NCBI GenBank assembly: GCA_963842085.1 | Contig: CAWJET010000001.1 | Coordinates: 1,472,001-1,536,000, forward strand | Direction of reading: 5' to 3' | DNA length: 64,000 bases | From: an uncultured delta proteobacterium | GTDB taxonomy: Bacteria; Desulfobacterota; Binatia; Binatales; Binataceae | Shown: positions 1 to 64,000 of the stretch, piece after piece | How the letters are laid out: the number at the start of each line of letters is the position of its first letter | Numbering within the stretch: position 1 is the stretch's first letter | The notes under the pieces: model-generated | Seen by the model: only the letters and a program-made list of their open reading frames with translations | Told to the model about the DNA's origin: nothing | The model's database searches: none | Made by a program: the position numbers and the translations under genes

Positions 1-71
1 GCCGGTAATGACCAACAACTCAAGAAGAGAATACTGGTAGCGGCAAGCGCGATCCGAAGTCCTGGTTTCAT
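1..71 (-). CDS. 5' end of a secreted protein (runs off the window)
   Basis: ATG at 71 after GGAGAG; reads MKPGLRIALAATSILFLSCWSLP, signal-peptide-like. Confidence 0.55.
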   Translation of the reverse strand, partial: MKPGLRIALAATSILFLSCWSLP

Positions 72-449
72 CTCTCTCTCCTGAAGGCTAAGTAGTACGA
101 TATCAACAGTCGACGTTAGCGAAGAACAACAACAGAGTTTTCCGCTTTACCTCTCCGATTTCAACTCTCCCCGCAAACCTAACGCCCCGGTTTGGTCCAC
201 AAAGAACCGCCTCGACCGCTCTGGACGCCGACTAAGCGTCCCGGATTTTGATTTAGGCGCGGCTACCTCAGATCGCGGCCGGTGTAGCCGAGAATCGAGC
301 GCGCGATTATCAGGCGCTGGATTTCGCCGGCGCCTTCGTAGATGTCGAAGATGCGGCCGTCTCGGAAGCATCAATCCAACGGATAACCTTCCGAGAGAGC
401 CTCCGGGCCGAGCAAGTTGGATGCATCCCTGGGTAATTTTTCGCGGGAG

Positions 450-479
450 TTGACTATATAGACCACCATATAGTATCTT
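450..479 (+). promoter_or_regulatory. Putative promoter with an overlapping palindromic (TetR-type) operator
   Basis: TTGACT at 450; inverted repeat ACTATAT-N8-ATATAGT (453-474) in the divergent intergenic region upstream of a TetR-containing operon. Confidence 0.45.
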
Positions 480-517
480 TCCCAGTCGGTCGTCAAAACA
501 CCGAAGCAGGTGCACAA

Positions 518-1711
518 ATGGCTGCGAAAGAGGAACTGACCCGGTACCGTTCAGAGGTAGTAAAGTTCATCGAGAGCGAGTTGCCTGACGCACTTCGGAA
601 GGTGTCTACGATCCGCGGCGCCTTCGATGAGGAAGGACCGGAATCCGATCATTCCAATCCGTCGCTACGGAAAGCCAAAGCAAAATGGCGCGAGGCACTC
701 CGCAAGAAGGGATGGCTGGCGCCCGCGTGGCCGACAAAATACGGTGGAGGCGGTCTCGGTCCGGCGCATCAGTTCATACTTATCGACGAGTTCATCAAAC
801 ATAACGCGCCGCGATTCTTCGACATGGGCCTTGGGATGGTCGGCCCGACTATCATCTCCCACGCGACCGAAGAACAGAAAAATCGCATGCTCCCGCCCAT
901 CCTCTCCGGAGAAGACGAGTGGTGCGAACTTTTCAGCGAACCTGCGGCAGGATCAGATCTCGCCGGCTTGAAATGCCGCGCGGTGAAACACGGCGACGAA
1001 TACGTGGTCAACGGGCAGAAGATCTGGACCACGTACGCAAACCGCGCAAACTGGGGTCTGCTGATGGCGCGAACGAATCCCGATGCGCCGCGGCATCGCG
1101 GGATCAGCATGCTTCGCGTGAACATGCATGCTCCGGGAGTAACGATCCGCCGCATCCAGAATCTCACCGATCACGAGTTCAACGAGGTGTTCTTCGAGGA
1201 TGTTCGTGTGCCCGCGAACGATCTGATCGGAGAGGAGGGTCGTGGATTTTACTACCTGATGAGCCTGCTCGATACCGAGCGCTCCGCGGTTTCCCAGGTC
1301 GCGACGATTGAGCGCACCCTCGATTCGCTGTTCCAGCTCGCGCGATCTCCAAATATTCCGCGCCTTTCGAACGCTGCGCGGACAGAACTCGTGAACCGTG
1401 CGATCGAGGTCGAGGTATTGCGCGGTCTTTCCCAGGGAGTCGCCGAGTTGCAGTTCCAGGGCAAAGTCCCCGTCCATCAAGCGTCCGTTTTGAAGCTCTA
1501 TCACACGGAACTCGCACAACGTCTCGCGGCCACCGGAATGAAGATGATCGAGACGCACGGACTGTTGTTCCGGGGCGAGAAGCGAGCGCCGCTGGATGGA
1601 ATGATCTCGCAGCAATACCTGTACGCGAGCACGCTCACGCTCCAGGTCGGAACCTCGGAGATCCAACGCAACATCATCGCGACTCGCGGGCTCGGATTGC
1701 CGCGCGCGTAA
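518..1711 (+). CDS. Acyl-CoA dehydrogenase (FadE26-like subunit)
   Basis: WCELFSEPAAGSDLA, NGQKIWTT and GTSEIQRNIIA motifs. Confidence 0.92.
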   Translation: MAAKEELTRYRSEVVKFIESELPDALRKVSTIRGAFDEEGPESDHSNPSLRKAKAKWREALRKKGWLAPAWPTKYGGGGLGPAHQFILIDEFIKHNAPRFFDMGLGMVGPTIISHATEEQKNRMLPPILSGEDEWCELFSEPAAGSDLAGLKCRAVKHGDEYVVNGQKIWTTYANRANWGLLMARTNPDAPRHRGISMLRVNMHAPGVTIRRIQNLTDHEFNEVFFEDVRVPANDLIGEEGRGFYYLMSLLDTERSAVSQVATIERTLDSLFQLARSPNIPRLSNAARTELVNRAIEVEVLRGLSQGVAELQFQGKVPVHQASVLKLYHTELAQRLAATGMKMIETHGLLFRGEKRAPLDGMISQQYLYASTLTLQVGTSEIQRNIIATRGLGLPRA

Positions 1712-1775
1712 CGTTCGGAGGCTGCTGGAGCCGATCGAAGCAATATCGCACCTCGAACTTTGAAGGTCTCGAAGA

Positions 1776-2876
1776 ATGGACATAGGACTAAACGAAGAGC
1801 AGGAACTCCTGAAAAGCTCCGCACGCGCCTTCCTCGAGAAGGAATGTCCCGAGGAACATGTGCGTGCGATGGAAACAGATGAGAAGGGATACAGCCCGGA
1901 GTTGTGGCGAAAGATTGCCGAACTCGGCTGGCACGGACTGATGATTCCCGCGGAGTTCGGCGGAGCTGGATTGTCGTTTTACGATTTGTGCATCGTGGCG
2001 GAAGAGGCCGGACGATCGTTGCTGCCCGGGCCGTTCATTCCCAGCCAGGTCGCAGTTGGGCTTCTGCTGGAAGCTGGGTCTGCGGCGCAGCTGAAAACAT
2101 TTCTCCCCATGCTCGCAAACGGATCTCAGATACACACCTACGCATACACCGAGAGCACCGGCCGATGGGGTGCGGATGACTTGACATTGAAAGCGCGGCG
2201 CATCGGCTACAATATCGTGCTCGACGGGTCGAAGCTCTTCGTGCCCGATGCGCATGTGGCGGATCGTATATGGGTTCTCGCTCGAGATGAGAAAGGTTTC
2301 ATCGTGGTCGCGGTTCCTCGGACTGCAAAGGGTGTTCGGCTCGCGGCTCTCAGGACGATGACGGGACAGAAGCTCGCGGAACTCGTGCTGGAGAATGTCA
2401 GCGTGCCCAATGAAGACGTCATCGAGGTTCCCAACCTCGAGGTCTTCTCGAACCGGGCAACCGTCCTGGAGTGCGCATACCTGGTCGGTCTCGTGCAGAA
2501 GGATTTTGAGATTACGGTCGAATATGCGAAGCACCGCGAGGCGTTTGGCCGGCCGATCGGGTCATTCCAGGCGATTCAACATAAGGCGGCGGACATGGTG
2601 ACCGACGTCGATGGAATGAGATTCATCACCTACAGGGCGGCGGCTGCGATCAGCGATCGAGACCCATCTGCGAACCTGAAGGTCGCGATGGCAAAGGCGT
2701 GGTGCAGCGAGGCGAGCCGGCGCGTGGTCGCTCACGGGCAACAGATCCACGGCGCAATCGGATTCACCAAGGAGTACAGGATCCAGCTTTACTTCCGCCG
2801 TCAGAAGCACGGCGAGCTGTTCTGGGGCGATGCCGATTTTCATCGCGAACGTATCGCGCAAATGTTGAGCATCTGA
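1776..2876 (+). CDS. Acyl-CoA dehydrogenase (FadE27-like partner subunit)
   Basis: FGRPIGSFQAIQHK and QIHGAIGFT motifs; shorter partner-type ACAD. Confidence 0.9.
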   Translation: MDIGLNEEQELLKSSARAFLEKECPEEHVRAMETDEKGYSPELWRKIAELGWHGLMIPAEFGGAGLSFYDLCIVAEEAGRSLLPGPFIPSQVAVGLLLEAGSAAQLKTFLPMLANGSQIHTYAYTESTGRWGADDLTLKARRIGYNIVLDGSKLFVPDAHVADRIWVLARDEKGFIVVAVPRTAKGVRLAALRTMTGQKLAELVLENVSVPNEDVIEVPNLEVFSNRATVLECAYLVGLVQKDFEITVEYAKHREAFGRPIGSFQAIQHKAADMVTDVDGMRFITYRAAAAISDRDPSANLKVAMAKAWCSEASRRVVAHGQQIHGAIGFTKEYRIQLYFRRQKHGELFWGDADFHRERIAQMLSI

Positions 2877-2877
2877 A

Positions 2878-3546
2878 ATGCCGACCGGCCGCGAAAAATC
2901 CGACCTGAGGAAAACGCGCAGCGAGCGTTCGTCGAAGCGCTTGCTCGAAGCCGCCACCGAACTGATTGCCGACCAGGGCTACAGCGCTACGACTATCGCG
3001 CAAATCGCTCAGAAGGCCGGATATAGCCACGGTCTCGTCAGCCAGCGCTTCGGATCGAAGAGCGACCTGATTCGGATGCTCGCGACCGAATTCCAGAACT
3101 ACTTCGCGATCGACAAACTCGAGCCAGAGCTCAAGGCGAGGAGCGGACTGGATGCGCTTATCGTGATTATCGAGACCTATCTCGACGCAGTCGCGGGAAG
3201 CGGCACACTCGGCCGCGCATACTACGAGCTATTTGGCGAATCGATCGTGCTGGTGCCCGAGATCCACGAGACATTCGTGCAAGCCGATCGCAACTTCCGC
3301 GATTTGCTGAGGAAAACGATTCGAGCCGCGATCGACCTGGGCGAGATTCCCGCAGTAGTTGACGTATCCGCGGTCGCAAGCGTGGTGCTCTCGATCGCGC
3401 GTGGCACCTCGATGCAATGGCTGCTCGACGGCGCCTCGCTCGATTTGCCGGCGATCAAAGCGGAAATCCGTCGCCTCTTTGAACTCGCGTTCTCGCGTTC
3501 CGCAACCGGCGCGCCATCGGCGAAGACCTCTAACGTGAACGGATGA
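2878..3546 (+). CDS. TetR/AcrR family transcriptional regulator
   Basis: N-terminal HTH GYSATTIAQIAQKAGYSHGLVSQRFGSK. Confidence 0.92.
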   Translation: MPTGREKSDLRKTRSERSSKRLLEAATELIADQGYSATTIAQIAQKAGYSHGLVSQRFGSKSDLIRMLATEFQNYFAIDKLEPELKARSGLDALIVIIETYLDAVAGSGTLGRAYYELFGESIVLVPEIHETFVQADRNFRDLLRKTIRAAIDLGEIPAVVDVSAVASVVLSIARGTSMQWLLDGASLDLPAIKAEIRRLFELAFSRSATGAPSAKTSNVNG

Positions 3547-3562
3547 GCTGCGCAGATTTCCA

Positions 3563-4750
3563 ATGACGAACGACATCCTGAGCGGCGTGCGCGTGCTGGA
3601 CTTCACGACGATCGTGTCGGGGCCGCATTGCACGCGCCTGCTCGCGGATCTTGGCGCCGAGGTAATTAAAATTGAGCCGCCCGAGGGCGATTTCATCCGC
3701 ATGCAGCCGCCGATTCGTGCGGGCAAGAGCGCGTACTTCGCGCATCTGAATTGCGGCAAGAAGAGCCTGGCGATCGATCTGTGGCAGGCCGGGGCCATCG
3801 ATCTGGTTCAGCAACTCGCAACGAAGTCGGACGTGGTGGTCGAAAATTCGCGGCCGGGCGTGATGCAGCGGCTGGGGCTCGACTACGCGCCTCTCGCGCG
3901 GCTCAATCCGCGAATCGTGTACTGCTCGATTTCGGGGTTTGGGCAAAGCGGTCCGTGGGCGACCCGCAGCGCTTACGCGCCGATGCTGCACGCGGCCAGC
4001 GGCTACGACCTGGTCAACCTGTCTCATCAAGACGGGCTCGAGCGGCCGCTTAACACCGGCATCTACGTTGGCGACGTGCTGGGAGGGACGTACGCGTTCG
4101 GCGCGATTCAATCCGCGTTGCTCGCGCGCGAGCGCACGGGCCGCGGCGACTGCATCGATCTGTCGATGATGGACGGCGTGCTCAGCATGCTCATCTATGA
4201 GTTCCAGGAAGCGCAGTTTCCGCAGAAGAAAAGGGCCAACACGTTTCAGCCGACGCGCGCAAAGGACGGATTCGTGATGATCGCGGCGGTCAAGCCGAAT
4301 AACTTCGAGGCTTTGGCGCGCGCGGTCGGGCATACCGAATGGATGGAGGATCCGCGTTTCGCCACGGCTAAAGGCCGAGCGGCGAATTGGACGACGCTCA
4401 TGTCGATGCTGGATGAGTGGGCGTCGACGCGAACGGCAGCGGACTGTGAAGCGACGCTCAGCGAGGGCGGCGTTCCGTGCTCGCGGTATTTCGCTGTGCG
4501 CGAGGCCCTTCAGCATCAGCATCTCGAGCAGCGCGGAAGCTTCAGCGTGATCGATGACGGCGCCGGGCCGCTCAAGGTGCCGAATCCCGCGTTCAAGTTT
4601 GGCAATGCCACGGCCGCGGCGCGCGACTATGTGCCGGCACTGGGCGGCGACAATGCGGAAGTCCTTTCGACGGTGCTGGGGTATTCCGCGGATCGCGTAG
4701 CAGCGCTATACGAGAAACGGATCCTTCACGACGACAGCCGCCGCGCCTGA
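3563..4750 (+). CDS. Class III CoA-transferase (CaiB/BaiF)
   Basis: LADLGAEVIKIEPP, DVVVENSRPG and SISGFGQSGP motifs. Confidence 0.92.
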   Translation: MTNDILSGVRVLDFTTIVSGPHCTRLLADLGAEVIKIEPPEGDFIRMQPPIRAGKSAYFAHLNCGKKSLAIDLWQAGAIDLVQQLATKSDVVVENSRPGVMQRLGLDYAPLARLNPRIVYCSISGFGQSGPWATRSAYAPMLHAASGYDLVNLSHQDGLERPLNTGIYVGDVLGGTYAFGAIQSALLARERTGRGDCIDLSMMDGVLSMLIYEFQEAQFPQKKRANTFQPTRAKDGFVMIAAVKPNNFEALARAVGHTEWMEDPRFATAKGRAANWTTLMSMLDEWASTRTAADCEATLSEGGVPCSRYFAVREALQHQHLEQRGSFSVIDDGAGPLKVPNPAFKFGNATAAARDYVPALGGDNAEVLSTVLGYSADRVAALYEKRILHDDSRRA

Positions 4751-4769
4751 CGCGGGCCGGCGGGAGGAC

Positions 4770-5819
4770 ATGCAAATGGGTGAGATCCTGGCAGTTGGAA
4801 TAACTCACTATCCGCCTCTTGCCGGCAGCGACGAGACGATGTCGTGGATTTTGAAAAGGATGCTCCAAAATCCGCATCTGCCGGAGAAGTTTCGCGACGC
4901 GCAGGGCTGGCCGGAAGCAATGCGTGCGGAATGGGCCAACGACCAGGGCGTCGCCGCCGCGCGAATTCATCGCGAACGGCTGCTGCAATCGCTGCGCAAG
5001 GCGCGCGCGCAAATCGACGCGTTTCGCCCCGATTTCATCGTCGTGTGGGGCGACGACCAGTACGAAAATTTTCGCGAGGACGTAATTCCGCCATACTGCA
5101 TCTACGCGCACGAATCATTCGAGTTCGCGCCGCCCGCGCACAACGTGTGGCATGAGCCGCCCGACAAGAAATTCCGCTCGCCCGGTAACGTGGCGGCAGC
5201 CAAGTATCTGGCGGGTGGACTGATCGATGCCGGTTTTGACACCGCGTACTCGTACAAACCGCTGCATCATCCGCTCGGTCACGCGTTCGCCAACGCGGTG
5301 ATGTACCTCGATTACGATCGCAAGGGGTTTCCGTATCCGATCATTCCGTTCGCGATCAATTGTTATGGGCGGAAAGTGATCGCGCAGCGCGGCGGCCTGC
5401 CTGCGTTCGAAAATCCGCCGTCGGAAGCGCAGCTCGATCCGCCAGCGCCGACGCCGCGACGACTGTTCGATCTCGGCGGCGCAACCGCGCGCATCTTTGC
5501 GCAGAGTCCGTGGCGGGTCGCCCTGATGGCGTCGTCGGGATGGTCGCACGCGTTTCTCACGGCAAAGAATCATTTCCTGTATCCGGACACGGCCGCGGAT
5601 CGGACTCTGTTCGAAGCGTTGCGCGCCGGCAACTACGACGCGTGGCGGAATTATCCGGCGGCGTCGGTCGAAGCGAGCGGCCAGCAGGAAATCCTCAACT
5701 GGATGTGTCTCGCGGGCGTGCTCGCCGAACTCAAACGCAAGCCGGCGGAAACCGAATTCATCGATACCTGGATTTTTAATTCGTCGAAGTGTTTCCTGAC
5801 GGCGCCGCCGCCCCGCTGA
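4770..5819 (+). CDS. LigB-like (class III) extradiol ring-cleavage dioxygenase
   Basis: N-terminal THYP, PDFIVVWGDDQYENF, LGHAF and ASSGWSH metal-binding pattern. Confidence 0.75.
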   Translation: MQMGEILAVGITHYPPLAGSDETMSWILKRMLQNPHLPEKFRDAQGWPEAMRAEWANDQGVAAARIHRERLLQSLRKARAQIDAFRPDFIVVWGDDQYENFREDVIPPYCIYAHESFEFAPPAHNVWHEPPDKKFRSPGNVAAAKYLAGGLIDAGFDTAYSYKPLHHPLGHAFANAVMYLDYDRKGFPYPIIPFAINCYGRKVIAQRGGLPAFENPPSEAQLDPPAPTPRRLFDLGGATARIFAQSPWRVALMASSGWSHAFLTAKNHFLYPDTAADRTLFEALRAGNYDAWRNYPAASVEASGQQEILNWMCLAGVLAELKRKPAETEFIDTWIFNSSKCFLTAPPPR

Positions 5820-5824
5820 ATCAG

Positions 5825-6643
5825 ATGAAGCTGAGTGGAAAAGTGGCGCTGGTCACCGGGACCAGCCCGAATATCGGCGGCGGCATCGCGGAGGGTCTCG
5901 CGGCCGAGGGTGCCGCACTCGTATGCGTCGACGCACGAGCCGAAAACGCCGCAGACTGCGCGCGCTACATCAAGAGCACGGGCGGCCGCGCCACGGCGGT
6001 GACTTGCGACGTCACCGACGAGCGCCAGGTGATCGCGGCGGTCGCGGCGGCGCGCGAGACGTTCGGTGGCGTCGACATCCTGGTGAACAACGCTGCCATC
6101 TTCAACAAGAAGGGCGTGATCGACATGCCGCTCGACGAATGGCGCCGACAGCTCGAGATCATTCTTGGCGGCGCGTTCCTGTTCACCAAGCATGTTGCGA
6201 GGTCAATGATCGAACAGCGCCGAAAAGGGAGCATCATAAATATCATCTCGACCGCGGGACATCAGGGCGAGCCGAACAACATCGCGTACTGCACCGGCAA
6301 GAGCGGTCTGCTGAACTTCACGCGCTCGGCCGCGATGGAACTGGCCGCGCACGGCATCCGGGTCAACAGCCTGACGCCGACAGCGACCGATCCGTCAGAG
6401 TCGCTCGAGCGCGCCGCGCGATGGGGCCGCCAGGTCCGCAGTGGAGATCAACTCAGGCAGGCGTTCGAGCCGTTTCGCAAAGGCGTGCCGATGCTCGAGC
6501 TGCCGAGTCCGAGCGACTACGGACGGGCTGCGGTATTTCTTGCGTCGGACGACGCCGGGATGATCACTGGGACTGATCTTCGCGTCGACGCCGGCGCGAT
6601 CGCGCGTTATTGGGCGTGGAATCCGTCGGACAAGCAGAGCTGA
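5825..6643 (+). CDS. SDR oxidoreductase (possible dihydrodiol dehydrogenase)
   Basis: TGxxxxIG, NNAA and YxxxK (YCTGK) motifs. Confidence 0.9.
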   Translation: MKLSGKVALVTGTSPNIGGGIAEGLAAEGAALVCVDARAENAADCARYIKSTGGRATAVTCDVTDERQVIAAVAAARETFGGVDILVNNAAIFNKKGVIDMPLDEWRRQLEIILGGAFLFTKHVARSMIEQRRKGSIINIISTAGHQGEPNNIAYCTGKSGLLNFTRSAAMELAAHGIRVNSLTPTATDPSESLERAARWGRQVRSGDQLRQAFEPFRKGVPMLELPSPSDYGRAAVFLASDDAGMITGTDLRVDAGAIARYWAWNPSDKQS

Positions 6644-6673
6644 CCGATCGCGACAAGGTACAGGAGCACCATC

Positions 6674-7966
6674 ATGGATAAATCAGCCGAGAGCTTCATC
6701 ATAGATGATCAGGACGCGGGACTGTTTCGGGTAAATCGGCGGGCGTTCACCGATCCCGAATGTCTCGCGGAGGAGCGGCGCCGGGTCTTCGACAAGTGCT
6801 GGATCTACGTCGGTCACGAATCCGAGGTTTCGCACGCGGGCGACTATCGCTCGCGCAACGTCGCGGGCCGGCCAATGATCCTGGTCCGCGGCGACGACAG
6901 CGTCGTGCGCGTGCTCCTGAATACGTGTACCCATCGCGGCTCGCTGGTATGCCGCCAGAAATCCGGCAACACCAGAACCTTCCAGTGCCCTTACCACGCA
7001 TGGACCTATAACTCGCGTGGCCAGCTGGTCGGGGTGCCGGGCGAGGACTCCTATAGTGAAGCGTTCAAGCGCGACGACCTGGGTCTGGTCGCCCCGCCTC
7101 AGGTGGATAGCTATCGCGGGTTCATTTTCATCTGTTTCGATCCCGCGGCGGATAGCCTCTATGACTACCTGGCGGGCTCGCGCGAGTACCTGGATCTCGT
7201 CGCTGATCAGTCTGAGCTGGGAATGAAGATCGTCGCGGGGCAGCAGTCCTATAGTGCGCGCGCCAACTGGAAGCTGCTGGTCGAGAACAGCTACGACGGC
7301 TATCACGGCCTGCCGACGCATCAGCGCTATTTCAGCTTTCTAAGTGACATAGGTGTCGACATGAAAGGCCGCGATGTCGCGTCTCCGTCCTATCAGAAGG
7401 CGCTCGATCTCGGTAACGGTCATGCAGTGGTGGAGTACCAGAGCGCGTGGGGACGTCCGATCGCGCACTGGGTCGCGCCCTTCGGCGAGCATCGCAAGGC
7501 GCACTTCGAGGAAGTGCGGCGCCGCTTCGACGAGCGCTTCGGTCCGGAGCGGGCGCGGCGCATCTGCGAGACCAGCCGCAACCTCGGGATTTTTCCGAAT
7601 CTCGTGATCAACGACATCATGGCGATCACGGTCCGCACCTTTCACCCGGTATCGCCCGACTACATGGAGGTGAATGCGTGGGCCTTGGCGCCGGCGGACG
7701 AAAGCGCGGAGGACTCTGCGCTGCGCCTCGACAACTTTCTGACGTTTCTCGGGCCGGGAGGATTCGCCACGCCGGACGACATCGAGATGCTGGAGTCGTG
7801 TCAGCGCGGCTTTGCCAATCGCGAGGTCGGCTGGTCCGACATATCGCGCGGGATGAAACGTGAGCATCCGTCGATCACCGATGAACTGCAGATGCGCACG
7901 TTCTGGCGTCGATGGAATCAGCTGATGACGGAACCTCAGCTGAAGCGCGCCAGGAAAGCAGCATGA
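6674..7966 (+). CDS. Rieske aromatic ring-hydroxylating oxygenase, alpha subunit
   Basis: CTH..CPYH Rieske motif; DGYHxxxxH and ATPDD mononuclear Fe ligands. Confidence 0.95.
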   Translation: MDKSAESFIIDDQDAGLFRVNRRAFTDPECLAEERRRVFDKCWIYVGHESEVSHAGDYRSRNVAGRPMILVRGDDSVVRVLLNTCTHRGSLVCRQKSGNTRTFQCPYHAWTYNSRGQLVGVPGEDSYSEAFKRDDLGLVAPPQVDSYRGFIFICFDPAADSLYDYLAGSREYLDLVADQSELGMKIVAGQQSYSARANWKLLVENSYDGYHGLPTHQRYFSFLSDIGVDMKGRDVASPSYQKALDLGNGHAVVEYQSAWGRPIAHWVAPFGEHRKAHFEEVRRRFDERFGPERARRICETSRNLGIFPNLVINDIMAITVRTFHPVSPDYMEVNAWALAPADESAEDSALRLDNFLTFLGPGGFATPDDIEMLESCQRGFANREVGWSDISRGMKREHPSITDELQMRTFWRRWNQLMTEPQLKRARKAA

Positions 7967-8454
7967 GTAGCGCGGAACTGCCCAGCCGCCAGGAAGTCGA
8001 GGACCTTCTATACAAGGAGGCCGCGCTGCTCGATGAATGGCGGCTCGACGAGTGGCTAGGTCTTCTCACTGAAGACGCGACCTACGAGGTTCCGCCGACT
8101 GACGTTCCTGAAGGAGACTCGCGAAATACGCTGTTCATTATTGCGGATGATGTGCTGCGCATCAGATCGCGCGTGAAGCAGTTGCTCGGCAAGGCGGCGT
8201 GGTCGGAAAATCCAAGGTCGCGCACCCGGCGGATGATAGCCAACGTGCGCGTCGTGGGAGCCGACGGCGATAACATTCTCGTCACCGCTAACTTTGCCGT
8301 GTATCGGATGCGTTATGAGTCGGTTGATACCTACATAGGACATTACGACTACAAGCTGGTTCGCCTGGCGAAGGATCTCAGAATCCGCGAGCGAAGAGCT
8401 ATCCTCGATAACGAGGCGCTGCGCCCGCACGGCAAAATCAGCTTCATCCTGTAG
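7963..8454 (+). CDS. Ring-hydroxylating oxygenase, beta subunit
   Basis: EAALLDEWRLDEW and ENPRSRTRR motifs; ATGA overlap with the alpha subunit. Confidence 0.93.
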   Translation: MSSAELPSRQEVEDLLYKEAALLDEWRLDEWLGLLTEDATYEVPPTDVPEGDSRNTLFIIADDVLRIRSRVKQLLGKAAWSENPRSRTRRMIANVRVVGADGDNILVTANFAVYRMRYESVDTYIGHYDYKLVRLAKDLRIRERRAILDNEALRPHGKISFIL

Positions 8455-8487
8455 CGCAGCCGGCTTAAGATCACGTCGGAGAACGCG

Positions 8488-9471
8488 ATGGACGTCATCG
8501 ACATGCACAACCACTTCATCGCGCCCGAGATCGTCGATTTTCTGGCGCGCGAAGGCAAGCACTTCGCGACGAGGATCGTCGAGCGCGACGGGCGCCGATT
8601 TTTCCTGATCCAGGAAAAGGCGATGCGGCCGATCGACGGGCCGATTACCGACACGCGCAAACGCCTCGCGGACATGGACCGCGAAGGGATCACGGCGCAG
8701 GCCTTGTCGTGCGTTCCTTTTCTGATGTACCCGGAGGTCGATGCCGCTGTCGGACTTGCAATTGCGCAAGTCAACAACGACGCGATGGCCGCTCTGGGAG
8801 CGGCCGATCCCGCTCACTTCGCGCCGTTGGCTTCCGTCCCGATGCAGGATCCCGCTGCTGCCGCAAGGGAACTGGAACGCGCCGCGAAGCTTGGGCTTCG
8901 TGGAGCCGAGATTCCGCCGAAAGTCGCTGACCGCCAGCTCGACGAGCCGGATTTCGAAGTTTTCTGGGCGGCGGCTGAGGCGCTGCGGATGGTGATTTGC
9001 ATCCATCCGTTTGAAGCCGCGCCGGCCGGAGCGCTTGCCAGATATTTTCTCGGCAACCTGGTCGGCAATCTTTACGACACCGGCCTGGCCGCCGCGCTAT
9101 TGATTTACGGTGGCGTGCTCGAACGCCATCCGCATCTGCGAGTCGTTCTCTATCACGCCGGCGGCGCGCTGCCTGCGTTGGTGGGACGCCTCGACATGGG
9201 CTACCGGCTCGTGCCCGAGTGCCGCGGCGCAATTCCGCGGCCACCGTCGAGCTACGCAAATCAATTCTACTTCGATATAATCGCGCACAGTCGCGTCATG
9301 CTGCGCCATCTCGTGAATACCTACGGTGCGGATAGATTCGTGCTCGGAAGTGACTATCCGTTGCCGGCCGGCCTGGTCCATCCGGTGGACGAAGTCAAAG
9401 CGCTCAGCCTCGGCCTCGACGACGAGAGCAAAATACTTGGGGCAACCGCGCGCCGCCTGCTGCGGCTATGA
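8488..9471 (+). CDS. Amidohydrolase_2 family (ACMSD/LigW-like decarboxylase or hydratase)
   Basis: DMHNH, IHP, HAGG and GSDYP motifs. Confidence 0.88.
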   Translation: MDVIDMHNHFIAPEIVDFLAREGKHFATRIVERDGRRFFLIQEKAMRPIDGPITDTRKRLADMDREGITAQALSCVPFLMYPEVDAAVGLAIAQVNNDAMAALGAADPAHFAPLASVPMQDPAAAARELERAAKLGLRGAEIPPKVADRQLDEPDFEVFWAAAEALRMVICIHPFEAAPAGALARYFLGNLVGNLYDTGLAAALLIYGGVLERHPHLRVVLYHAGGALPALVGRLDMGYRLVPECRGAIPRPPSSYANQFYFDIIAHSRVMLRHLVNTYGADRFVLGSDYPLPAGLVHPVDEVKALSLGLDDESKILGATARRLLRL

Positions 9472-9523
9472 CGATTATGCCGCCAGGACTTGGCTAGCAC
9501 ACAGATTTGGAGGTGACTGACTA

Positions 9524-10780
9524 ATGGCAAACAAGCCGCGAATGCTGGAAGGCTATCGGGTCCTGGATTTCACGCAATTCGTCGCGGGACCGACCTGCAC
9601 GCGGCTGCTCGCCGAGATGGGCGCCGAAGTGATCAAGCTCGAACTCGCTCCCTTTGGCGATCGCGTCCGCGCAGACGGGCTCAAGTCGCTCGCGCCCGAA
9701 TTCAAGAACGCGAGCCATAGCACCTACTACCTGCAGCACAACCACTCAAAACTGAGTTTTGCGATCGATCTCAAAAAACCGGCCGCGCGAGAGATCGTGA
9801 TGTCGATGCTTCCGCAGGTCGATGTCGTGGTCGAGAACTTCGCGCCGCGCGTGATCGACCGGCTAGGATTCGCTTACAAGGACATCAAGGCAGTCAATCC
9901 GAAAATCATCATGTGTTCGATTTCGATGGCGGGACAGACCGGACCGCTCTCGGTCAAGGCCGGCTACGACTTTATCGGTCAGGCCTACGCTGGCATCACT
10001 GACGGTATCGGGCAGGTCGATGGTCCACCCGCATTGACTACGATGGCAATCGGTGACGTTTCCACCGGCGTCGCCGCCGCAATGGCTATCGGTTTCGCGC
10101 TGTTGCATCGCGAGCGTACGGGGGAAGGGCAGTATCTGGACGCGTCGTTGCTGGATACTTACTTCCACATGCACGAGAAGACCGTTCCTGTGGTATCGCT
10201 GCGCGGCGACAAATTTCGTCCGACGCGAAGTGGTTCGTTGCATCCCGACGGTGGTACCACCGGCATTTTTCATTTCCGCGGTGACCAATACATTCAGATT
10301 ACTTCGACACCCCATCAATGGCCGCAGTTTGTACGCGCTTTAGGGATGCCTGAGCTGGCGACGGACCCGCGTTTCAAAGATGCGCGCGGGCGCCGCGACA
10401 ACAAGGAACAGCTGAGAGACGTGATCGAGGACTGGCTCCAGAAATTCCCTACTCGCGACGAGGCCATCGCCGCGCTCGACGCCGAACGCGTGCCGTGCGC
10501 TCCCGTGCTGACTGTGAACGAGGCTATAAGGCATCCCCATCTCAATGAGCGCAAGACAGTGCGCTGGGTCCAGGATCCTTTGTTGGGTAAGGTCGCGATT
10601 CCGGGTGTGCCGGTAAAGTTTTCGGCCTGGCCGGATAGGACAGATGTGCGTTCCGCGCGCCTTGGCGAAGACAACGAGCGAGTTCTTCGCGAACTGCTCA
10701 AGATGCCGGCGAATCAGATTCATAAGCTCTATACAGAAGGAATCCTGGTCCGCGATCCGACACTTGAAAGCAAACCGTAG
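9524..10780 (+). CDS. Class III CoA-transferase (CaiB/BaiF)
   Basis: LAEMGAEVIKLE, DVVVENFAP and GDVSTG motifs. Confidence 0.92.
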   Translation: MANKPRMLEGYRVLDFTQFVAGPTCTRLLAEMGAEVIKLELAPFGDRVRADGLKSLAPEFKNASHSTYYLQHNHSKLSFAIDLKKPAAREIVMSMLPQVDVVVENFAPRVIDRLGFAYKDIKAVNPKIIMCSISMAGQTGPLSVKAGYDFIGQAYAGITDGIGQVDGPPALTTMAIGDVSTGVAAAMAIGFALLHRERTGEGQYLDASLLDTYFHMHEKTVPVVSLRGDKFRPTRSGSLHPDGGTTGIFHFRGDQYIQITSTPHQWPQFVRALGMPELATDPRFKDARGRRDNKEQLRDVIEDWLQKFPTRDEAIAALDAERVPCAPVLTVNEAIRHPHLNERKTVRWVQDPLLGKVAIPGVPVKFSAWPDRTDVRSARLGEDNERVLRELLKMPANQIHKLYTEGILVRDPTLESKP

Positions 10781-11140
10781 TACCTCATGCAAGGTCGGCC
10801 TGCACGTCACGGTGACTTGCAAACTCCGTCATTGTCTCCGCGACCTCTGTAATCGAGAATCCCGGTCTGGAAAATCGGTGCTATCACCTTATTCTTCAGC
10901 TAGAGGTGATATGGCAGTCGCGGAGCACTGGCATGGCTTGTGAGAAATACGTCTAGGCCTGTTCGACGCGGTCTCGGTCTGTCATAACTCTGTCGGACAT
11001 AGGTCTCATAGATCGTGACCAGCGCACTGACGACACACGCCACGAATGTGCTTCTGAATAAGACGCTCCGTCGATCGAAAACAGAGTCCAACACCTGGCG
11101 ACCTCATCAGGGCGCTAGTGTGCACGACTATCAGTCGATG

Positions 11141-12004
11141 TCACCCCGTTGGCGCCGTTGAGCTGACGAACCACAAGTCGCGAAATCCCACTTTGCCGCT
11201 CGTGACTCCGCCTAGCCCGGCTTCGTTCAGTTCCGGAATAACCTGGCGAATGTCGAAGTGCGCATGGTTTCGATGGCGCGCGATACGGCTGTGCCGTTCG
11301 CCCTCGGACCCTCCGAAATCGACTGCAAACAAGCGGCCGCCCGGCTTCAGGATTCGTCGAATCTCGCGGATACCTTGATGCCGCGCCTCGTCCGGCAAGT
11401 GGTGCAACATCGCCGAACTCAGGACGACATCGAAGGTCGCGTCAGGAAACGGTAACGCCTCGACTTCCGCGGTATCGAAGACCAGCTCGAGGCCCGTCTT
11501 GCTCGCTTTTTTTCGAGCCCTCGCAATCATCTCGGGCGACGCGTCGATCCCGTACACTTTTCCCGACTGACCGACGTGCTGCTTCGCCGCGATTGCGAGA
11601 GTTCCGGTGCCGCAGCCTACGTCCAAAACCGACTCACCCGATTTGATGTCGGCGAGGTCGATCTGCTTCTGCCGAAACGCTCGCTCTCGACCCAACGAGA
11701 TCACCCACAGCAAAAGGTCGTAGCGCCAGGCCCAATGGATGACGATTCCAGTCGTGCGCGGCGCCGCGGTCTGGTCCTCCGCCGGATGCCCGTGGAGCCA
11801 GCGGAGACCGTACCCAGCCAACGCCGCTCCGCCGAGTCCGACCGCAACCCAGTGCAATGTAATATGAAGCGCCAGGATTACCGCCGCCGTTCCTGCCCCA
11901 AACCACAGCCACTTTCTGCCGAGCACTAACGCCGAAACGGCAGCCATTGAGAGTACGAAGGCTATAAGCGCGCCAACCAGCGGCAGATGACGACGTCGCA
12001 TCAC
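11141..12004 (-). CDS. Class I SAM-dependent methyltransferase with an N-terminal membrane region
   Basis: VLDVGCGTG and LPFPDATFD motifs; 2-3 hydrophobic N-terminal segments. Confidence 0.85.
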   Translation of the reverse strand: MMRRRHLPLVGALIAFVLSMAAVSALVLGRKWLWFGAGTAAVILALHITLHWVAVGLGGAALAGYGLRWLHGHPAEDQTAAPRTTGIVIHWAWRYDLLLWVISLGRERAFRQKQIDLADIKSGESVLDVGCGTGTLAIAAKQHVGQSGKVYGIDASPEMIARARKKASKTGLELVFDTAEVEALPFPDATFDVVLSSAMLHHLPDEARHQGIREIRRILKPGGRLFAVDFGGSEGERHSRIARHRNHAHFDIRQVIPELNEAGLGGVTSGKVGFRDLWFVSSTAPTG

Positions 12005-13050
12005 GCGGTCCTCCTTTTCTCCTGTGTGACAATCGGCGCTTCCTGATTCTCCACAAGCCCGACGTGTACCGCGGCAAGCGCGGGCAAATGCTTCATAACT
12101 TCGAGCTTAAAGCGATCGGCGAGCTCGATACCCTCGCGGACGGAGAGGGTGGCGTCAATCGCAATGTCCGCCTCGGCGTGCAGACGATGTCCCAGCCAGC
12201 GCGCGCGCGTACCTATCACCTCGCGGACTCCAGCTACATGCTCAGCGGCGCGATGCATTTCGACGACCACCTGGGGCTCGACGCCGTCCAGCAGCCGTGT
12301 AAAAACGGCGCGCCCAGACTGCCACACGATTACAAGAATTGTTGCCGCGATAAGCAGGCCGACGATAGGATCGGTCAGCGGAAAGCCGAGCCACACGCCC
12401 GCCGCCCCTAGTATCACCGCGAGGCTGCTAAGGCCATCCGCGCGCGCGTGATACCCGTCTGCTACCAAGGCCGCACTACTCATCTCGCGGCCTACTCGGA
12501 TGCGCAATACGGCGGCAATCTCGTTCCCAATGAAGCCGATGACTCCCGCAATCGCGAGCGCCCAAAGATGATTGACCGGACGCGGATGAAGGAGGCGACC
12601 GACTGCCTGCCACACGGCGACAACCATGCTCGCGAAGATGATCATCACGATGAGTGCGCCCGCCAAGTCCTCGACTCTGCCGTAACCGTAGGTGAAGCGG
12701 GAGCTCGCTTTGCGGCGCGCGAACAGAAAAGCGACCCACAGCGGTACTGCCGTCGTCGCATCGCCTATGTTGTGGATAGCGTCCGCCAGCAGCGCGACAC
12801 TGCCCGACGCGGCAACTACCGCGAACTGCAACGCGGCCGCAACACCGAGCGCTACGAAGGACCACTTGATCGCCCAGATACCTCGTGCCGTCGTCGCGAG
12901 AGTCGGGTCGAGTGCACCATGCACATGCGGGTGACGATCGCCGCCGCAATTGACATGGACCGGGTGTGCATCGGGTCCTTCGACATCGCCGTGAGGATGG
13001 CTGTGTTCGTTCCGCGCGAAGCCAGACCGGTCGAGAAGATCGCGTCTCAC
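12001..13050 (-). CDS. Cation diffusion facilitator (CDF) metal efflux transporter
   Basis: SVALLADAIHNIGD, FTYGYGRVE and ADGYHARAD motifs; His-rich N-terminus. Confidence 0.93.
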   Translation of the reverse strand: MRRDLLDRSGFARNEHSHPHGDVEGPDAHPVHVNCGGDRHPHVHGALDPTLATTARGIWAIKWSFVALGVAAALQFAVVAASGSVALLADAIHNIGDATTAVPLWVAFLFARRKASSRFTYGYGRVEDLAGALIVMIIFASMVVAVWQAVGRLLHPRPVNHLWALAIAGVIGFIGNEIAAVLRIRVGREMSSAALVADGYHARADGLSSLAVILGAAGVWLGFPLTDPIVGLLIAATILVIVWQSGRAVFTRLLDGVEPQVVVEMHRAAEHVAGVREVIGTRARWLGHRLHAEADIAIDATLSVREGIELADRFKLEVMKHLPALAAVHVGLVENQEAPIVTQEKRRTA

Positions 13051-13074
13051 TGCACTACCCTGCCCGGCATCTCC

Positions 13075-13413
13075 TTAGAGATAGCGAGTGATCTCTTTGA
13101 ACTGGTCGATGATTTCCTTCTCGCGGCCGGCCATGGGACCCACTGCGGCCTCCAGGCAATGGTCGATATGGTCGTGAATCAGCACGCTCTTGGCGCACTC
13201 GAGGGCCCGGATGACGGCATGCATTTGCTGCGCGATTTGGGCGCAGTCGCGGCCGCCTTCGATCATCACGATAACGTTGCGCAGGTGTCCCTCTGCACGC
13301 CGCAACCGCGCCACCACGTCCTTGTGCGAGCGATGAAGCCGCGGCTCGCCCCGTGACGGCTCAACGGGGATACGCGTCGGAGAGTGTGCTTTCGGTTTGT
13401 CTTGGTTTATCAT
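13075..13413 (-). CDS. CsoR/RcnR family metal-sensing repressor (NreA-like)
   Basis: RLRRAEGHL..C..IAQQMHAV..LIHDHIDHC; start codon chosen at ATG 13413. Confidence 0.88.
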   Translation of the reverse strand: MINQDKPKAHSPTRIPVEPSRGEPRLHRSHKDVVARLRRAEGHLRNVIVMIEGGRDCAQIAQQMHAVIRALECAKSVLIHDHIDHCLEAAVGPMAGREKEIIDQFKEITRYL

Positions 13414-13423
13414 GGAATCCTTT

Positions 13424-13454
13424 CCCTGGGGATAGGTATATCCTTCCCAGGGGG
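13424..13454. promoter_or_regulatory. Putative CsoR/RcnR operator
   Basis: Imperfect inverted repeat CCCTGGG..GGTATATCC..CCCAGGG with G/C tracts directly upstream of the repressor. Confidence 0.6.
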
Positions 13455-13580
13455 ATAGGTCAACACCGTTTTTGGTCTTCAAGCCCTGCTGAGCGCAGCA
13501 AGCCAGAGATTTGACTCGCTTGTCCGTAGGTTCGAGGTGATCAAGCTCGCCTTTCGTGCGATTCGCCGCGGGGAGAGAGC

Positions 13581-13640
13581 GTACTTGATTCTATTGGTGG
13601 AGCTGAGCGGGATCGAACCGCCGACCTCCTGAATGCCATT
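13581..13640 (-). repeat. att site: duplicate of the 3' half of tRNA-Ala(GGC)
   Basis: 13592-13640 is identical to 25576-25624; similarity extends further with 2 mismatches. Confidence 0.92.
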
Positions 13641-13783
13641 TGTGCCGTCTCGAGAAACGAGCGATACAATTCCGTACCATCCGATGGCGCACGAAATCAA
13701 CAAAACCCTTGCGGCACAAGGACTCCCGACACTCGCCTCGACGCCACCGAACGCTAACAAGTGATCAGTACTGATCTCCGATC

Positions 13784-13819
13784 AGGGCACAAATCTGGGC
13801 ACAGTAGGGCACAAATTTG
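13784..13819 (+). repeat. GGGCACA direct repeats (arm-type-like integrase sites), interrupted by IS1595
   Basis: GGGCACA at 13785, 13797 and 13807, and again at 15848 after the IS. Confidence 0.6.
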
Positions 13820-13868
13820 GGGATTGATATACTTGACACACAAGCGTTGTGCGTGTAGTATCTAGCTT

Positions 13869-14789
13869 ATGAAGACGCCACGGACACTGATTGAAGCGAT
13901 TCGATACTTTGCAGACCCAGAAATCTGTCGTAACTATTTGGCCGAATGCCGTTGGCCGACCGGCGTAAGATGCCCGCGAAGGGGTTGCGGATCGAGAGAC
14001 GTATGGTTCATCCAAACGCGGGCGATCTGGCGCTGCAAATCCAAATCATGCAGCAAACAGTTTTCGGTGAAGGTCGGTAGCATCTTCGAAGATTCGCCGA
14101 TTACGCTCGATAAGTGGCTCCCCGCCGTCTGGCTGCTCACTTGCTCGACAAAGGGCTATAGCTCCCACCGGCTGGCAAAGGCCCTAGGCGTCACACAAAA
14201 GACCGCATGGTTCATGCTCCATCGAATCCGGCTCGCGTTGAGGGCGGGCAGCTTCGAGACGCCTATGTCTGGGCCGGTTGAAGGCGATACTACAGGCATC
14301 GGCGGACTGGAGAAGAACAAACATCGCAGCAAACGCTTGCATCGTGGAACGGGCAACGTTGGCAAAGCCGTGGTCTTCGGATTGCTCGCAAGGCACGGGC
14401 AGATCCGTGCTAAATCCGTACCTAACGAACGGGCGGAAACGCTCCAACGTGTGATTCGTCGTAACGTCGAATCAGGCGCGATCCTCTATACCGATGAGGC
14501 AGCGGCCTTTCGCGGACTAGACGCAGACTACGCGCACGAAGTCATTAACCATTCTGAGGAGTATGTGCGTGGCGCGGTCCATACGAACGGGATCGAGAGT
14601 TTCTGGGCAAACTTCAAGCGCACGGTTTATGGGACGCATCATTTCGTGATGCCGTGGCAGCTTGATCGCTACCTTGACGACGCGACGTTTCGATTCAACC
14701 AACGGAAAATCGGGGATGGGGATCGCTTTGCGTTGGCGCTCGCTCAAGCCGATGGCAGAAGACTTACTTACAAGGAATTGACCCAATGA
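13869..14789 (+). CDS. IS1595 family transposase
   Basis: N-terminal Zn ribbon, GVTQKTAWFMLHRIR HTH, TDE, HTNGIESFW and GRRLTY motifs. Confidence 0.95.
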   Translation: MKTPRTLIEAIRYFADPEICRNYLAECRWPTGVRCPRRGCGSRDVWFIQTRAIWRCKSKSCSKQFSVKVGSIFEDSPITLDKWLPAVWLLTCSTKGYSSHRLAKALGVTQKTAWFMLHRIRLALRAGSFETPMSGPVEGDTTGIGGLEKNKHRSKRLHRGTGNVGKAVVFGLLARHGQIRAKSVPNERAETLQRVIRRNVESGAILYTDEAAAFRGLDADYAHEVINHSEEYVRGAVHTNGIESFWANFKRTVYGTHHFVMPWQLDRYLDDATFRFNQRKIGDGDRFALALAQADGRRLTYKELTQ

Positions 14790-15739
14790 AGAACTACTTT
14801 TCTGAATTGCGCCGCTGGTTACGAAATTCCGTTTTGGGCAAGACAAAGACAATAGAATTGCCCGGAGCCGAAGTCGATGAACTTCTCGCGAAATATTCGG
14901 CGGAAGACGTAACAACGGAACTGTTCGATTTCGGACAGATGTTGCTTACGGCGAACGAGGAGCGTGTCGGGCTCATAGATTCTAAGGCCACGACACTTGT
15001 TGGATATAGTAGTGCGATACTGGCGCTTCTGTTAATGCGCGGTGCTACTTGGACGCATTCGTGGCTTGAGCTGATCGCAATCGTGATCGTGGCTTTGGCC
15101 GCAGGAAGTGCGTGTCTCTTTTCTCTAATGGCACTTCACGGTGCACAGAATTGGAGCCAACTAAGTGAGGGAACATGGTTCCCGCGCGATCGAGTATTAC
15201 AAGGCTCCGATTCACTCAAGCGATTCTACATAAGCGCCATGCACCAAGTTCTACAGGACAATCATCGGATCGCAAATCACAAGGCTGATCAAATGATCAT
15301 GGCTCAGATCCTAGTCGCGCTCGCGGGCGTGCTCTTGGCAATTACTTTGGCGGCTGCCGTCGCAATGACGCTTGTTCGGTCGATCACTTCCCGCCCTTCT
15401 GAATTATATTCAACGAGCGCCGCGCCTCTGACTGATTGTTGTGCTGTGACGTGTTCAGCGTATCGCGCGGACTCACCTCCTCTTGCACAGTATTCAGTGT
15501 CTGTCGAGGGTTGGTGGTGGTCGCAGGAGGCACTGGGACGGGAGGTGTTACCGGCGCGGGATTTTGTCCTTGTTGATTTCCCTGCGCTGCGCCACCCGTA
15601 TTGCCAGCATTCTGATTATCGTCTGTCATTGAAGGAATCTCCCTATGAAGAAAAAATCACTGCCACTGTCCAAGATGCGCACGGCACTCCGGCGCATCGT
15701 CTCCGTCCCCAAAGACGAAGTGAAACAACTTCTTGCTGA
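14786..15739 (+). CDS. IS passenger: 3-TM membrane protein, Pycsar-effector-like
   Basis: ATGA-coupled to the transposase; IDSKA-TM1-TM2-loop-IANHK-TM3 pattern; the C-terminal ~115 aa overlap other ORFs. Confidence 0.6.
   Translation: MKNYFSELRRWLRNSVLGKTKTIELPGAEVDELLAKYSAEDVTTELFDFGQMLLTANEERVGLIDSKATTLVGYSSAILALLLMRGATWTHSWLELIAIVIVALAAGSACLFSLMALHGAQNWSQLSEGTWFPRDRVLQGSDSLKRFYISAMHQVLQDNHRIANHKADQMIMAQILVALAGVLLAITLAAAVAMTLVRSITSRPSELYSTSAAPLTDCCAVTCSAYRADSPPLAQYSVSVEGWWWSQEALGREVLPARDFVLVDFPALRHPYCQHSDYRLSLKESPYEEKITATVQDAHGTPAHRLRPQRRSETTSC
15384..15629 (-). CDS. IS passenger: 81-aa N/Q/P-rich peptide with three repeats
   Basis: SD AGGGAG; three Rx[TS]LNxxQ repeats encoded with differing synonymous codons. 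Confidence 0.6.
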   Translation of the reverse strand: MTDDNQNAGNTGGAAQGNQQGQNPAPVTPPVPVPPATTTNPRQTLNTVQEEVSPRDTLNTSQHNNQSEARRSLNIIQKGGK

Positions 15740-15776
15740 CGAACGAGCGAAGCGCAAACCTCGCCAGAAAGCCTAG
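15645..15776 (+). CDS. IS passenger: 43-aa basic protein (not in the ORF track)
   Basis: SD GAAGGA; MKKKSLPLSKMRTALRRIVSVPKDEVKQLLADERAKRKPRQKA. Confidence 0.55.
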   Translation: MKKKSLPLSKMRTALRRIVSVPKDEVKQLLADERAKRKPRQKA

Positions 15777-15927
15777 GAATCCGCGTCATCGATGACCACC
15801 ATATCGGAGCTGGGCCTTGTGTGTCAACTATATCAATCCCCAAATTTGGGCACACTGACTTGATCGCCGGACCATCATGTTCAGGGCCAAATGATACTCG
15901 TTCCATCATGAGATCTCGCGTGAAGCT

Positions 15928-18324
15928 TCACGGCTTCACGCTCAATTCGTCGAGCAGCGCTTTGGCGTCTTTCAGGTCGGCGGTGTCGAAGCCTTCGGTG
16001 AATTGCCCGTAGATCCCGGCGAGCATCGCGCGCGCCTCGTCGTGCTTGCCTTGTTTCGCGAGCAGGCGCGCGAGGCTCATCGTCGCGCGCAGCTCGAATC
16101 CTTTCGAGCCCATGCGCCGGGCGACGGCAATCGCCTCCCGGAAATCTCCCGCCGCCTTGGTTTCGTCGCCGCGCTTCAGATGCAACTCGCCCCGCCACCA
16201 CAACAGGCTAGGCAAATAGATCTGCTGTTCTCCAACGACAGAGAAGGCTTGCTCGATAGTTGCGAGCGCCTCCTCCAGTTGACCCGCGCGCGCCTGCGCC
16301 TCACTCAAAGCTCGGAACAACTCTGGCAAACCCAACCTGATGCCGAGCGTCGCCACGGAATCGAGTCCGGCGCGAATCAGCGCGATGCCTTCGTCAGTCC
16401 GACCCTGCTCGGCCATCGCCCAACCGCGATAAACCGAACCGGAGGCCGCCCATTGTGGGAGTTGTTGTTCGCTCGCGAGAGTGGATAGGCGTTCCGCGAC
16501 TTCCCGCACGGTGCCGGGCTCGCGAAGCTTCATGTAAAAACCGCTTGCGGTTCCGAGCGAGACCGCCAGACTCCCGGGCCTCTTCAAGCGCTCGGACAAG
16601 GAAATGGACTCACGAATTTTCGCTCGCCCCTGATCGCTGTTCCCCAAATGCCACAACACCGAGGCCATACAACAGAGCGCGTCGACATGAGGATTCCAAA
16701 CGTCCCCGGACCAGTCGCTCTCGTTGTATGACGCGATCGTCGCCTCGAGATGTTGCATCGCCTGGGTCAGCTCTCCGCGATAATAGAAGGATAGCCCCTG
16801 AGTAGTGGCCATACTCAGGCCGTAGCGAATCCCGCTGCGCTGGGCAATCTCCATCAATTGTTCCGCGATCTGCAGCGCGGCAGTCATTTCGCCCTGGAAA
16901 TAGGCCGCGGCCCAAGCGGCCCGCAACGCGTTTATGACTTGCTCCGGGTTGCCAGTCTTTTCGCCCAGCTCCCGCAAGTGTCTGGCCGCCCGCACAGTCT
17001 CATCCGTGGCGAAGCCGCGCGTACCTGCGAGCACCTGCCAAAGCGCGAACTGGAGATTGAATTCGCGGTTTATCCGCTCGGGAGTCTCGGGAGTCGTGCT
17101 CAGCGCAGCGATCGCCTGCTTCAGACAAAGCTCGGCTTCCTTGAGTGCCCCGCACTTGATTGCCTGCCGGCCGGCGCGGTCGAGGTACTCGACCGTTTTT
17201 TCGGTGTTCGAGCTGCGCGCGTAGTGATGAGCCAGCTCGGCGCAGTAATCTTCCAACCCCGCGGAATAGGTTCGCTCGATTGCGTCGGCCACCTCGAGAT
17301 GGAGCCTCTGGCGCCGCGCCGCCGATAAACCGCCGATCACTGCCTGGCGAACAAGCTCGTGAGAGAACTGAAAGCGGGCCTTGGGACTCTCCGCGACTGA
17401 GAAAAGCAGCCCCGCCTTTTCGGCTTCCTCGATGCACTTCAGAATCGAATCCTCATTGGCTGCGCTCGCGCGCGCAAGAATTTCAAAACTGAACAAGCGT
17501 CCAATCACCGCCGCCGTGGCGAGCATCTTTTGTGTCAGGTCGGTCAGCCGCGCCAGTCGCCGTGCGACCACCAGCCGAACGCTCGGCGGCGCCTCCAGCT
17601 CGCCGATCTCGAGCTCCGAACGAAACCGGCCGGCCGAGTCGTATAGCCGATTTTCCTCTTCGAGATGGCGGAACAGTTCCTCGACGAAGAAAGGATTTCC
17701 GTCAGTCTCCGCGTATATCTCGCTTACCACCGCGTCCGGCGGCGATTTTCCACTCAGGCTCTTCAGCATCGCGGCCACTTCATCACGCGGCAGGCCCTTG
17801 AGCCTCACCTGAGTTGCAAGCCGTCCGCGGAGTAAATCTTCGAGCGTCTTCGCCAGCCCGCCGGTCACATTGAGCCCAGCGTCACGGTAGGTGCCGACCA
17901 GCAGCAAGGGCAGATCGGAAAGCCTCTGCGTCAGGTGATCGAGCAGCGACAACGTCGAATCGCCGCTCCAGTGAAGGTCCTCGAGAACAAGTAGCAGCGG
18001 CTGCTCGCGAGCCACGCGCACTATGAAGTCGCGGTAACAGTTGAATAGCTGGCGCCGCGCCTGAGCTGGCGGCAAATCGAGCGGTGGTGGAAGCCCCGGC
18101 AAGATGTTCTTAAGTCTGGGTAGTAAGCGCGCCAACTCCGGTGCCTGCTCTCCCAGTGCCGTGCGCAGAGCGTCGGGGGTTGATGCACGATCGATGAAGT
18201 TCTCCAGGATTTCCACGAACGGCAGATAGGCGACGGCTTCGTCGCGCTCGGAGCAATGCCCGACAAGCAGCGCCATTCCCTTTGCATCAGCCAGGAGCGC
18301 AAGGCCCGCGCGCAGCGTAGCCAC
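15928..18324 (-). pseudogene. 5'-truncated STAND-type AAA ATPase/TPR protein
   Basis: Walker B LLVLEDLHW, GNPFFVEE, FSHELVR and EGFDTADL tail present; Walker A and N-terminal domain missing. Confidence 0.8.
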
Positions 18325-18382
18325 GCTGGACGGAGCGGAAGGCCGCAGAGAAGATACCTGAACGCGATGCTCTGGGTGGAGT

Positions 18383-19606
18383 CTATCTCGCCAATTTATG
18401 GAACAACACTACTTCTTGGCTGGCTGGCGTTTTTCCTAGCTGGTCCGCGTGCCACTTACGATTAGGCACCGGCCTCCAGAGTCGGCCATCGTGCTCGTTG
18501 GCCATTATCGACAGCTGAATTTCCTCAAGGCCAGCCACGTTGTTCGCTTGGAGATACCGAGGCAGTTGCCACCAGGGTTCCGAAAAGGCGACGACCTGTA
18601 CCACAGTAGTATCTTCATCGCAGAGTCCGGCTATTGAATTCAGGGCAGCCTGCATCTGTTCGAAGTAGCTCCGTAGATTTGCAGCTTTGCGGTCGCCCAT
18701 GGAATAGAAGGCAGCTCCCGAACCATCGAGACGGTTAGCGATCCAAAATGGTGCCGGCGTTTCCTTGCGACCGTCCACTTGCCAGCGATGATAGAGAACG
18801 TGGATGCCTGGATAAGGTGGAGAGGTCAGAATCAGCTTCGGCTTTGCGTGATGCGGTATCTGTTGGTCATTTCCCACGTCTGCTGCGGACTTGTTTAGGC
18901 AACGAACGCTAGCGAGCCTACCGAGATTTTCACCTACGGCTGTTCGCAACTCACGAAGGCCGCCGATCATTTCCTTCGCCGACCGCATGAGCGATTCCCG
19001 GAACTCTTGAACGCCCGGTAGGCTCTTGCGACCATCGAGAGCCCGCTGCGCAGCTTTGAGAACAACACATCGCGCGAAAGCCTCCAACCTGGGCGAAGCA
19101 AGCTGGACAGCCGATGCAAGCGCTTGCTCGATCGCCTTGCGAAGACGCCACGTCATCCTGTTATCGAGATGACGATGGTAACCATTTTTCGCGTATTTTT
19201 CGAAATTGAAACCGGGGCGATGCATATCGACATGCGAGCGCAAACGCTTCGCCCACCGCTCCAGCATCTTGATTTCAGCATCTCTCAACAGGGTTGTTTT
19301 CACCTGAGCTACGAATACGGCTAGGGAACTAACATCTGTTCCGATAGCGTGGCGGCCTAGCGCAAGAGCCTCGACTAGAGTAGTTCCGCCTCCCATAAAC
19401 GGATCGACTATCAGATCACCGGGTGCAGTAAAGGCTTCTATCGCGGCCCGAACAAACTTCGGTGAGAACCTGGCCGGATACTTATAGAAGTTGTGTGTGA
19501 AACCGGAGACGTGTGCCGAATCTCGAGCAGCCTCCACAATCCGACGCTCCCACGCGCGGGTAGTGACATCCGACCCGTTCCTTCCTTCCCAGCTGACGAT
19601 GTTCAT
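18383..19606 (-). CDS. Site-specific DNA amino-methyltransferase (likely m4C, alpha-type motif order)
   Basis: YPARF, motif I DPFMGGGTT, then motif IV TSPPY. Confidence 0.85.
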   Translation of the reverse strand: MNIVSWEGRNGSDVTTRAWERRIVEAARDSAHVSGFTHNFYKYPARFSPKFVRAAIEAFTAPGDLIVDPFMGGGTTLVEALALGRHAIGTDVSSLAVFVAQVKTTLLRDAEIKMLERWAKRLRSHVDMHRPGFNFEKYAKNGYHRHLDNRMTWRLRKAIEQALASAVQLASPRLEAFARCVVLKAAQRALDGRKSLPGVQEFRESLMRSAKEMIGGLRELRTAVGENLGRLASVRCLNKSAADVGNDQQIPHHAKPKLILTSPPYPGIHVLYHRWQVDGRKETPAPFWIANRLDGSGAAFYSMGDRKAANLRSYFEQMQAALNSIAGLCDEDTTVVQVVAFSEPWWQLPRYLQANNVAGLEEIQLSIMANEHDGRLWRPVPNRKWHADQLGKTPASQEVVLFHKLAR

Positions 19607-19800
19607 GGTCTTGGTCGCCTCACATGAAAAAGAGGCATGTCGTCTGCGAGGAGTCGCTCAATTGCTTCGCGAACCATCCAAGCAGTAGAGACTCGATTCC
19701 TCCGGGCTAGCGCGAGCAACTCAGCGTGCTGTTCGCCCGACAAACTTACGGAGAGTCTTCGACTTTTCCTGTCCAGCGATTTGCGACGTGGAGACGACAT
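19603..19800 (-). CDS. Ribbon-helix-helix (CopG-like) regulator
   Basis: RLSVSL..ELLALARRNRVSTAWMVREAIERLL; 4-nt overlap with the MTase. Confidence 0.8.
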   Translation of the reverse strand: MSSPRRKSLDRKSRRLSVSLSGEQHAELLALARRNRVSTAWMVREAIERLLADDMPLFHVRRPRP

Positions 19801-19980
19801 TGAAAGTGTGCACCATTCTGCAATCGGTGCGTGAATGCGTTACTTTACACCACTCTGGTGCATACCTCAACTACCATCGTTCTTGATACGGTCATTCATT
19901 ACTCGCGGAATCTTCGATGGAGCCACCACCACGCAGTCATGGCCCAGCCTGCGCGGCGTCAACCATTTCTGCCGGACGCA

Positions 19981-21826
19981 TTGACTCACGATTTTTGTTA
20001 CCGGGTCGGTGGTGGTTGCCTCACGTAGACTGCTACCCAGCAGCGGAGCCGCTGCGGGGTGGTGGGGGAGATGGCGAGGCAACTGAGGATGGCAACACGC
20101 CGGGAACTGAAGAACGCAATTGGAGAACGGTATCAGGCGACAACAGAGCGGTGCGAGCGGCGGCAGATTTTGTCCGAGTTCGTACGCGTAACCGGGTATC
20201 ATCGGAAACACGCGCTGCGCGTGCTGAATCAACCGCTGGCGGTGCGAAGCCGCGGGGCGCGGGGGCGGCTGTACCACGAGGCGGTACATCAAGCACTGAT
20301 GGTCCTGTGGGAGGCCAGCGATCGCATCTGCGGGAAGCGGCTTCGGGTTCTGATCCCGGTGCTCATCGACGCTATGGAGCGTCACGGCCATCTCGCGCTC
20401 GATCCGATGGTAAGAAGCAGGCTCCTGGATGTCAGCGCCGCCACCATCGATCGGCTGCTCCAACCGCAACGCGAAGCGGCAGGACGCGCGCGGCGGCGGC
20501 GCTGGGGCGCGGGTTCGGCAATCAGGCAGAGCGTGCCGGTGCGGATCTTCGCCGATTGGGGCGACCCTCCGCCGGGTTATTTCGAGTGCGATATGGTCGA
20601 GCACTGCGGCGGAATGCAGGAAGGCGGCAACTTCGTTCATACGTTGACCCTGACCGATATTCACAGCGGCTGGACCGAATGCGCCGCCCTTACGGTGCGC
20701 GAACAGAGTCTCGTGGTGGAAGGAATCGGCGCCATCGCCCAGCGCCTTCCATTCGCGCTGCGCGGCCTCGATACCGACAACGACACCGCCTTCATGAACG
20801 AGACGCTGCGCAGGGCTATTGCGACCGCCAGCGCATCGAATGGACCCGGTCGCGCTCTTACCACAAGAACGATCAGGCTTGGGTCGAGCAGAAGAACGGC
20901 GCGGTGGTGCGCCGGCTCGCGGGATACGGGAGATTGAGCGGGCTTGCCGCGGCCGCGACGCTCCAGCGCCTGTACGAGAGCGCGCGCCTTTATGTCAATT
21001 TTTTCCAGCCGTCGTTCAAGCTGGCGAGCAAGCAACGCCACGGAGCGCAGGTGAGTAAACGCTACCAGCCGCTCACGCCGTACCAGCGGCTGCTGGCCTC
21101 CGATGCAGTCGAGGAGACGGTTAAGCAACACCTGCGCGCGCAGTTTGCTGCGCCCGACCCGGTGGCGCTCCTGGAGACCATCCGCGAGGCACAGCAAGAG
21201 TTGCTGGCGTTGAATCATGAGGACCGCACGTCCGCCGCTACGGCGCAACCGCGGTATTTCGCTGCATTCGCGACCGCGTGGCACAGCAATAACCGCGCGC
21301 CCAGCGCGCGGAGAAAGATGGCCGCCAAGCACTGGTGGAGAACCCGCGTCGATCCGTTCGCGGAAAGTTGGCCACTCGTGGAAGGCTGGCTCGCGGCGGA
21401 ACCGAATATCGCCGGCAAGGAACTTATGTTGCGGCTGACCAATCAGCTTCCAGATCTTTATCCCACCGGCGCCCAACTTCGCACCTTGCAGCGGCGAGTG
21501 AAGGCCTGGCGCGCACAGTGGGCGCGCCATCTCGTGTTTGCCTGCAGCGCCGCTGCTCGAGCGGAACACGAAGCCGGCGTAATCCCAACCGAGACGATCT
21601 CGGCTCGCTGACGGACTAGATCTGGATCCAAGAAAGAAGTCCGAGGAAATGGGAACCGAGCTAATCGCCGCGATTGACAGCGCGAGGCCGAGAGAAGCAG
21701 CGTGCCCACTGAGCGCCAGTGGCTTTTCACGCGGACGGGCGAGAAGGGGCAGCCCCTCCTCGCGCTCCACCCCAGGACGGAACAGTGACGATTATCGGGG
21801 AGTAACATTTTTGGTTGAGGCAACAC
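19981..21826 (+). mobile_element. IS with an rve-type DDE transposase (ISNCY/IS481-like); ends approximate
   Basis: End motifs GTTGCCTCACGTAGACTGCTACC (20015) and inverted GTAACATTTTTGGTTGAGGCAAC (~21802-21824); related motif at 19981. Confidence 0.65.
20071..21611 (+). pseudogene. Integrase-core transposase, frameshifted at ~20810
   Basis: GYFECDMVEHCG and DTDND in one frame; SRSYHKNDQAWVEQKN and WRTRVDPF continue in another. Confidence 0.85.
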
Positions 21827-21844
21827 GACCGGCAGATTTAATTG

Positions 21845-22087
21845 TCGTTGATCACCCAGCCCTATGAGCTGACGATGAAGCCCGTATCCGCATCCACCGG
21901 CCTCATAAGCGTAGAGCACGCTCGGGTACAACCGGCCAATCTTCCGCGCTAACTTGATTACCGCTGCGGCCTCGTTACGAATCTCGCCTAGAAACCGAAC
22001 TTCGCCGCTGCGGCCCTTTTCGGCAACTGCGATCGCGATGCTCTCTTTGTGAACGTCCAGACCGACAAACGCGTTATGATCGCCCAT
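21845..22087 (-). pseudogene. IS110 family transposase, N-terminal fragment
   Basis: FVGLDVHKESI and YEAGGCGY DEDD motifs; truncated next to the neighbouring IS end. Confidence 0.85.
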
Positions 22088-22194
22088 GGCCCGTCCCCTA
22101 TGCGTGAGGTTAGGTGCCAGCTCCATCGCCGGCGCAACCCTCGATACCGCATAGCCGGTGACGGGCCAACCCGTTCATCCGGTCATATCGTCTG
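22088..22194 (-). ncRNA. Non-coding left end of IS110 (candidate bridge-RNA region)
   Basis: Nested stems (GCCCGTC/GACGGGC, ATGCG/CGCAT, GAGGGTT/AACCTC) upstream of the transposase start. Confidence 0.45.
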
Positions 22195-22284
22195 CTGCTC
22201 CTCCGTGAAGCGGCTTCCTTTCATTGCCCGTCTCCTTTTCAGGCGACGGACTCTACCTCATTTCGGCGTAGTTTTCGGGGTGCA
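22195..22284 (-). mobile_element. IS3-family left-end remnant (IRL plus orfA start)
   Basis: AGGAG SD and MKGSRFTEEQ starting at 22224; IRL TGGCC|TGCACCCCGAAAA is rebuilt when the IS1111 is removed. Confidence 0.7.
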
Positions 22285-22334
22285 TGTATGGACCCAGCCC
22301 CGTGCGCAAGGCTGTCGCTCCGACGATCTGATAT

Positions 22335-22495
22335 CCGGTTGCAGGCATGTATCCGGCCTCTCGAATGGAACATGGTTGGTGTTCCGGGCCATGATGGATA
22401 TCCGCACGTCTTCCACTCGTCAGGCCATCGGCCTCATGGGCCTTGCACCCCAACAGGTTTGGAAAACGCCGGTCCGACCGGCTCGCCATCAGCAG
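22335..22495 (-). ncRNA. Bridge/seek RNA of the IS1111 element (boundaries approximate)
   Basis: Guides GGGGTGCA and TGGCCTG match the insertion site; CCATCATG and ATACATG match the circle junction. Confidence 0.8.
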
Positions 22496-22539
22496 ACAAC
22501 CTTCGCAACTCCTTGGCAAGTTTTTTCCCGGCGGCCCCC

Positions 22540-23561
22540 TCAGGCGGCAGCCGGGACGCGGTACTCTTCAGCGCGGGTGAGCAACGCCCACACCACTCGC
22601 GCGTTCTTATTGGCCAACGCTACCGCCGCGATGTTTGACCCGCGTCGTTCCTTGAGCTTTTCAACCCAACGGCTGCGTGGGTCGCGTTTGCGCGCGACGT
22701 GTCGCAAAGTCGAGCGCGCCCCATGGATTAGCAATGTGCGTAGATAGCGATCGCCGCGCTTGCTGATACCAAGCAGCACGGTGCGCTCGCCGCTCGAGTG
22801 CTGGCGCGGCACCAGTCCAAGCCACGCACTCAGCTCCCGCCCGCTGTGGAACTGCCGAGCATCGCCCACCGCTGCTATCATCGCCGTAGCTGTCAACGGG
22901 CCGATTCCCTCTACCGCCATTAGCCGAATCGCTCGTTCGTCCGCGCGTGCCAGCCCTGTGATACGCAGGTCATAGCGCCTGAGCCGCTCCTCGAACAGCC
23001 GCAGGCGCTCGCTCATCTCGGAAAGTATCTCACGCAAGAGATCGCTCACCCGGGCTTCGTGGTCCGCGACGATCGTCGCTAGCGCCCGGCGCAGCGCGAG
23101 TGCTCCCTGCGCAACTACGACCCCGTATTCGGCCAGCAGTCCGCGCATCTCATTCATCAGCGCCGTCCGCTCGCGGATCAGTAACGATCGCACCCGATGT
23201 AGTGCCATCATGTCCTGTTGCGCCTGGCTCTTGATCGCGACGAAGCGCATCGACGGCCGCCCCACCGCCTCGCAGATCGCTTCCGCGTCCCGCGCATCAT
23301 TCTTGTTCGACTTCACATAGGGGCGGACGAACCGCGGACTCATCAACCTGACTTCGTGCCCGAGCTTGGTCATCTCGCGCGCCCAGTAGTGCGCGCCGCC
23401 GCACGCTTCCATCCCCACCAAGCAGGGTTGAAGCCGAGCTTGAACGATAACAACTGCCGGCGCCGCAGCTCGCGCTGCACCACGGTCTTTCCCCGACTAT
23501 CGACCCCGTGCACTCGAAACACGTTCTTTGCCAAGTCGATACCCAACGTTCTAATGTTCAT
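22540..23561 (-). pseudogene. IS110/IS1111 recombinase with a 1-nt deletion at ~23440
   Basis: GIDLAKN, MEACG, KNDARDA and GLVPRQHSSG motifs split over two frames. Confidence 0.88.
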
Positions 23562-23815
23562 CTTCAGACCCTCCCTCGCTCATCGTCGTGATGGCGTCTG
23601 CCATCCTGGCCCATTTAGAGGCCGCATAGAAAAGCGAGGGCTGGGTCCATCCCATCAGGCCAAAAGCCGCGAAGCGTGCGGCGCGATCAATCCTCACAGA
23701 CCAAGCGCGGTCTTCATTGAAGCAAAGAGCCTTCTTCGAGCCGGAGTATATACTTGACGCAAATCAGGGGTTGGGTACGGCGGAACCGCGTGGAATGAAA
23801 ACTGAGACTGTCAGA

Positions 23816-24127
23816 TCAGAGATTGTACCAAGCGGTGTGAAGCGCGTTCAGAGCGTTCAGGAGCGTTTGCGGTGGAGCCGACTCTGCGGCAAGGGCATCC
23901 AGCATCGGTTGAGTCAAATTCTGTTCAATATGTTTGAGACGCGCTGCGCTGATGTGGCCCGAACTGAACTCATCAATAAGGGCTTGGAGCAACGAGATCA
24001 GAGAACCATAGAGAGCGGGACGCTGGAAAAAGTGCTGTTCAACCAGCTGCAGCAACTCGCGAAGATTGGTTTCGTAGAGTCCGCTTTTGATCAGATTTTG
24101 CGCTTTTGCCTTTATCGCCGGGTCCAT
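23816..24127 (-). CDS. Hypothetical alpha-helical protein (103 aa)
   Basis: Open frame overlapping the 3' end of the pyrE-like gene; no recognised motif. Confidence 0.55.
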   Translation of the reverse strand: MDPAIKAKAQNLIKSGLYETNLRELLQLVEQHFFQRPALYGSLISLLQALIDEFSSGHISAARLKHIEQNLTQPMLDALAAESAPPQTLLNALNALHTAWYNL

Positions 24128-24686
24128 CAAAATTTCTAAGATCGCTGAGCGTGAAAAGAGCGTGAAATCTAACGCCCATCGCTTCAATATTCTTACGACC
24201 GTTTGATTCTTCGCGATCCACCATCGCAATTACGTGATCAACCTTCAAACCAGCCTGCCGAACAGTCTCTATTGCTTGAATTGCAGAGCTGCCCGAAGTA
24301 ATCACGTCATCGACAATCAGCACGCGGTCGCCCGATTTCGTGTCTCCGGCAATCAACGATGTTATTCCATGCTTTTTGTGATCCTTCCGAACAACGAACA
24401 CTCGAATCTTTTTCCCAGTGTCTCTGTAAATCTTGTCCGAGACGGAAGTAGCGATCGGGTAGGCCCCAAGCTCCAATCCCCCGATGGCATCCATCGGCAC
24501 ATGACCGAGCTTCTCAACGATTAAGGTCGCAAGGCAATCGCGCGTTTCTGGATCGGACAGGCCCTTCTTGCAGTCAACGTAATATTTGCTATCGATCCCT
24601 GAAGCGAGGTGGTAGATCGGAGCATCGCTCTCCAAATACGACGTGCGCCTAAGGATTTCGAGCAACCTGCGACGTTCTGAAGCCAT
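24039..24686 (-). CDS. pyrE: Orotate phosphoribosyltransferase-like type I PRTase
   Basis: LASG..S.YYVD, GLELGAYP, RKDHKKHG and VLIVDDVITSGSS PRPP motif. Confidence 0.8.
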   Translation of the reverse strand: MASERRRLLEILRRTSYLESDAPIYHLASGIDSKYYVDCKKGLSDPETRDCLATLIVEKLGHVPMDAIGGLELGAYPIATSVSDKIYRDTGKKIRVFVVRKDHKKHGITSLIAGDTKSGDRVLIVDDVITSGSSAIQAIETVRQAGLKVDHVIAMVDREESNGRKNIEAMGVRFHALFTLSDLRNFDGPGDKGKSAKSDQKRTLRNQSSRVAAAG

Positions 24687-24827
24687 TGACCCCTCCGCCT
24701 CCACAGCCTTCTTCGGCAGGTTTGTCATTGTGATTGGGCGGATATTATTAGAATCGGTAATCCAAAAGCAACCAAGCACAAGCTATCAATACACAGGAGC
24801 TTGCGCTCTGTGGATAATAGTACGGCG

Positions 24828-24969
24828 TTAGTCGGATTCGGGCCAGCCCTCAGCAGGACGCTTCTTCTTCAATGATTCCTCGATTGCGTCCTTCCAATTG
24901 CCTTCGAGTTTCAGAATCTCCGGCTAGGGTCCAGGCGTCTTTTTTTCCCGGGCTCGTTTTTGCTTTCAC
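24828..24969 (-). pseudogene. Small basic ORF coupled to the IS1595 remnant (frameshift plus internal stop)
   Basis: GTG overlaps the remnant's TGA; reads ..PGP*PEILKLEGNWKDAIEESLKKKRPAEGWPESD after a shift in an A7 run. Confidence 0.45.
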
Positions 24970-25578
24970 GGGATCGGCGTCGCTAACAGTTTCTCGAACA
25001 TCAGACGCTTGCGGTCGGCCTGGACCTGATCTGTGTCGCGCAAATGGTCCGCCAATACCGCATTTGTAGACTGCCACGCTATGAGTCATCAGGTGCGAGC
25101 CGTCGAGTTTTTTCGAGGAAATGCACCTGGGGGGGAAACGGGACCGTGTTGCCCGCTGTGCGGTGGCGAGATTCAACGGGAATCCAGAATTGAGGCATCT
25201 GTAGAAATCCGGAACAGTCGATCAATCCTAACTAGGCTGTGCTGTAGGGACCCTCGGCAAGAATCGGTATCGCTCAGCTACCTCTGCCCAGGGCCTCGGT
25301 TGACATGGAGTGACGCGGAGCGATGCCAGCCAATACCGACGAAAAACGCCAATTCCGCTACTCTCATGCAAGAGGTCCCTGGTTCGGTGCGTTCGCCAAC
25401 ACAATTCCTCACGCATGGCATGAAAAGTCCTGTAGCGTTCAGCAGTCGAGCGCGTAACTGTTGAAAGCAGTGAACCCATGCTCCAGCCAAGTCCTTGCAG
25501 CTTCGTGCCGCCGCCTACATCACGCCTACATGAGTGTCGCTTTGGAACCATAGCGATGCGCTAAGTATTTGATTTTAT

Positions 25579-25655
25579 TGGTGGAGCTGAGCGGGATCGA
25601 ACCGCCGACCTCCTGAATGCCATTCAGGCGCTCTCCCAAACTGAGCTACAGCCCC
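25579..25655 (-). tRNA. tRNA-Ala(GGC)
   Basis: GGGGCTG...CAGCTCCACCA acceptor stem with encoded CCA; anticodon arm CCTGA-ATGGCAT-TCAGG; GTTCGA T-loop. Confidence 0.97.
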
Positions 25656-25712
25656 ACCGCGGGCGAGACTTTTCAGCTAATCGGATACCGTGCGTGGAGT
25701 CAACCGACCTGT

Positions 25713-26813
25713 TCAGGCGAAGCCGTAAAGCGCTGCGACATTTTCCGACGTCATCAGCCGGCGCTCGTCGTCGGGCACACCTTCGAAGTCGCGTGCGATG
25801 ACCGCGAGTGAATTCGGCCAGGTCGAATCCGAATGCGGAAAGTCCGATCCCCACATCAGGCTCTTGACGCCGATAAAATGCCGCGTCACCACGCCGACGC
25901 GATCGTCCTGAAACGTCGCCGCAACCTGCCGCCGAAAATAGTAACTGGGCGGATTCGCAATCGCCGTTTTCTCCAGGTAGCGATACTTCTCGTACGAATG
26001 GTCGAGGCGTTGGAGAAAATGCGGAATCCATCCGATATCGTTTTCGACCGATACCAGCCTGAGCTTGGGGAAGCGTTCGAGCACGCCGGCAAAAATAATT
26101 TCGGTGAGCGATCGCTCGACCGAATGATGCAGCGACGGGTAGCCTTTCATCACGCTTTGAAAATCGCTGCCGCCGCGCCGCTCGGTCAGGATGTGCAGGC
26201 TGATCGGCGTTCCGAGATCGTGCGCCGCCGCCCAAAATGGATCGTATGACGGGTCGCTGTAAGGACGCTCTGCCGGCGCGGCGCCCCAAATCATCGCGCC
26301 GCGCAGACCCTTGTTCGCCGCGCGCCGAAGTTCCTCGACTCCTTCGAGCGGATCGTCGAGCGAAATCATCGCGACTCCCGCCAGGCGCCGCGGGCAATGC
26401 GAACAATAGTCGGCCAGCCAGTCGTTGTACGCGCGGAAGCTGGCGGCGCGCAGCTCACCGTCTTCCATTTGAAACAGGCGCATCCCGAGACTCGGGTACA
26501 GCACCTCGCCCGAAACGCCGTCGCGCTCCTGGTCTTTTATTCGGAGATCGGGATCCCACGCGCTCGGACGAACGCCGGGGTAACCGCCCGCCATCTTTTC
26601 GGCAAAGTCCCTGGGATCGACGCCGGCGACCGCGAATCCCGCAACCGGGAACGGGCGGAGTCCTTCGGCAACAAAGAAATCGCCTTCGCGACTACCGGCG
26701 CGCTTGATAACGCGCGGCGCTCGGTCGAGAAAGCGCTTGTCAATTCGCGCGGTCCACACGTCGGCGGGCTCGATCACGTGGGAATCCGCGGACAGGATTT
26801 TCTGCGCGTCCAT
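25713..26813 (-). CDS. Amidohydrolase_2 family protein
   Basis: SADSHVIEP and WGSDFPH motifs. Confidence 0.9.
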   Translation of the reverse strand: MDAQKILSADSHVIEPADVWTARIDKRFLDRAPRVIKRAGSREGDFFVAEGLRPFPVAGFAVAGVDPRDFAEKMAGGYPGVRPSAWDPDLRIKDQERDGVSGEVLYPSLGMRLFQMEDGELRAASFRAYNDWLADYCSHCPRRLAGVAMISLDDPLEGVEELRRAANKGLRGAMIWGAAPAERPYSDPSYDPFWAAAHDLGTPISLHILTERRGGSDFQSVMKGYPSLHHSVERSLTEIIFAGVLERFPKLRLVSVENDIGWIPHFLQRLDHSYEKYRYLEKTAIANPPSYYFRRQVAATFQDDRVGVVTRHFIGVKSLMWGSDFPHSDSTWPNSLAVIARDFEGVPDDERRLMTSENVAALYGFA

Positions 26814-26891
26814 AGCTGGGTCCTCCTCTCCAATTAAGCGGGAGCCTGATCGCCGTTTAGCGCCGGGGACGAAGCGGCGTCAAGCGCGCGG

Positions 26892-28589
26892 TCATTCCCG
26901 GGCGCGATCGAGCAGCTCGCGGGCGGCGCGGCGGAATTTGTCGGACACTTCGCCGCCGAGCATGCGCGCGATCTCCTCGGTGCGATCGCCGGGTTCCAGA
27001 ACCGCTACGCGGCTGCGCGTCGTCCCGCGTCGCTCTTCCTTTTCGACCGTGAGATGGCGGTCCGCGAACGCAGCGATCTGCGCGAGGTGCGTAACACACA
27101 AAATCTGGTGAAAGCGCGAAAGCTGTTTCATCTTGCGGCCAACCACCTGGGCAACTGCGCCGCCGATTCCGGCGTCCACTTCGTCGAAAATCATGGTGGC
27201 GACGCCGCGGCGCTGCGCCTCGAGGCGCTTGAGCGCGAGCATCACGCGTGAAAGCTCGCCGCCCGAGGCAATTCGGAGCAGCGGCATCGCAGGCTGGCCA
27301 ACGTTCGGCGAGAGATGAAACTCGACCGTATCGATACCGAACGGACCGAGCGCCAGGCCGCCGTGCACGAATCCGGCTTCGTCCGGGTCGAGCGCGCCGA
27401 GCCGCGGCTCGAACCCCGGCGAGCGCATCCCGAGCGTCTTCAATTCGGCTTCCATCTTGCGACCGAGCTCGGCGGCGGCGCGGTGGCGAATCGAGGAAAG
27501 TTTATTTGCGTGCGCGGCGAGTTCGTCGAGCGCCGCCGCCATCGCGGCTTCGACCTGCGCCTTTGACTCGCCAATTCCTTCGAGCTCGCCAATCTCGGCC
27601 CGAGATCGCTCCAACGTCTCGAGGGCAGTGTCGATTGACCCGCCGTATTTGCGCTTGAGCCGCGTCAGTTCCTGCAGGCGGTTGTCGATTTCCTCGAGGC
27701 GTGCGGGATCGGCCTCGACTTTGGACGCATACGCGCCCAGCGTGCGCGCCGCTTCCTCGAGGTTCGCGCGGGCCGACTTGATCATCTCGAGTGCATCGCC
27801 AAGTTTCGGGTCGAGCGCGGCCGCGTCGACCAGTCGCGCCTCGGCCCGCGAAACTGTGTCGGTCGCAGCGCCATCGGCGCCGTAGAGCGCCTGCTCGGCC
27901 TCGAGCGCAGCGGCAGCGAGCTTGCCGGCGTTCGAGAGCACGGTTCGCTCGCGCGACAGCGCTTCATCTTCGCCGGCGACGAGGCCGGCGCGCTCGAGTT
28001 CGCTGGTGCGGAACCGTGCGAGTTCCAGCAAATCCGCGCGTTCACGCTCGCGGCGATTCAGTTCCTGAAGACGGGATCGGACTTCTTCCGCGCACACATA
28101 GCGTTCGCGATAGGACGCTAGTTCGTTGTCGAGGTTTGTATAACGATCGAGAATCTCGCGATGGCTCTCGGCGCGGAGCAACGAATGCTGCTCGTGCTGC
28201 CCGTAGACCTGGACCAGCGACGCGCCGATTTTACCGAGGCTCTGCACGGTGGCAAGTTCACCGTCGATTGTCACGCGCGAGCGCCCGCCGCCCTCTGCGA
28301 TCACTCTGCGCACGAGCAGCTCCCGGCGGCCGCCGTTGGTTTTGCGGGCCGCCAGCTCAGGCAAAGCAGCCTCGCCTTCGAGTTCGAACAGTCCCTCGAC
28401 GACCGCTTCCTTCTCGCCGGCGCGAATCATATCGGGCGACGCGCGCGAGCCGAGCAGCAATCCGAGCGCGCTCAGGATGATCGTCTTGCCGGCGCCTGTT
28501 TCGCCGGAGAGCACGTTGAGGCCGGCGCCGAACTCGAGATGGGCTTCCTCGATTATCGCGAAGTTGCGGATGTGCAGTTCGAGCAGCAT
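26892..28589 (-). CDS. recN: DNA repair protein RecN
   Basis: GETGAGKT, ASGGELSR, FDEVDAGIGG and CVTHL motifs. Confidence 0.96.
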   Translation of the reverse strand: MLLELHIRNFAIIEEAHLEFGAGLNVLSGETGAGKTIILSALGLLLGSRASPDMIRAGEKEAVVEGLFELEGEAALPELAARKTNGGRRELLVRRVIAEGGGRSRVTIDGELATVQSLGKIGASLVQVYGQHEQHSLLRAESHREILDRYTNLDNELASYRERYVCAEEVRSRLQELNRRERERADLLELARFRTSELERAGLVAGEDEALSRERTVLSNAGKLAAAALEAEQALYGADGAATDTVSRAEARLVDAAALDPKLGDALEMIKSARANLEEAARTLGAYASKVEADPARLEEIDNRLQELTRLKRKYGGSIDTALETLERSRAEIGELEGIGESKAQVEAAMAAALDELAAHANKLSSIRHRAAAELGRKMEAELKTLGMRSPGFEPRLGALDPDEAGFVHGGLALGPFGIDTVEFHLSPNVGQPAMPLLRIASGGELSRVMLALKRLEAQRRGVATMIFDEVDAGIGGAVAQVVGRKMKQLSRFHQILCVTHLAQIAAFADRHLTVEKEERRGTTRSRVAVLEPGDRTEEIARMLGGEVSDKFRRAARELLDRARE

Positions 28590-28602
28590 CTGCGGCGCGC
28601 GC

Positions 28603-29469
28603 CTATCCCCAGTGGAGCTTGTCGCGCCAGATTTCGAAATACGGATGGGCGGAGCGGATCAGCGAAACGGCGTGGCGTCCGCGATGGATTTTGATCGTGT
28701 CGGCCGGCCCCAATTGCGCCGACTCCTGGCCGTCGACAGTGATAGTCGTGTCGTGATCGGGCGCCTTGACGCAAATCTCGATCTCGTACGTATCCGGCAG
28801 CACCACCGGACGGTTGCTCAGAGTGTGCGGACAGATGGGTGCGAGCACGATCGCGCCCAGAGTCGGGTAAACGATCGGCCCGCCAGCGGAGAGCGCGTAA
28901 GCGGTCGAGCCGGTGGGAGTCGCGATGATCAAGCCGTCGGCGCGATACGAGCAGAAGGCCTCGTGGTTGGCGATTACGTCGAGCTCGAGCATCCGCCCGA
29001 GCGGGCCTTTGCCGACCACCACGTCGTTGAATGCCTGAAACGATTGCGCGAGCTGCTCGGATGCGCGCTCGACGATTGCCTCGAGCATGATGCGCCGATC
29101 GACCTCGTAGTCGCCGGCGAGCACGCGTCCCAAAGCGGCCCGCGCCTCCTTGATCGTCACTTCGGTCAGGAAGCCGAGCCCGCCGAGATTTACGCCGAGG
29201 ATCGGAATCCCCTGCGCTGCGACCAGCCGCGCGACGCCGAGCAACGTGCCGTCGCCCCCGAGCACGACGATGAGGTCGGCGCGCTCGGCGAGGCGATGCC
29301 GCTCGATGGGCTCGGCGCCGATCTTTTTCGCCGTCTCCGGGTCGGCGAGCGGGGTCTTGTGCTGGGTGCGGAGAAAGCTGGTGAGGGTTCGCGCGATGGT
29401 GATCGCTTCGGGCCGCTCGCGCTTGGCGACCAGGCCGACCGTCTTTATGGACCGCTTCACCGCCGCCAT
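28603..29469 (-). CDS. nadK: NAD kinase
   Basis: GGDGT and TPTGSTAY motifs; adjacent to recN. Confidence 0.95.
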   Translation of the reverse strand: MAAVKRSIKTVGLVAKRERPEAITIARTLTSFLRTQHKTPLADPETAKKIGAEPIERHRLAERADLIVVLGGDGTLLGVARLVAAQGIPILGVNLGGLGFLTEVTIKEARAALGRVLAGDYEVDRRIMLEAIVERASEQLAQSFQAFNDVVVGKGPLGRMLELDVIANHEAFCSYRADGLIIATPTGSTAYALSAGGPIVYPTLGAIVLAPICPHTLSNRPVVLPDTYEIEICVKAPDHDTTITVDGQESAQLGPADTIKIHRGRHAVSLIRSAHPYFEIWRDKLHWG

Positions 29470-29532
29470 CAGACACTCATCATGCGCTGAAATCTGCGGC
29501 AACGCGAAAGCATTCAGAGCGCATTCTCAGTC

Positions 29533-29958
29533 TCACTGCGGCACCTGAGGGATCTTGTACGCGGTGCGGGCCGCGGCGGGATTTTCCTTGCCGTACACGA
29601 TCGCCACCGAATTGATATAGTAGCCGGTGGCAGATTCGGTGGTCTGCGCCTTGCTCGTCAGTATGACGATCGCATCAGCGCCCGTTTCACAGGCCTTGCG
29701 CTGCACTGCCGGCAACACGTCGGCCTCGGTCGCATAGACGTTGCCCAATGCCTCCACGATAGCGACTTTGCGATAGTCGGTCAGCGGCTCGTGGCGCAGC
29801 ACCGGCATGTTGCAATCGGGCGGTTTGGCGGCGCGGCCGGACGGCTCCACTTCCGACAGTGTCACCTGCGGCGGCAGCGAAACGACGTGAGCGCATCCCG
29901 CGGCGGCAAGCGCCAGCCCTACGATGATCGCGGTTCGCACGAGTAATGAAGTATCCAC
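29533..29958 (-). CDS. Hypothetical lipoprotein (start uncertain)
   Basis: Lipobox AAGC; KACETGADAI motif. Confidence 0.65.
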   Translation of the reverse strand: MDTSLLVRTAIIVGLALAAAGCAHVVSLPPQVTLSEVEPSGRAAKPPDCNMPVLRHEPLTDYRKVAIVEALGNVYATEADVLPAVQRKACETGADAIVILTSKAQTTESATGYYINSVAIVYGKENPAAARTAYKIPQVPQ

Positions 29959-30081
29959 CGATGGGCGTCGCGGGCAAGAGCGGTTGCGCACGCCTCCGCC
30001 GCTCGCTTTGGGCCGTCTTTAGTATAAAATCGCCAAGCGTTCGCGTCCGCAGATTTCGGAGCGTAAAGGCGGCAGCTCACG

Positions 30082-30957
30082 ATGGCAAACACCCGCAATC
30101 CCACTCGTCCACTCCTTGGTGCGCATATGTCGATCGCCGGAGAAGTCGGCGAGGCGCTGATCCGGGGCAAGCAGGTCGGCTGCGAATGCATCCAGATTTT
30201 CACCAAGTCGTCGCGCCAGTGGGCGTCAAAGCCGTACAGCAAAGAAGAGATCGAGAAGTTCAAACACAATCAGGTCGAAACCGGCATCGCGACCGTGATC
30301 GCGCACGACTCCTACCTGGTGAATCTCGGTGCGCCCGACGACGCTTTGCGAACCAAATCGGTCAAGGGATTTATCGACGAGCTGAATCGATGCGAAGCGC
30401 TCGGCGTGCCCACGCTCGTCGCGCATCCCGGCGCTCACGTCGGCTCAGGCGTCGAGAATGGAATCAAGACGATTGCGAAATCGATCGACGAGGCGCACGC
30501 CGCATGCAAAGGGTTCAAGGTGAAGATCGCACTCGAAATCACCGCGGGCCAGGGCAGCACGCTCGGCCACACCTTTGAGCAGATGGCGCAGATCTTCGAC
30601 GCCGTCGTGGAAAACGAACGCCTGCGCCTGTGTTTCGACACCGAGCACGCGTTTGCCGCCGGCTATGATCTGCGCACGCCGGAAGAATACGAAAATACCT
30701 TCAGCGAACTCGACAAATTCATCGGCATCAAAAAGCTCGCCGCATTTCATCTGAACGATTCGATTAAGGACTTCCACTCGCGCGTCGATCGCCATCAGCA
30801 TATCGGCAAGGGATTCATTGGACTCGACGCGTTTCGCCGCATCCTCAACGATCCGCGATTTTTCGGGCTGCCGATGTGCCTGGAGACGCCGAAGGGCCCC
30901 GACATGAAAGAGGATGTCGAGAACCTGGCGACATTACGCAGTCTATTCAAGAACTGA
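30082..30957 (+). CDS. nfo: Endonuclease IV
   Basis: [16 protein letters not shown] and DRHQHIG motifs. Confidence 0.95.
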
Positions 30958-30968
30958 CTAGTTCACCG

Positions 30969-31967
30969 ATGACTAAACGAATACTCACCGGAGACCGTCC
31001 CACCGGGCCATTGCATCTCGGGCATTATGTAGGTTCGCTGCAGAATAGAGTACGCCTTCAGCAAGAATACGATACCTACTTGCTAATCGCAGATATCCAG
31101 GCCCTGACCGACAACTTCGAGCATCCCGAAAAACTCGAAGCCAATATCTTCGAGGTCGCACTCGACTACCTGGCGGTCGGCCTCGATCCGAACAAGGTGA
31201 AGTTCGTGGTGCAGTCGATGGTCCCCGAGCTGACCGAGCTGACCATCTATTTCATGAATCTTGTCACGACCGCGACGCTCGAACGCAATCCGACGCTCAA
31301 GGATGAAATAAAGCAGAAGAATTTCAGCAAGGGGCTGCCGGTCGGCTTCTACACCTATCCGATTTCACAGGCTTCGGACATCACGATCTTCAAGGCGCAT
31401 CTCGTCCCGGTCGGCGAAGACCAGCTGCCGATGATCGAACAGGCGCGCGAGATCGTGCGGCGCTTCAATCGCCTGTACGACAAGGTGCTAATCGAACCGA
31501 AGGCGCTGGTCGGCGAAATGGCGCGGCTGCCCGGAACCGACGGCGGCGCGAAAATGTCGAAGACGCTCGGCAATTGCATCTACCTTGGCGACCCGCCCGA
31601 GGTCGTGCGCAAGCGCGTGATGTCGATGTACACCGATCCGACGCGGCTGCATCCGACCGATCCCGGTCACCTCGAAGGCAATCCCGTTTTCACGTACCAC
31701 GACGTGTTCAATCCGGATAAAGGCGAAGTCGAAGAGCTGAAGGAGCGCTACCGCAAGGGCACGGTCGGCGACGTCGAGGTCAAGGAGAAGCTGTTCAAGG
31801 CGCTGAACGTTTTCCTGGAACCGATCCGCGAGCGCCGCGCGCATTTCGCGTCGAAGCCCGAGCGCGTCCGCGAGATAATCGTCGAGGGTACGCGAAAGGG
31901 GCGCGCCGTCGCGCAGGAGACGATGGCGGAAGTGCGCACCGCGATGAAGATCAGCTACAAGTTTTGA
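30969..31967 (+). CDS. trpS: Tryptophan--tRNA ligase
   Basis: TGDRPTG.LHLGH, VGEDQ and KMSKT motifs. Confidence 0.96.
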
Positions 31968-31985
31968 TGTTCTCGGGACGGGTAC

Positions 31986-33458
31986 TTAGTACGCCTTGGC
32001 GAAATACGCGCGCGCGGGCGCCGGCTCGCCGCATACCAGGCACTTGCCCGCGACGCCGTCACTCGCGAGTGGAATCACGCGGCAAGTCGCCTTGGTCTCC
32101 TCGCGGATTCGCGTCTCGCACACCGGATTCCCGCACCAATAGACGTAGGCGAAGCCACCGCCGCCCTCGCCCTCCATGTGCTTGCGAAACGCCGCATAGT
32201 CGTCGAACTTTCGCGTATTCGCGATCATCGAGGCCTTCGCCTGCGCGTAGAGATTTTTCTGAATCTCGGCGAGCAGCGCGCCGACGCTCTCCGCGATCGT
32301 CGCGAGCGACGCCTTGCTCTTCGATTCCGGCCCCGACTTGTCGCGCCGCGCGAGCACCGCTTCACCCGAGGCGACGTCGCGCGGTCCGATCTCGATTCGC
32401 GCCGGCACGCCGCGCATTTCCCAATCGTTGAACTTGAACCCCGGCGTCATGCCCTCGCGTTCGTCGATGCGCGCACGAATGCCAGCCTGCGTCAGCAACT
32501 CGAGCGCGGCGCGCGCCGCGGCGAGCACGGTCGCGCCCTCCTCGGGTTTGCGGAAAATCGGCACGACGACCGCTTGCGTCGCCGCGACCGTCGGCGGCAG
32601 CCGCAACCCCTGGTCATCGCCGTGCGCCATCACGATCGCGCCGAGCAGCCGCGTCGATACACCCCAACTCGTCTGCCACACGAACTGCATCTGATTTTGA
32701 TCGTCGAGGTAGCGGATCTCGAACGGCTTGGCAAAGTTCTGGCCGAGAAAATGCGAGGTGCCGCATTGCAGTGCGCGCCCGTCGCCCATCAGACCCTCGA
32801 TCGCGTAGGTCTCGACGGCGCCCGGGAACCGCTCGGCCGCGCTCTTGCGCCCTATTATCAGCGGAATTGCCAGGAACTCCTCAACGAACGCGCGGTACAC
32901 TTCAAGCATTCCGAGCGTCTCGGCTTCCGCTTCCTCGCGCGAGGCGTGCGCCGTGTGCCCTTCCTGCCAGAGGAACTCAGTGGTGCGCAGGAACAAGCGC
33001 GTGCGCATCTCCCATCGCACGACGTTGCACCATTGATTGAGCATCATCGGCAAGTCGCGATGCGACCTGATCCACTGCGCGAACATGTGGTTGATGATCG
33101 TCTCGGACGTGGGACGCACAATTAGGGGCTCCTCGAGTTCCTTGCCGCCGCCGTGCGTGACGACCGCGAGCTCGGGCGCGAACCCCTCGACGTGTTGCGC
33201 CTCCTTTTGCAGGAAGCTCTGCGGGATGAACAACGGGAAGTACGCGTTGCGCGCGCCGGTCTTCTTGATGCGCCGGTCGAGCTCGTCGCGGATCGCCTCC
33301 CAAATCGCAAAACCGTCGGGACGAAACACGATGCATCCGCGTACCGGCGAGTAATCCGCCAACTCCGCGCGGAGGCATATGTCGTTGTACCACGCGGCGA
33401 AATCCTCGCTGCGTGGAGTTACCTTCTTGTCATTTGGCTTTGCTTGCTTTTCCGCCAT
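31986..33458 (-). CDS. proS: Proline--tRNA ligase (archaeal/eukaryotic type)
   Basis: RPTSET, EFLWQEGH and WGVSTR motifs; C-terminal AKAY. Confidence 0.96.
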   Translation of the reverse strand: MAEKQAKPNDKKVTPRSEDFAAWYNDICLRAELADYSPVRGCIVFRPDGFAIWEAIRDELDRRIKKTGARNAYFPLFIPQSFLQKEAQHVEGFAPELAVVTHGGGKELEEPLIVRPTSETIINHMFAQWIRSHRDLPMMLNQWCNVVRWEMRTRLFLRTTEFLWQEGHTAHASREEAEAETLGMLEVYRAFVEEFLAIPLIIGRKSAAERFPGAVETYAIEGLMGDGRALQCGTSHFLGQNFAKPFEIRYLDDQNQMQFVWQTSWGVSTRLLGAIVMAHGDDQGLRLPPTVAATQAVVVPIFRKPEEGATVLAAARAALELLTQAGIRARIDEREGMTPGFKFNDWEMRGVPARIEIGPRDVASGEAVLARRDKSGPESKSKASLATIAESVGALLAEIQKNLYAQAKASMIANTRKFDDYAAFRKHMEGEGGGGFAYVYWCGNPVCETRIREETKATCRVIPLASDGVAGKCLVCGEPAPARAYFAKAY

Positions 33459-33557
33459 TCGTCTTGCGCGAGGATTGTGATTATCGTCAATTGGTACAGT
33501 CTCCGGATAATATCAGCCCAAATCAACCAAGTCCGGAGCGCGCCTGAGGTGAAAGTC

Positions 33558-34277
33558 ATGAGCCTGAGACTCCGGGCAGCCGTCGTCAGCCTCGCGATTA
33601 CTTTGCCGGTCGTTGCGTCACTGGCGTCGGCACAAACCAGCGCCAATCCTTTCGCCGTGCGGACGATCGAGGTTGACGGCAGCGGCGAGACCCGCACATC
33701 TCCCGACACCGCGGATTTGGATGTCGCGATCGATACTGAAGCGAAGACCGCCGAGGAAGCCGCCAGCAGTAACGCCGCGCTGGCCGCGAAGGTGATCGAC
33801 GCCCTCAAGTCCAAGCTCGGCGACAAGGGCAAGATTACCACCGGCGGATATTCGCTGAATCCTGAGTACAGCCAGCGGCCCAGCGAGAATCCCACGATCG
33901 TCGGCTACAACGCGCAGAATAGCGTCACGGTGCATACCGGCGCACTGGACCTCGTTGGCGCACTCATCGATTCTGCGATTGCGGCCGGCGCAAATCGCGT
34001 CAACTCGCTTAACTTCAGCGTCAAGGACGACACCAAGGCGCGCACCGAAGCGATCGCGATCGCAACTCGCGACGCCCGCGCGCAGGCCGACGCGCTCGCG
34101 TCTGCGCTGGGCGTGAAACTCGGCAAGGTGCTCAAGGCCACGACAGTGTCGGAACAGCGGCCGATTCCGATACGGATGGGAAGGGCAATGGCGATGTCGG
34201 CCAATGTCGCAACGCCGGTCGAGCCGGGCGAGGTCACCGTGCCGGCGACGGTTTCTCTGACCTTCGAGATTGAGTAG
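33558..34277 (+). CDS. SIMPL/DUF541 periplasmic protein
   Basis: Signal peptide, V.G.G...PD.A, AGANRV and PGE..V patterns. Confidence 0.88.
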   Translation: MSLRLRAAVVSLAITLPVVASLASAQTSANPFAVRTIEVDGSGETRTSPDTADLDVAIDTEAKTAEEAASSNAALAAKVIDALKSKLGDKGKITTGGYSLNPEYSQRPSENPTIVGYNAQNSVTVHTGALDLVGALIDSAIAAGANRVNSLNFSVKDDTKARTEAIAIATRDARAQADALASALGVKLGKVLKATTVSEQRPIPIRMGRAMAMSANVATPVEPGEVTVPATVSLTFEIE

Positions 34278-34321
34278 GTTCTGCTTTTGCGCTGCCTGCC
34301 GAGCGCGCACATGAGGCCGCG

Positions 34322-34849
34322 ATGCTGAAGCCAGGAGATCTCGCTCCGCCGTTCGATCTCGAATGCGCCCTTAACGGTCGTATCGCACGCTGCAGTCTCG
34401 CGAAAATTTCCACCGAACTGGTTTTGATCTTTTTCTATCCGCGCGATTTTTCCTTCATCTGCCCGACCGAAGTCACCGGCTTCAACAACGCGCTGAAGGA
34501 TTTTACCGCTGAGCAGACGACCATCGTCGGTGTCAGCATCGACAACGTGGACAGCCATCTGCGATGGGCGCGCGAGCTCGGCGGAATCGGTTACCCGCTG
34601 CTCGCCGACCCCGACGGCAGTCTCGCTCGCGCCTATGGCGTTTTCGACGAGGATGAAAAGGTAGCGCTGCGTGCGACGTTCATCCTCGATCGCAAACGCA
34701 AGGTTGCGTTCTCCGCGTCATGCCCGCTGAACGTCGGGCGCAGCGTGATCGAGACGCTTCGAATCGTACGCGCGCTCCGAACCGGCCAGCTCTGCCCCGC
34801 CGATTGGACTCCGGGTGTCCAGTTCGGTCCAACCGATCGCGACTTCTAG
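34322..34849 (+). CDS. Peroxiredoxin (AhpC/TSA, 2-Cys)
   Basis: FYPRDFSFICPTE and LCPADW motifs. Confidence 0.92.
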   Translation: MLKPGDLAPPFDLECALNGRIARCSLAKISTELVLIFFYPRDFSFICPTEVTGFNNALKDFTAEQTTIVGVSIDNVDSHLRWARELGGIGYPLLADPDGSLARAYGVFDEDEKVALRATFILDRKRKVAFSASCPLNVGRSVIETLRIVRALRTGQLCPADWTPGVQFGPTDRDF

Positions 34850-34856
34850 GTCGAGC

Positions 34857-35585
34857 TTGGCCGCAGTAGTCGATCCCGCCGAAAAAAGGCAGCTCTTCGA
34901 GCGGCTCTCGAGCGTCCGCGAAATCGTGTTCGGCGTGCAGGACGGCGTGCTGACGACCGCGGGCGTGCTGTGCGGGCTGAGCGGCGCCGTCTCGCAGCAT
35001 TCGCAGGTGGCGCTTGCCGCGCTCGCTTCCACCGCGGCTGGTGCGCTCTCGATGGCTGCAGGAGCCTATCTGGGCGCGTGCGCGGAAACAGAAGTGCTGC
35101 GCGCCGAGCTCGAACTCGTGCGCGCCGACGCTACCGCAAAGCCCTATACCGTCCAGGAAGGATTGCTCGACGAGCTGTGCAAGGAAGGCCTCAGCCGCGA
35201 GACCGCTTATCGCGTCGTGCGCCTGCTCAGCGCCTCCCCCCGTGCTCTCGCATCGACCGCCGAGGCAAAGATGTTCGGGCTCGGCGGCTCGATGCTCGGT
35301 AATCCGGCGTTGGATGGAGTCGTGATGGGAATCGCCTTCCTCGTCGGTGCGCTGGTGCCGCTGTTGCCGTACATGCTGATTGCGATTCAGCGCTACGACC
35401 TCGCCGGCGCGCTCGCCGCCACCGCGCTCACCCTGTTCGGCGTGGGATACTTCGAGGGATGGCTCGCGCATCGCCGTGATCGGTGGCGACCGGGCGTGCG
35501 CTTTCTTGCGATCGCAATGAGTGCTGCCGCCGCCGGCTACCTGATCGGGCTCGCGATCTCGCCACTCGGTGCGACCGCAGGCTAA
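34857..35585 (+). CDS. VIT1/CCC1 family Fe/Mn transporter (start uncertain)
   Basis: REIVFGVQDG, AGALSMAAGAY and GALVPLLPY motifs. Confidence 0.88.
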   Translation: MAAVVDPAEKRQLFERLSSVREIVFGVQDGVLTTAGVLCGLSGAVSQHSQVALAALASTAAGALSMAAGAYLGACAETEVLRAELELVRADATAKPYTVQEGLLDELCKEGLSRETAYRVVRLLSASPRALASTAEAKMFGLGGSMLGNPALDGVVMGIAFLVGALVPLLPYMLIAIQRYDLAGALAATALTLFGVGYFEGWLAHRRDRWRPGVRFLAIAMSAAAAGYLIGLAISPLGATAG

Positions 35586-35595
35586 CCTTGTTCGC

Positions 35596-35847
35596 GTGAA
35601 AATTCCTGCGTACTCATCGCTGGCCGCATTCCTGGCGCACTACCGCGCGCTCAAATCAGACGTTTCCCGCGGCGCTGATGACGATCAGCTATTCGCCGAA
35701 ATGTCGGCGGTGATCGCAAGCCTCGCGCCCGAAACCCGCGCAGACCTCGATTCCACCGAAGACAGTGCCGGCGCCAGACGCCATCGCGAACGCGCTGAAC
35801 TACAGCTCCGCCGCGAGCTCTCCGCACGCGGGATTGTTGCGGGCTGA
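35596..35847 (+). CDS. Small hypothetical protein
   Basis: Fills the gap within a co-directional operon. Confidence 0.5.
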   Translation: MKIPAYSSLAAFLAHYRALKSDVSRGADDDQLFAEMSAVIASLAPETRADLDSTEDSAGARRHRERAELQLRRELSARGIVAG

Positions 35848-35850
35848 ACG

Positions 35851-36780
35851 ATGCTCGCTTACCTCGTCCGGCGAATCGTTTTCGGCGCTGCGGTCCTTAT
35901 CGGCACGTCGATCATCACGTTCGCAATCGCTTTCATCGTCCCCGCCGATCCCGCGGTCGCGATGGCCGGGGCGAAGGCCGACCCGCAAACCCTCGCCTCG
36001 ATCCGGGCCGAGTTGGCCCTCGACCAGCCGGTCTACGTCCAGTACGCGCGCTATCTCGATCGCGCGATTCACGGCGACCTCGGCCGCTCGTATATCCGGC
36101 GTGAGAGCGTGACCCGGCTGATAGCCGATCGCTTTCCCGCAACCGCCGTGCTGGCAGGCGCGGCGATGGCGTTGTCGTTGATTCTCGGAATCGCGATGGG
36201 CGCGATCGCTGCCGCGTATCGCGGCCGCGCCGCCGACAACCTATTGCTCGTCATATCGCTGGCGCTCGTGTCGATCCCGGTGTTCTGGCTGGGCACGATG
36301 CTGCTGATCGCGGTCGCCGCTAACATTCGCTCGTTTCCCCTTGGCGGTTACAGCGGCGCCACCAGCTTGATTTTGCCGACGCTGACGCTCGCGCTCGGCT
36401 CGGCCGGCTACTATTCGCGCGTCCTGCACACCAGCCTGTGCGACGCGTTCGATCAGGATTACGTGCGCACCGCGCGTGGCAAGGGTCTCTCGCGCGCCCG
36501 CGTGATGCTCAAACATGCGATGGCAAACGCGCTGCTGCCGCTGGTCACTCTCGCCGGGCTCGACCTGGCTGGCCTGCTCTCGGGCGTCGTTCTGACCGAG
36601 ACGGTCTTCAACTGGCCGGGCATCGGGCGGCTGGCGGCCGACGCGATCTTCAACCTCGACATCCCGGTGATCATGGGCACCGTGCTGTTCTCCGCGTTCC
36701 TGATTGTCGTCGCCAACCTGGTCGTCGACCTGCTTTACGCGTGGCTCGACCCGCGCATTCGCCTGGCGGAGACGCGATGA
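35851..36780 (+). CDS. ABC peptide/nickel transporter permease (DppB-like)
   Basis: GDLGRSY, DYVRTARGKG and ETVFNWPGIG motifs. Confidence 0.93.
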   Translation: MLAYLVRRIVFGAAVLIGTSIITFAIAFIVPADPAVAMAGAKADPQTLASIRAELALDQPVYVQYARYLDRAIHGDLGRSYIRRESVTRLIADRFPATAVLAGAAMALSLILGIAMGAIAAAYRGRAADNLLLVISLALVSIPVFWLGTMLLIAVAANIRSFPLGGYSGATSLILPTLTLALGSAGYYSRVLHTSLCDAFDQDYVRTARGKGLSRARVMLKHAMANALLPLVTLAGLDLAGLLSGVVLTETVFNWPGIGRLAADAIFNLDIPVIMGTVLFSAFLIVVANLVVDLLYAWLDPRIRLAETR

Positions 36781-37589
36781 GTCTGCGCCGCTTCGTCACG
36801 CTCGAAACCGTTGGCGCTGCGATGGTCACCGTGCTCGTGATCGTCGCAGTATTCGCACCGATGCTCGCGCCGCACGATCCGACGATCGTCGTCGCGCCGA
36901 CCTTCGGCGATCCCGGCGCGCCCTCGCTCAAATTTCCGATGGGCACCGACGAACTCGGGCGCGACGTGCTCTCGCGCATCATCTTCGGCGCCCGAATATC
37001 GCTCACCGTCGGCGTCGCCGCGATGGCGGTCACGATGACCATCGGCATCGCCATCGGCCTGTGCTCGGGATTCTTCTGCGGCGCGGTCGATTTCCTGCTG
37101 ATGCGCTTCACGGACCTGATGCTGTCCCTGCCGCCGTTGTTGCTCGCGATGGCTCTGGTGGCGGTGCTGGGTCCCAGCTTGCGCACGATCTTCATCGTCA
37201 TCGGTCTCGTTTCATGGACCTCGATCGCGCGCGTGGTGCGTGCGGAAACGCTCACGATGACCCGGCGCGATTTCGTGCTCGGCGCTGAGGCGCTGGGCGC
37301 GCCCTCGCGCCGGTTGATCGCCCTGCACATTCTGCCCAACGTCTTGCCGATAATTGTAGTGATGGCCGCGCTCAGAACCTCCGACACCCTGCTGCTCGAC
37401 GCGGCCCTCAGCTTCCTCGGCCTCGGCGTGCCGCCGCCAACGCCGAGCTGGGGCCGAATGATCGAAGAGGCGACGATTTACTTCCGCACAGCGCCGTGGC
37501 TGGCGACTTTTCCGGGTCTCGCGATCTTCTACGCGGTGCTGAGCTTCAATCTTCTCGGCTACGGATTTCTGCGCAGGCGCTCGCAATGA
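36777..37589 (+). CDS. ABC peptide/nickel transporter permease (DppC-like)
   Basis: GTDELGRDVLSR and LSFLGLG..PPTPSWG motifs. Confidence 0.93.
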   Translation: MSLRRFVTLETVGAAMVTVLVIVAVFAPMLAPHDPTIVVAPTFGDPGAPSLKFPMGTDELGRDVLSRIIFGARISLTVGVAAMAVTMTIGIAIGLCSGFFCGAVDFLLMRFTDLMLSLPPLLLAMALVAVLGPSLRTIFIVIGLVSWTSIARVVRAETLTMTRRDFVLGAEALGAPSRRLIALHILPNVLPIIVVMAALRTSDTLLLDAALSFLGLGVPPPTPSWGRMIEEATIYFRTAPWLATFPGLAIFYAVLSFNLLGYGFLRRRSQ

Positions 37590-39181
37590 CGCATCGAAGA
37601 TTCATCCCAGCTGTCATCGCGTTCGCACTCACCGCCGGATGCGGCGGAGGACCGCCTCCGCTCAACCTGCCGCCGCACGCGATGGTTTTGCGCCTCGCGG
37701 ACGCCGACGACGTCCCGACACTCGACCCAGCCGCCGGCTACGACACTGTTTCGTGGACATTCGAGCAGGCAATTTTCGACACCCTGGTGCGCTACGGCGA
37801 CGGCAATATCGAGCTCGAACCCGATATCGCAACCGCGTGGGAAAGCTCGCCCGACGCGACGACTTTCACATTTCATCTGCGCTCCGATGCCCGCTTTTCC
37901 GACGGCCGAACCGTGACCAGCGGCGACTTCCGCTATGGAATCGAACGCGTGCTGAATCCCGGCACGCGGTCGAGAGGGATGGAGTACTACCGCGGTATCG
38001 AGGGCGCGGCCGACTTCGCCGCGCATCGCGCCGCGCACGTCAGCGGAATCGACACGCCTGACAATTCGACGATCATTTTCCATTTGAGTGCGCCCGATCC
38101 GATCTTCGCGCACAAGCTTGCGATGCCGTTTGCGTCGGCCATCCCGCGCGACGTGGCGGAGAAGTGGGGCGACGACTTTTCGCGCCACGTCGTCGGCAGC
38201 GGCGCTTTCATGCTGCGCGACTGGATCGGTGGGCAGCGCATCGTACTGGTGAAGAACCCCTGTTACTTCGCCAGGCCATTGCCTCATCTGGACGCGATCG
38301 TCGAGTCGGTGGGCGTAAACCAGGAGCTGCAGTGGCTGCGCTTCGACGCGGGCCAGATCGACGCGGTGGTCGATATTCCGCCGGCCGAGTTCCCCTACGT
38401 CATGAAAACGCCGGCGCTGCGCGCACTGACCGTGGCGAAAACCACCGTCACGACCCGCTACCTCGGCATGAACTGCCAGATGTGGCCGTTCACCGACGTT
38501 CGCGTGCGACGCGCGCTCAGTTACGCGATCGACCGTCACAAGCTCATCGCCATATTGAACGGACGCGGCGTCGTCGCGCGAGGCGTCATGCCGCCGAACC
38601 TGCCCGGCTACGATCCCGACCTCAAGGGCTACGATTACGACCCGGCGAAAGCGCGCGCGCTGCTCGAAGAAGCTCATCTCGCCCGCGGCTTCGACTTTGA
38701 AATCTGGATGCGCGCCGACCAGACCATCCTGATGCTCGCGCAATCGGTACAGCAGGATCTCGCGCCGCTCGGCATCCACGCCAAACTGAAGCCGGTCGCG
38801 TGGGGGCCGTTTCTTGAAGCGATTCGCCAGCCGAAAACGGTGCAATCGTTCATGCAGGGATGGGAGGCCGACTTTCCCGACCCCGAAAATTTCCTCGGCG
38901 CGCTGCTTTCGCGCGCTCAGTGGGGCGCCAACAACGACAGTTTCTATTCCAATCCCGAGGTCGAGCGGTTGCTTCGCGAAGCCGAGCCGGTCGCCGACAT
39001 GAATAAGCGCTACGCGCTCTACGACCAGGCCGAGAAAATCGTCGTAGCCGACGCGCCGTGGGTTTTCCTCTACTACCCGGTGACCTACATAATCCGCCAG
39101 CCGTGGGTGCACGATTACGTGATCAACCCGATGCGCCCAACCCGCTTCGAGCACGTCTGGCTCTCTCCCCACCCGTCGTAG
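37586..39181 (+). CDS. ABC transporter substrate-binding lipoprotein (family 5)
   Basis: Lipobox LTAGC; TLDP, FSDG and D.RVRRAL motifs. Confidence 0.92.
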   Translation: MTHRRFIPAVIAFALTAGCGGGPPPLNLPPHAMVLRLADADDVPTLDPAAGYDTVSWTFEQAIFDTLVRYGDGNIELEPDIATAWESSPDATTFTFHLRSDARFSDGRTVTSGDFRYGIERVLNPGTRSRGMEYYRGIEGAADFAAHRAAHVSGIDTPDNSTIIFHLSAPDPIFAHKLAMPFASAIPRDVAEKWGDDFSRHVVGSGAFMLRDWIGGQRIVLVKNPCYFARPLPHLDAIVESVGVNQELQWLRFDAGQIDAVVDIPPAEFPYVMKTPALRALTVAKTTVTTRYLGMNCQMWPFTDVRVRRALSYAIDRHKLIAILNGRGVVARGVMPPNLPGYDPDLKGYDYDPAKARALLEEAHLARGFDFEIWMRADQTILMLAQSVQQDLAPLGIHAKLKPVAWGPFLEAIRQPKTVQSFMQGWEADFPDPENFLGALLSRAQWGANNDSFYSNPEVERLLREAEPVADMNKRYALYDQAEKIVVADAPWVFLYYPVTYIIRQPWVHDYVINPMRPTRFEHVWLSPHPS

Positions 39182-39224
39182 CTCCATAGTCAGATAGCGC
39201 CAACTTGGCTATGATTAAAGGATC

Positions 39225-39536
39225 ATGAAAAAAGCCAAAATCGCGGAACTACGTAATCGCCTCTCGCGATATCTGGATCACGTCCGCGCGGGAGGCTCGG
39301 TCGTTGTGTACGACCGTGATACGCCAATCGCCGAGATCGTACCTCTCACGCACAGCAAAACCCGGAGCAAGAAGGACCGTGACGAGGAGCGGCTGGCGCG
39401 ACTCGAGCGCAAGGGCGCGATTACACGCGGCACCGGCGATATGGCCGCATGGCTCAAGACTCACAAGCCCATCAAAATTCCTGGAGGCGCGGGCGTCCTT
39501 CAGGCATTGTTGGAAGAGCGGGAGAGTGGCTGGTGA
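39225..39536 (+). CDS. Phd/YefM-type antitoxin
   Basis: ELRNRLSRYLDHVRAG..V.V.DR..PIA; directly upstream of a PIN toxin. Confidence 0.88.
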   Translation: MKKAKIAELRNRLSRYLDHVRAGGSVVVYDRDTPIAEIVPLTHSKTRSKKDRDEERLARLERKGAITRGTGDMAAWLKTHKPIKIPGGAGVLQALLEERESGW

Positions 39537-39961
39537 GATTCTGGGACGCCTCGGCGCTGGTCCCAATATTCATCGAAGAAGCAGCGACTCCAGAAGTTGA
39601 GAGCTGGCTAGCCACCGATCACGGCATCGCAACCTGGATGATGACGCGTGTCGAAGTAATTTCAGCGATCGCGCGAAGGAAACGTGAGCGGCCGGAGATG
39701 GTGGCTCTATGGAGCCGCGCAATCCGCGACGTGAACGAAATGGCTTCAAGATGGACTGAGATCTGGGACGCCGACGCCACTCGCCTTCACGCTGAGCGCA
39801 TCGTCATGGACCATCCGTTGCGAGCCGCCGACGCCCTCCAGCTCGGCGCCGCGCTGGTTGCGGCCGACGGCGATCCGCAATCTCTGGAACTCGTCACTCT
39901 TGATCGCAGACTTGCCGAAGCGGCTCAGCGCGAGGGCTTCCCCGTGCTCGGTGTGCGATAG
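39533..39961 (+). CDS. vapC: VapC PIN-domain toxin
   Basis: FWDASAL, LRAADALQL and TLDRRL motifs; GTGA overlap with the antitoxin. Confidence 0.9.
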   Translation: MRFWDASALVPIFIEEAATPEVESWLATDHGIATWMMTRVEVISAIARRKRERPEMVALWSRAIRDVNEMASRWTEIWDADATRLHAERIVMDHPLRAADALQLGAALVAADGDPQSLELVTLDRRLAEAAQREGFPVLGVR

Positions 39962-39964
39962 ATC

Positions 39965-40999
39965 CTACGCCGTTGCTGCACTCCTTGCCGGTTCCGCGCG
40001 GAGTGCGGTCAGTTCGCGGCTGGCGCGCGGCAGGAACACCACTCCGATCAGTGCGTTGCACAGCATGAACGTCAGTTGTGCCGCCAGACTGTAGGCGACG
40101 ATCTTCGCCGCCGACGCGTTGCTCGAGAAGAACAGCAGCCACGCCGCCTGACTGGTCCCCAGATGAGCCACCGCAATCGGCAGCGCGGCGGCCAGGAATA
40201 CCAGCGGCAGAAACAGCATCAGCTTTGCGAACGGGATCGCGATTCCGTACAGCGCCAGCGCGTAGTATTGCGCGACGACCGACGCGAGGAACGTCGGCGC
40301 CTTGATCGCCAGCACTGCCAGGTAGTCGAGCGGACGCGCCTGGATGAACGTCGCCAGCAATGCGCCCGCCCTTCCCGTCTCGACCCAGTTGCGAATCGCC
40401 GCGCTGCGCCGCGCAATCGCGAAGAAAATCATGATTCCGGCGAGCAATGCCCATGCCGCGATATACACGATGCGAAGTATTGCAACGATTTTTATCTGCG
40501 CGTCGCCAACCGGCGTGTAGAAGATTACCCCGAGCGTCGAGAACAGAAAGAGTTGGTAAATCTCGAGCAGCGCGATGAACAGCACCGAGCTGAGCGCGCT
40601 CAGGAAGCTGACTCCGGCCTTGCGATGCAGATAATACGCTACGCCGCCCTGCGCGAGGCTCGTGTTGATCAGCGCCAGCACGTACATGCTCGCGCGTATC
40701 GGTAATATGTCGCCGTACCGCATCCGCGCGTTGAAGCGCCGCACCACCCAGGTCAGACACGCCGAATCGATCGCGCAGTAAAACAGGGAGTACGGCATGA
40801 ACACCGCCAGGAACTCGAGCACCGGCACTTGCGACAGCGCTTGCTCGACTTTGCGGATCGGGATGCGCCAGAAGATCAGCGCGAATATAGCGATGGTCCC
40901 GAGATACGGAATCGCCTTGCGCCACAGCGGCGTCGCGCGCGGTGCCGGAACTGCATCGCCTGTCGCGGCGCTCGAGTCGGGGCTCGGCCCGGCGCTCAT
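39965..40999 (-). CDS. Lysylphosphatidylglycerol synthase TM-like (flippase-like) membrane protein
   Basis: Many TM segments; LP(I/L)..LG motif. Confidence 0.65.
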   Translation of the reverse strand: MSAGPSPDSSAATGDAVPAPRATPLWRKAIPYLGTIAIFALIFWRIPIRKVEQALSQVPVLEFLAVFMPYSLFYCAIDSACLTWVVRRFNARMRYGDILPIRASMYVLALINTSLAQGGVAYYLHRKAGVSFLSALSSVLFIALLEIYQLFLFSTLGVIFYTPVGDAQIKIVAILRIVYIAAWALLAGIMIFFAIARRSAAIRNWVETGRAGALLATFIQARPLDYLAVLAIKAPTFLASVVAQYYALALYGIAIPFAKLMLFLPLVFLAAALPIAVAHLGTSQAAWLLFFSSNASAAKIVAYSLAAQLTFMLCNALIGVVFLPRASRELTALRAEPARSAATA

Positions 41000-41427
41000 G
41001 CGTCGCCAAGCCGGATCGCGGCGGTTCCGATCAGCACCTGTTCGCCGCGTTGATTGTCGACGTGGATCTGCAACTCGGCGCGATCCGCATCGACCGAGAC
41101 GATCTTCGCGTGCGAGGTCAAAGTGTCGCCGTAGAGCACCGGCCTGGTAAGCGACACTTCGATACGTCCGCCGCGGACGAAGCGCATGCCGAAGTTGTCG
41201 GCGAGGAATTGCGCGATTACCGCGATAGTCTGCTCGCCGCCGGCGATCGGCGCGACGAAGCCCGCCTTGCGCGCCGCGTCCTTGTCGTCGTGGATGTTTC
41301 CGCGCGGACGGCGCCGCGGCGGCTGCTCGATGCCTTCGTAGTAGGCTTTCGCCGCGGCCTCATCGAGCAGGTACGGCCCCGAAACCAGCTCCGCGCCGCT
41401 TCGAATCTCACCGCGCCAAGCACTCAT
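40996..41427 (-). CDS. MaoC-like dehydratase
   Basis: NIHDD..AARKAGF.APIA and PVLYGDTL motifs. Confidence 0.82.
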   Translation of the reverse strand: MSAWRGEIRSGAELVSGPYLLDEAAAKAYYEGIEQPPRRRPRGNIHDDKDAARKAGFVAPIAGGEQTIAVIAQFLADNFGMRFVRGGRIEVSLTRPVLYGDTLTSHAKIVSVDADRAELQIHVDNQRGEQVLIGTAAIRLGDA

Positions 41428-41873
41428 CGCATCTCCCCTTTGTCGTTCAGCAGCACCGACGTGATCGCCTGCCGCACCAGCAGCTTGTCCGTCACCGCGT
41501 CGCGCGATTCATATTCGAGCGTGAAATAAAACTTGCCGCGCTTGCGATACGTCGCGGTGATTTTGCCTTCGGTCTTGATCGCCTGGCCCACGCGCATCGG
41601 CTCGTGAAACTCGCACCAATGCTTGGCGTGCACTCCCCCCTTGCCGCCTTTCAGATGACCGGCGATGAGGAGCGCGTAGTCCTGCAAGCGCATCGTCGGC
41701 GACACGAGCGCCTCGGGATTCTGCGCGTCGGGAATGAAGTCGGGATTCGTGGCCTTGACCGCATCCGAAAATGCACGCGCCTGCTCCGGCGTAACGACGC
41801 AATAGATCGGCCCGAGACGCATCCCCTCGTGGAGGTTCTCGGGACTCATCACGAGTCTGGTGTCTTCGCTCAT
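41424..41873 (-). CDS. MaoC-like hotdog-fold protein
   Basis: GVHAKH..EFHEP..VG pattern; coupled to the MaoC gene. Confidence 0.7.
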   Translation of the reverse strand: MSEDTRLVMSPENLHEGMRLGPIYCVVTPEQARAFSDAVKATNPDFIPDAQNPEALVSPTMRLQDYALLIAGHLKGGKGGVHAKHWCEFHEPMRVGQAIKTEGKITATYRKRGKFYFTLEYESRDAVTDKLLVRQAITSVLLNDKGEMR

Positions 41874-41934
41874 CGTACCGATTGAACGACTTTAGCAGGC
41901 GTGCAAGATTCGGCGAACCGTGGTTTCGAGGGCG

Positions 41935-42615
41935 ATGCCGACCAACAGAGTCCCATACGCGCGCAAGGCGCGAACGCATCTTAGCAAGGCCGACCCGGTC
42001 CTCGCACGGATTATTGCCGAGGTCGGTCCGCTTGGAATCCAGCCGCGGCGCGAGCGCTTCCAGGCCCTTGCGCGCGCGATAATTTTCCAGCAGCTCGCGG
42101 GCGCCGCCGCCAACGCCATCTACGGCCGCTTCGTCGCGCTGTTCCCGGGCGTGGAATTCCCTTCGCCGGCACAAGTGCTCGCCAGGACCGACGCCGAACT
42201 GCGCGCCGTGGGCCTCTCGGAAAAGAAGGCGCTCTACATAAAGGACCTCGCCGCGCACATCCGGGACGGCAAGCTCGACTTCCATCGGTTCCATCGAATG
42301 ACTGACGACGAGATCGTCGACCACCTCACGCAGGTCAAGGGCATCGGCAAGTGGACCGCCGAAATATTTCTGATGTTCAACCTGGGCCGGCCCGATGTGA
42401 TGCCGGCCGACGACCTCGGCGTCCAAAACGCAGTCAAGCGACACTACCGGATGCGCCAACGGCCCAATCGCAAGCGCCTGCTCAAGCACGCCGAGCGCTG
42501 GCGTCCGTACCGAACCGCAGCAGCGTGGTATCTCTGGCGCAGCCTCGACATCGTGCTACCCGACGGCGGGACAAAACCGCGCGCGAAGAAGCTCCCCAAA
42601 CTCAAGAAGAGATGA
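41935..42615 (+). CDS. alkA: DNA-3-methyladenine glycosylase II (AlkA family)
   Basis: HhH KGIGKWTAE, PADDLG and WRPYRT motifs. Confidence 0.88.
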   Translation: MPTNRVPYARKARTHLSKADPVLARIIAEVGPLGIQPRRERFQALARAIIFQQLAGAAANAIYGRFVALFPGVEFPSPAQVLARTDAELRAVGLSEKKALYIKDLAAHIRDGKLDFHRFHRMTDDEIVDHLTQVKGIGKWTAEIFLMFNLGRPDVMPADDLGVQNAVKRHYRMRQRPNRKRLLKHAERWRPYRTAAAWYLWRSLDIVLPDGGTKPRAKKLPKLKKR

Positions 42616-42639
42616 GATTCATCCCCGGGGTTTGTACCG

Positions 42640-43056
42640 TCACTTGTTGGGTAGCTTCGAGGATTTGGGCAGGGCTGGGTTCATGTAGTCCCATGGTTGG
42701 GCACTCGCAGTGTAGATCTCCTGACTGGGACGAAAGGTGCTGGGATCGTCCAGGCTGCCGGCTCGAATCGTCACGATGTCAGGGCTGATGCCGGGTAGGC
42801 CGAAGAGAGTCGATCCGCACTGGGCGCAGAAGGCTCGCCGGGTCGTATGCCCACTGTCAGCCGTGAGTTCGAAGTACTTGGGGCTCCCTTGGATTACCCT
42901 GAAGGTTGCACTGCGAACCGCAAGTACTGGCGCATAGGCGCTTCCGGTCTCACGTTGACAATCGCGACAGTGACAATTCATGGAGAAGAGTGGTTCTCCT
43001 TCAGCTCTGTAACGAACGGCGCCACAGGCGCAACCGCCAAAAAATTCACCGCGCAT
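42640..43056 (-). CDS. GFA/CENP-V family protein
   Basis: GGCACG, CHCRDCQ and FCAQCG motifs. Confidence 0.9.
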   Translation of the reverse strand: MRGEFFGGCACGAVRYRAEGEPLFSMNCHCRDCQRETGSAYAPVLAVRSATFRVIQGSPKYFELTADSGHTTRRAFCAQCGSTLFGLPGISPDIVTIRAGSLDDPSTFRPSQEIYTASAQPWDYMNPALPKSSKLPNK

Positions 43057-43100
43057 CTCGATCCTCCTCTACCGGTTTCATCGATGTTGGGCGTCCCAGC

Positions 43101-43808
43101 TTACTCCGCGAGCATTGGATTTGGTTTCGAGAAGCCGAGGTTCGTCAGGGACGCGTCCAAAGCTCTGATGTCGTCAGACGGAGTCGGTGCGCGCTCCGCT
43201 AGAGCTTCCAGGCGCCGGCGCATTTCCTTGAGTTCCTTGTAGAGACTGCCGGACAGGCGCGCGATTACGATGAAACAGATCCACGGAACCGCTACCAGCG
43301 CCACAATCGTGATCGCGATCATGACGCGGGCCTGCGATTCGGCGCTGTTCGCGACCGCGATCAGCGCCGCGTCGTCGAGGCTCATCAGATCCGCCACCGT
43401 GCCTTCAAGATCACGCAGCCGCGGCTCGAGGCTGTCATCTCCCGGCGTCGCCGTGCGTAGCGCGTCGAACAGCGGGCGCGCGTCGTTGGCGATTTTCTCG
43501 ATGCGCTCGGCCTGCTCGCGGCTTCCGATGTGCGCTCGCGCGACCTCGATTTCAGAAATAAATCCGCGCTGCTGATCCATCACGATTTGCGACGCGTCGG
43601 GCTGCGTGCGTCCCCAGTCCATCTTGTAGAGCGCGTTCTCCATCCCCTGAGCCGCACGCGCCGCCGTATACTCGTTCTCGTAGATTTCCTGCGGCGCCGT
43701 GCCGAACATGCGAAACGCGCCTGCGATCACCGCGGCTGCGAGCAACAGAATCGCCGGCGCGATTGCGGCCACAAACCGGAGCTTGGTGACAATAGTCAGG
43801 TTATTCAT
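43101..43808 (-). CDS. Membrane protein with a periplasmic four-helix sensor-like domain
   Basis: Two TM segments flanking a helical domain; no output domain. Confidence 0.6.
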   Translation of the reverse strand: MNNLTIVTKLRFVAAIAPAILLLAAAVIAGAFRMFGTAPQEIYENEYTAARAAQGMENALYKMDWGRTQPDASQIVMDQQRGFISEIEVARAHIGSREQAERIEKIANDARPLFDALRTATPGDDSLEPRLRDLEGTVADLMSLDDAALIAVANSAESQARVMIAITIVALVAVPWICFIVIARLSGSLYKELKEMRRRLEALAERAPTPSDDIRALDASLTNLGFSKPNPMLAE

Positions 43809-43909
43809 GCCGTTTTTTTCCCGTCGTTGTCTCAAAGGATGCCCGCGACGGATGCGAAAACGCAACGCCCGATGTGACCGGCCGGCCGCGCTATGCAATA
43901 ATGCCCGCG

Positions 43910-44794
43910 ATGAACTTTGCCGATCGCCTTGCACATGCGTCGCGTTCCAAGGACAGCGTCGTCGTGCTCGGTATCGATCCCCAGCTCGACGCGCCGGGCG
44001 CTCCGGGAATCCCACCCGGCTACACCTTGGCGCGCTTCTGTTGCGAAATCGTCGAGTCGTGTGCGCGTTCCGCGATCGCGGTCAAGCCGCAGCTTGCGTT
44101 TTACGAAGCGCGCGGGCTGGAGGGGATGCGCTCGTTTTGCGAGGTCGTCAAGCTCGCTCGAAAACTCGGCTTGATCACGATCGCGGATGCCAAGCGCGGC
44201 GATATCGGCACGACGTCGGCCGCCTACGCGGAGGCCTTTCTCGGCGATGGCGACTTCGCCTGCGACGCCGTGACCGTCAACCCGTACCAGGGCAGCGACG
44301 CGCTGATGCCGTTTATCGCGAAGGTGAAAAACGGCCGCGGCGTATTTGTGCTCGTGAAGACCTCGAATCCGTCGTCAGGAGAATTTCAGGATCGCAACGC
44401 ACCCAACCGCCCGATATGGGAGTCGGTGGCGGAGCGCGTCAACGGATGGGGCGGCGATTTCGTAGGTGCGAGCGGACTCAGCCCCGTCGGCGCGGTGGTC
44501 GGCGCGACCTATCCCGTGCAGGCGCGGCGGGCGCGCGAGTTGATGCCGGCGGCAACGATCCTCGTGCCGGGTTATGGCGCGCAAGGAGGATCGGCGGCGG
44601 ACGCGATCGCGTCGGCGCGCGCGGACGGCACCGGATTCATCGTCAATGCGAGCCGCAGCCTGATGTACGCATATCGCAAAAAGGACGGCGCCAAGCCCGT
44701 CGAAGCCGCCGCCGAATACGCTGAAGCGATGCGCCTGGAATTGAACGCCGCCCTCGCAGCGCGCCGCACGGATGCGGTGGCGCGCACCGCGTAA
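43910..44794 (+). CDS. pyrF: Orotidine-5'-phosphate decarboxylase
   Basis: DAKRGDIG, VGATYP and PGYGAQG motifs. Confidence 0.95.
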   Translation: MNFADRLAHASRSKDSVVVLGIDPQLDAPGAPGIPPGYTLARFCCEIVESCARSAIAVKPQLAFYEARGLEGMRSFCEVVKLARKLGLITIADAKRGDIGTTSAAYAEAFLGDGDFACDAVTVNPYQGSDALMPFIAKVKNGRGVFVLVKTSNPSSGEFQDRNAPNRPIWESVAERVNGWGGDFVGASGLSPVGAVVGATYPVQARRARELMPAATILVPGYGAQGGSAADAIASARADGTGFIVNASRSLMYAYRKKDGAKPVEAAAEYAEAMRLELNAALAARRTDAVARTA

Positions 44795-44849
44795 TCTCGC
44801 TCGGCAATGATTAGTGTTAAGTACCCGCTTAGCCGGGCCCGACCCGCGA

Positions 44850-45410
44850 CTACGCGCGCATCAGTTCGGCTTCGTCGGCGGCGATGGTGGCGTAAACCTC
44901 GCGATCGATCTTGCGGTAGCGCTCGAGCGACTTCTCGGCCTGCTCTTCGTGGCCCTGCGCTTTGGCGATTTCGTGCATCTCTTTCTCGATCCACGACAGA
45001 TGCCACGATTCGTCCTTGGTGACGGCCTTCAGGACTTCCATCGTTTCCGGATCGACGTTGGGCAGCGCCATGTGCGCGTTGTAGCGGCTCTGGGCGCGCT
45101 CCTCGACCACGACCGTCAATGCGAGCAGGTCGATGATGGTTTTCGGCACTCCGGTGCGCAGTCCGAGCCGTCGCTGGTAGCCGTCGTCGATCAGGATCGG
45201 AGCGCCGCCGAGGTCCGAGATTCGCTTGGTCCAGAGGAAGGCGTGGCGGGTTTCGTCCGCCAGATGAGCCGTCATCTTGAGCTGCGCCTCGCCGTCCTTC
45301 ATATGGCCCAGCAAATTGAACAGCAGCCGCGCGCCTCTCAGTTCGGCGTCGCGATAGAAGCTGAAGACGAGAATCTGCTTCTGCGCCGCGGACATTCCGG
45401 TGAAATTCAT
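44850..45410 (-). CDS. Ferritin-like di-iron protein
   Basis: E..DETRH and E..DESWH paired ExxH motifs. Confidence 0.8.
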   Translation of the reverse strand: MNFTGMSAAQKQILVFSFYRDAELRGARLLFNLLGHMKDGEAQLKMTAHLADETRHAFLWTKRISDLGGAPILIDDGYQRRLGLRTGVPKTIIDLLALTVVVEERAQSRYNAHMALPNVDPETMEVLKAVTKDESWHLSWIEKEMHEIAKAQGHEEQAEKSLERYRKIDREVYATIAADEAELMRA

Positions 45411-45675
45411 CGTTCCCAGTGATGAGCTCAATACCAATCCTCCGTCAGACGTCAAGAGACGACGGTTAATGGCTAATATTAGCAGAGAAGACGGTTGCGC
45501 GTAACTTATGCGATCCCCCACGCATGGTCAAGAAAACTCGCGCCCGCGGACCCTCCCGAGAATACGATGAGGTTGCGAATCTTCGGCGTTGAGAACAACT
45601 TAGTTATATCACGGCGCCGGCGATTGCCGGAGTGACCGAAGGGAATCTTCGGCGATTTGTCGCGGGTGGTGCGCG

Positions 45676-46866
45676 ATGCCCTCACCAGACGTTTATTGGC
45701 TCGCATTGAGACGTGCGCGCGGAGTCGGTCCGCGAACCTGCAAACTGCTGATCGAGAAGTTCGGCGCGCCCGAAAAAATATTCCAGCTTGGTGCCGACGA
45801 GATCGCTGCCGCCGGCGTGCCGCGCAATACCGCGCGCAGCATCGCGGAGTTTCGCGACTTCGAACCGCTCGAGAAAGAACTGTGCGAGCTGCCCAACATC
45901 GGCGCGCGCCTGGTCAAATGGACTGACGCCGACTACCCGCCAAATCTGCGCCAAATCGCCGACCCGCCGCCGTACCTGTTCGTGCGCGGCACCGCCACAT
46001 TGACCGATACCACCTGTATCGCGATCGTCGGCGCCCGCGCGGCCAGCGACATCGGGCGGCGGATGGCGCAACGCCTCGGCCTCGAGCTCGCCGCCAAGGG
46101 CTTCACCGTCGTGAGCGGGCTAGCGCGGGGAATCGACGGCGATGCGCATCGGGGAGCGCTCGATGCGCACGGCAAAACGATCGCGGTCCTAGGATGCGGC
46201 GTCGACGTCATCTACCCCGCCGAGCATCGCAAGTTGGCCGAAGAGATTATCGCAAGCGGCGGCGCGCTCATCAGCGAGCTGCCGATTGGAATGCAGCCGC
46301 TGGCCGAGAACTTCCCGACTCGCAATCGCATCCTCTCGGGTTTGTGCCTTGGCGTCGTGATCGTCGAGGCGGCCGAGAAGAGCGGCTCGCTGATTACGGC
46401 GCGGATGGCGCTCGAGCAGGATCGCCAGGTGTTCGCCGTCCCCGGCAGCCCGCTCAGCGGCAAGACGCGTGGCAGCAATCGCCTGCTGAAGGACGGTGCG
46501 AAGCTGGTCGAATGCGTCGAGGACGTGATCGAGGAGCTCGCGCCTCAGATGGCCGGACCGCGGGTTGCGCCCAGCCGGCCAGAAGCTCCTGCGGAGCCGG
46601 TGATGGTCTGGGTCACGTCTAATGCGAGTGCGGAACCTGAGACCCCACCGTCCCCCGAGTCGGTGAAGGGCGCCAAGACCATCGAAGCAGTGACAGATAG
46701 CGCTACAACCATCTTAAATAATCTAAAAGACTCTGATAGACTCCATGTTGACTCCATAATCGAGTCCTCCGGGCTCAATGCTCAAACAGTGCTTAGGTTA
46801 CTTCTGGAACTGGAACTTGAGGGTCGCGTCACCCAGCACCCGGGCAAGCTTTTCTCGCTTGCATAA
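45676..46866 (+). CDS. dprA: DNA-processing protein DprA
   Basis: VSGLARGID, FPTRNRI and SGSLITA motifs. Confidence 0.95.
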   Translation: MPSPDVYWLALRRARGVGPRTCKLLIEKFGAPEKIFQLGADEIAAAGVPRNTARSIAEFRDFEPLEKELCELPNIGARLVKWTDADYPPNLRQIADPPPYLFVRGTATLTDTTCIAIVGARAASDIGRRMAQRLGLELAAKGFTVVSGLARGIDGDAHRGALDAHGKTIAVLGCGVDVIYPAEHRKLAEEIIASGGALISELPIGMQPLAENFPTRNRILSGLCLGVVIVEAAEKSGSLITARMALEQDRQVFAVPGSPLSGKTRGSNRLLKDGAKLVECVEDVIEELAPQMAGPRVAPSRPEAPAEPVMVWVTSNASAEPETPPSPESVKGAKTIEAVTDSATTILNNLKDSDRLHVDSIIESSGLNAQTVLRLLLELELEGRVTQHPGKLFSLA

Positions 46867-46956
46867 CTCTGGCAGGGTGTATGCCTTGCAGGATCCGGTT
46901 GCACCTCGCATGAAACCTGCATTGCTGGGAAGGGGCGCGCTGGAGGCGTGTAGTCA

Positions 46957-49278
46957 GTGGCAAAAAATCTCGTGATTGTCGAATCGCCGGCAAAGGCGAA
47001 AACGATCAAGCGTTACCTCGGCGGCGATTACCAGGTCATGCCCTCGGTCGGGCACGTGGTGGACCTTCCCAAGAGCAAGCTGGGTGTCGATATAGAGCAC
47101 GATTTCACCCCGGATTTCGTCGTAATCAAGGGCAAAGAGAAGATCATCGGCGAGATCAAGAACGCCGCCAAGGGTAAGGATAACATCTTCCTGGCCAGCG
47201 ACCCCGACCGTGAAGGCGAGGCTATCGCGTGGCATATCGCCGACCATCTCGGCAAGACCAAGTCCAAGGTCAGCCGCGTGCTGCTGCATGAAATCACTGC
47301 GGCCGCCGTCAAGGAGGCGGTCGCCAATCCCTCGAAGCTCGATCACCACCTGTTCGACGCCTACCAGGCGCGCCGGGTGCTCGACCGGTTGGTTGGGTAC
47401 AAGCTCAGCCCGTTGCTGTGGGACAAGGTCAAGCGCGGGATCAGCGCGGGGCGCGTGCAGTCGGTCGCGCTCAGGATAATCGTCGACCGCGAGCGCGAGC
47501 GCGAGGCATTCCGCGCCGAAGAATACTGGACGCTCGACGCCCGCCTTTCGGGCAAAAATCCGCCGCCCTTCAAGGCGCGGCTCTACAGCTACAAAGACGA
47601 CCGCATCGACAACAAAGCGTACAAACTGCCTGAGGCGCGCGCGCGTGAGATCATCGCGGCCGTCGAGGCGGCGCCGTTCAAAGTCAAAAGCATCGAGCGC
47701 AAGGAAGTCCGCCGCAGTCCGACGCCCCCGTTCATCACTTCGCGCCTCCAGCAGGAGGCCTCGCGCAAGCTGTACTTCCAGCCGCGGCGCACGATGCAAA
47801 TAGCGCAGAAGCTGTACGAGGGCGTCGAGCTTGGCGAACAGGGCGCCGTCGGACTCATCACTTATATGCGCACCGACTCGCCGCACGTTTCGGACCAGGC
47901 GCTCGAGTCCGTCCGCAACCATATCGGCGCGCGCTACGGCAAGGAGTACATTCCCGACCAGCCGAACTTCTACAAATCCGGCAAGCAGGCGCAGGGCGCG
48001 CACGAGGCGATTCGCCCGACCGCCGTCGAGCGCGACCCCGAGTCGCTCGCGCGCTACCTCGACAAGGATGCGCTCGCGCTCTACACGCTGATTTACAATC
48101 GCTTCGTTTCGAGCCAGATGACACCGGCGGTGTACGACCGCACGACCGTGGACATCGAATCGGCCGACGCGATTTTCCGCGCGACCGGACAAGTGATGAA
48201 GTTCGACGGCTTCATGCGCGTGTATATCGAAGGCCAGGACGAACCCGGCGAAGACGAAGAAGGCACGCTGCCGCTCCTCACCGAAGGCGAGGTGCTCAAA
48301 CTGCTGGGCCTCGAGCCGGAGCAGCATTTCACACAGCCGCCCCCACGCTACACGCAGGCCACGCTCATCAAGGTGCTCGAAGAGCAGGGAATAGGCCGGC
48401 CCTCGACCTACGCCGCAATCATGACGAGCATCCTGAAGGTCGAGTACGTCGAAGAGGACGAGAGCAAGCGGATGCGTCCGACGTCGCTCGGACGGGTCGT
48501 CAACGACATGCTCGTCAAGGCGTTTCCCGACATCCTGGAATCCAGCTTCACCGCCCAGTTCGAAGAAGACCTCGACAAAGTCGCGGAGGGCACCGAGAAC
48601 TGGGTCAAGACGATGAAGCGCTTTTACGGCCCGTTCGCGAAGGACCTGGCCGACGCCAAGAAGAAAATGCCCGAGGTCAAGCGCAAGGGCCTGCCCACCG
48701 GGCTCAAGTGCGAGCTCGACGGCGGCGAAATGGTGATCAAGTGGGGGCGCAACGGCGAATTCCTCGCTTGCTCGAACTACCCCAAATGCACCAATACCGG
48801 CGAACTCGCGCGCGACGAGCAGGGGATTATCACCCTCAAGGCGCCGTCGGCGCCCGTGCCCACCGACGAAGTCTGCGAGAAATGCGGCAAGCCGATGGTC
48901 AAGCGCCGCTCGCGCTTCGGCGAATTCCTTGGATGCTCCGGGTATCCGGACTGCGACGGAATCAAGCGCCTCCAATCCGAACCGGTCAAGACCGGAGTGG
49001 CGTGCCCGGAATGCAAAGAGGGCGAAATCCTCGAACGTCGCAGCCGCCGCGGAAAAATCTTCTACGGATGCGGCCGCTATCCGAAATGCAAGTTCGCGGC
49101 GTGGAACAAGGTCGTCCCGCATCCATGCCCGTCCTGCGGCGCGAGCTACATGGTCGAGAAAGACTTGAAGCGCACCGGCATCACCTGGCAATGCGCCAAC
49201 AAGGAATGCGGCTACAAGGCTCCCGCGCCCATCGCAGCGCAGCCCGAGCCGGCGCCGGCCTCGACACCGCCTGCGTAG
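46957..49278 (+). CDS. topA: DNA topoisomerase I
   Basis: VESPAK, DPDREGE and ITYMRTD motifs; C-terminal Zn ribbons. Confidence 0.97.
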   Translation: MAKNLVIVESPAKAKTIKRYLGGDYQVMPSVGHVVDLPKSKLGVDIEHDFTPDFVVIKGKEKIIGEIKNAAKGKDNIFLASDPDREGEAIAWHIADHLGKTKSKVSRVLLHEITAAAVKEAVANPSKLDHHLFDAYQARRVLDRLVGYKLSPLLWDKVKRGISAGRVQSVALRIIVDREREREAFRAEEYWTLDARLSGKNPPPFKARLYSYKDDRIDNKAYKLPEARAREIIAAVEAAPFKVKSIERKEVRRSPTPPFITSRLQQEASRKLYFQPRRTMQIAQKLYEGVELGEQGAVGLITYMRTDSPHVSDQALESVRNHIGARYGKEYIPDQPNFYKSGKQAQGAHEAIRPTAVERDPESLARYLDKDALALYTLIYNRFVSSQMTPAVYDRTTVDIESADAIFRATGQVMKFDGFMRVYIEGQDEPGEDEEGTLPLLTEGEVLKLLGLEPEQHFTQPPPRYTQATLIKVLEEQGIGRPSTYAAIMTSILKVEYVEEDESKRMRPTSLGRVVNDMLVKAFPDILESSFTAQFEEDLDKVAEGTENWVKTMKRFYGPFAKDLADAKKKMPEVKRKGLPTGLKCELDGGEMVIKWGRNGEFLACSNYPKCTNTGELARDEQGIITLKAPSAPVPTDEVCEKCGKPMVKRRSRFGEFLGCSGYPDCDGIKRLQSEPVKTGVACPECKEGEILERRSRRGKIFYGCGRYPKCKFAAWNKVVPHPCPSCGASYMVEKDLKRTGITWQCANKECGYKAPAPIAAQPEPAPASTPPA

Positions 49279-49312
49279 CGCCTCCATTCCCTCGCGCGCT
49301 GCCCGGCGCGAA

Positions 49313-50569
49313 TCAAGACGCCCGCATCTTAGCCGACATCTCTGCGAGCCGCCGCCGCAAAAATCGCCGCTGCGGAGCGCTGCCCACTCGCGCCAGCGCC
49401 GCGCGGTACGACTCGGCCGCCTCGCTCCATCTCCTGAGCCGCCGCAGCAAGTCCGCGCGCGCCGACCACATCAGGTAATATTCGAGAAGTTCGCCGGTGG
49501 CCGCGATCGCATCGATCAATTCGAGACCGGCCGCTGGACCGTCGGCCATCGCGATCGCGACCGCGCGATTCAACTCGATCACCGGCGAGGGGCGGATTGC
49601 GCTGAGGCGTGCGTAGAGATTCGCGATCGCGCGCCAGTCCGTCCTGTCTGCGCGTTCAGCCCGCGAATGAACCGCCGCAATCGCCGATTGAATTGCATAC
49701 GGCCCGTGTGGGTTGGCGCTAATCGCAGCCTCCGAATGAGCCAGCCCTTCGGCGATTTGCGCGCGATCCCATTGCGCACGATCCTGCTCCTCGAGCAACA
49801 CCAGTTCGCCGCCAGCGTCGATTCGCGCGTCCCGCCGCGCGTCATGCAGCAGCATCATCGCCAGCAATCCGCGCGGCTCGGCTTCGGTCGGCATCAGCGC
49901 GACCAGCATCCGGCCCAGCCGAATCGCCTCCGCACAGAGATCGGTTCTCAGCAAGCGCTCGCCGGAGCTCGCCGCGTAACCCTCGTTGAAAACCAGGTAG
50001 ATTACCGCCATCACGGCGTCCAGTCGCTCCGCCAACAACTCCGGCGACGGCACCTCGTAAGGAATCCTCGCTGCGCGGATCTTGCGTTTGGCGCGCACCA
50101 GCCGCTGCGCCATTGTCGCCGGCGCCGTCAGGAACGCGCGCGCGATTTCCTCGGTCGTGAGCCCGCAGAGCGTGCGCAGCGACAGCGCCACGCGCGCATC
50201 GTCGGCCAGCGCCGGATGACAACACGTGAAGATGAGCCGGAGACGCTCGTCGGGCAACGCGCCTGCCCCATCGATCTCTCCGTCGTCGCCGCCGCTCTCT
50301 GCCATACGGATCAATTCCTCGCGGCGGTCGTTGAACCGGCCCTGCCTTCGCAATCGATCGATCGCCTTGTGGCGCGCGACGCCGGTGATCCACGCGCGCG
50401 GATTGTCGGGCAGTCCATCGCGAGGCCATTGCTCGACGGCGCTGGCAAAGGCATCCTGCGCCGCGTCTTCCGCCAGGTCGAAATCGCCACGCACGCGAAT
50501 GAGCGTGGCGAGTATTCGCCCGAACTCCTCGCGATAGAAACGCTCGATGCCGGCGGCGGTGTTGTCCAT
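49313..50569 (-). CDS. ECF42-type sigma factor with a TPR extension
   Basis: Sigma regions 2/4, [10 protein letters not shown] and YLVFNEGY; C-terminal TPR; DGPF neighbour. Confidence 0.9.
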
Positions 50570-50644
50570 CGGCAAATCTGCCCCGATGGCAGGCTAGCCG
50601 CCCGCCGCTCTTGCCGCTACCACGAAGCTTCTCGGGCGCGCAGG

Positions 50645-50998
50645 CTACATGTTGATCTTCATCACCGGGCGCACTTCGATCGATCCGTGCTTTGCACCGG
50701 GAATCCGCGCTGCGATCGAAATCGCCTCGTCGAGGTCTTTCGCCTCGACCAGGTAATATCCGCCGAGTTGCTCCTTGGTCTCCGCGAACGGCCCGTCCGT
50801 CACCGCGGTCTTGCCGTTGCGCACGCGAACTGTGGTGGCTGTCGCGCTAGGTTCGAGCGGGGCGCCGCCCTTGTTCTTCCCGCTCTTGGTCAAATCCTGC
50901 GTGAAGGTCATATACTCCTGGAAGAGCTGCTGGCCTTCCGCTTCCGACCGCTTCTTTCCCTCTGCCTCGCTGCCGTAGATCAGAAGCATGTATTCCAT
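50645..50998 (-). CDS. YciI/DGPF family protein
   Basis: DGPFAETKEQLGGYY and IEVRP motifs. Confidence 0.93.
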   Translation of the reverse strand: MEYMLLIYGSEAEGKKRSEAEGQQLFQEYMTFTQDLTKSGKNKGGAPLEPSATATTVRVRNGKTAVTDGPFAETKEQLGGYYLVEAKDLDEAISIAARIPGAKHGSIEVRPVMKINM

Positions 50999-51039
50999 TG
51001 GTTTCCTCCTTGTTGCCCATTGGGGGGTCTTCGCTAATT

Positions 51040-51067
51040 AGTCGAACGGCGATACGCAGGATCGACA
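51040..51067 (-). promoter_or_regulatory. Putative ECF42-dependent autoregulated promoter
   Basis: TGTCGA-N17-CGACT upstream of the yciI-sigma operon, like the described ECF42 motif. Confidence 0.65.
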
Positions 51068-51124
51068 CCCCGGTTTACACGACCACCGAAAAACGCCACG
51101 ATCACGTTTCGCCGCATCTGCGCC

Positions 51125-52474
51125 ATGAATGAAAGCCAGGTAACCGTTGTCGGAGCGGGACTTGCGGGCAGCGAGGCTGCCTTCCAGCTCGCGCGGAGGG
51201 GTATTGCGGTGCGGCTGGTCGAGATGCGGCCGGCCAAGACGACCGCGGCGCATCGGACGGCGGATTTTGCGGAACTCGTGTGCTCCAATTCGCTGCGCAA
51301 CGATTCGATGGAGACCGCGGTCGGCGTGCTGAAAGAAGAGATGCGCCGGCTTGGCTCGCTCGTGATTGCGGCGGCGGATCGCGCGCGCGTGCCGGCCGGT
51401 TCCGCGCTCGCCGTCGATCGCAACGATTTCTCGCGCGCTATCACCGCGGCGCTCGAGGATCATCCGATGGTGGAGATTGCACGCACTGAGGCGTCGGAGA
51501 TACCGGCCGGGTTGACGATCCTCGCTACCGGTCCTCTCACCAGCCCGGACCTCGGCGACGCGCTGAATCGGCTGATCGGCCCGCGCAACCTGTATTTCTA
51601 CGACGCGATCGCGCCTATCGTCGCCGCCGATTCGATCGACATGAACGTGGCGTTCAAGGCCTCGCGCTATGGCAAAGGCGGCGACGATTACATCAACTGC
51701 CCGATGACCGAGGCTCAGTACGAGGCCTTCGTCGCTGCGGTCGTCGCGGCTGAGAAAATCGAGCTGCACCCATTCGAGAAGCCGGTTTATTTCGAAGGCT
51801 GCATGCCGATAGAGGAGATGGCGCGTCGCGGCCCGATGACGCTCGCATTTGGCCCGATGCGTCCGGTCGGGCTCTCAGAGCCACACAGCGGACGCCGTCC
51901 GTTTGCGGTCGTGCAGCTCAGGCAGGACGACGCCGCTGGCCGACTCTACAACATGGTCGGCTTCCAGACCAAGATGACGTATCCTGAGCAGCGCCGCGTG
52001 CTGCGAATGATCCCCGGACTGGAAAAGGCGCAGTTCGTGCGCCTCGGCTCGCTCCATCGCAACACGTTTGTCGATTCGCCGCGCCTGCTCCGTCCCACGC
52101 TCCAACTCAAGCTGCGCGACGATTTGTTTTTGGCCGGCCAGATGGTCGGAGTGGAAGGCTACGTCGAGTCTGCGGCCGCCGGATTGCTCGCCGGAATCAA
52201 CGCCGCGAACCTGGCGATGAATCGCGAATTGGTCGTTCCGCCGTCCGAGACCGCGCTCGGCTCGATCGTCGCGTACATTACCGATCCCGCGCGGCGCGAC
52301 TTTCAACCGATGAACGCGAACTACGGCCTGATGCCCGAACTGAAGATTCACGCGCGCGGCCGTCACAAGAAGATCGAGAGGGCTGCGCGTGCGCTGGCGG
52401 CGCTCGACGAGTGGATCGAGCGCAATCAAATCGAGCCTCCTCCGGCTATGGCAATGCGCGCAGTTCGGCTATAG
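51125..52474 (+). CDS. trmFO: Folate/FAD-dependent tRNA m5U54 methyltransferase
   Basis: GAGLAGSEAA, ELVCSNS, FYDAIAP and GVEGY motifs. Confidence 0.96.
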   Translation: MNESQVTVVGAGLAGSEAAFQLARRGIAVRLVEMRPAKTTAAHRTADFAELVCSNSLRNDSMETAVGVLKEEMRRLGSLVIAAADRARVPAGSALAVDRNDFSRAITAALEDHPMVEIARTEASEIPAGLTILATGPLTSPDLGDALNRLIGPRNLYFYDAIAPIVAADSIDMNVAFKASRYGKGGDDYINCPMTEAQYEAFVAAVVAAEKIELHPFEKPVYFEGCMPIEEMARRGPMTLAFGPMRPVGLSEPHSGRRPFAVVQLRQDDAAGRLYNMVGFQTKMTYPEQRRVLRMIPGLEKAQFVRLGSLHRNTFVDSPRLLRPTLQLKLRDDLFLAGQMVGVEGYVESAAAGLLAGINAANLAMNRELVVPPSETALGSIVAYITDPARRDFQPMNANYGLMPELKIHARGRHKKIERAARALAALDEWIERNQIEPPPAMAMRAVRL

Positions 52475-52497
52475 AAAATCGCTGGAGGTCCCCGTCG

Positions 52498-52767
52498 ATG
52501 ACCAAAGCGGAATTGATTGATACCATCGCCAAGTCCACCGATCAGCCCAAGAAGTTGGTCGCCACCACCCTGGACCTCGCCTTCGAACAAATTGCGCGCT
52601 CGATTCGCAAGGACAAGCGTTTCTGGGTGCCCGGCTTCGGCACTTTTTCCGTGCGCCGGCGCCGCGCCCGCGCCGGTTTCAATCCGCGCACCAACGCACC
52701 AATGACCATTCCGGCGGCCCGCACCGTGGGCTTTCGCCCGGCGCCGCAGCTAAGGAAGGGTCTCTGA
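52498..52767 (+). CDS. HU/IHF family DNA-binding protein
   Basis: MTKAELI, GFGTF and NPRT motifs. Confidence 0.92.
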   Translation: MTKAELIDTIAKSTDQPKKLVATTLDLAFEQIARSIRKDKRFWVPGFGTFSVRRRRARAGFNPRTNAPMTIPAARTVGFRPAPQLRKGL

Positions 52768-52790
52768 CGACGACCGCCTCCAAAGCCGGC

Positions 52791-54233
52791 GTGCGCGATC
52801 AACCTCGCCATCGCCCGCCCGATCAAACGACTTCCCGCCCGATCATCTCGGCCCGTGCGCTGAGTTTCCTCCTGCTCATCGTCGCCTTGGTTGCGGGCGG
52901 CGCATTACGCTTCTCCGGTCTCGGCGCGCTCGAGATGTCGCCCGACGAGGGTGCGTCGTGGGCGGCAGCCTCGGCACCGACCGTCGCCCAAGTGATCGCA
53001 CGCCAACCGGCGCTCAATCCGGGCGAGTTGCCGATACACGACTTGATACTGCACGGCTGGATCGCGCTTTTCGGCTCGAGCATGGCTGCGATGCGCGCGC
53101 TGTCGGCTGCCTTCGGCGTCGCGTCGATACTGCTGGTCTATCTTGTCGTCCGCGAACTATTCGAGGAGTCCGCGCTGACCGGCGACGACGTCAGAACAGT
53201 CGCGGGGCTCAGCGCTCTGGTCTTCGCGGTGAACCTCGTCACGCTCAAGTACTCGCGCGAGGCGCGGATGTATCCGCTGATGCTCGCGGCGATTCTCGCG
53301 CAAGTGGCGATGTTTCTCCGCGCGCTTCGCGTCGGCGGCGTTGTCAACTACGCGGCGTTGGTAGTGCTTACAGCAATCGCCATTGCCTCGAACTTCGCGG
53401 CCGTGCTGATCCCCGCGACCGAGGGCCTGTGGCTGCTGTATCTGGTAGCGCGCGCGGGATGGCGACTGAACAATGCGAGGGCGCGGCGCGCGTGGGTGCT
53501 CGCGGCTGTCCTCGCGGCGGGAGGATTGATTCTCGTACCGAAACTTTTTTCGTCTCTGCACGCGGCTTCGGCTGGGACCGTAGGCGCATGGCGCAAGGCG
53601 CCCGCCTTTTACGCGCCCTTCGCGCTATTCAACAAGGCTACAGGCAGCTTCGCATTCCCGATCCTCGCGACGCTTGCGCTTTGGGGCGCGGTACGCGGAT
53701 GGCGCCGCGGCGCGCGCGACGCGATCGCCCTGGCGATCCTCCTGATGTGGGCGCCGCCGATTCTGATGCTGGCAGCGTCGTACGCGATTGCGCCGGTGTT
53801 CGTCGAGCGTTACGCGCTATGGTGCTTCGTTCCGTTTTTTATTCTCGTCGCGTTGGGAATATTCGAGTGCCCTGGCGATCTCGTCCGCGGCGCGACGCTG
53901 CTGCTCGTGCTATCATTCTCGGCCGGCCATATCGTCTCGTACGATCGCAAGCCGCACGACGCGCAGTATCGCGAAGCAATTGCGGCGGCTGATTCCGCGC
54001 TCAAGCCCGGTGAGGTCATGACTGTTGTTCCTTCGTATGCGATCGAAGTGCTGCGGTACTATCTTCCGGCCGATCAACAGGACAAAGCCGTTCGCTATGA
54101 CCCGTCCGCATCGACCGCAGCGGTGTTGATTCTTGGCGATCAGAACCTCGCGCCAGGCGCCGCCCAATCATATAGAAAGGAATATCCGAATGTGGTCGCG
54201 CGGCTGCGCGGCGTAACGGTGCGGCGAAGGTGA
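52791..54233 (+). CDS. GT-C (PMT/GT39/ArnT-like) glycosyltransferase
   Basis: DE motif after TM1, R.LSA.FG and SREARMY; many TM segments. Confidence 0.75.
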   Translation: MRDQPRHRPPDQTTSRPIISARALSFLLLIVALVAGGALRFSGLGALEMSPDEGASWAAASAPTVAQVIARQPALNPGELPIHDLILHGWIALFGSSMAAMRALSAAFGVASILLVYLVVRELFEESALTGDDVRTVAGLSALVFAVNLVTLKYSREARMYPLMLAAILAQVAMFLRALRVGGVVNYAALVVLTAIAIASNFAAVLIPATEGLWLLYLVARAGWRLNNARARRAWVLAAVLAAGGLILVPKLFSSLHAASAGTVGAWRKAPAFYAPFALFNKATGSFAFPILATLALWGAVRGWRRGARDAIALAILLMWAPPILMLAASYAIAPVFVERYALWCFVPFFILVALGIFECPGDLVRGATLLLVLSFSAGHIVSYDRKPHDAQYREAIAAADSALKPGEVMTVVPSYAIEVLRYYLPADQQDKAVRYDPSASTAAVLILGDQNLAPGAAQSYRKEYPNVVARLRGVTVRRR

Positions 54234-54240
54234 AACTGCG

Positions 54241-55095
54241 ATGAGCGATCAGACGCCTGACGATTTGAAAATGAAAAGCCAGCAGAAGGCGGCGTGGAAC
54301 GACACCGCCGAGGGATGGAAACGATGGTGGCCCACGTTCGAGCGCGCCGCGCAGATCGTCAACGATCGGCTGGTCGAGCTGGCGGGTGTGCGCGCCGGCA
54401 GTCGCGTCCTCGATATCGCGACCGGCAGCGGCGAGCCCGCTCTGACCGCGGCCCGCGCCGTCGGACAATCGGGACGAGTCGTCGCCGTGGACATGTCGCC
54501 GGAAATGCTCGCGATCGCGCGGGAGCGTATCGACGCGGCGGGCTTGCGCAATGTCGAGCTGGTCGAGTCGGATGCCGAGGCGCTCAAGCTCGACGCTAAT
54601 TCGTTTGATGCCGCGCTATGCCGATGGGGTCTCATGTTCATGCCTGACCTCGATGGCTTGGTGCGCGGACTGCATCGCGCTCTCAAGCCGGACGGACGCT
54701 TCGCTACAGCCGTCTGGTCGGTCGCGGACAAGGTGCCGATGTGCGGTCTCGCGCGCGACGCGATACGCCGGATTACCGGGATCGTGCCGCCGCCAAACGC
54801 GCCCGATCCGACCAGGCTCGCGGACCCCTCGATCCTCGAGCGCGCGCTGGCCGGAGCCGGCTTTCGCGATGTAACCATCGAACGCCTGATCGTAACGTTC
54901 GAATTTCCGTCGCCGGACGCATTCGCGGACTTCCGCGGCCAGATAGGCGGCACCCGCGCGACGCTCGCGAAAATGCCCGCCGACGTCGCCCGCCAGGTGC
55001 GCGACGCAGTCGTAACCGCGGCACGCGAATACGCAACGCCCGGCGGCGTCGTGCGGCTCAGCAACGAGACCATCTGCTTCGCCGCGCACGCATAA
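54241..55095 (+). CDS. Class I SAM-dependent methyltransferase
   Basis: VLDIATGSG and LKPDGR motifs. Confidence 0.88.
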   Translation: MSDQTPDDLKMKSQQKAAWNDTAEGWKRWWPTFERAAQIVNDRLVELAGVRAGSRVLDIATGSGEPALTAARAVGQSGRVVAVDMSPEMLAIARERIDAAGLRNVELVESDAEALKLDANSFDAALCRWGLMFMPDLDGLVRGLHRALKPDGRFATAVWSVADKVPMCGLARDAIRRITGIVPPPNAPDPTRLADPSILERALAGAGFRDVTIERLIVTFEFPSPDAFADFRGQIGGTRATLAKMPADVARQVRDAVVTAAREYATPGGVVRLSNETICFAAHA

Positions 55096-55268
55096 CGGGA
55101 TGCCACGATGACCGCCGGAATCCTGACGGTTTGAAAATGAAACCAGCAGGTGAGCTCGTGCTCCGCGGACTCTGCGAACCCTCTTTATTGAAAGCCCAGG
55201 GTCGGGCTAAGCTGAACCATCTCGTTAGGTCTCTTCGTTCGCTTGGGGGTGATGCCGGGTTGGTGAAG

Positions 55269-56569
55269 ATGAAGGCAGAGATCAACGACGCTCCTGCATC
55301 GGGTCTGGGCAGCCCCGGCCCGAACGGCTTTTCATCTCCAAACCGGCCCCGGGCGCGGGCTTTCGTCGACGCGTTCAGAGAGGCCCGTTGGATCAACCCG
55401 AGCGCGTCCGTGTCTACCCAAGGATGCTCTGCGCGTGCTACCTCGTGGTGTTCGTCATATGGCTGGTACTGAGACCGGGCGGAGTCATGGAGAAGTTTCA
55501 TCCGGTCGGTGGCGACTTTCCGCCGTTCTGGGCGGCTTCCTCCGTGGCGGTCCAGGGACGTCCTGCGGCGGTCTACGACCACGCGACGCTGGCGGCTGCC
55601 GAGATGGCGACGCTAGGCGACAAAGCTCCAGGGTACCAGCCTTTCGACTATCCACCCGTGTTCCTCGCAATCGTGCTCCCGCTCTCGCTGCTCCCCTATA
55701 ACGGCTCGCTGATCGTCTGGACGTTGGTCGGGCTGACGGCGTATCTGATCGTGATGTGGAAGATCGCGCCTCGGCGCGACGCGCTGTGGCTGGCTCTCGC
55801 ATTCCCCGCCACACTGCTAATGATTCTCGACGGACAGAACGGTCTGATAACCGTGGCACTGTTCGGCGGCGGATTGCTGCTGCTCGAACGCCGCCCCTGG
55901 ATCGCAGGCGCGCTGTTCGGACTCCTCTGTTACAAGCCGCAGTTCGGCATCCTGTTACCGCTGGTCTTCTTGGCGGCTCGCCAGTGGCGAGCTGCTGCCG
56001 GCGCGGCGCTGGCAGTTACCGCGTTCGCGGGACTCTCGGTCGCGCTGTTCGGAGTGCAGACCTGGCGAGGGTTCCTCGACAGCATCCCGGTAACGACCCA
56101 CAGCATGCTGGTGCAGGGTAACGTCGGCTTCGGCAAGATTCAGAGCATCTTCGGCGCGGCGCGACTGTGGGGCGCATCGGTCGCGGTGGCTTACGCGATG
56201 CAAGCGGCGGTCAGCTTGCTCACCGCGGGCGCGGTGCTGTGGATCTGGCTCAAACCCAGTGGATTTCCAGTCAAAGCCGCCGCGTTAGCCGTTGGAACAT
56301 TGCTGGTCACGCCGTACTTCGTCGACTACGACCTGGTACTGCTGGCGCTGCCGATCGCATGGCTGTCGTGGGACGCCATGCACTCGGTGTTCCTCCCATG
56401 GGAGAAATCGATCCTGTTTCTCGCGTGGTTGTTTCCACTGTTCGCGCGAGTGCTGAGCATGTTCGCGTCGCTGCCGCTGACGCCATTGGTCCTCGCGCTG
56501 CTGATGCTTGCCATCGGGCGGCGCGGTGCGATGCTGTCGAAGCTGCCCGCTGAAGTTGCCACACGATGA
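55269..56569 (+). CDS. GT87/DUF2029 glycosyltransferase, apparent frameshift at ~55398
   Basis: GGDF..FW, YPP, GQNG, KPQFG and YDL motifs; the N-terminus (..WINP) joins ERVRVYPR only if one base is added. Confidence 0.75.
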
Positions 56570-58119
56570 CTGCTCGTCGCGCTCGCGTCTCGCTGTGGCG
56601 CTTCTCGCCGGCGCTCGTCCTGTTCGCGATCGTGATCGCGGACTTCCGCCAGCTCAGCGATCCCGATCTATGGCTACACATTCTGTCCGGGCGAGCGCTG
56701 CTTGCTCACGGCTCGCTGCCTCTCGTCAATCCCTACTCGTACTCAGCGCCCGGCTTCCGCTGGCTCCATCATGAATGGTTGAGCGAAGTGCTGATGAGCG
56801 CAATCCTCGACCGGTTCGGGCCGTTCGGCCTGAAGCTGCTCAAGTTCATCTGCACGGCCGGCACTATTTCCTTTATCGTTCTTTCCGAGTCCGAAACCGC
56901 CGCGCCAGCAGCCGTGCAGGCGGTAATCCTGCTGATCGCGGCAATTATCCTGGTGCCGGCGATGCAGTTCCGGCCACAGATATTCGATTTCCTGTCGCTG
57001 TCGGCGATTGTCGCGATGCTTTGCCGCCACAACTGGCGCGGTTCGGCGCCGCTCTGGATTGCGATTCCGATCGTGGCGATTTGGTGCAATCTCCACGGTG
57101 GATTCTTCATCGGGCTTATTGCGATGGGCGTTTATGGAGCAACGGTCCTCCTGTCCGACGTCCTGGCGGGCCACGGTCCGCGTCGCGGCCTCGGCATTAT
57201 TGCGATCACGGCCGCCGCTGCCGCATCTACGCTCTGCACGTTTCTGATCCCGCCCGCGCGCGAGACCTGGTACACGCTGGTGGCCTCGATTCTTAACCCG
57301 ACGACGCACCGCAACATCGTCGATTGGAAGCCGCTGCTCACCTCGCTTGCGACCGCGCCGCAGGGAGGTCTCGAGCGGAAATATTGGGTGATGGTGCTTT
57401 CCTTTTTTGGCGCCGCAGTAGTGTCGGTGATTCTCAGGCCGAAAGGTGGCGACGCGCCGCTGGTCGCCGTCGCCGCCGTACTGCTCGCGGCAGCCTTCGC
57501 GGCCCAACGCAACGTCGCGATCGCGACGATTTCAATCACTCCCGTGTTCGCGAACCACCTGGGTCTGCTGCTACGTCCGCGGGAGGCTGCCGACGCCGCG
57601 AGCGCTCAAGCCGTACCGCACGCAGGCCGCTGGGTCATGGAACTTCTGATTGCGATCGTCGCCCTCGGGTTCGCACGCCACAGCGGTATTTTGAAGCCTG
57701 GGATAGACGCGTCCGGCAATCCTGCCGACGCCGTCAACTTCATGAACAGCCACGGCCTCGCAGGAAACGTTATAGCTGACTACGCGTGGGGTGGGTTCGT
57801 CATTTGGCATGGTGGGCCGGGCACGAAAGTCTTCATCGACAGCCGCTACGATCTCGGCTACCCGCCCTCGGTGATCTCGGACTTCCTGGAACTGGACCGC
57901 GGCGAGGCAGGCGCCGCGCATACTCTCGCCGCCTATCCGACTGATTTCGTTTTGACCCGGCCAAATCGGCCGGAGGCAAAGGTGATGGATTCCCAACCGG
58001 ACTGGCGGCTCATCTATAGCGACGACACCGCCCGGCTCTACGCGCGCGCGAACTCACCCGCCGCCCGGCTTGAAGGCGTCCCGTTCAAGGGCACCGCCAG
58101 GCCGGCGTTCTTCCCCTAG
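56566..58119 (+). CDS. Multi-TM membrane protein (GT-C-like)
   Basis: DPDLWLH, HEWL, RPQ, W.NLHGGF and FIDSR motifs. Confidence 0.75.
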   Translation: MTARRARVSLWRFSPALVLFAIVIADFRQLSDPDLWLHILSGRALLAHGSLPLVNPYSYSAPGFRWLHHEWLSEVLMSAILDRFGPFGLKLLKFICTAGTISFIVLSESETAAPAAVQAVILLIAAIILVPAMQFRPQIFDFLSLSAIVAMLCRHNWRGSAPLWIAIPIVAIWCNLHGGFFIGLIAMGVYGATVLLSDVLAGHGPRRGLGIIAITAAAAASTLCTFLIPPARETWYTLVASILNPTTHRNIVDWKPLLTSLATAPQGGLERKYWVMVLSFFGAAVVSVILRPKGGDAPLVAVAAVLLAAAFAAQRNVAIATISITPVFANHLGLLLRPREAADAASAQAVPHAGRWVMELLIAIVALGFARHSGILKPGIDASGNPADAVNFMNSHGLAGNVIADYAWGGFVIWHGGPGTKVFIDSRYDLGYPPSVISDFLELDRGEAGAAHTLAAYPTDFVLTRPNRPEAKVMDSQPDWRLIYSDDTARLYARANSPAARLEGVPFKGTARPAFFP

Positions 58120-58303
58120 CAGCTTTGGAGTGAGCCTATCTCGTCGAACTTGGTAGGTCCCTTTGACATCCTTAGTGCCTCTTGAAACATTTACGCGATA
58201 CAGCTAGTTTAGTTGACCATCACGGGAACGCCAAATTAGGGGATTGATATAGTTGACACACAAGGCCCAGCTCCGATATGGTGGTCATCGATGACGCGGA
58301 TTC

Positions 58304-58435
58304 CTAGGCTTTCTGGCGAGGTTTGCGCTTCGCTCGTTCGTCAGCAAGAAGTTGTTTCACTTCGTCTTTGGGGACGGAGACGATGCGCCGGAGTGCCGTG
58401 CGCATCTTGGACAGTGGCAGTGATTTTTTCTTCAT
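58304..58435 (-). CDS. 43-aa basic IS passenger ORF (copy 2)
   Basis: Mirror image of 15645-15776. Confidence 0.55.
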   Translation of the reverse strand: MKKKSLPLSKMRTALRRIVSVPKDEVKQLLADERAKRKPRQKA

Positions 58436-59294
58436 AGGGAGATTCCTTCAATGACAGACGATAATCAGAATGCTGGCAATACGGGTGGCGCAGCGCAGGG
58501 AAATCAACAAGGACAAAATCCCGCGCCGGTAACACCTCCCGTCCCAGTGCCTCCTGCGACCACCACCAACCCTCGACAGACACTGAATACTGTGCAAGAG
58601 GAGGTGAGTCCGCGCGATACGCTGAACACGTCACAGCACAACAATCAGTCAGAGGCGCGGCGCTCGTTGAATATAATTCAGAAGGGCGGGAAGTGATCGA
58701 CCGAACAAGCGTCATTGCGACGGCAGCCGCCAAAGTAATTGCCAAGAGCACGCCCGCGAGCGCGACTAGGATCTGAGCCATGATCATTTGATCAGCCTTG
58801 TGATTTGCGATCCGATGATTGTCCTGTAGAACTTGGTGCATGGCGCTTATGTAGAATCGCTTGAGTGAATCGGAGCCTTGTAATACTCGATCGCGCGGGA
58901 ACCATGTTCCCTCACTTAGTTGGCTCCAATTCTGTGCACCGTGAAGTGCCATTAGAGAAAAGAGACACGCACTTCCTGCGGCCAAAGCCACGATCACGAT
59001 TGCGATCAGCTCAAGCCACGAATGCGTCCAAGTAGCACCGCGCATTAACAGAAGCGCCAGTATCGCACTACTATATCCAACAAGTGTCGTGGCCTTAGAA
59101 TCTATGAGCCCGACACGCTCCTCGTTCGCCGTAAGCAACATCTGTCCGAAATCGAACAGTTCCGTTGTTACGTCTTCCGCCGAATATTTCGCGAGAAGTT
59201 CATCGACTTCGGCTCCGGGCAATTCTATTGTCTTTGTCTTGCCCAAAACGGAATTTCGTAACCAGCGGCGCAATTCAGAAAAGTAGTTCTTCAT
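58341..59294 (-). CDS. Pycsar-effector-like membrane passenger (copy 2)
   Basis: Identical translation to 14786-15739. Confidence 0.6.
   Translation of the reverse strand: MKNYFSELRRWLRNSVLGKTKTIELPGAEVDELLAKYSAEDVTTELFDFGQMLLTANEERVGLIDSKATTLVGYSSAILALLLMRGATWTHSWLELIAIVIVALAAGSACLFSLMALHGAQNWSQLSEGTWFPRDRVLQGSDSLKRFYISAMHQVLQDNHRIANHKADQMIMAQILVALAGVLLAITLAAAVAMTLVRSITSRPSELYSTSAAPLTDCCAVTCSAYRADSPPLAQYSVSVEGWWWSQEALGREVLPARDFVLVDFPALRHPYCQHSDYRLSLKESPYEEKITATVQDAHGTPAHRLRPQRRSETTSC
58451..58696 (+). CDS. 81-aa repeat peptide (copy 2)
   Basis: Identical translation to 15384-15629. Confidence 0.6.
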   Translation: MTDDNQNAGNTGGAAQGNQQGQNPAPVTPPVPVPPATTTNPRQTLNTVQEEVSPRDTLNTSQHNNQSEARRSLNIIQKGGK

Positions 59295-60211
59295 TGGGTC
59301 AATTCCTTGTAAGTAAGTCTTCTGCCATCGGCTTGAGCGAGCGCCAACGCAAAGCGATCCCCATCCCCGATTTTCCGTTGGTTGAATCGAAACGTCGCGT
59401 CGTCAAGGTAGCGATCAAGCTGCCACGGCATCACGAAATGATGCGTCCCATAAACCGTGCGCTTGAAGTTTGCCCAGAAACTCTCGATCCCGTTCGTATG
59501 GACCGCGCCACGCACATACTCCTCAGAATGGTTAATGACTTCGTGCGCGTAGTCTGCGTCTAGTCCGCGAAAGGCCGCTGCCTCATCGGTATAGAGGATC
59601 GCGCCTGATTCGACGTTACGACGAATCACACGTTGGAGCGTTTCCGCCCGTTCGTTAGGTACGGATTTAGCACGGATCTGCCCGTGCCTTGCGAGCAATC
59701 CGAAGACCACGGCTTTGCCAACGTTGCCCGTTCCACGATGCAAGCGTTTGCTGCGATGTTTGTTCTTCTCCAGTCCGCCGATGCCTGTAGTATCGCCTTC
59801 AACCGGCCCAGACATAGGCGTCTCGAAGCTGCCCGCCCTCAACGCGAGCCGGATTCGATGGAGCATGAACCATGCGGTCTTTTGTGTGACGCCTAGGGCC
59901 TTTGCCAGCCGGTGGGAGCTATAGCCCTTTGTCGAGCAAGTGAGCAGCCAGACGGCGGGGAGCCACTTATCGAGCGTAATCGGCGAATCTTCGAAGATGC
60001 TACCGACCTTCACCGAAAACTGTTTGCTGCATGATTTGGATTTGCAGCGCCAGATCGCCCGCGTTTGGATGAACCATACGTCTCTCGATCCGCAACCCCT
60101 TCGCGGGCATCTTACGCCGGTCGGCCAACGGCATTCGGCCAAATAGTTACGACAGATTTCTGGGTCTGCAAAGTATCGAATCGCTTCAATCAGTGTCCGT
60201 GGCGTCTTCAT
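59291..60211 (-). CDS. IS1595 family transposase (copy 2)
   Basis: Identical translation to 13869-14789. Confidence 0.95.
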   Translation of the reverse strand: MKTPRTLIEAIRYFADPEICRNYLAECRWPTGVRCPRRGCGSRDVWFIQTRAIWRCKSKSCSKQFSVKVGSIFEDSPITLDKWLPAVWLLTCSTKGYSSHRLAKALGVTQKTAWFMLHRIRLALRAGSFETPMSGPVEGDTTGIGGLEKNKHRSKRLHRGTGNVGKAVVFGLLARHGQIRAKSVPNERAETLQRVIRRNVESGAILYTDEAAAFRGLDADYAHEVINHSEEYVRGAVHTNGIESFWANFKRTVYGTHHFVMPWQLDRYLDDATFRFNQRKIGDGDRFALALAQADGRRLTYKELTQ

Positions 60212-60281
60212 AAGCTAGATACTACACGCACAACGCTTGTGTGTCAAGTATATCAATCCCCAAATTAGGGGGGTGTTTCGG

Positions 60282-60704
60282 ATGACGGTCGAAGACGCAC
60301 TGCGAAAGATCGCACTGTTGCGCAGGATCAGCACCGATAAAGGAGCCTTGGCGGCAGAGAGAGCGACTGCGCACCGCTTACAGAAGGTACTCATCGAGCG
60401 CTACGCGATCAGGGCACAGGATATCCCCGACGCCCCACCGACGACGGTCTTTCGCTTAAGCTGGAGTTACTGGCAGGAACTGTTTGAAGAGTTCGACCTG
60501 CGCTTGAACCATTTTGGGAGTCGCGGCAGCGCCAACGTCGGGAACAACAGTATCGCCTACATCATGCTTGCTACCAACCAGTGGTGGATCGAAGAAAGGT
60601 CCCCGGGCGGCTGGCAAACCACGACTCGCGGCGGGGGTGTCGAATCGCTGCGCAAGTACCTTAAAGACCACGCGCCAAGAAGCTACTCCTTTCTCAAGCG
60701 CTGA
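60282..60704 (+). CDS. Hypothetical protein with a DUF2786-like N-terminus
   Basis: LRKI.LL......AAE...A......LIERY pattern; G-rich SD. Confidence 0.6.
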   Translation: MTVEDALRKIALLRRISTDKGALAAERATAHRLQKVLIERYAIRAQDIPDAPPTTVFRLSWSYWQELFEEFDLRLNHFGSRGSANVGNNSIAYIMLATNQWWIEERSPGGWQTTTRGGGVESLRKYLKDHAPRSYSFLKR

Positions 60705-60944
60705 CCGCCGCGACCGTCCTCAACTCCTCGCGCGCGCCAGGTAGCACCAGTCGCTCAACTTTCGATAACCCGCGACTTTGCGGGTTCCAGTTTTATTTTC
60801 AACCTTGGCGCTCGCTGCGCGAATTCATGCACTGGAAATGCGCCATCAGTGTGGTAGTAAGGTAATCGTCAGGGCGCGCGCGCGGCGGATGAGCTTCCTT
60901 GCGCGGGCAGCCAAAATTATCGCCACACTCAAGGAGTACCCAGA

Positions 60945-62030
60945 ATGAAAGCCGCCGTTTTCCACGGGCCCAAGTTGCCCCTCAGTATCGAGGACGTCGA
61001 ACTCGACAAGCCGCAGGACCGCGAAGTCCTGATCAAAACCGTCGCCAGCGGCGTATGCCACAGCGACCTGCATTTCGTCGACGGATTCTACCCGTACCCT
61101 GCGCCCGCGGTGCTCGGCCACGAAGCCGCCGGCATCATCGAGGAAGTCGGCAAGCAGGTAACCTACGTGAAGCCGGGCGACCACGTGATCTGTTGCCTGT
61201 CGGTCTTTTGCGGCAACTGCGAGCAGTGCATGTCAGGGCATCCCAATCGATGCTCGAACAAGGCCGCCACCCAGCGCAACCCGCAGGACAAGCCGCGCAT
61301 CTCGCAGAAGGGCAAGCCCGTCTTCCAGTTCCTCGACATCTCGTCTTACTGCGAGAAGATGCTGCTGCATGAAAACGCGGTGGTGAAGATTCGCGAGGAC
61401 CTGCCGCTCGATCGCGCCGCGCTCATAGGATGCGGCGTCACCACCGGCGTCGGCGCGGTGCTCAATACCGCCAGGATCGAGCCCGGCTCGACGGTCGCGG
61501 TCTTCGGTGCGGGCGGCGTCGGACTCGCCGCAATCCAGGGCGCACGGATCGCGGGCGCGCGCAAAATAATCGCAGTCGATATGTTCGAGGGCAAGCTCGC
61601 GATGGCCAAGCGGCTCGGCGCGACCGACACCGTTGACGCGTCGAACAGCGACCCCGTCGATGAAATCCGCAAACTCACCGGCGGCGGCGTCGATTATTCA
61701 TTCGAAGCGATCGGCCTCAAGAAGGTCGCCGAGCAGGCGTTCAACTCGCTCAAGTCCGGCGGCACCGCGACCGTGATCGGCATGATCCCCATCGGCCAGA
61801 AGGTCGAAATCGACGGCTACATGTTCCTGACCGAGCGCAAACTGCAAGGTTCCAACATGGGCTCCAACCGCTTCCGCATCGACATGCCCCGTTACATCGA
61901 CTTCTACATGCAGGGCCGCCTCAACCTCGACGACATGATCAGCCAGCGCCGAAAACTCGAGGACGTCAACGACGCGTTCCGCGCTATGAAAGCCGGCGAA
62001 GTCGCACGCACTGTGTTGATGTTCAACTAG
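60945..62030 (+). CDS. Zn-dependent alcohol dehydrogenase
   Basis: CHSD, GHE, CxxCxxC..C and GAGGVG motifs. Confidence 0.95.
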   Translation: MKAAVFHGPKLPLSIEDVELDKPQDREVLIKTVASGVCHSDLHFVDGFYPYPAPAVLGHEAAGIIEEVGKQVTYVKPGDHVICCLSVFCGNCEQCMSGHPNRCSNKAATQRNPQDKPRISQKGKPVFQFLDISSYCEKMLLHENAVVKIREDLPLDRAALIGCGVTTGVGAVLNTARIEPGSTVAVFGAGGVGLAAIQGARIAGARKIIAVDMFEGKLAMAKRLGATDTVDASNSDPVDEIRKLTGGGVDYSFEAIGLKKVAEQAFNSLKSGGTATVIGMIPIGQKVEIDGYMFLTERKLQGSNMGSNRFRIDMPRYIDFYMQGRLNLDDMISQRRKLEDVNDAFRAMKAGEVARTVLMFN

Positions 62031-62065
62031 CGCGGATTCACTAAAAAGAGAGAGGAGCAATCCAG

Positions 62066-63151
62066 ATGAAAGCTGCTGTCTTTCACGGCCCCGGTCAGCC
62101 ACTCACCATCGAGCAGGTCGATATCGACGAACCCAGGGAGCGCGAAGTCGTCGTGCGCACGGTCGCCAGCGGCGTATGCCACAGCGATCTTCATTTCGTC
62201 GACGGCCTCTACATGTGGCCGACCCCCGCGATCCTCGGCCACGAGGCCGCCGGCGTCGTCGAGAAAGTCGGCTCGCAGGTCTCCTACCTCGAGCCCGGCA
62301 ATCACGTTATCGCGTGCCTCTCGGTCTTTTGCGGCTACTGCGAGGAGTGCATGTCCGGCCATCCCAACCTCTGCTCGAACAAGGCCGCCACGCAGCGCGG
62401 CGCCGGCGACAAGCCGCGCCTGTCGCAGAAGGGCAAGATGGTCAATCAGTTCGCCGACTTGTCGGGCTACGCCGAAAAAATGCTGCTGCATGAAAATGCG
62501 CTGGTGAAAATTTCCAACGACGTGCCGCTCGATCGCGCCGCGCTCATCGGATGCGGCGTCATGACCGGCGTCGGCGCCGCGCTTAACACCGCGAAGGTTG
62601 CGCCCGGCTCGACCGTCGCCGTGTTCGGCGCCGGCGGCGTCGGCCTCGCGATAATCCAGGGCGCGCGAATCGCGGGCGCGCGCATGATCGTCGCGGTCGA
62701 CAAGTTTCCATCCAAGCTCGAGCTCGCCAAAAAACTCGGCGCCACTCACGCCGTCGACGCGTCCAAGGGCGACGCGGTCGATCAGATTCGCTCCCTCACC
62801 GGCGGCGGCGTTGATTACTCGTTCGAAGCCATCGGGCTCAAGGTCGCAGCCGAGCAGGCTTACGAGTCAATCGTCGCCGGCGGCGTCGCCACGATCGTCG
62901 GGATGGTTCCGCTCGGGCAAAAGGTCGAAGTGGACGGCTTCTCGCTCCTGTTCGAGAAGCGCATCCAGGGATGCTTCATGGGCTCGAACCGCTTCCGCAT
63001 CGACATGCCGCGCATCATCGAGCTCTATCAGCAGGGACGGCTCGACCTTGACGACATGATCACGCGCCGCGGCAAACTCGAGGACGTCAACGAGGCCTTC
63101 CGCGCGATGAAGGCCGGCGAAGTCGCGCGCACAGTCCTGATGTTCGACTAG
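62066..63151 (+). CDS. Zn-dependent alcohol dehydrogenase (tandem paralog)
   Basis: Same motifs and same 361-aa length as the upstream gene. Confidence 0.95.
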   Translation: MKAAVFHGPGQPLTIEQVDIDEPREREVVVRTVASGVCHSDLHFVDGLYMWPTPAILGHEAAGVVEKVGSQVSYLEPGNHVIACLSVFCGYCEECMSGHPNLCSNKAATQRGAGDKPRLSQKGKMVNQFADLSGYAEKMLLHENALVKISNDVPLDRAALIGCGVMTGVGAALNTAKVAPGSTVAVFGAGGVGLAIIQGARIAGARMIVAVDKFPSKLELAKKLGATHAVDASKGDAVDQIRSLTGGGVDYSFEAIGLKVAAEQAYESIVAGGVATIVGMVPLGQKVEVDGFSLLFEKRIQGCFMGSNRFRIDMPRIIELYQQGRLDLDDMITRRGKLEDVNEAFRAMKAGEVARTVLMFD

Positions 63152-63174
63152 AACACGTCCGGGTCACGCACAGA

Positions 63175-63210
63175 GGGCCGGTCGGATTTTCCCGATCGGC
63201 CCACTTAAAT
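63175..63210 (+). terminator. Hairpin after the ADH pair
   Basis: GGGCCGGTCGG-loop-CCGATCGGCCC; weak U-tract. Confidence 0.5.
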
Positions 63211-63423
63211 CCGGTGCCCCCTTCGACCGGGAGAAGGCGGGTTGGGGCTTAGGTCGTCGCTCGCATCATCCGCGATGCCCGCGCCGTCACTTCTTGTCAT
63301 CCTGACAAAGTAAGCAACCGGTGGCCGCTTCGACCAGGAGAAGGCGGGTTGGGGTTAGGTCGTCGCTCGCATCATCCGCGACGCCCGCGCTGTCATTTCT
63401 TGTCATCCTGACAAAGCGAGCAA
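63211..63423. repeat. Two imperfect ~107-bp tandem units with REP-like motifs
   Basis: Units start at 63211 and 63318 and share GGAGAAGGCGGGTTGGGG and TTCTTGTCATCCTGACAAAG. Confidence 0.8.
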
Positions 63424-63712
63424 CGCGAGCGGCAGGAAGGATCTCGGACAGCTTCGCGAAGCGAAGCCGGTTCCGGTCTCTGAAATCGCGCAGCGCTCCT
63501 CGATTCAGGGGGATGAACTTTTCAGCCTGACCGCCCCACACCCGACATGCTATTCGAGTATGGAGAACAACTCATCGAGCGCATCGAAAGCCTTCCGAAA
63601 AAACCAAAATTTGACGGAACGAACCCACCGATGGTAGTACGCCGACCAGGAAACCACAACTAATGGTAGAATTCCCGCTTACGAGCCGCATCGCCCAGTC
63701 CAAAAGCGGACG

Positions 63713-64000
63713 CTACTCCTTCAGCAAATCCGCGATCCCTTCCTCGATCGACACGCGCGGACGCCATCCGAGCACCCGCTCCGCCTGCGTGCGATCCGCC
63801 AGCGTATCGCGCATGTCGCCGACGCGCGCCGGCTTTCTGATCGTCGAGCCACCGATCATCGCGGCGACCCGATTTACGCTGACGTTCTCGCCGCGCCCGA
63901 TGTTGAGCGCACGCCCGTCGGCAATCTCGCAATCCATCGCGAGCATATTCGCCGCCACCACGTCGCTGACGTGCGTGAAGTCCCGCGTCTGCTCGCCATC
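63713..64000 (-). CDS. NAD-dependent epimerase/dehydratase, C-terminal part (start outside the window)
   Basis: DGEQTRDFTHVSD, NIG.G and LGWRP motifs. Confidence 0.88.
   Translation of the reverse strand, partial: DGEQTRDFTHVSDVVAANMLAMDCEIADGRALNIGRGENVSVNRVAAMIGGSTIRKPARVGDMRDTLADRTQAERVLGWRPRVSIEEGIADLLKE

What the first reader, a model, noticed from the sequence alone, without database searches (positions are those of the whole stretch)
13820..15840. Recently active IS1595 carrying a Pycsar-effector-like membrane protein without a cyclase
Seen: two 2021-bp copies with intact TIRs, separate TSDs and identical ORF translations. The passenger is translationally coupled to the transposase and has a DSKA-TM-TM-loop-IAxxK-TM layout. 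Known: PycTM (DUF5706-type) effectors have a similar layout and cause cell death in Pycsar defence, and IS1595 members can carry passengers. Inference: a compact mobile defence or addiction module in which small co-carried peptides might replace cyclic-nucleotide signalling.
Basis: partly seen in the sequence, partly recalled or inferred. Interest (0 to 1): 0.8.

Follow-up and report, generated by a model that had tools for sequence, protein, structure and literature searches.

The report
Insertion sequence carrying PycTM-like membrane gene
A small, recently active jumping gene of the IS1595 family carries, besides its transposase, a membrane protein distantly related to a phage-defence pore-former plus two tiny conserved genes, and swaps this cargo between copies, which suggests a very compact mobile conflict module of untested function.

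Summary
A 2021-bp IS1595-family element (window 13820-15840) occurs in three 100% identical copies in this genome, not two. Each copy has about 25-bp terminal inverted repeats and its own 8-bp target duplication.

It carries four genes under purifying selection. These are the transposase, an overlapping gene for a three-helix membrane protein, a convergent 81-aa disordered protein, and a 43-aa basic protein. The last ~105 residues of the 317-aa passenger ORF are an unselected read-through lying over the 81-aa gene.

The passenger fails Pfam's PycTM model. It is nevertheless a remote homologue of PycTM: hhalign 92% probability, E 5.6e-7, with controls far lower, and PADLOC and ESM Atlas point the same way. 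It belongs to a separate family of about 387 cluster representatives.

No cyclase is in or beside the element. The same four-gene element occurs in other soil MAGs. Their transposases are 90-95% identical, but the cargo comes from two distant clades, so the cassette has been exchanged.

The function is inferred, not shown. The likeliest reading is a self-contained toxin/regulator or abortive-infection cassette.

The parts
13820..15840 (+). IS copy 1, 2021 bp, IS1595 family with three cargo genes
   Evidence: 100% identical to two other places in the genome
13812..13819 (.). left target-site duplication CAAATTTG of copy 1
   Evidence: same 8-mer at 15841-15848
15841..15848 (.). right target-site duplication CAAATTTG of copy 1
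13820..13844 (+). left terminal inverted repeat; holds a TTGACA that starts a promoter-like site at 13833-13861 facing inward
   Evidence: the promoter is a consensus match only
15816..15840 (-). right terminal inverted repeat; holds a TTGACA that starts a promoter-like site at 15827-15798 on the minus strand, facing the 81-aa gene
   Evidence: the promoter is a consensus match only
13869..14789 (+). transposase, 306 aa
   Evidence: Pfam DDE_Tnp_IS1595 1.5e-38 and Zn_ribbon_IS1595 2.5e-9; NCBIfam transpos_IS1595 1.4e-53; dN/dS 0.03-0.05
14786..15421 (+). conserved part (about 212 aa) of the passenger: a three-helix membrane protein, remote PycTM homologue; its start overlaps the transposase stop (ATGA)
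   Evidence: dN/dS 0.12-0.13
15422..15739 (+). unselected read-through tail of the 317-aa passenger ORF
   Evidence: tails differ or are absent in homologues; substitutions fall on the wobble position of the opposite-strand gene
15384..15629 (-). 81-aa gene convergent with the passenger: low-complexity Q/N/G/P-rich protein with conserved ends
   Evidence: present in 8 related loci; substitutions 13-15 at its third codon position against 1-3 at the passenger frame's third position; dN/dS 0.06-0.23
15645..15776 (+). 43-aa basic gene next to the right end
   Evidence: conserved in all complete relatives; substitutions by codon position e.g. 5/2/14; dN/dS 0.11-0.29
58240..60260 (-). IS copy 2, identical, with its own duplication CTAATTTG (58232-58239 / 60261-60268)

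Best explanation
This is an active transporter insertion sequence of the IS1595 family.

SHOWN
- There are three identical copies with separate 8-bp duplications.
- Four genes are under purifying selection.
- The first cargo gene overlaps the transposase stop and encodes a membrane protein of about 210 aa. Its core is remotely homologous to PycTM, the three-transmembrane effector of Pycsar/Pucsar phage defence.
- No cyclase is carried.
- The cargo behaves as an exchangeable cassette on a conserved transposase backbone.

INFERRED
- The membrane protein oligomerises into a membrane-permeabilising assembly, like its relatives.
- It is held in check by the co-carried 81-aa disordered protein, which travels with it even where there is no transposase.
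- The 43-aa basic protein travels with the IS backbone and may be a small regulator at the right end.
- The cassette would then work as a self-contained conflict module (post-segregational or abortive-infection killing) that favours retention or spread of the element.
- The trigger is unknown.
For: ELEMENT. Anatomy and activity rest.

GENES ARE REAL. dN/dS is 0.03-0.29 for all four genes. Codon-position bias of substitutions supports both small genes.

HOMOLOGY TO PycTM
- hhalign of the 126-row family alignment against 10 PF18967 proteins gives probability 92.3%, E 5.6e-7, 134 columns, score 48.6.
- Two reversed controls scored 18.0 and 18.8. None of 20 column shuffles scored above 17.2.
- PADLOC PycTM models hit 12 of 12 and 11 of 12 close homologues at E<=10, best 6.5e-5.
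- 5 of 12 close homologues carry a precomputed PF18967.6 hit.
- ESM Atlas neighbours of homologue P0010 are PycTM clusters, score 0.95.
- Both families keep a lysine before the first and before the third hydrophobic helix.

STRUCTURE. The AlphaFold model has pLDDT 93.4, with long helices 40-86, 93-122 and 141-201.

WHAT THE RELATIVES DO. PycTM is described as a pJV1-spdB3-family 3TM effector, and EcPucTM as a hexamer with a central channel (preprint 10.64898/2026.08.12.744502, passages).

SYNTENY. The order transposase, passenger, 81-aa gene, 43-aa gene holds in 7 distinct element variants.

CASSETTE EXCHANGE. Transposase nucleotide identity is 73-94% throughout. Cargo identity falls to 24-65% at the transposase/passenger junction in L007 and L019. 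The cargo of L019 sits in a different starred clade from the others.

PASSENGER AND 81-AA GENE TRAVEL TOGETHER. In a contig with terminase-like genes they occur together without transposase or the 43-aa gene.
Against: - No toxicity, defence or binding data exist.
- The passenger does not reach any curated PycTM threshold. Pfam PF18967 gives no hit for it or for 126 of 126 family members at E<=0.01, and the whole-genome search finds none.
- Characterised PycTM effectors need a cyclase, and none is here.
- Tight coupling to a transposase, which is normally made in very small amounts, is an odd way to express a toxin and could equally point to a role in transposition.
- The small proteins match no antitoxin or regulator family.
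- Fold searches gave only generic helical bundles.
Confidence: 0.42

Rival explanations
1. Orphan cyclic-nucleotide-gated effector. The passenger is still opened by a cyclic mononucleotide, made in trans by a chromosomal cyclase of whichever host the IS lands in.
For: Homology to PycTM, with the two interface lysines conserved. The genome has 14 class III cyclase domains. In a same-genus genome, a protein that does pass PF18967 lies about 300 bp from the 3' end of an ORF with a cyclase domain.
Against: No cyclase domain lies in the element or near any of its three copies. The element occurs in MAGs labelled as different phyla, where a matching cyclase cannot be counted on. It carries two conserved genes of its own that this model does not need.
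Confidence: 0.17
2. Transposition accessory genes. The membrane protein and small proteins regulate or assist transposition, for example a small repressor at the right end as in IS1, and have no role in conflict.
For: The passenger start overlaps or abuts the transposase stop in every variant (ATGA, TAATG, GTGA). The 43-aa gene stays with the IS backbone and right end even where the passenger was exchanged. Promoter-like sites sit in both inverted repeats.
Against: The passenger and the 81-aa gene occur without any transposase beside terminase-like genes. Family members also occur in other contexts. An accessory factor specific to a 90%-conserved transposase would not be expected to tolerate replacement by an allele with 30% identity.
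Confidence: 0.2
3. Holin-like or DNA-spread function. The protein serves lysis or cell-to-cell DNA movement, as the plasmid protein that gives the wider 3TM family its name is said to do.
For: Two paralogues lie just upstream of terminase-like genes in L027. 5 of 12 homologues give weak Pfam hits to a holin family, best E 0.0076. The family name pJV1-spdB3 comes from the preprint.
Against: The holin hits are far below threshold and are typical of hydrophobic helices. No endolysin or transfer gene was seen nearby. An insertion sequence has no lytic cycle.
Confidence: 0.06
4. Hitch-hiking genes with no present function.
For: No function has been shown. The ORF tail is indeed unselected.
Against: dN/dS is 0.06-0.29 for all three cargo genes at dS about 0.6-1.5, with one pair at 2.9. 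Gene order is conserved in 7 variants.
Confidence: 0.05

Closest known systems
PycTM / PucTM, the three-transmembrane effectors of Pycsar and Pucsar phage defence (Pfam PF18967; called the pJV1-spdB3 family in preprint 10.64898/2026.08.12.744502)
   Same: Size is about 180-210 aa. The layout is a D-x-K-A motif, two hydrophobic helices, a cytosolic loop of about 50 residues, I-[AC]-x-x-K, then a third hydrophobic helix. The profile-profile match covers 134 columns. The model has a helical cytosolic region, as described for EcPucTM.
   Different: It falls below the Pfam threshold and forms a separate clade on a long branch. It has no partner cyclase. It is translationally coupled to a transposase. 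It is accompanied by two small conserved genes. It has an extra N-terminal region of about 40 residues.
Transporter insertion sequences (tIS) of the IS1595 family (Siguier et al. 2009, seen only as a citation in PMC3129680 and PMC7986276; the ISNwi1-with-passenger subgroup is recalled, not checked)
   Same: IS1595-type DDE transposase with an N-terminal zinc ribbon, short inverted repeats, 8-bp duplications, and passenger genes downstream of the transposase.
   Different: I found no description of a PycTM-like passenger, of this three-gene cargo, or of cargo exchange on one backbone. ISfinder itself could not be queried.
Toxin-antitoxin / abortive-infection modules with small membrane toxins
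   Same: A compact pair made of a putative membrane-active protein and a small, disordered, fast-evolving partner, carried on mobile DNA, with allelic diversity.
   Different: No family match to any known toxin or antitoxin. The genes are convergent rather than in one operon. No functional data exist.

Membership tests
IS1595 family insertion sequence | DDE transposase of the IS1595/ISXO2 type with an N-terminal zinc ribbon | tested here: met
   PF12762 1.5e-38, PF12760 2.5e-9; NF033547 1.4e-53
IS1595 family insertion sequence | terminal inverted repeats and 8-bp target duplications (the family value of 8 bp is recalled from ISfinder) | tested here: met
   About 25-nt repeats with one mismatch. 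Exact 8-bp duplications at 3 of 3 copies in this genome. Among 6 related variants, 4 have exact duplications, 1 has one mismatch, 1 has none.
IS1595 family insertion sequence | evidence of mobility | tested here: met
   Three 100% identical copies at unrelated sites. No empty-site allele was seen in the contigs laid.
Pfam PF18967 (PycTM, formerly DUF5706) | score above the curated cut-off of 27.2 bits | tested here: not met
   No hit at E<=1. No match in the whole genome. 0 of 126 family members at E<=0.01. The positive control P0161 scores 43.2 bits.
PycTM-like 3TM superfamily (remote homology) | profile-level similarity over the three-helix core | tested here: met
   hhalign 92.3%, E 5.6e-7, score 48.6 against at most 18.8 in 22 controls. 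PADLOC PycTM hits 12 of 12 homologues. Atlas score 0.95 for homologue P0010.
PycTM-like 3TM superfamily (remote homology) | three membrane helices and hexameric channel | not testable with these tools
   Three long hydrophobic helices are read from the sequence and the model. No topology predictor was run. No solved PycTM or PucTM chain appeared among the fold-search matches.
Pycsar / Pucsar defence system | adjacent nucleotide cyclase (PycC/PucC) | tested here: not met
   The element has no further ORF with a family match. None of 14 PF00211 matches lies near any of the three copies.
Pycsar / Pucsar defence system | protection against phage | not testable with these tools
   experiment needed
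SLATT / Cap15-type 2TM effectors | match to a family model | tested here: not met
   No SLATT family appears in the Pfam scans. In PADLOC only PycTM models hit, apart from one '2TM effector' hit in 1 of 12 homologues at E 0.044.
Toxin-antitoxin module | toxic protein neutralised by the adjacent gene product | not testable with these tools
   experiment needed

The most novel reading that the evidence does not exclude
An insertion sequence has taken a PycTM-type pore-former out of its cyclic-nucleotide pathway and gated it with a tiny disordered protein. The result is a minimal, cyclase-free killing or immunity cassette of about 1 kb. It is expressed together with the transposase, and its alleles are shuffled among IS copies and phages across phyla.
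Probability: 0.22. Interest if true: 0.8.

Novelty: new variant of a known kind. Interest (0 to 1): 0.6.

Why it matters
Defence and addiction genes are known on large transposons, plasmids and phages, but rarely inside a 2-kb insertion sequence and overlapping its transposase gene.

If the cargo is a working effector, three things follow. First, it shows that PycTM-type membrane effectors can operate without their cyclase. Second, it gives a very small, portable test system for how such effectors are switched on. Third, it shows that simple ISs can spread conflict modules between distant soil bacteria.

It also defines a family of about 387 cluster representatives that current Pfam and PADLOC models miss. 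Genome annotation would otherwise leave these as hypothetical proteins.

Tried and rejected
- COMPLEX PREDICTION of the passenger with the 81-aa protein: no answer, score 0.01 against a mark of 0.32. This is no evidence either way.
- FOLD SEARCHES with the confident model. Foldseek against PDB and BFVD found nothing at E<=0.001. VIA wide search gave a best Z of 9.5, on BAR-like and other generic helical bundles, within the range the tool calls common for helical proteins. A first model from 7 sequences was poor, pLDDT 58.5.
- PLASMID COLLECTION, tblastn: no match.
- SMALL PROTEINS AND EXTRA ORFS. PHROGs, Pfam, NCBIfam and PADLOC gave nothing meaningful. An Atlas search with a homologue of the 43-aa protein found only unnamed clusters.
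- RFAM: only tRNA-Ala in the window.
- SEQUENCING RUNS: no RNA holder listed. In contigs of four soil runs no joint skips the IS, so no empty-site allele was seen.
- PADLOC ACCESSION GUESSES. Looking for the Pycsar cyclase model returned PifA and a third PycTM model instead. Pfam PF00211 was used in its place.
- COMPOSITE TRANSPOSON made of the two inverted copies 42 kb apart: rejected, because each copy has its own duplication.
The Atlas could not read the window's own protein. The 126-row alignment was too diverse for the search for related loci.
- PAPER SUPPLEMENTS were not consulted. Those of the Pucsar preprint may list contexts of 3TM proteins that bear on novelty.
Full report
1. THE ELEMENT

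The window holds two inverted, 100% complementary arms of 2036 nt, at 13814-15849 and 58231-60266. A search of the whole genome (4.93 Mb, 2 contigs) with bases 13820-15840 finds three places identical over all 2021 bases, plus one 182-nt fragment at 70% identity.

The ends are imperfect inverted repeats of about 25 nt with one mismatch. Each copy is flanked by its own 8-bp direct repeat: CAAATTTG, CTAATTTG and CTAATTAG. Separate duplications mean three independent insertions. They do not indicate movement of the 42-kb interval as a composite transposon.

The first ORF (13869-14789, 306 aa) matches Pfam DDE_Tnp_IS1595 (1.5e-38) and Zn_ribbon_IS1595 (2.5e-9), and NCBIfam transpos_IS1595 (1.4e-53).

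2. WHICH ORFS ARE GENES

Close relatives of the passenger were found in three genome records, seven metagenome contigs and several same-genus genomes. Several of these loci give identical figures and are evidently the same sequence. I count 7 distinct element variants: the window, L005, L006, L007, L019, L024 and L026. All have the order transposase, passenger, a convergent small ORF, a 43-aa ORF, right inverted repeat.

The 43-aa ORF. Substitutions against the window fall mainly on third codon positions, for example 5/2/14.

The overlap of the passenger ORF and the 81-aa ORF (15384-15500). Substitutions number 13-15 at the third codon position of the minus-strand 81-aa frame. They number only 1-3 at the third position of the passenger frame. 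In L007 the passenger stops at 205 aa, four bases before the stop of the antisense gene. Four of 12 database homologues end at 197-214 aa.

So the 81-aa gene is the selected reading. The last ~105 residues of the window's 317-aa ORF are an unselected read-through.

Nei-Gojobori estimates against the window give the following dN/dS, at dS about 0.6-1.5, with one pair at 2.9:
- transposase: 0.03-0.05
- passenger: 0.12-0.13
- 81-aa gene: 0.06-0.23
- 43-aa gene: 0.11-0.29

All four are real genes.

3. WHAT THE PASSENGER IS

Direct HMM scans are nearly blank.
- Pfam gives nothing relevant.
- NCBIfam gives nothing relevant.
- PADLOC gives PycTM at E 0.02 over residues 63-114.
- The Pfam PycTM model PF18967 finds nothing in the whole genome.
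- PF18967 hits 0 of 126 family members at E<=0.01. A true member, P0161, scores 43.2 bits in the same library.

Membership of the Pfam family is therefore tested and not met.

Several lines nevertheless point to remote homology.
- 5 of 12 close homologues carry a precomputed PF18967.6 hit.
- PADLOC PycTM models hit 12 of 12 and 11 of 12 of them at E<=10, best 6.5e-5.
- A full HMMER search of 1.84 billion cluster representatives found 387 proteins at E<=0.001 and 212 at E<=1e-10. Most are 170-210 aa and match nearly end to end.
- A 126-row alignment of these, compared by hhalign with 10 PF18967 proteins, gives probability 92.3%, E 5.6e-7, score 48.6 over 134 columns.
- My controls with the reversed alignments scored 18.0 and 18.8. 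Twenty column shuffles scored at most 17.2.
- The ESM Atlas places homologue P0010 (49% identical to the window's protein) next to PycTM clusters at 0.95.

The alignment pairs the D-x-K-A motif before the first hydrophobic helix and the I-[AC]-x-x-K motif before the third. These two lysines are among the few nearly invariant positions in both families.

On a FastTree tree the PF18967 proteins form one clade on a long branch, apart from the 138 family rows. The passenger thus belongs to a sister family of PycTM that current models miss.

4. STRUCTURE

With the deep alignment, AlphaFold gives pLDDT 93.4 and pTM 0.83. The model has helices 2-17, 27-36, 40-86, 93-122 and 141-201.

My reading of the sequence is three membrane helices, at about 68-88, 93-117 and 170-198. 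A cytosolic helical region is formed by residues 27-66 and 123-170. This is inference; no topology predictor was run.

Fold searches return only generic helical bundles.

A 2026 preprint describes PycTM and PucTM as pJV1-spdB3-family three-transmembrane effectors. It reports EcPucTM as a hexamer whose second membrane helices line a channel of about 15 Angstrom (passages read). That structure did not appear among the fold-search matches.

5. NO CYCLASE

The element has no other ORF with a family match. None of the genome's 14 class III cyclase domains lies near any copy.

By contrast, the one protein in a same-genus genome that does pass PF18967 lies about 300 bp from the end of a large ORF holding a cyclase domain.

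6. CARGO EXCHANGE

Transposases of the variants are 90-95% identical in protein to the window's. Passengers range from 83% to 30% identity.

Along the element, nucleotide identity to L007 and L019 is 77-94% through the transposase. It falls to 24-65% from the transposase/passenger junction onward and returns to 95% at the last bases.

On the tree, the cargo of L019 groups with one of two tandem paralogues from L027 (support 100) inside a clade distant from the clade holding the other IS cargoes. L027 is a contig with terminase-like genes.

One backbone therefore carries cargo from at least two distant clades. The 81-aa partner changes with the passenger. In L019 it is a 41-aa proline-rich protein that keeps only the C-terminal motif. 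The 43-aa gene stays with the backbone. In L027, the passenger and a truncated 81-aa homologue occur without transposase or the 43-aa gene.

7. DISTRIBUTION

- The family was found in 3 of 401 genomes sampled from the phylum, one of them a weak partial hit.
- It was found in 7 of 47 genomes of the genus.
- Of those 7, 4 carry it in this element. One has it 150 bp from a convergent, 51%-identical IS1595 transposase gene. One has it within 1 kb of a divergent IS1595-type transposase gene. One has it after a large ORF that I read as ParB/methylase-like but did not test.
- Record titles of related loci name MAGs of Candidatus Acidiferrales, Candidatus Binatus and a 'Deltaproteobacteria' bin.

8. 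MECHANISM

Shown: an active IS; four selected genes; start/stop overlap of passenger and transposase in each variant; remote homology to a membrane effector; no cyclase; exchangeable cargo.

Inferred: the protein forms an oligomeric membrane-permeabilising assembly like its relatives. The disordered 81-aa protein that co-varies with it restrains it. The basic 43-aa protein is a regulator tied to the IS end.

Promoter-like sites using the TTGACA inside each inverted repeat face inward. The right one would make an mRNA for the 81-aa gene that is antisense to the 43-aa gene. These are consensus matches only.

I put 0.42 on the self-contained conflict-module reading, 0.20 on a transposition accessory role, and 0.17 on gating by a host cyclase in trans. 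The remainder goes to lesser options.

9. PRIOR DESCRIPTIONS

IS copies with passenger genes ('transporter IS') are a known kind, first defined on the IS1595 family. This was seen as statements and citations in PMC3129680 and PMC7986276. The original paper is not in the library.

Full-text searches found no description of a PycTM-like passenger in an IS. The searches were IS1595 with passenger gene, PycTM with transposase, IS1595 with ISNwi1, and ISPna2 with passenger. ISfinder and paper supplements could not be consulted.

I rate the finding a new variant of a known kind, with interest 0.6.

Noticed in passing
window 13581-13662 and 25565-25646; tRNA-Ala 25579-25655: An 82-nt direct repeat (85% identity) duplicates the 3' half of tRNA-Ala(GGC). 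A stretch of about 12 kb therefore looks like an island integrated at this tRNA, and IS copy 1 sits about 160 bp inside its far end. By my reading, the island ORFs include a methylase-like ORF and two transposase-like ORFs. These were not tested with HMMs.
   Followed up: partly
window 13785-13816 and 15847-15854: The motif GGGCACA recurs four times at spacings of 10-12 nt around the insertion site of copy 1. These could be binding sites of the island's recombinase or iterons. Unexplained.
   Followed up: no
window 60945-62030 and 62066-63151: Two tandem 361-aa ORFs that look like zinc alcohol dehydrogenases. Their DNA repeat families are 76-82% identical.
   Followed up: no
window 15928-18324 (-): The 798-aa ATPase/TPR-like ORF beside copy 1 ends with the same C-terminal motif as the cyclase-bearing ORF next to a true PF18967 gene in same-genus genome G006. 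It has no cyclase domain itself. This is probably coincidence, since such genes are numerous.
   Followed up: partly
all element copies (window, L001, L006, L007, L019, L026): The seven exact 8-bp duplications fit a loose palindromic target, C-W-A-N-W-T-W-G.
   Followed up: partly
L006 about 5900-6370: A 2545-bp variant of the element has an extra ~0.5-kb insert between the 81-aa and 43-aa genes. It holds two further ORFs (62 and 94 aa) with no match in Pfam or PHROGs.
   Followed up: partly
L027 2579-3945: A contig with terminase-like genes carries two tandem paralogues of the passenger family, one from each of the two IS cargo clades, just upstream of the small terminase-like ORF.
   Followed up: partly
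L030 3944-8122: In same-genus genome G032, a family member and a 181-aa ORF lie divergent from an IS1595-type transposase gene (Pfam 3e-37). That gene overlaps a 533-aa methyltransferase-like ORF. It may be a domesticated transposase in a defence-like cluster.
   Followed up: no
L005 4810-4812: The transposase of the Candidatus Acidiferrales copy has an in-frame stop, while its cargo genes are intact.
   Followed up: no
window 60261-60290: Copy 2 is inserted about 20 nt upstream of the likely start of a ~140-aa ORF, so the left end of the IS now replaces that gene's promoter region.
   Followed up: no

Follow-up and report, generated by a model that had tools for sequence, protein, structure and literature searches.

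The insertion sequence at positions 22285-23657 of the window (the whole stretch of 64,000 nucleotides that was analysed) is very probably a decayed member of the IS1111 family whose 3' non-coding region encodes a predicted bridge/seek RNA for the ends of IS3-family repeats. The two target guides of this RNA (10 nt and 8 nt) would between them define the outermost 13-15 bp in the inverted repeats of one IS3 group, whilst the two shorter segments of its donor loop match the element's own abutted ends (ATACA-TG-ATGG). As regards the recombinase family, the guide RNA region, the donor ends, the target and the TG core, our results support the original prediction made for this DNA: the element is confirmed and every feature lies where it had been placed (Table 1).

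Table 1 Features of the IS1111-family element and of the IS3 end that it interrupts. Coordinates are window positions; the element, its transposase gene, the guide region and the IS3 stump all lie on the - strand
Feature	Position	Strand	Remarks
IS1111-family insertion sequence	22285-23657	-	1373 bp with one TG core copy counted at the left end; single full genome copy
Left terminal extension TGATGGG	23651-23657	-	7 bp including core TG; length fits the IS1111 left extension (PMC11187229)
Left subterminal inverted repeat ATGGACCCAGCCC	23638-23650	-	Perfect 13-bp complement of 22288-22300
DEDD/IS110-family transposase pseudogene	22540-23561	-	Reading frames 23561-23370 and 23421-22540; one-base frameshift near 23426-23430
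Predicted bridge/seek RNA core	22335-22490	-	Target- and donor-binding loops; covariance model R1: 162.9 bits, E 6e-40
Target-loop closing base stem	22407-22468	-	7 pairs (22462-22468 with 22407-22413)
Target guide 1, TTGGGGTGCA	22444-22453	-	10 nt; complement of core and right target half (TGCACCCCAA); 5' side of target loop
Target-loop apical hairpin GGCC-CATGA-GGCC	22430-22442	-	Four pairs, kept in 16/16 sequences
Target guide 2, ATGGCCTG	22421-22428	-	8 nt; identical to left target half and core (TGGCC-TG); 3' side of target loop
Donor guide 1, CCATCATG	22390-22397	-	Complement of core and left-end start (TG-ATGG)
Donor guide 2, GGATACATG	22346-22354	-	Identical to right-end tip and core (ATACA-TG)
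Right subterminal inverted repeat GGGCTGGGTCCAT	22288-22300	-	Conserved in family alignment
Right extension ACA	22287-22285	-	3 bp, after the right subterminal repeat
Outer 5 bp (TGGCC) of interrupted IS3-family left inverted repeat	23658-23662	-	
Remaining IS3-family left end	22195-22284	-	Second core TG, inverted repeat, SD, first 10 orfA codons (MKGSRFTEEQ); ends abruptly at 22195

IS1111 elements are recognised by subterminal inverted repeats, 11-13 bp long, and by terminal extensions of unequal length, 7 bp on the left and 3 bp on the right (Siddiquee et al. 2024, PMC11187229), and the window element has this anatomy, its perfect 13-bp repeats being followed outwards by TGATGGG and ACA. 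On the - strand the left junction reads TGGCC (23662-23658), TG (23657-23656) and ATGG (23655-23652), and the right junction ATACA (22289-22285), TG (22284-22283) and then CACCCCGAAAAC. The long non-coding stretch 3' of the transposase gene that is typical of IS1111 is also present, extending ~255 nt from the stop codon at 22540-22542 to the element end at 22285, and the non-coding part upstream of the gene is ~96 nt long. According to Durrant et al. (2024, PMC11208160), 93% of IS1111 members have a bridge RNA predicted in their right end. Full-length relatives of the element are 1376-1380 bp in length and 78-94% identical to it.

When the element is removed, the flanks join to give TGGCC-TG-CACCCC (TGGCCTGCACCCCGAAAAC). 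Two intact IS3-family copies of this genome, at C1:1572375 and C2:1571955, have precisely this sequence as their left end. The proposal that excision restores an IS3-type left end, followed by an SD and MKGSRFTEEQ, is thereby borne out; an SD-like GGAG precedes the ATG at 22224-22222 from which this peptide is read. Across both strands of the 4.93-Mb genome the 13-mer TGGCCTGCACCCC is found only at the two intact copies, and both of these target sites stand unoccupied. The ends of the IS3 element are TGGCCTGCACCCC and TGGCCTGCTCCCC. The orfA of an intact copy matches Pfam HTH_Tnp_1 (PF01527) at 9e-27, and an ORF in the flank of one relative of the IS1111 element (L042) matches rve, rve_3 and the NCBIfam model NF033516, IS3 family transposase (233 bits, cut-off 160). 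With HTH_Tnp_1 in orfA, an rve core in orfB and terminal repeats starting with TG, the target element belongs to the IS3 family, probably to its IS407 subgroup. The copy struck by IS1111 is itself a 90-bp stump, 98-99% identical over that length to intact copies, and the contigs of other IS3 copies part from the window sequence at 22195. Loose contig ends at 22284 were considered as a possible empty site at this locus and rejected, these being other intact IS3 copies instead. The neighbouring IS110-like stump (21800-22195) has no further copy or paralogue in the genome.

The transposase matches Pfam PF01548 (5e-12) and PF02371 (3e-24) and scores 314 bits against the NCBIfam model NF033542, 'IS110 family RNA-guided transposase' (cut-off 140). 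It possesses a DEDD (RuvC-like) N-terminal domain and a PF02371 C-terminal domain with the S/T-G motif, the GL-P----SG motif of the ORF reading WLGLVPRQHSSG / GLVPRQHSSG, and the protein is <60% identical to each of the best 25 plasmid-borne relatives listed. The gene is frameshifted, however, and it is fair to ask whether this reflects an assembly error or a programmed frameshift in an element that is still active. The genome is a metagenome-derived assembly (soil runs) and an intact IS3 copy of the same assembly also has a shifted orfB frame, both of which would be in keeping with an error. Against this, contigs of four soil runs from two studies span 23381-23660 with identical sequence and without gap or indel, and whilst two of these runs may be the source of the assembly, the other two come from other samples. 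Furthermore, the window copy is 3 bp shorter than relatives with an uninterrupted ORF. As for programmed frameshifting, eight of the ten full-length relatives encode a single uninterrupted protein of 340-348 amino acids, indicating that the family does not use a frameshift. We therefore consider an active copy to be very improbable. Because the transposase carries a real one-base frameshift and the genome contains no second full copy, the window copy is immobile alone: it is a fossil, a decayed element.

Turning to the guide region, the four segments picked out in the original prediction are all present: GGGGTGCA (22451-22444), TGGCCTG (22427-22421), CCATCATG (22397-22390) and ATACATG (22352-22346). 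Their positions hold but their extents need revision. The 5' target guide extends over 10 nt (TTGGGGTGCA, 22453-22444), taking in the complement of the core, whilst on the 3' side TGGCCTG stands but the guide defined by the scaffold is 8 nt (ATGGCCTG), of which seven match here. The donor match CCATCATG is correctly located, although its last G falls inside a predicted GGCC stem, and the segments matching the circle junction CA-TG-ATGG are present but the 'CA' is not kept in relatives.

Target guide 1 agrees with the flank at 9/10 positions in the window and at 10/10 in L042; for target guide 2 the figures are 7/8 in the window and 4-8/8 in relatives. Each of the two segments is matched to a different strand of the target, with an overlap at the core, and the complement of the top strand lies 5' of the match to the bottom strand, the order reported for IS1111 seekRNAs (PMC11187229). 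Across eight guide lineages, 10-13 of the 14 non-core positions match when each guide is compared with its own flank, whereas the 56 cross pairs of guide and flank average 4.0 matches and reach 11 at most. Since the target segments occupy scaffold positions that covary with the flanks in the eight lineages, the guide-flank matches exceed chance. One internal mismatch (A against T or C) separates guide from right flank in seven of the 16 readable right flanks, and pairing is therefore not strictly needed at every base.

Covariation is also seen on the donor side. An ATACA end is paired with an ATACATG guide in all seven sequences bearing IS3-end guides and an ATATA end with an ATATA(T/C)G or ATATATC guide in the nine others, so that the ATACA/ATATA position is concordant in 16/16. 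The left end adds one further compensatory case, L021 having ATGA with the guide TCAT where the others have ATGG with CCAT.

The RNAalifold consensus of 16 sequences leaves the four segments unpaired and places them in two internal loops, and the question of loops versus stems is thus settled in favour of internal loops within a conserved structure supported by covariation. Compensatory changes are found at five of the seven pairs of the base stem in alignment A1 and at six of seven in A3. Over the full 23-pair structure 99.7% of cells pair and six pairs are compensatory, compared with 27.5-44.2% paired in slid controls, whilst in 32 model-aligned sequences, an alignment that leans towards the model, 98.7% of cells pair and ten pairs are compensatory. 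These compensatory changes in the helices indicate selection on the RNA fold. The single-sequence fold of 22285-22545 is no stabler than shuffles (z = -0.13) and its minimum free energy structure shows the loops in part only; the comparative structure was used instead. A search of 21000-25000 against Rfam 15, which may lack an IS1111 bridge RNA model, gave no match at E up to 1.

Could the segments be DNA sites recognised by a protein, or leftovers of recombination with the target, rather than parts of a guide RNA? The unremarkable energy of the single-sequence fold would fit such an explanation. Yet compensatory changes occur in the helices that enclose the loops holding the segments, the segments vary with the target across the eight lineages whilst the scaffold remains constant, and experiments on other IS1111 members have established that the same arrangement is a seekRNA (PMC11187229). 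Taken together, these points make the DNA-site explanation highly unlikely and argue for a guide RNA.

A scan of 22150-23800 for sigma-70 promoters and terminators gave no promoter and one terminator-like site, inside the gene, which is fewer than in shuffles. Among the sequencing runs listed as containing the stretch, none is an RNA run. When the ends of the window element are abutted, a script search finds TTGCGC, 17 nt and CATGAT (7/12) at the junction, and the promoter-like score of the junction is 7-9/12 in 19/19 elements, a pattern suggestive of a promoter at the circle junction.

Is insertion into IS3 ends peculiar to this copy? A guide-only scan of public contigs identified 22 further relatives, two in genome contigs and 20 in metagenome contigs. 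(Another of the three genome-contig pattern hits, L040, was discarded as a chance match with no scaffold around it and no model hit.) Among these relatives TGGCC-TG is found in 12/12 further readable left flanks and TG-C(A/T/C)CCCC in 15/15 further readable right flanks, in agreement with the view that other copies sit in IS3-type ends. With the window included, the counts are 13/13 on the left and 16/16 on the right, with only TG present at both junctions: the site- and orientation-specific insertion expected of IS1111. Relatives were found by their guide sequence, and copies with the same guides elsewhere escape only if they are without readable flanks. The target takes the form TGGCCTGC(A/T/C)CCCC across occupied IS3 ends. 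There are ten distinct left flanks and ten distinct right-flank sequences, in at least ten insertion contexts. Metagenome contigs can be chimeric across repeats (L050 and L058 have the same left flank and different right flanks). Among the 15 loci besides the window whose right flank is readable, an IS3 orfA or orfB was detected in that flank in nine, four in sense and five in antisense orientation; both IS3 ends are therefore used. Insertion into IS3 ends has thus occurred repeatedly and independently. No copy above ~70% nucleotide identity over most of the element length was found in the genomes of 60 relatives, and the right-junction pattern is absent from 400 other genomes of the phylum searched.

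The canonical right junction is unreadable in six of the 22 relatives. L062 ends at a contig edge, and L043, L051 and L056 have been truncated or have diverged. In L041 and L060 the IS3 junction is odd, a complete IS3 end standing in place of ATACA; the far end of the IS3-like element was not found within 2.6 kb in either. L044, missed by the right-junction regular expression, has an inverted left-end junction, as is also found at C1:1628624-1628734. On the doubtful antagonist reading set out below, such junctions might reflect IS3 copies that were hit twice and a conflict running both ways between the two element types. The IS3-type ends in L041 and L060 directly abut the IS1111 right subterminal repeat, and contacts in the opposite direction may thus occur, but the explanation that an IS3 element inserted beside a resident IS1111 element, with any similarity between non-coding region and flank being incidental, is unlikely in the extreme, as the IS3 repeat is split, with its first 5 bp to the left of IS1111 and the rest to the right, at 13/13 and 16/16 readable junctions, and removal of IS1111 restores the exact end of the intact copies.

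How would an IS1111 element come to lie within an IS3 repeat? Production of the RNA, formation of a circle, catalysis and inactivation of the IS3 end are steps that we infer from published work on IS1111 and IS110. The element would leave as a circle, the junction of which would form the donor site and probably also the promoter. The DEDD recombinase, loaded with the RNA, would then swap strands between the circle and an IS3 end at their shared TG core. The element would land in one orientation, 5 bp (7 bp with the core) inside the IS3 repeat, whose tip would be severed.

ISEc11, ISKpn4/ISPst6 and ISPa11, as described by Siddiquee et al. (2024, PMC11187229), resemble the window element in having a DEDD transposase with the GL-P----SG motif, subterminal repeats with 7-bp and 3-bp extensions, a non-coding region 3' of the gene and a pair of short matches to the target, of which the top-strand complement lies on the 5' side. 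They differ in their targets, these being linear sites, attC sites or REP sequences rather than an IS3-family end, and the window copy, unlike them, is frameshifted. The IS110-family element ISEc21 is likewise RNA-guided and also lands in IS3-family elements, although at a conserved internal region of certain members, and its non-coding region is upstream with the guide order reversed, whereas that of the window element is downstream (PMC11187229). The bridge RNA of IS621 (Durrant et al. 2024, PMC11208160) similarly has target and donor internal loops, each with left and right guides around a shared 2-nt core, but is located in the left end with CT as the core, whilst the window element has its RNA in the right end and TG as the core.

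A precedent is the IS110/IS1111-type element IS1383, reported by Muller, Lauf and Herrmann (2001) to insert specifically in the inverted repeats of IS1384. It too targets the repeat of another insertion sequence, albeit a different one from that targeted here; in 2001 the guide RNA was not yet known. This work is cited in PMC11208160 among the references on IS1111 subterminal repeats. IS4321 and IS5075 are described as IS1111 members that enter a transposon terminal repeat (that of Tn21) at a single position and in a single orientation, like the window element, but they target repeats of Tn3-family transposons and not an IS3-family repeat. The Tn3-family terminal repeat in question is 38 bp in length. 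The statement that some IS1111 members target transposon terminal repeats therefore has good precedent in IS1383/IS1384 and IS4321/IS5075. Targeting of another insertion sequence's repeats by IS1111 is already published, and because the idea is in print the novelty of the present case is lower than first estimated. Our literature search found no paper on an IS1111 member in IS3-family terminal repeats, although such a case may already stand among the targets tabulated for hundreds of elements in the supplements of PMC11187229 and PMC11208160, or in ISfinder.

The window element, then, clearly exemplifies in nature a mechanism that was already known; it does not constitute a novel type of system, and understanding of the mechanism is unchanged by it. 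Its contribution is to extend the range of multicopy mobile-element sites used by IS1111 elements to the terminal repeats of the IS3 family. A single genome displays recombinase, RNA scaffold, both guide pairs, core, donor ends, an occupied site and two empty sites, and the further insertion contexts, at least ten in number, allow comparison. The natural sequences also show something of the mismatches that are tolerated at one position of the guide. Intact relatives, with a 340-348 amino acid recombinase and the same guides, could be used in a recombination assay.

A more far-reaching possibility, which we regard as rather doubtful, is that a widespread soil lineage of IS1111 has specialised on the most conserved 13-15 bp of IS3 repeats and acts as an RNA-guided antagonist of IS3. 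Were there such specialisation, one guide set, tolerant of the polymorphic fourth base (A, T or C), would reach several IS3 species, at either end of each. Were the lineage an antagonist, each insertion would sever an IS3 tip, immobilising IS3 copies and promoting their decay.

The IS1111-family element occupies 23657–22285 on the minus strand (1373 bp) and is flanked by TGGCC-TG on its left and TG-CACCCCGAAAAC on its right, hyphens marking the junctions and TG being the core common to donor ends and target; CACCCCGAAAAC is followed by an SD-like sequence and then MKGSRFTEEQ. Two intact elements in the same genome start with TGGCCTGCACCCCGAAAAC and share 98–99% identity with the window flank over 90 bp, and the 13-mer TGGCCTGCACCCC is found in this 4.93-Mb genome only at the left ends of these two IS3 copies. 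The flank restored by removing the element is thus the left end of intact IS3 copies, and the IS1111 element therefore sits, as the original prediction had it, inside an IS3-family left inverted repeat, 5 bp from the IS3 tip (7 bp with the core counted).

Features of the window element (window positions), an intact IS3-family copy and related IS1111 copies (contigs C1 and C2 of the source genome)
Feature	Position	Strand	Details
Left terminal extension		-	core TG + ATGGG, 7 bp
Left repeat	23650–23638	-	ATGGACCCAGCCC
Transposase gene	start 23561, stop codon 22540–22542	-	
Non-coding DNA 3' of transposase gene		-	~255 nt
Inverse repeat	22300–22288	-	GGGCTGGGTCCAT
Right extension	after inverse repeat GGGCTGGGTCCAT	-	ACA, 3 bp
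Intact IS3-family copy	C2:1570580–1571955		1376 bp; orfA with HTH_Tnp_1 domain
IS1111 copies L002–L004	C1:550454–551866, C1:3241033–3242446, C2:1664630–1666049		~69% nucleotide identity to window element

The tabulated IS3 copy has an integrase-type frame downstream of orfA and the ends TGGCCTGCACCCC and TGGCCTGCTCCCC. Its orfB requires a second frame change beyond the usual orfA/orfB shift and, though otherwise intact, this copy may itself be defective. The IS3 copy struck by the window element is now a stump, its homology stopping at 22195, where an adjoining IS110-like N-terminal fragment starts.

In repeat length, in its 7-bp and 3-bp extensions and in having non-coding DNA downstream of the gene, the element shows the defining traits of IS1111 members given by Siddiquee et al. 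(2024, PMC11187229). The transposase gene lies in two frames (23561–23370 and 23421–22540), the longer part matching Pfam DEDD_Tnp_IS110 and Transposase_20 and scoring 314 bits against NCBIfam NF033542 'IS110 family RNA-guided transposase' (cut-off 140). Among the matches listed, identity of the transposase to the best 25 plasmid-borne relatives is at most 59%. Eight of ten full-length relatives encode a single ORF of 340–348 amino acids; the copy in the window falls 3 bp short of these and has a one-base shift near 23426–23430. Contigs from four soil-metagenome runs (two studies; two runs are possibly the assembly source) span this stretch without an indel, and the frameshift is therefore real.

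No second copy of the element was found in the source genome, which does contain two shorter left-end relics, 89% identical to the window copy (C1:1628643–1628729 and C1:3193185–3193239). The first of these supplies the 87 nt of IS1111 left end that follows a TGGCC-TG flank in relic L006 (C1:1628624–1628734, ~111 bp). L006, of which the genome has one instance, ends with an inverted junction, ATCCCATCAGGCCA, and may be the remnant of an IS3 copy struck at both ends and then internally deleted.

All four predicted guide segments, two for the target and two for the donor, are present at the predicted coordinates (within 22346–22453, minus strand), and their proposed placement in two internal loops is borne out by an RNAalifold consensus. 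The underlying alignment covers 16 non-coding regions of the family: seven with IS3-end guides and nine of other guide lineages from the source and related genomes. The consensus comprises a basal stem, a first internal loop where a GGCC hairpin separates the two target segments, a short second stem, and a second internal loop in which the donor segments flank another GGCC stem. Standard pairs fill 99.7% of cells in the 23-pair structure, six pairs showing compensatory changes; none of 500 shuffles was as good, and partners slid by 1–3 columns pair at 27.5–44.2%. A covariance model from the alignment matches window 22335–22490 at 162.9 bits. Across 32 model-aligned sequences, an alignment biased towards the model, 98.7% of cells are paired with ten compensatory pairs. 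The single-sequence fold is uninformative alone (z = -0.13).

Relatives were sought in public contigs by the guide region alone, flanks lying outside the search pattern. The genome collection gave three matches, two true relatives and one chance match (L040, rejected with no covariance-model hit), and the metagenome collection 20. With the window included, all 13 readable left flanks end in TGGCC-TG and all 16 readable right flanks start TG-C(A/T/C)CCCC, with ten distinct sequences on each side, so that the other copies, too, occupy IS3-type ends. When proteins of the intact IS3 copy were used as queries, orfA or orfB was present in the right flank of 9/15 readable non-window loci, in sense orientation in four (left-end insertions) and antisense in five (right-end insertions); the other six have the repeat-like start only. 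One flanking ORF (L042) scores 233 bits against NCBIfam 'IS3 family transposase'. A search of 400 further genomes from the phylum gave no match to the right-junction pattern.

Guide and target covary. All relatives have, after a conserved (A/C)CTG, 10 nt that are reverse-complementary to core plus right flank; left flank plus core recur in the 8 nt that follow the GGCC hairpin. With one representative for each of eight guide lineages and 14 non-core positions scored, guides agree with their own flanks at 10–13 positions, against a mean of 4.0 for 56 mismatched pairings, the top cross scores (8–11) coming from lineages with related targets. On the donor side, ATACA ends are paired with an ATACATG segment (7/7 sequences) and ATATA-type ends with ATATA(T/C)G or ATATATC (9/9); the single relative with left end ATGA carries TCAT, the others CCAT. 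The guide order, top-strand complement first, is that given for IS1111 seekRNAs in PMC11187229. Relative L059, 94% identical to the window copy, has the 5' target guide GGGGAGCA where the window has GGGGTGCA, a one-base change at the variable (A/T/C) position of the IS3 repeat; L051 was also part of this comparison. The variable guide base is unmatched by the flank in 7/16 readable right junctions.

Related elements with other guides have other targets. Three IS1111 copies in the source genome (L002–L004) share the scaffold; their guides match a REP-like palindrome, TGTGTGTGGCGAATT...AATTCGCCACACACA, and each copy lies at its edge. In another relative (L028, genome G026) the right junction falls at the apparent 3' end of an opposite-strand tRNA gene (TGGCTGCTGGAGAGGGGTGGATTCGAACC), which the guide matches at 9/10 positions.

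Several relatives are irregular. L043, L051, L056 and L062 are shortened by a contig end or deletion. L041 and L060, from genome and metagenome contigs, both have a complete IS3-type end (TGGCCTTCCCCC... and TGGCGTGCCCCCC...) instead of ATACA, joined directly to the right subterminal repeat ...GGGCTGGGTCC. The position is the same in both and the IS3 types differ; a search over 2.6 kb gave no opposite IS3 end. The right end of L044 (metagenome contig), GGGCTGGGTCCATA-CCATCAGGCCA, is an inverted left junction and not a normal right one. Chimeric joins across repeats are possible in metagenome contigs, and single junctions are therefore not to be over-read.

The fragment beside the IS3 stump (21800–22195, minus strand) cuts it at orfA codon 10, after GAGGAGCAG, and consists of ~107 nt of non-coding DNA followed by ~95 amino acids resembling an IS110-family N-terminus (MGDHNAFVGLDVHKESIAIAV...). 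Its 222-aa ORF has no Pfam match, and no other copy or paralogue was found in the genome; possibly this is a second DEDD-type element that inserted into that IS3 copy. Overlapping ORFs at 19917–21611 (plus strand), whose match to the rve integrase core is weak (E 1.4e-4) and falls below the Pfam cut-off, seem to cut this fragment short, and 19.9–23.7 kb as a whole is a heap of decayed mobile elements.

Beyond the anatomy, site and covariation observed here, the mechanism is modelled on systems described in PMC11187229 and PMC11208160. Excision would give a circle with abutted ends, whose junction would be the donor site and probably also a promoter; a candidate in the window copy is TTGCGC, 17 nt, CATGAT, and the match is 7–9/12 in all 19 elements examined. 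Transcription would traverse the gene and reach the guide region, and strand exchange would occur at the TG core. Insertion divides the IS3 repeat between its tip and the remaining part. By analogy with elements that target transposon ends, this should disable the IS3 end.

Seek or bridge RNAs of IS1111 elements are already published (PMC11187229, PMC11208160), as are comparable targets: IS1383, of IS1111 type, targets inverted repeats of another IS, IS1384 (cited in PMC11208160), IS4321/IS5075 target Tn21-family repeats, and the IS110-type ISEc21 lands inside IS3-family transposase genes (PMC11187229). The literature searched, with the supplements of the 2024 papers and ISfinder outside its range, yielded no report of an IS1111 element placed within the terminal repeats of IS3-family elements. 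As these kinds of target are already in print, we rate the window element as a further case of a known type: a tidy example and useful material, which would not surprise a specialist.
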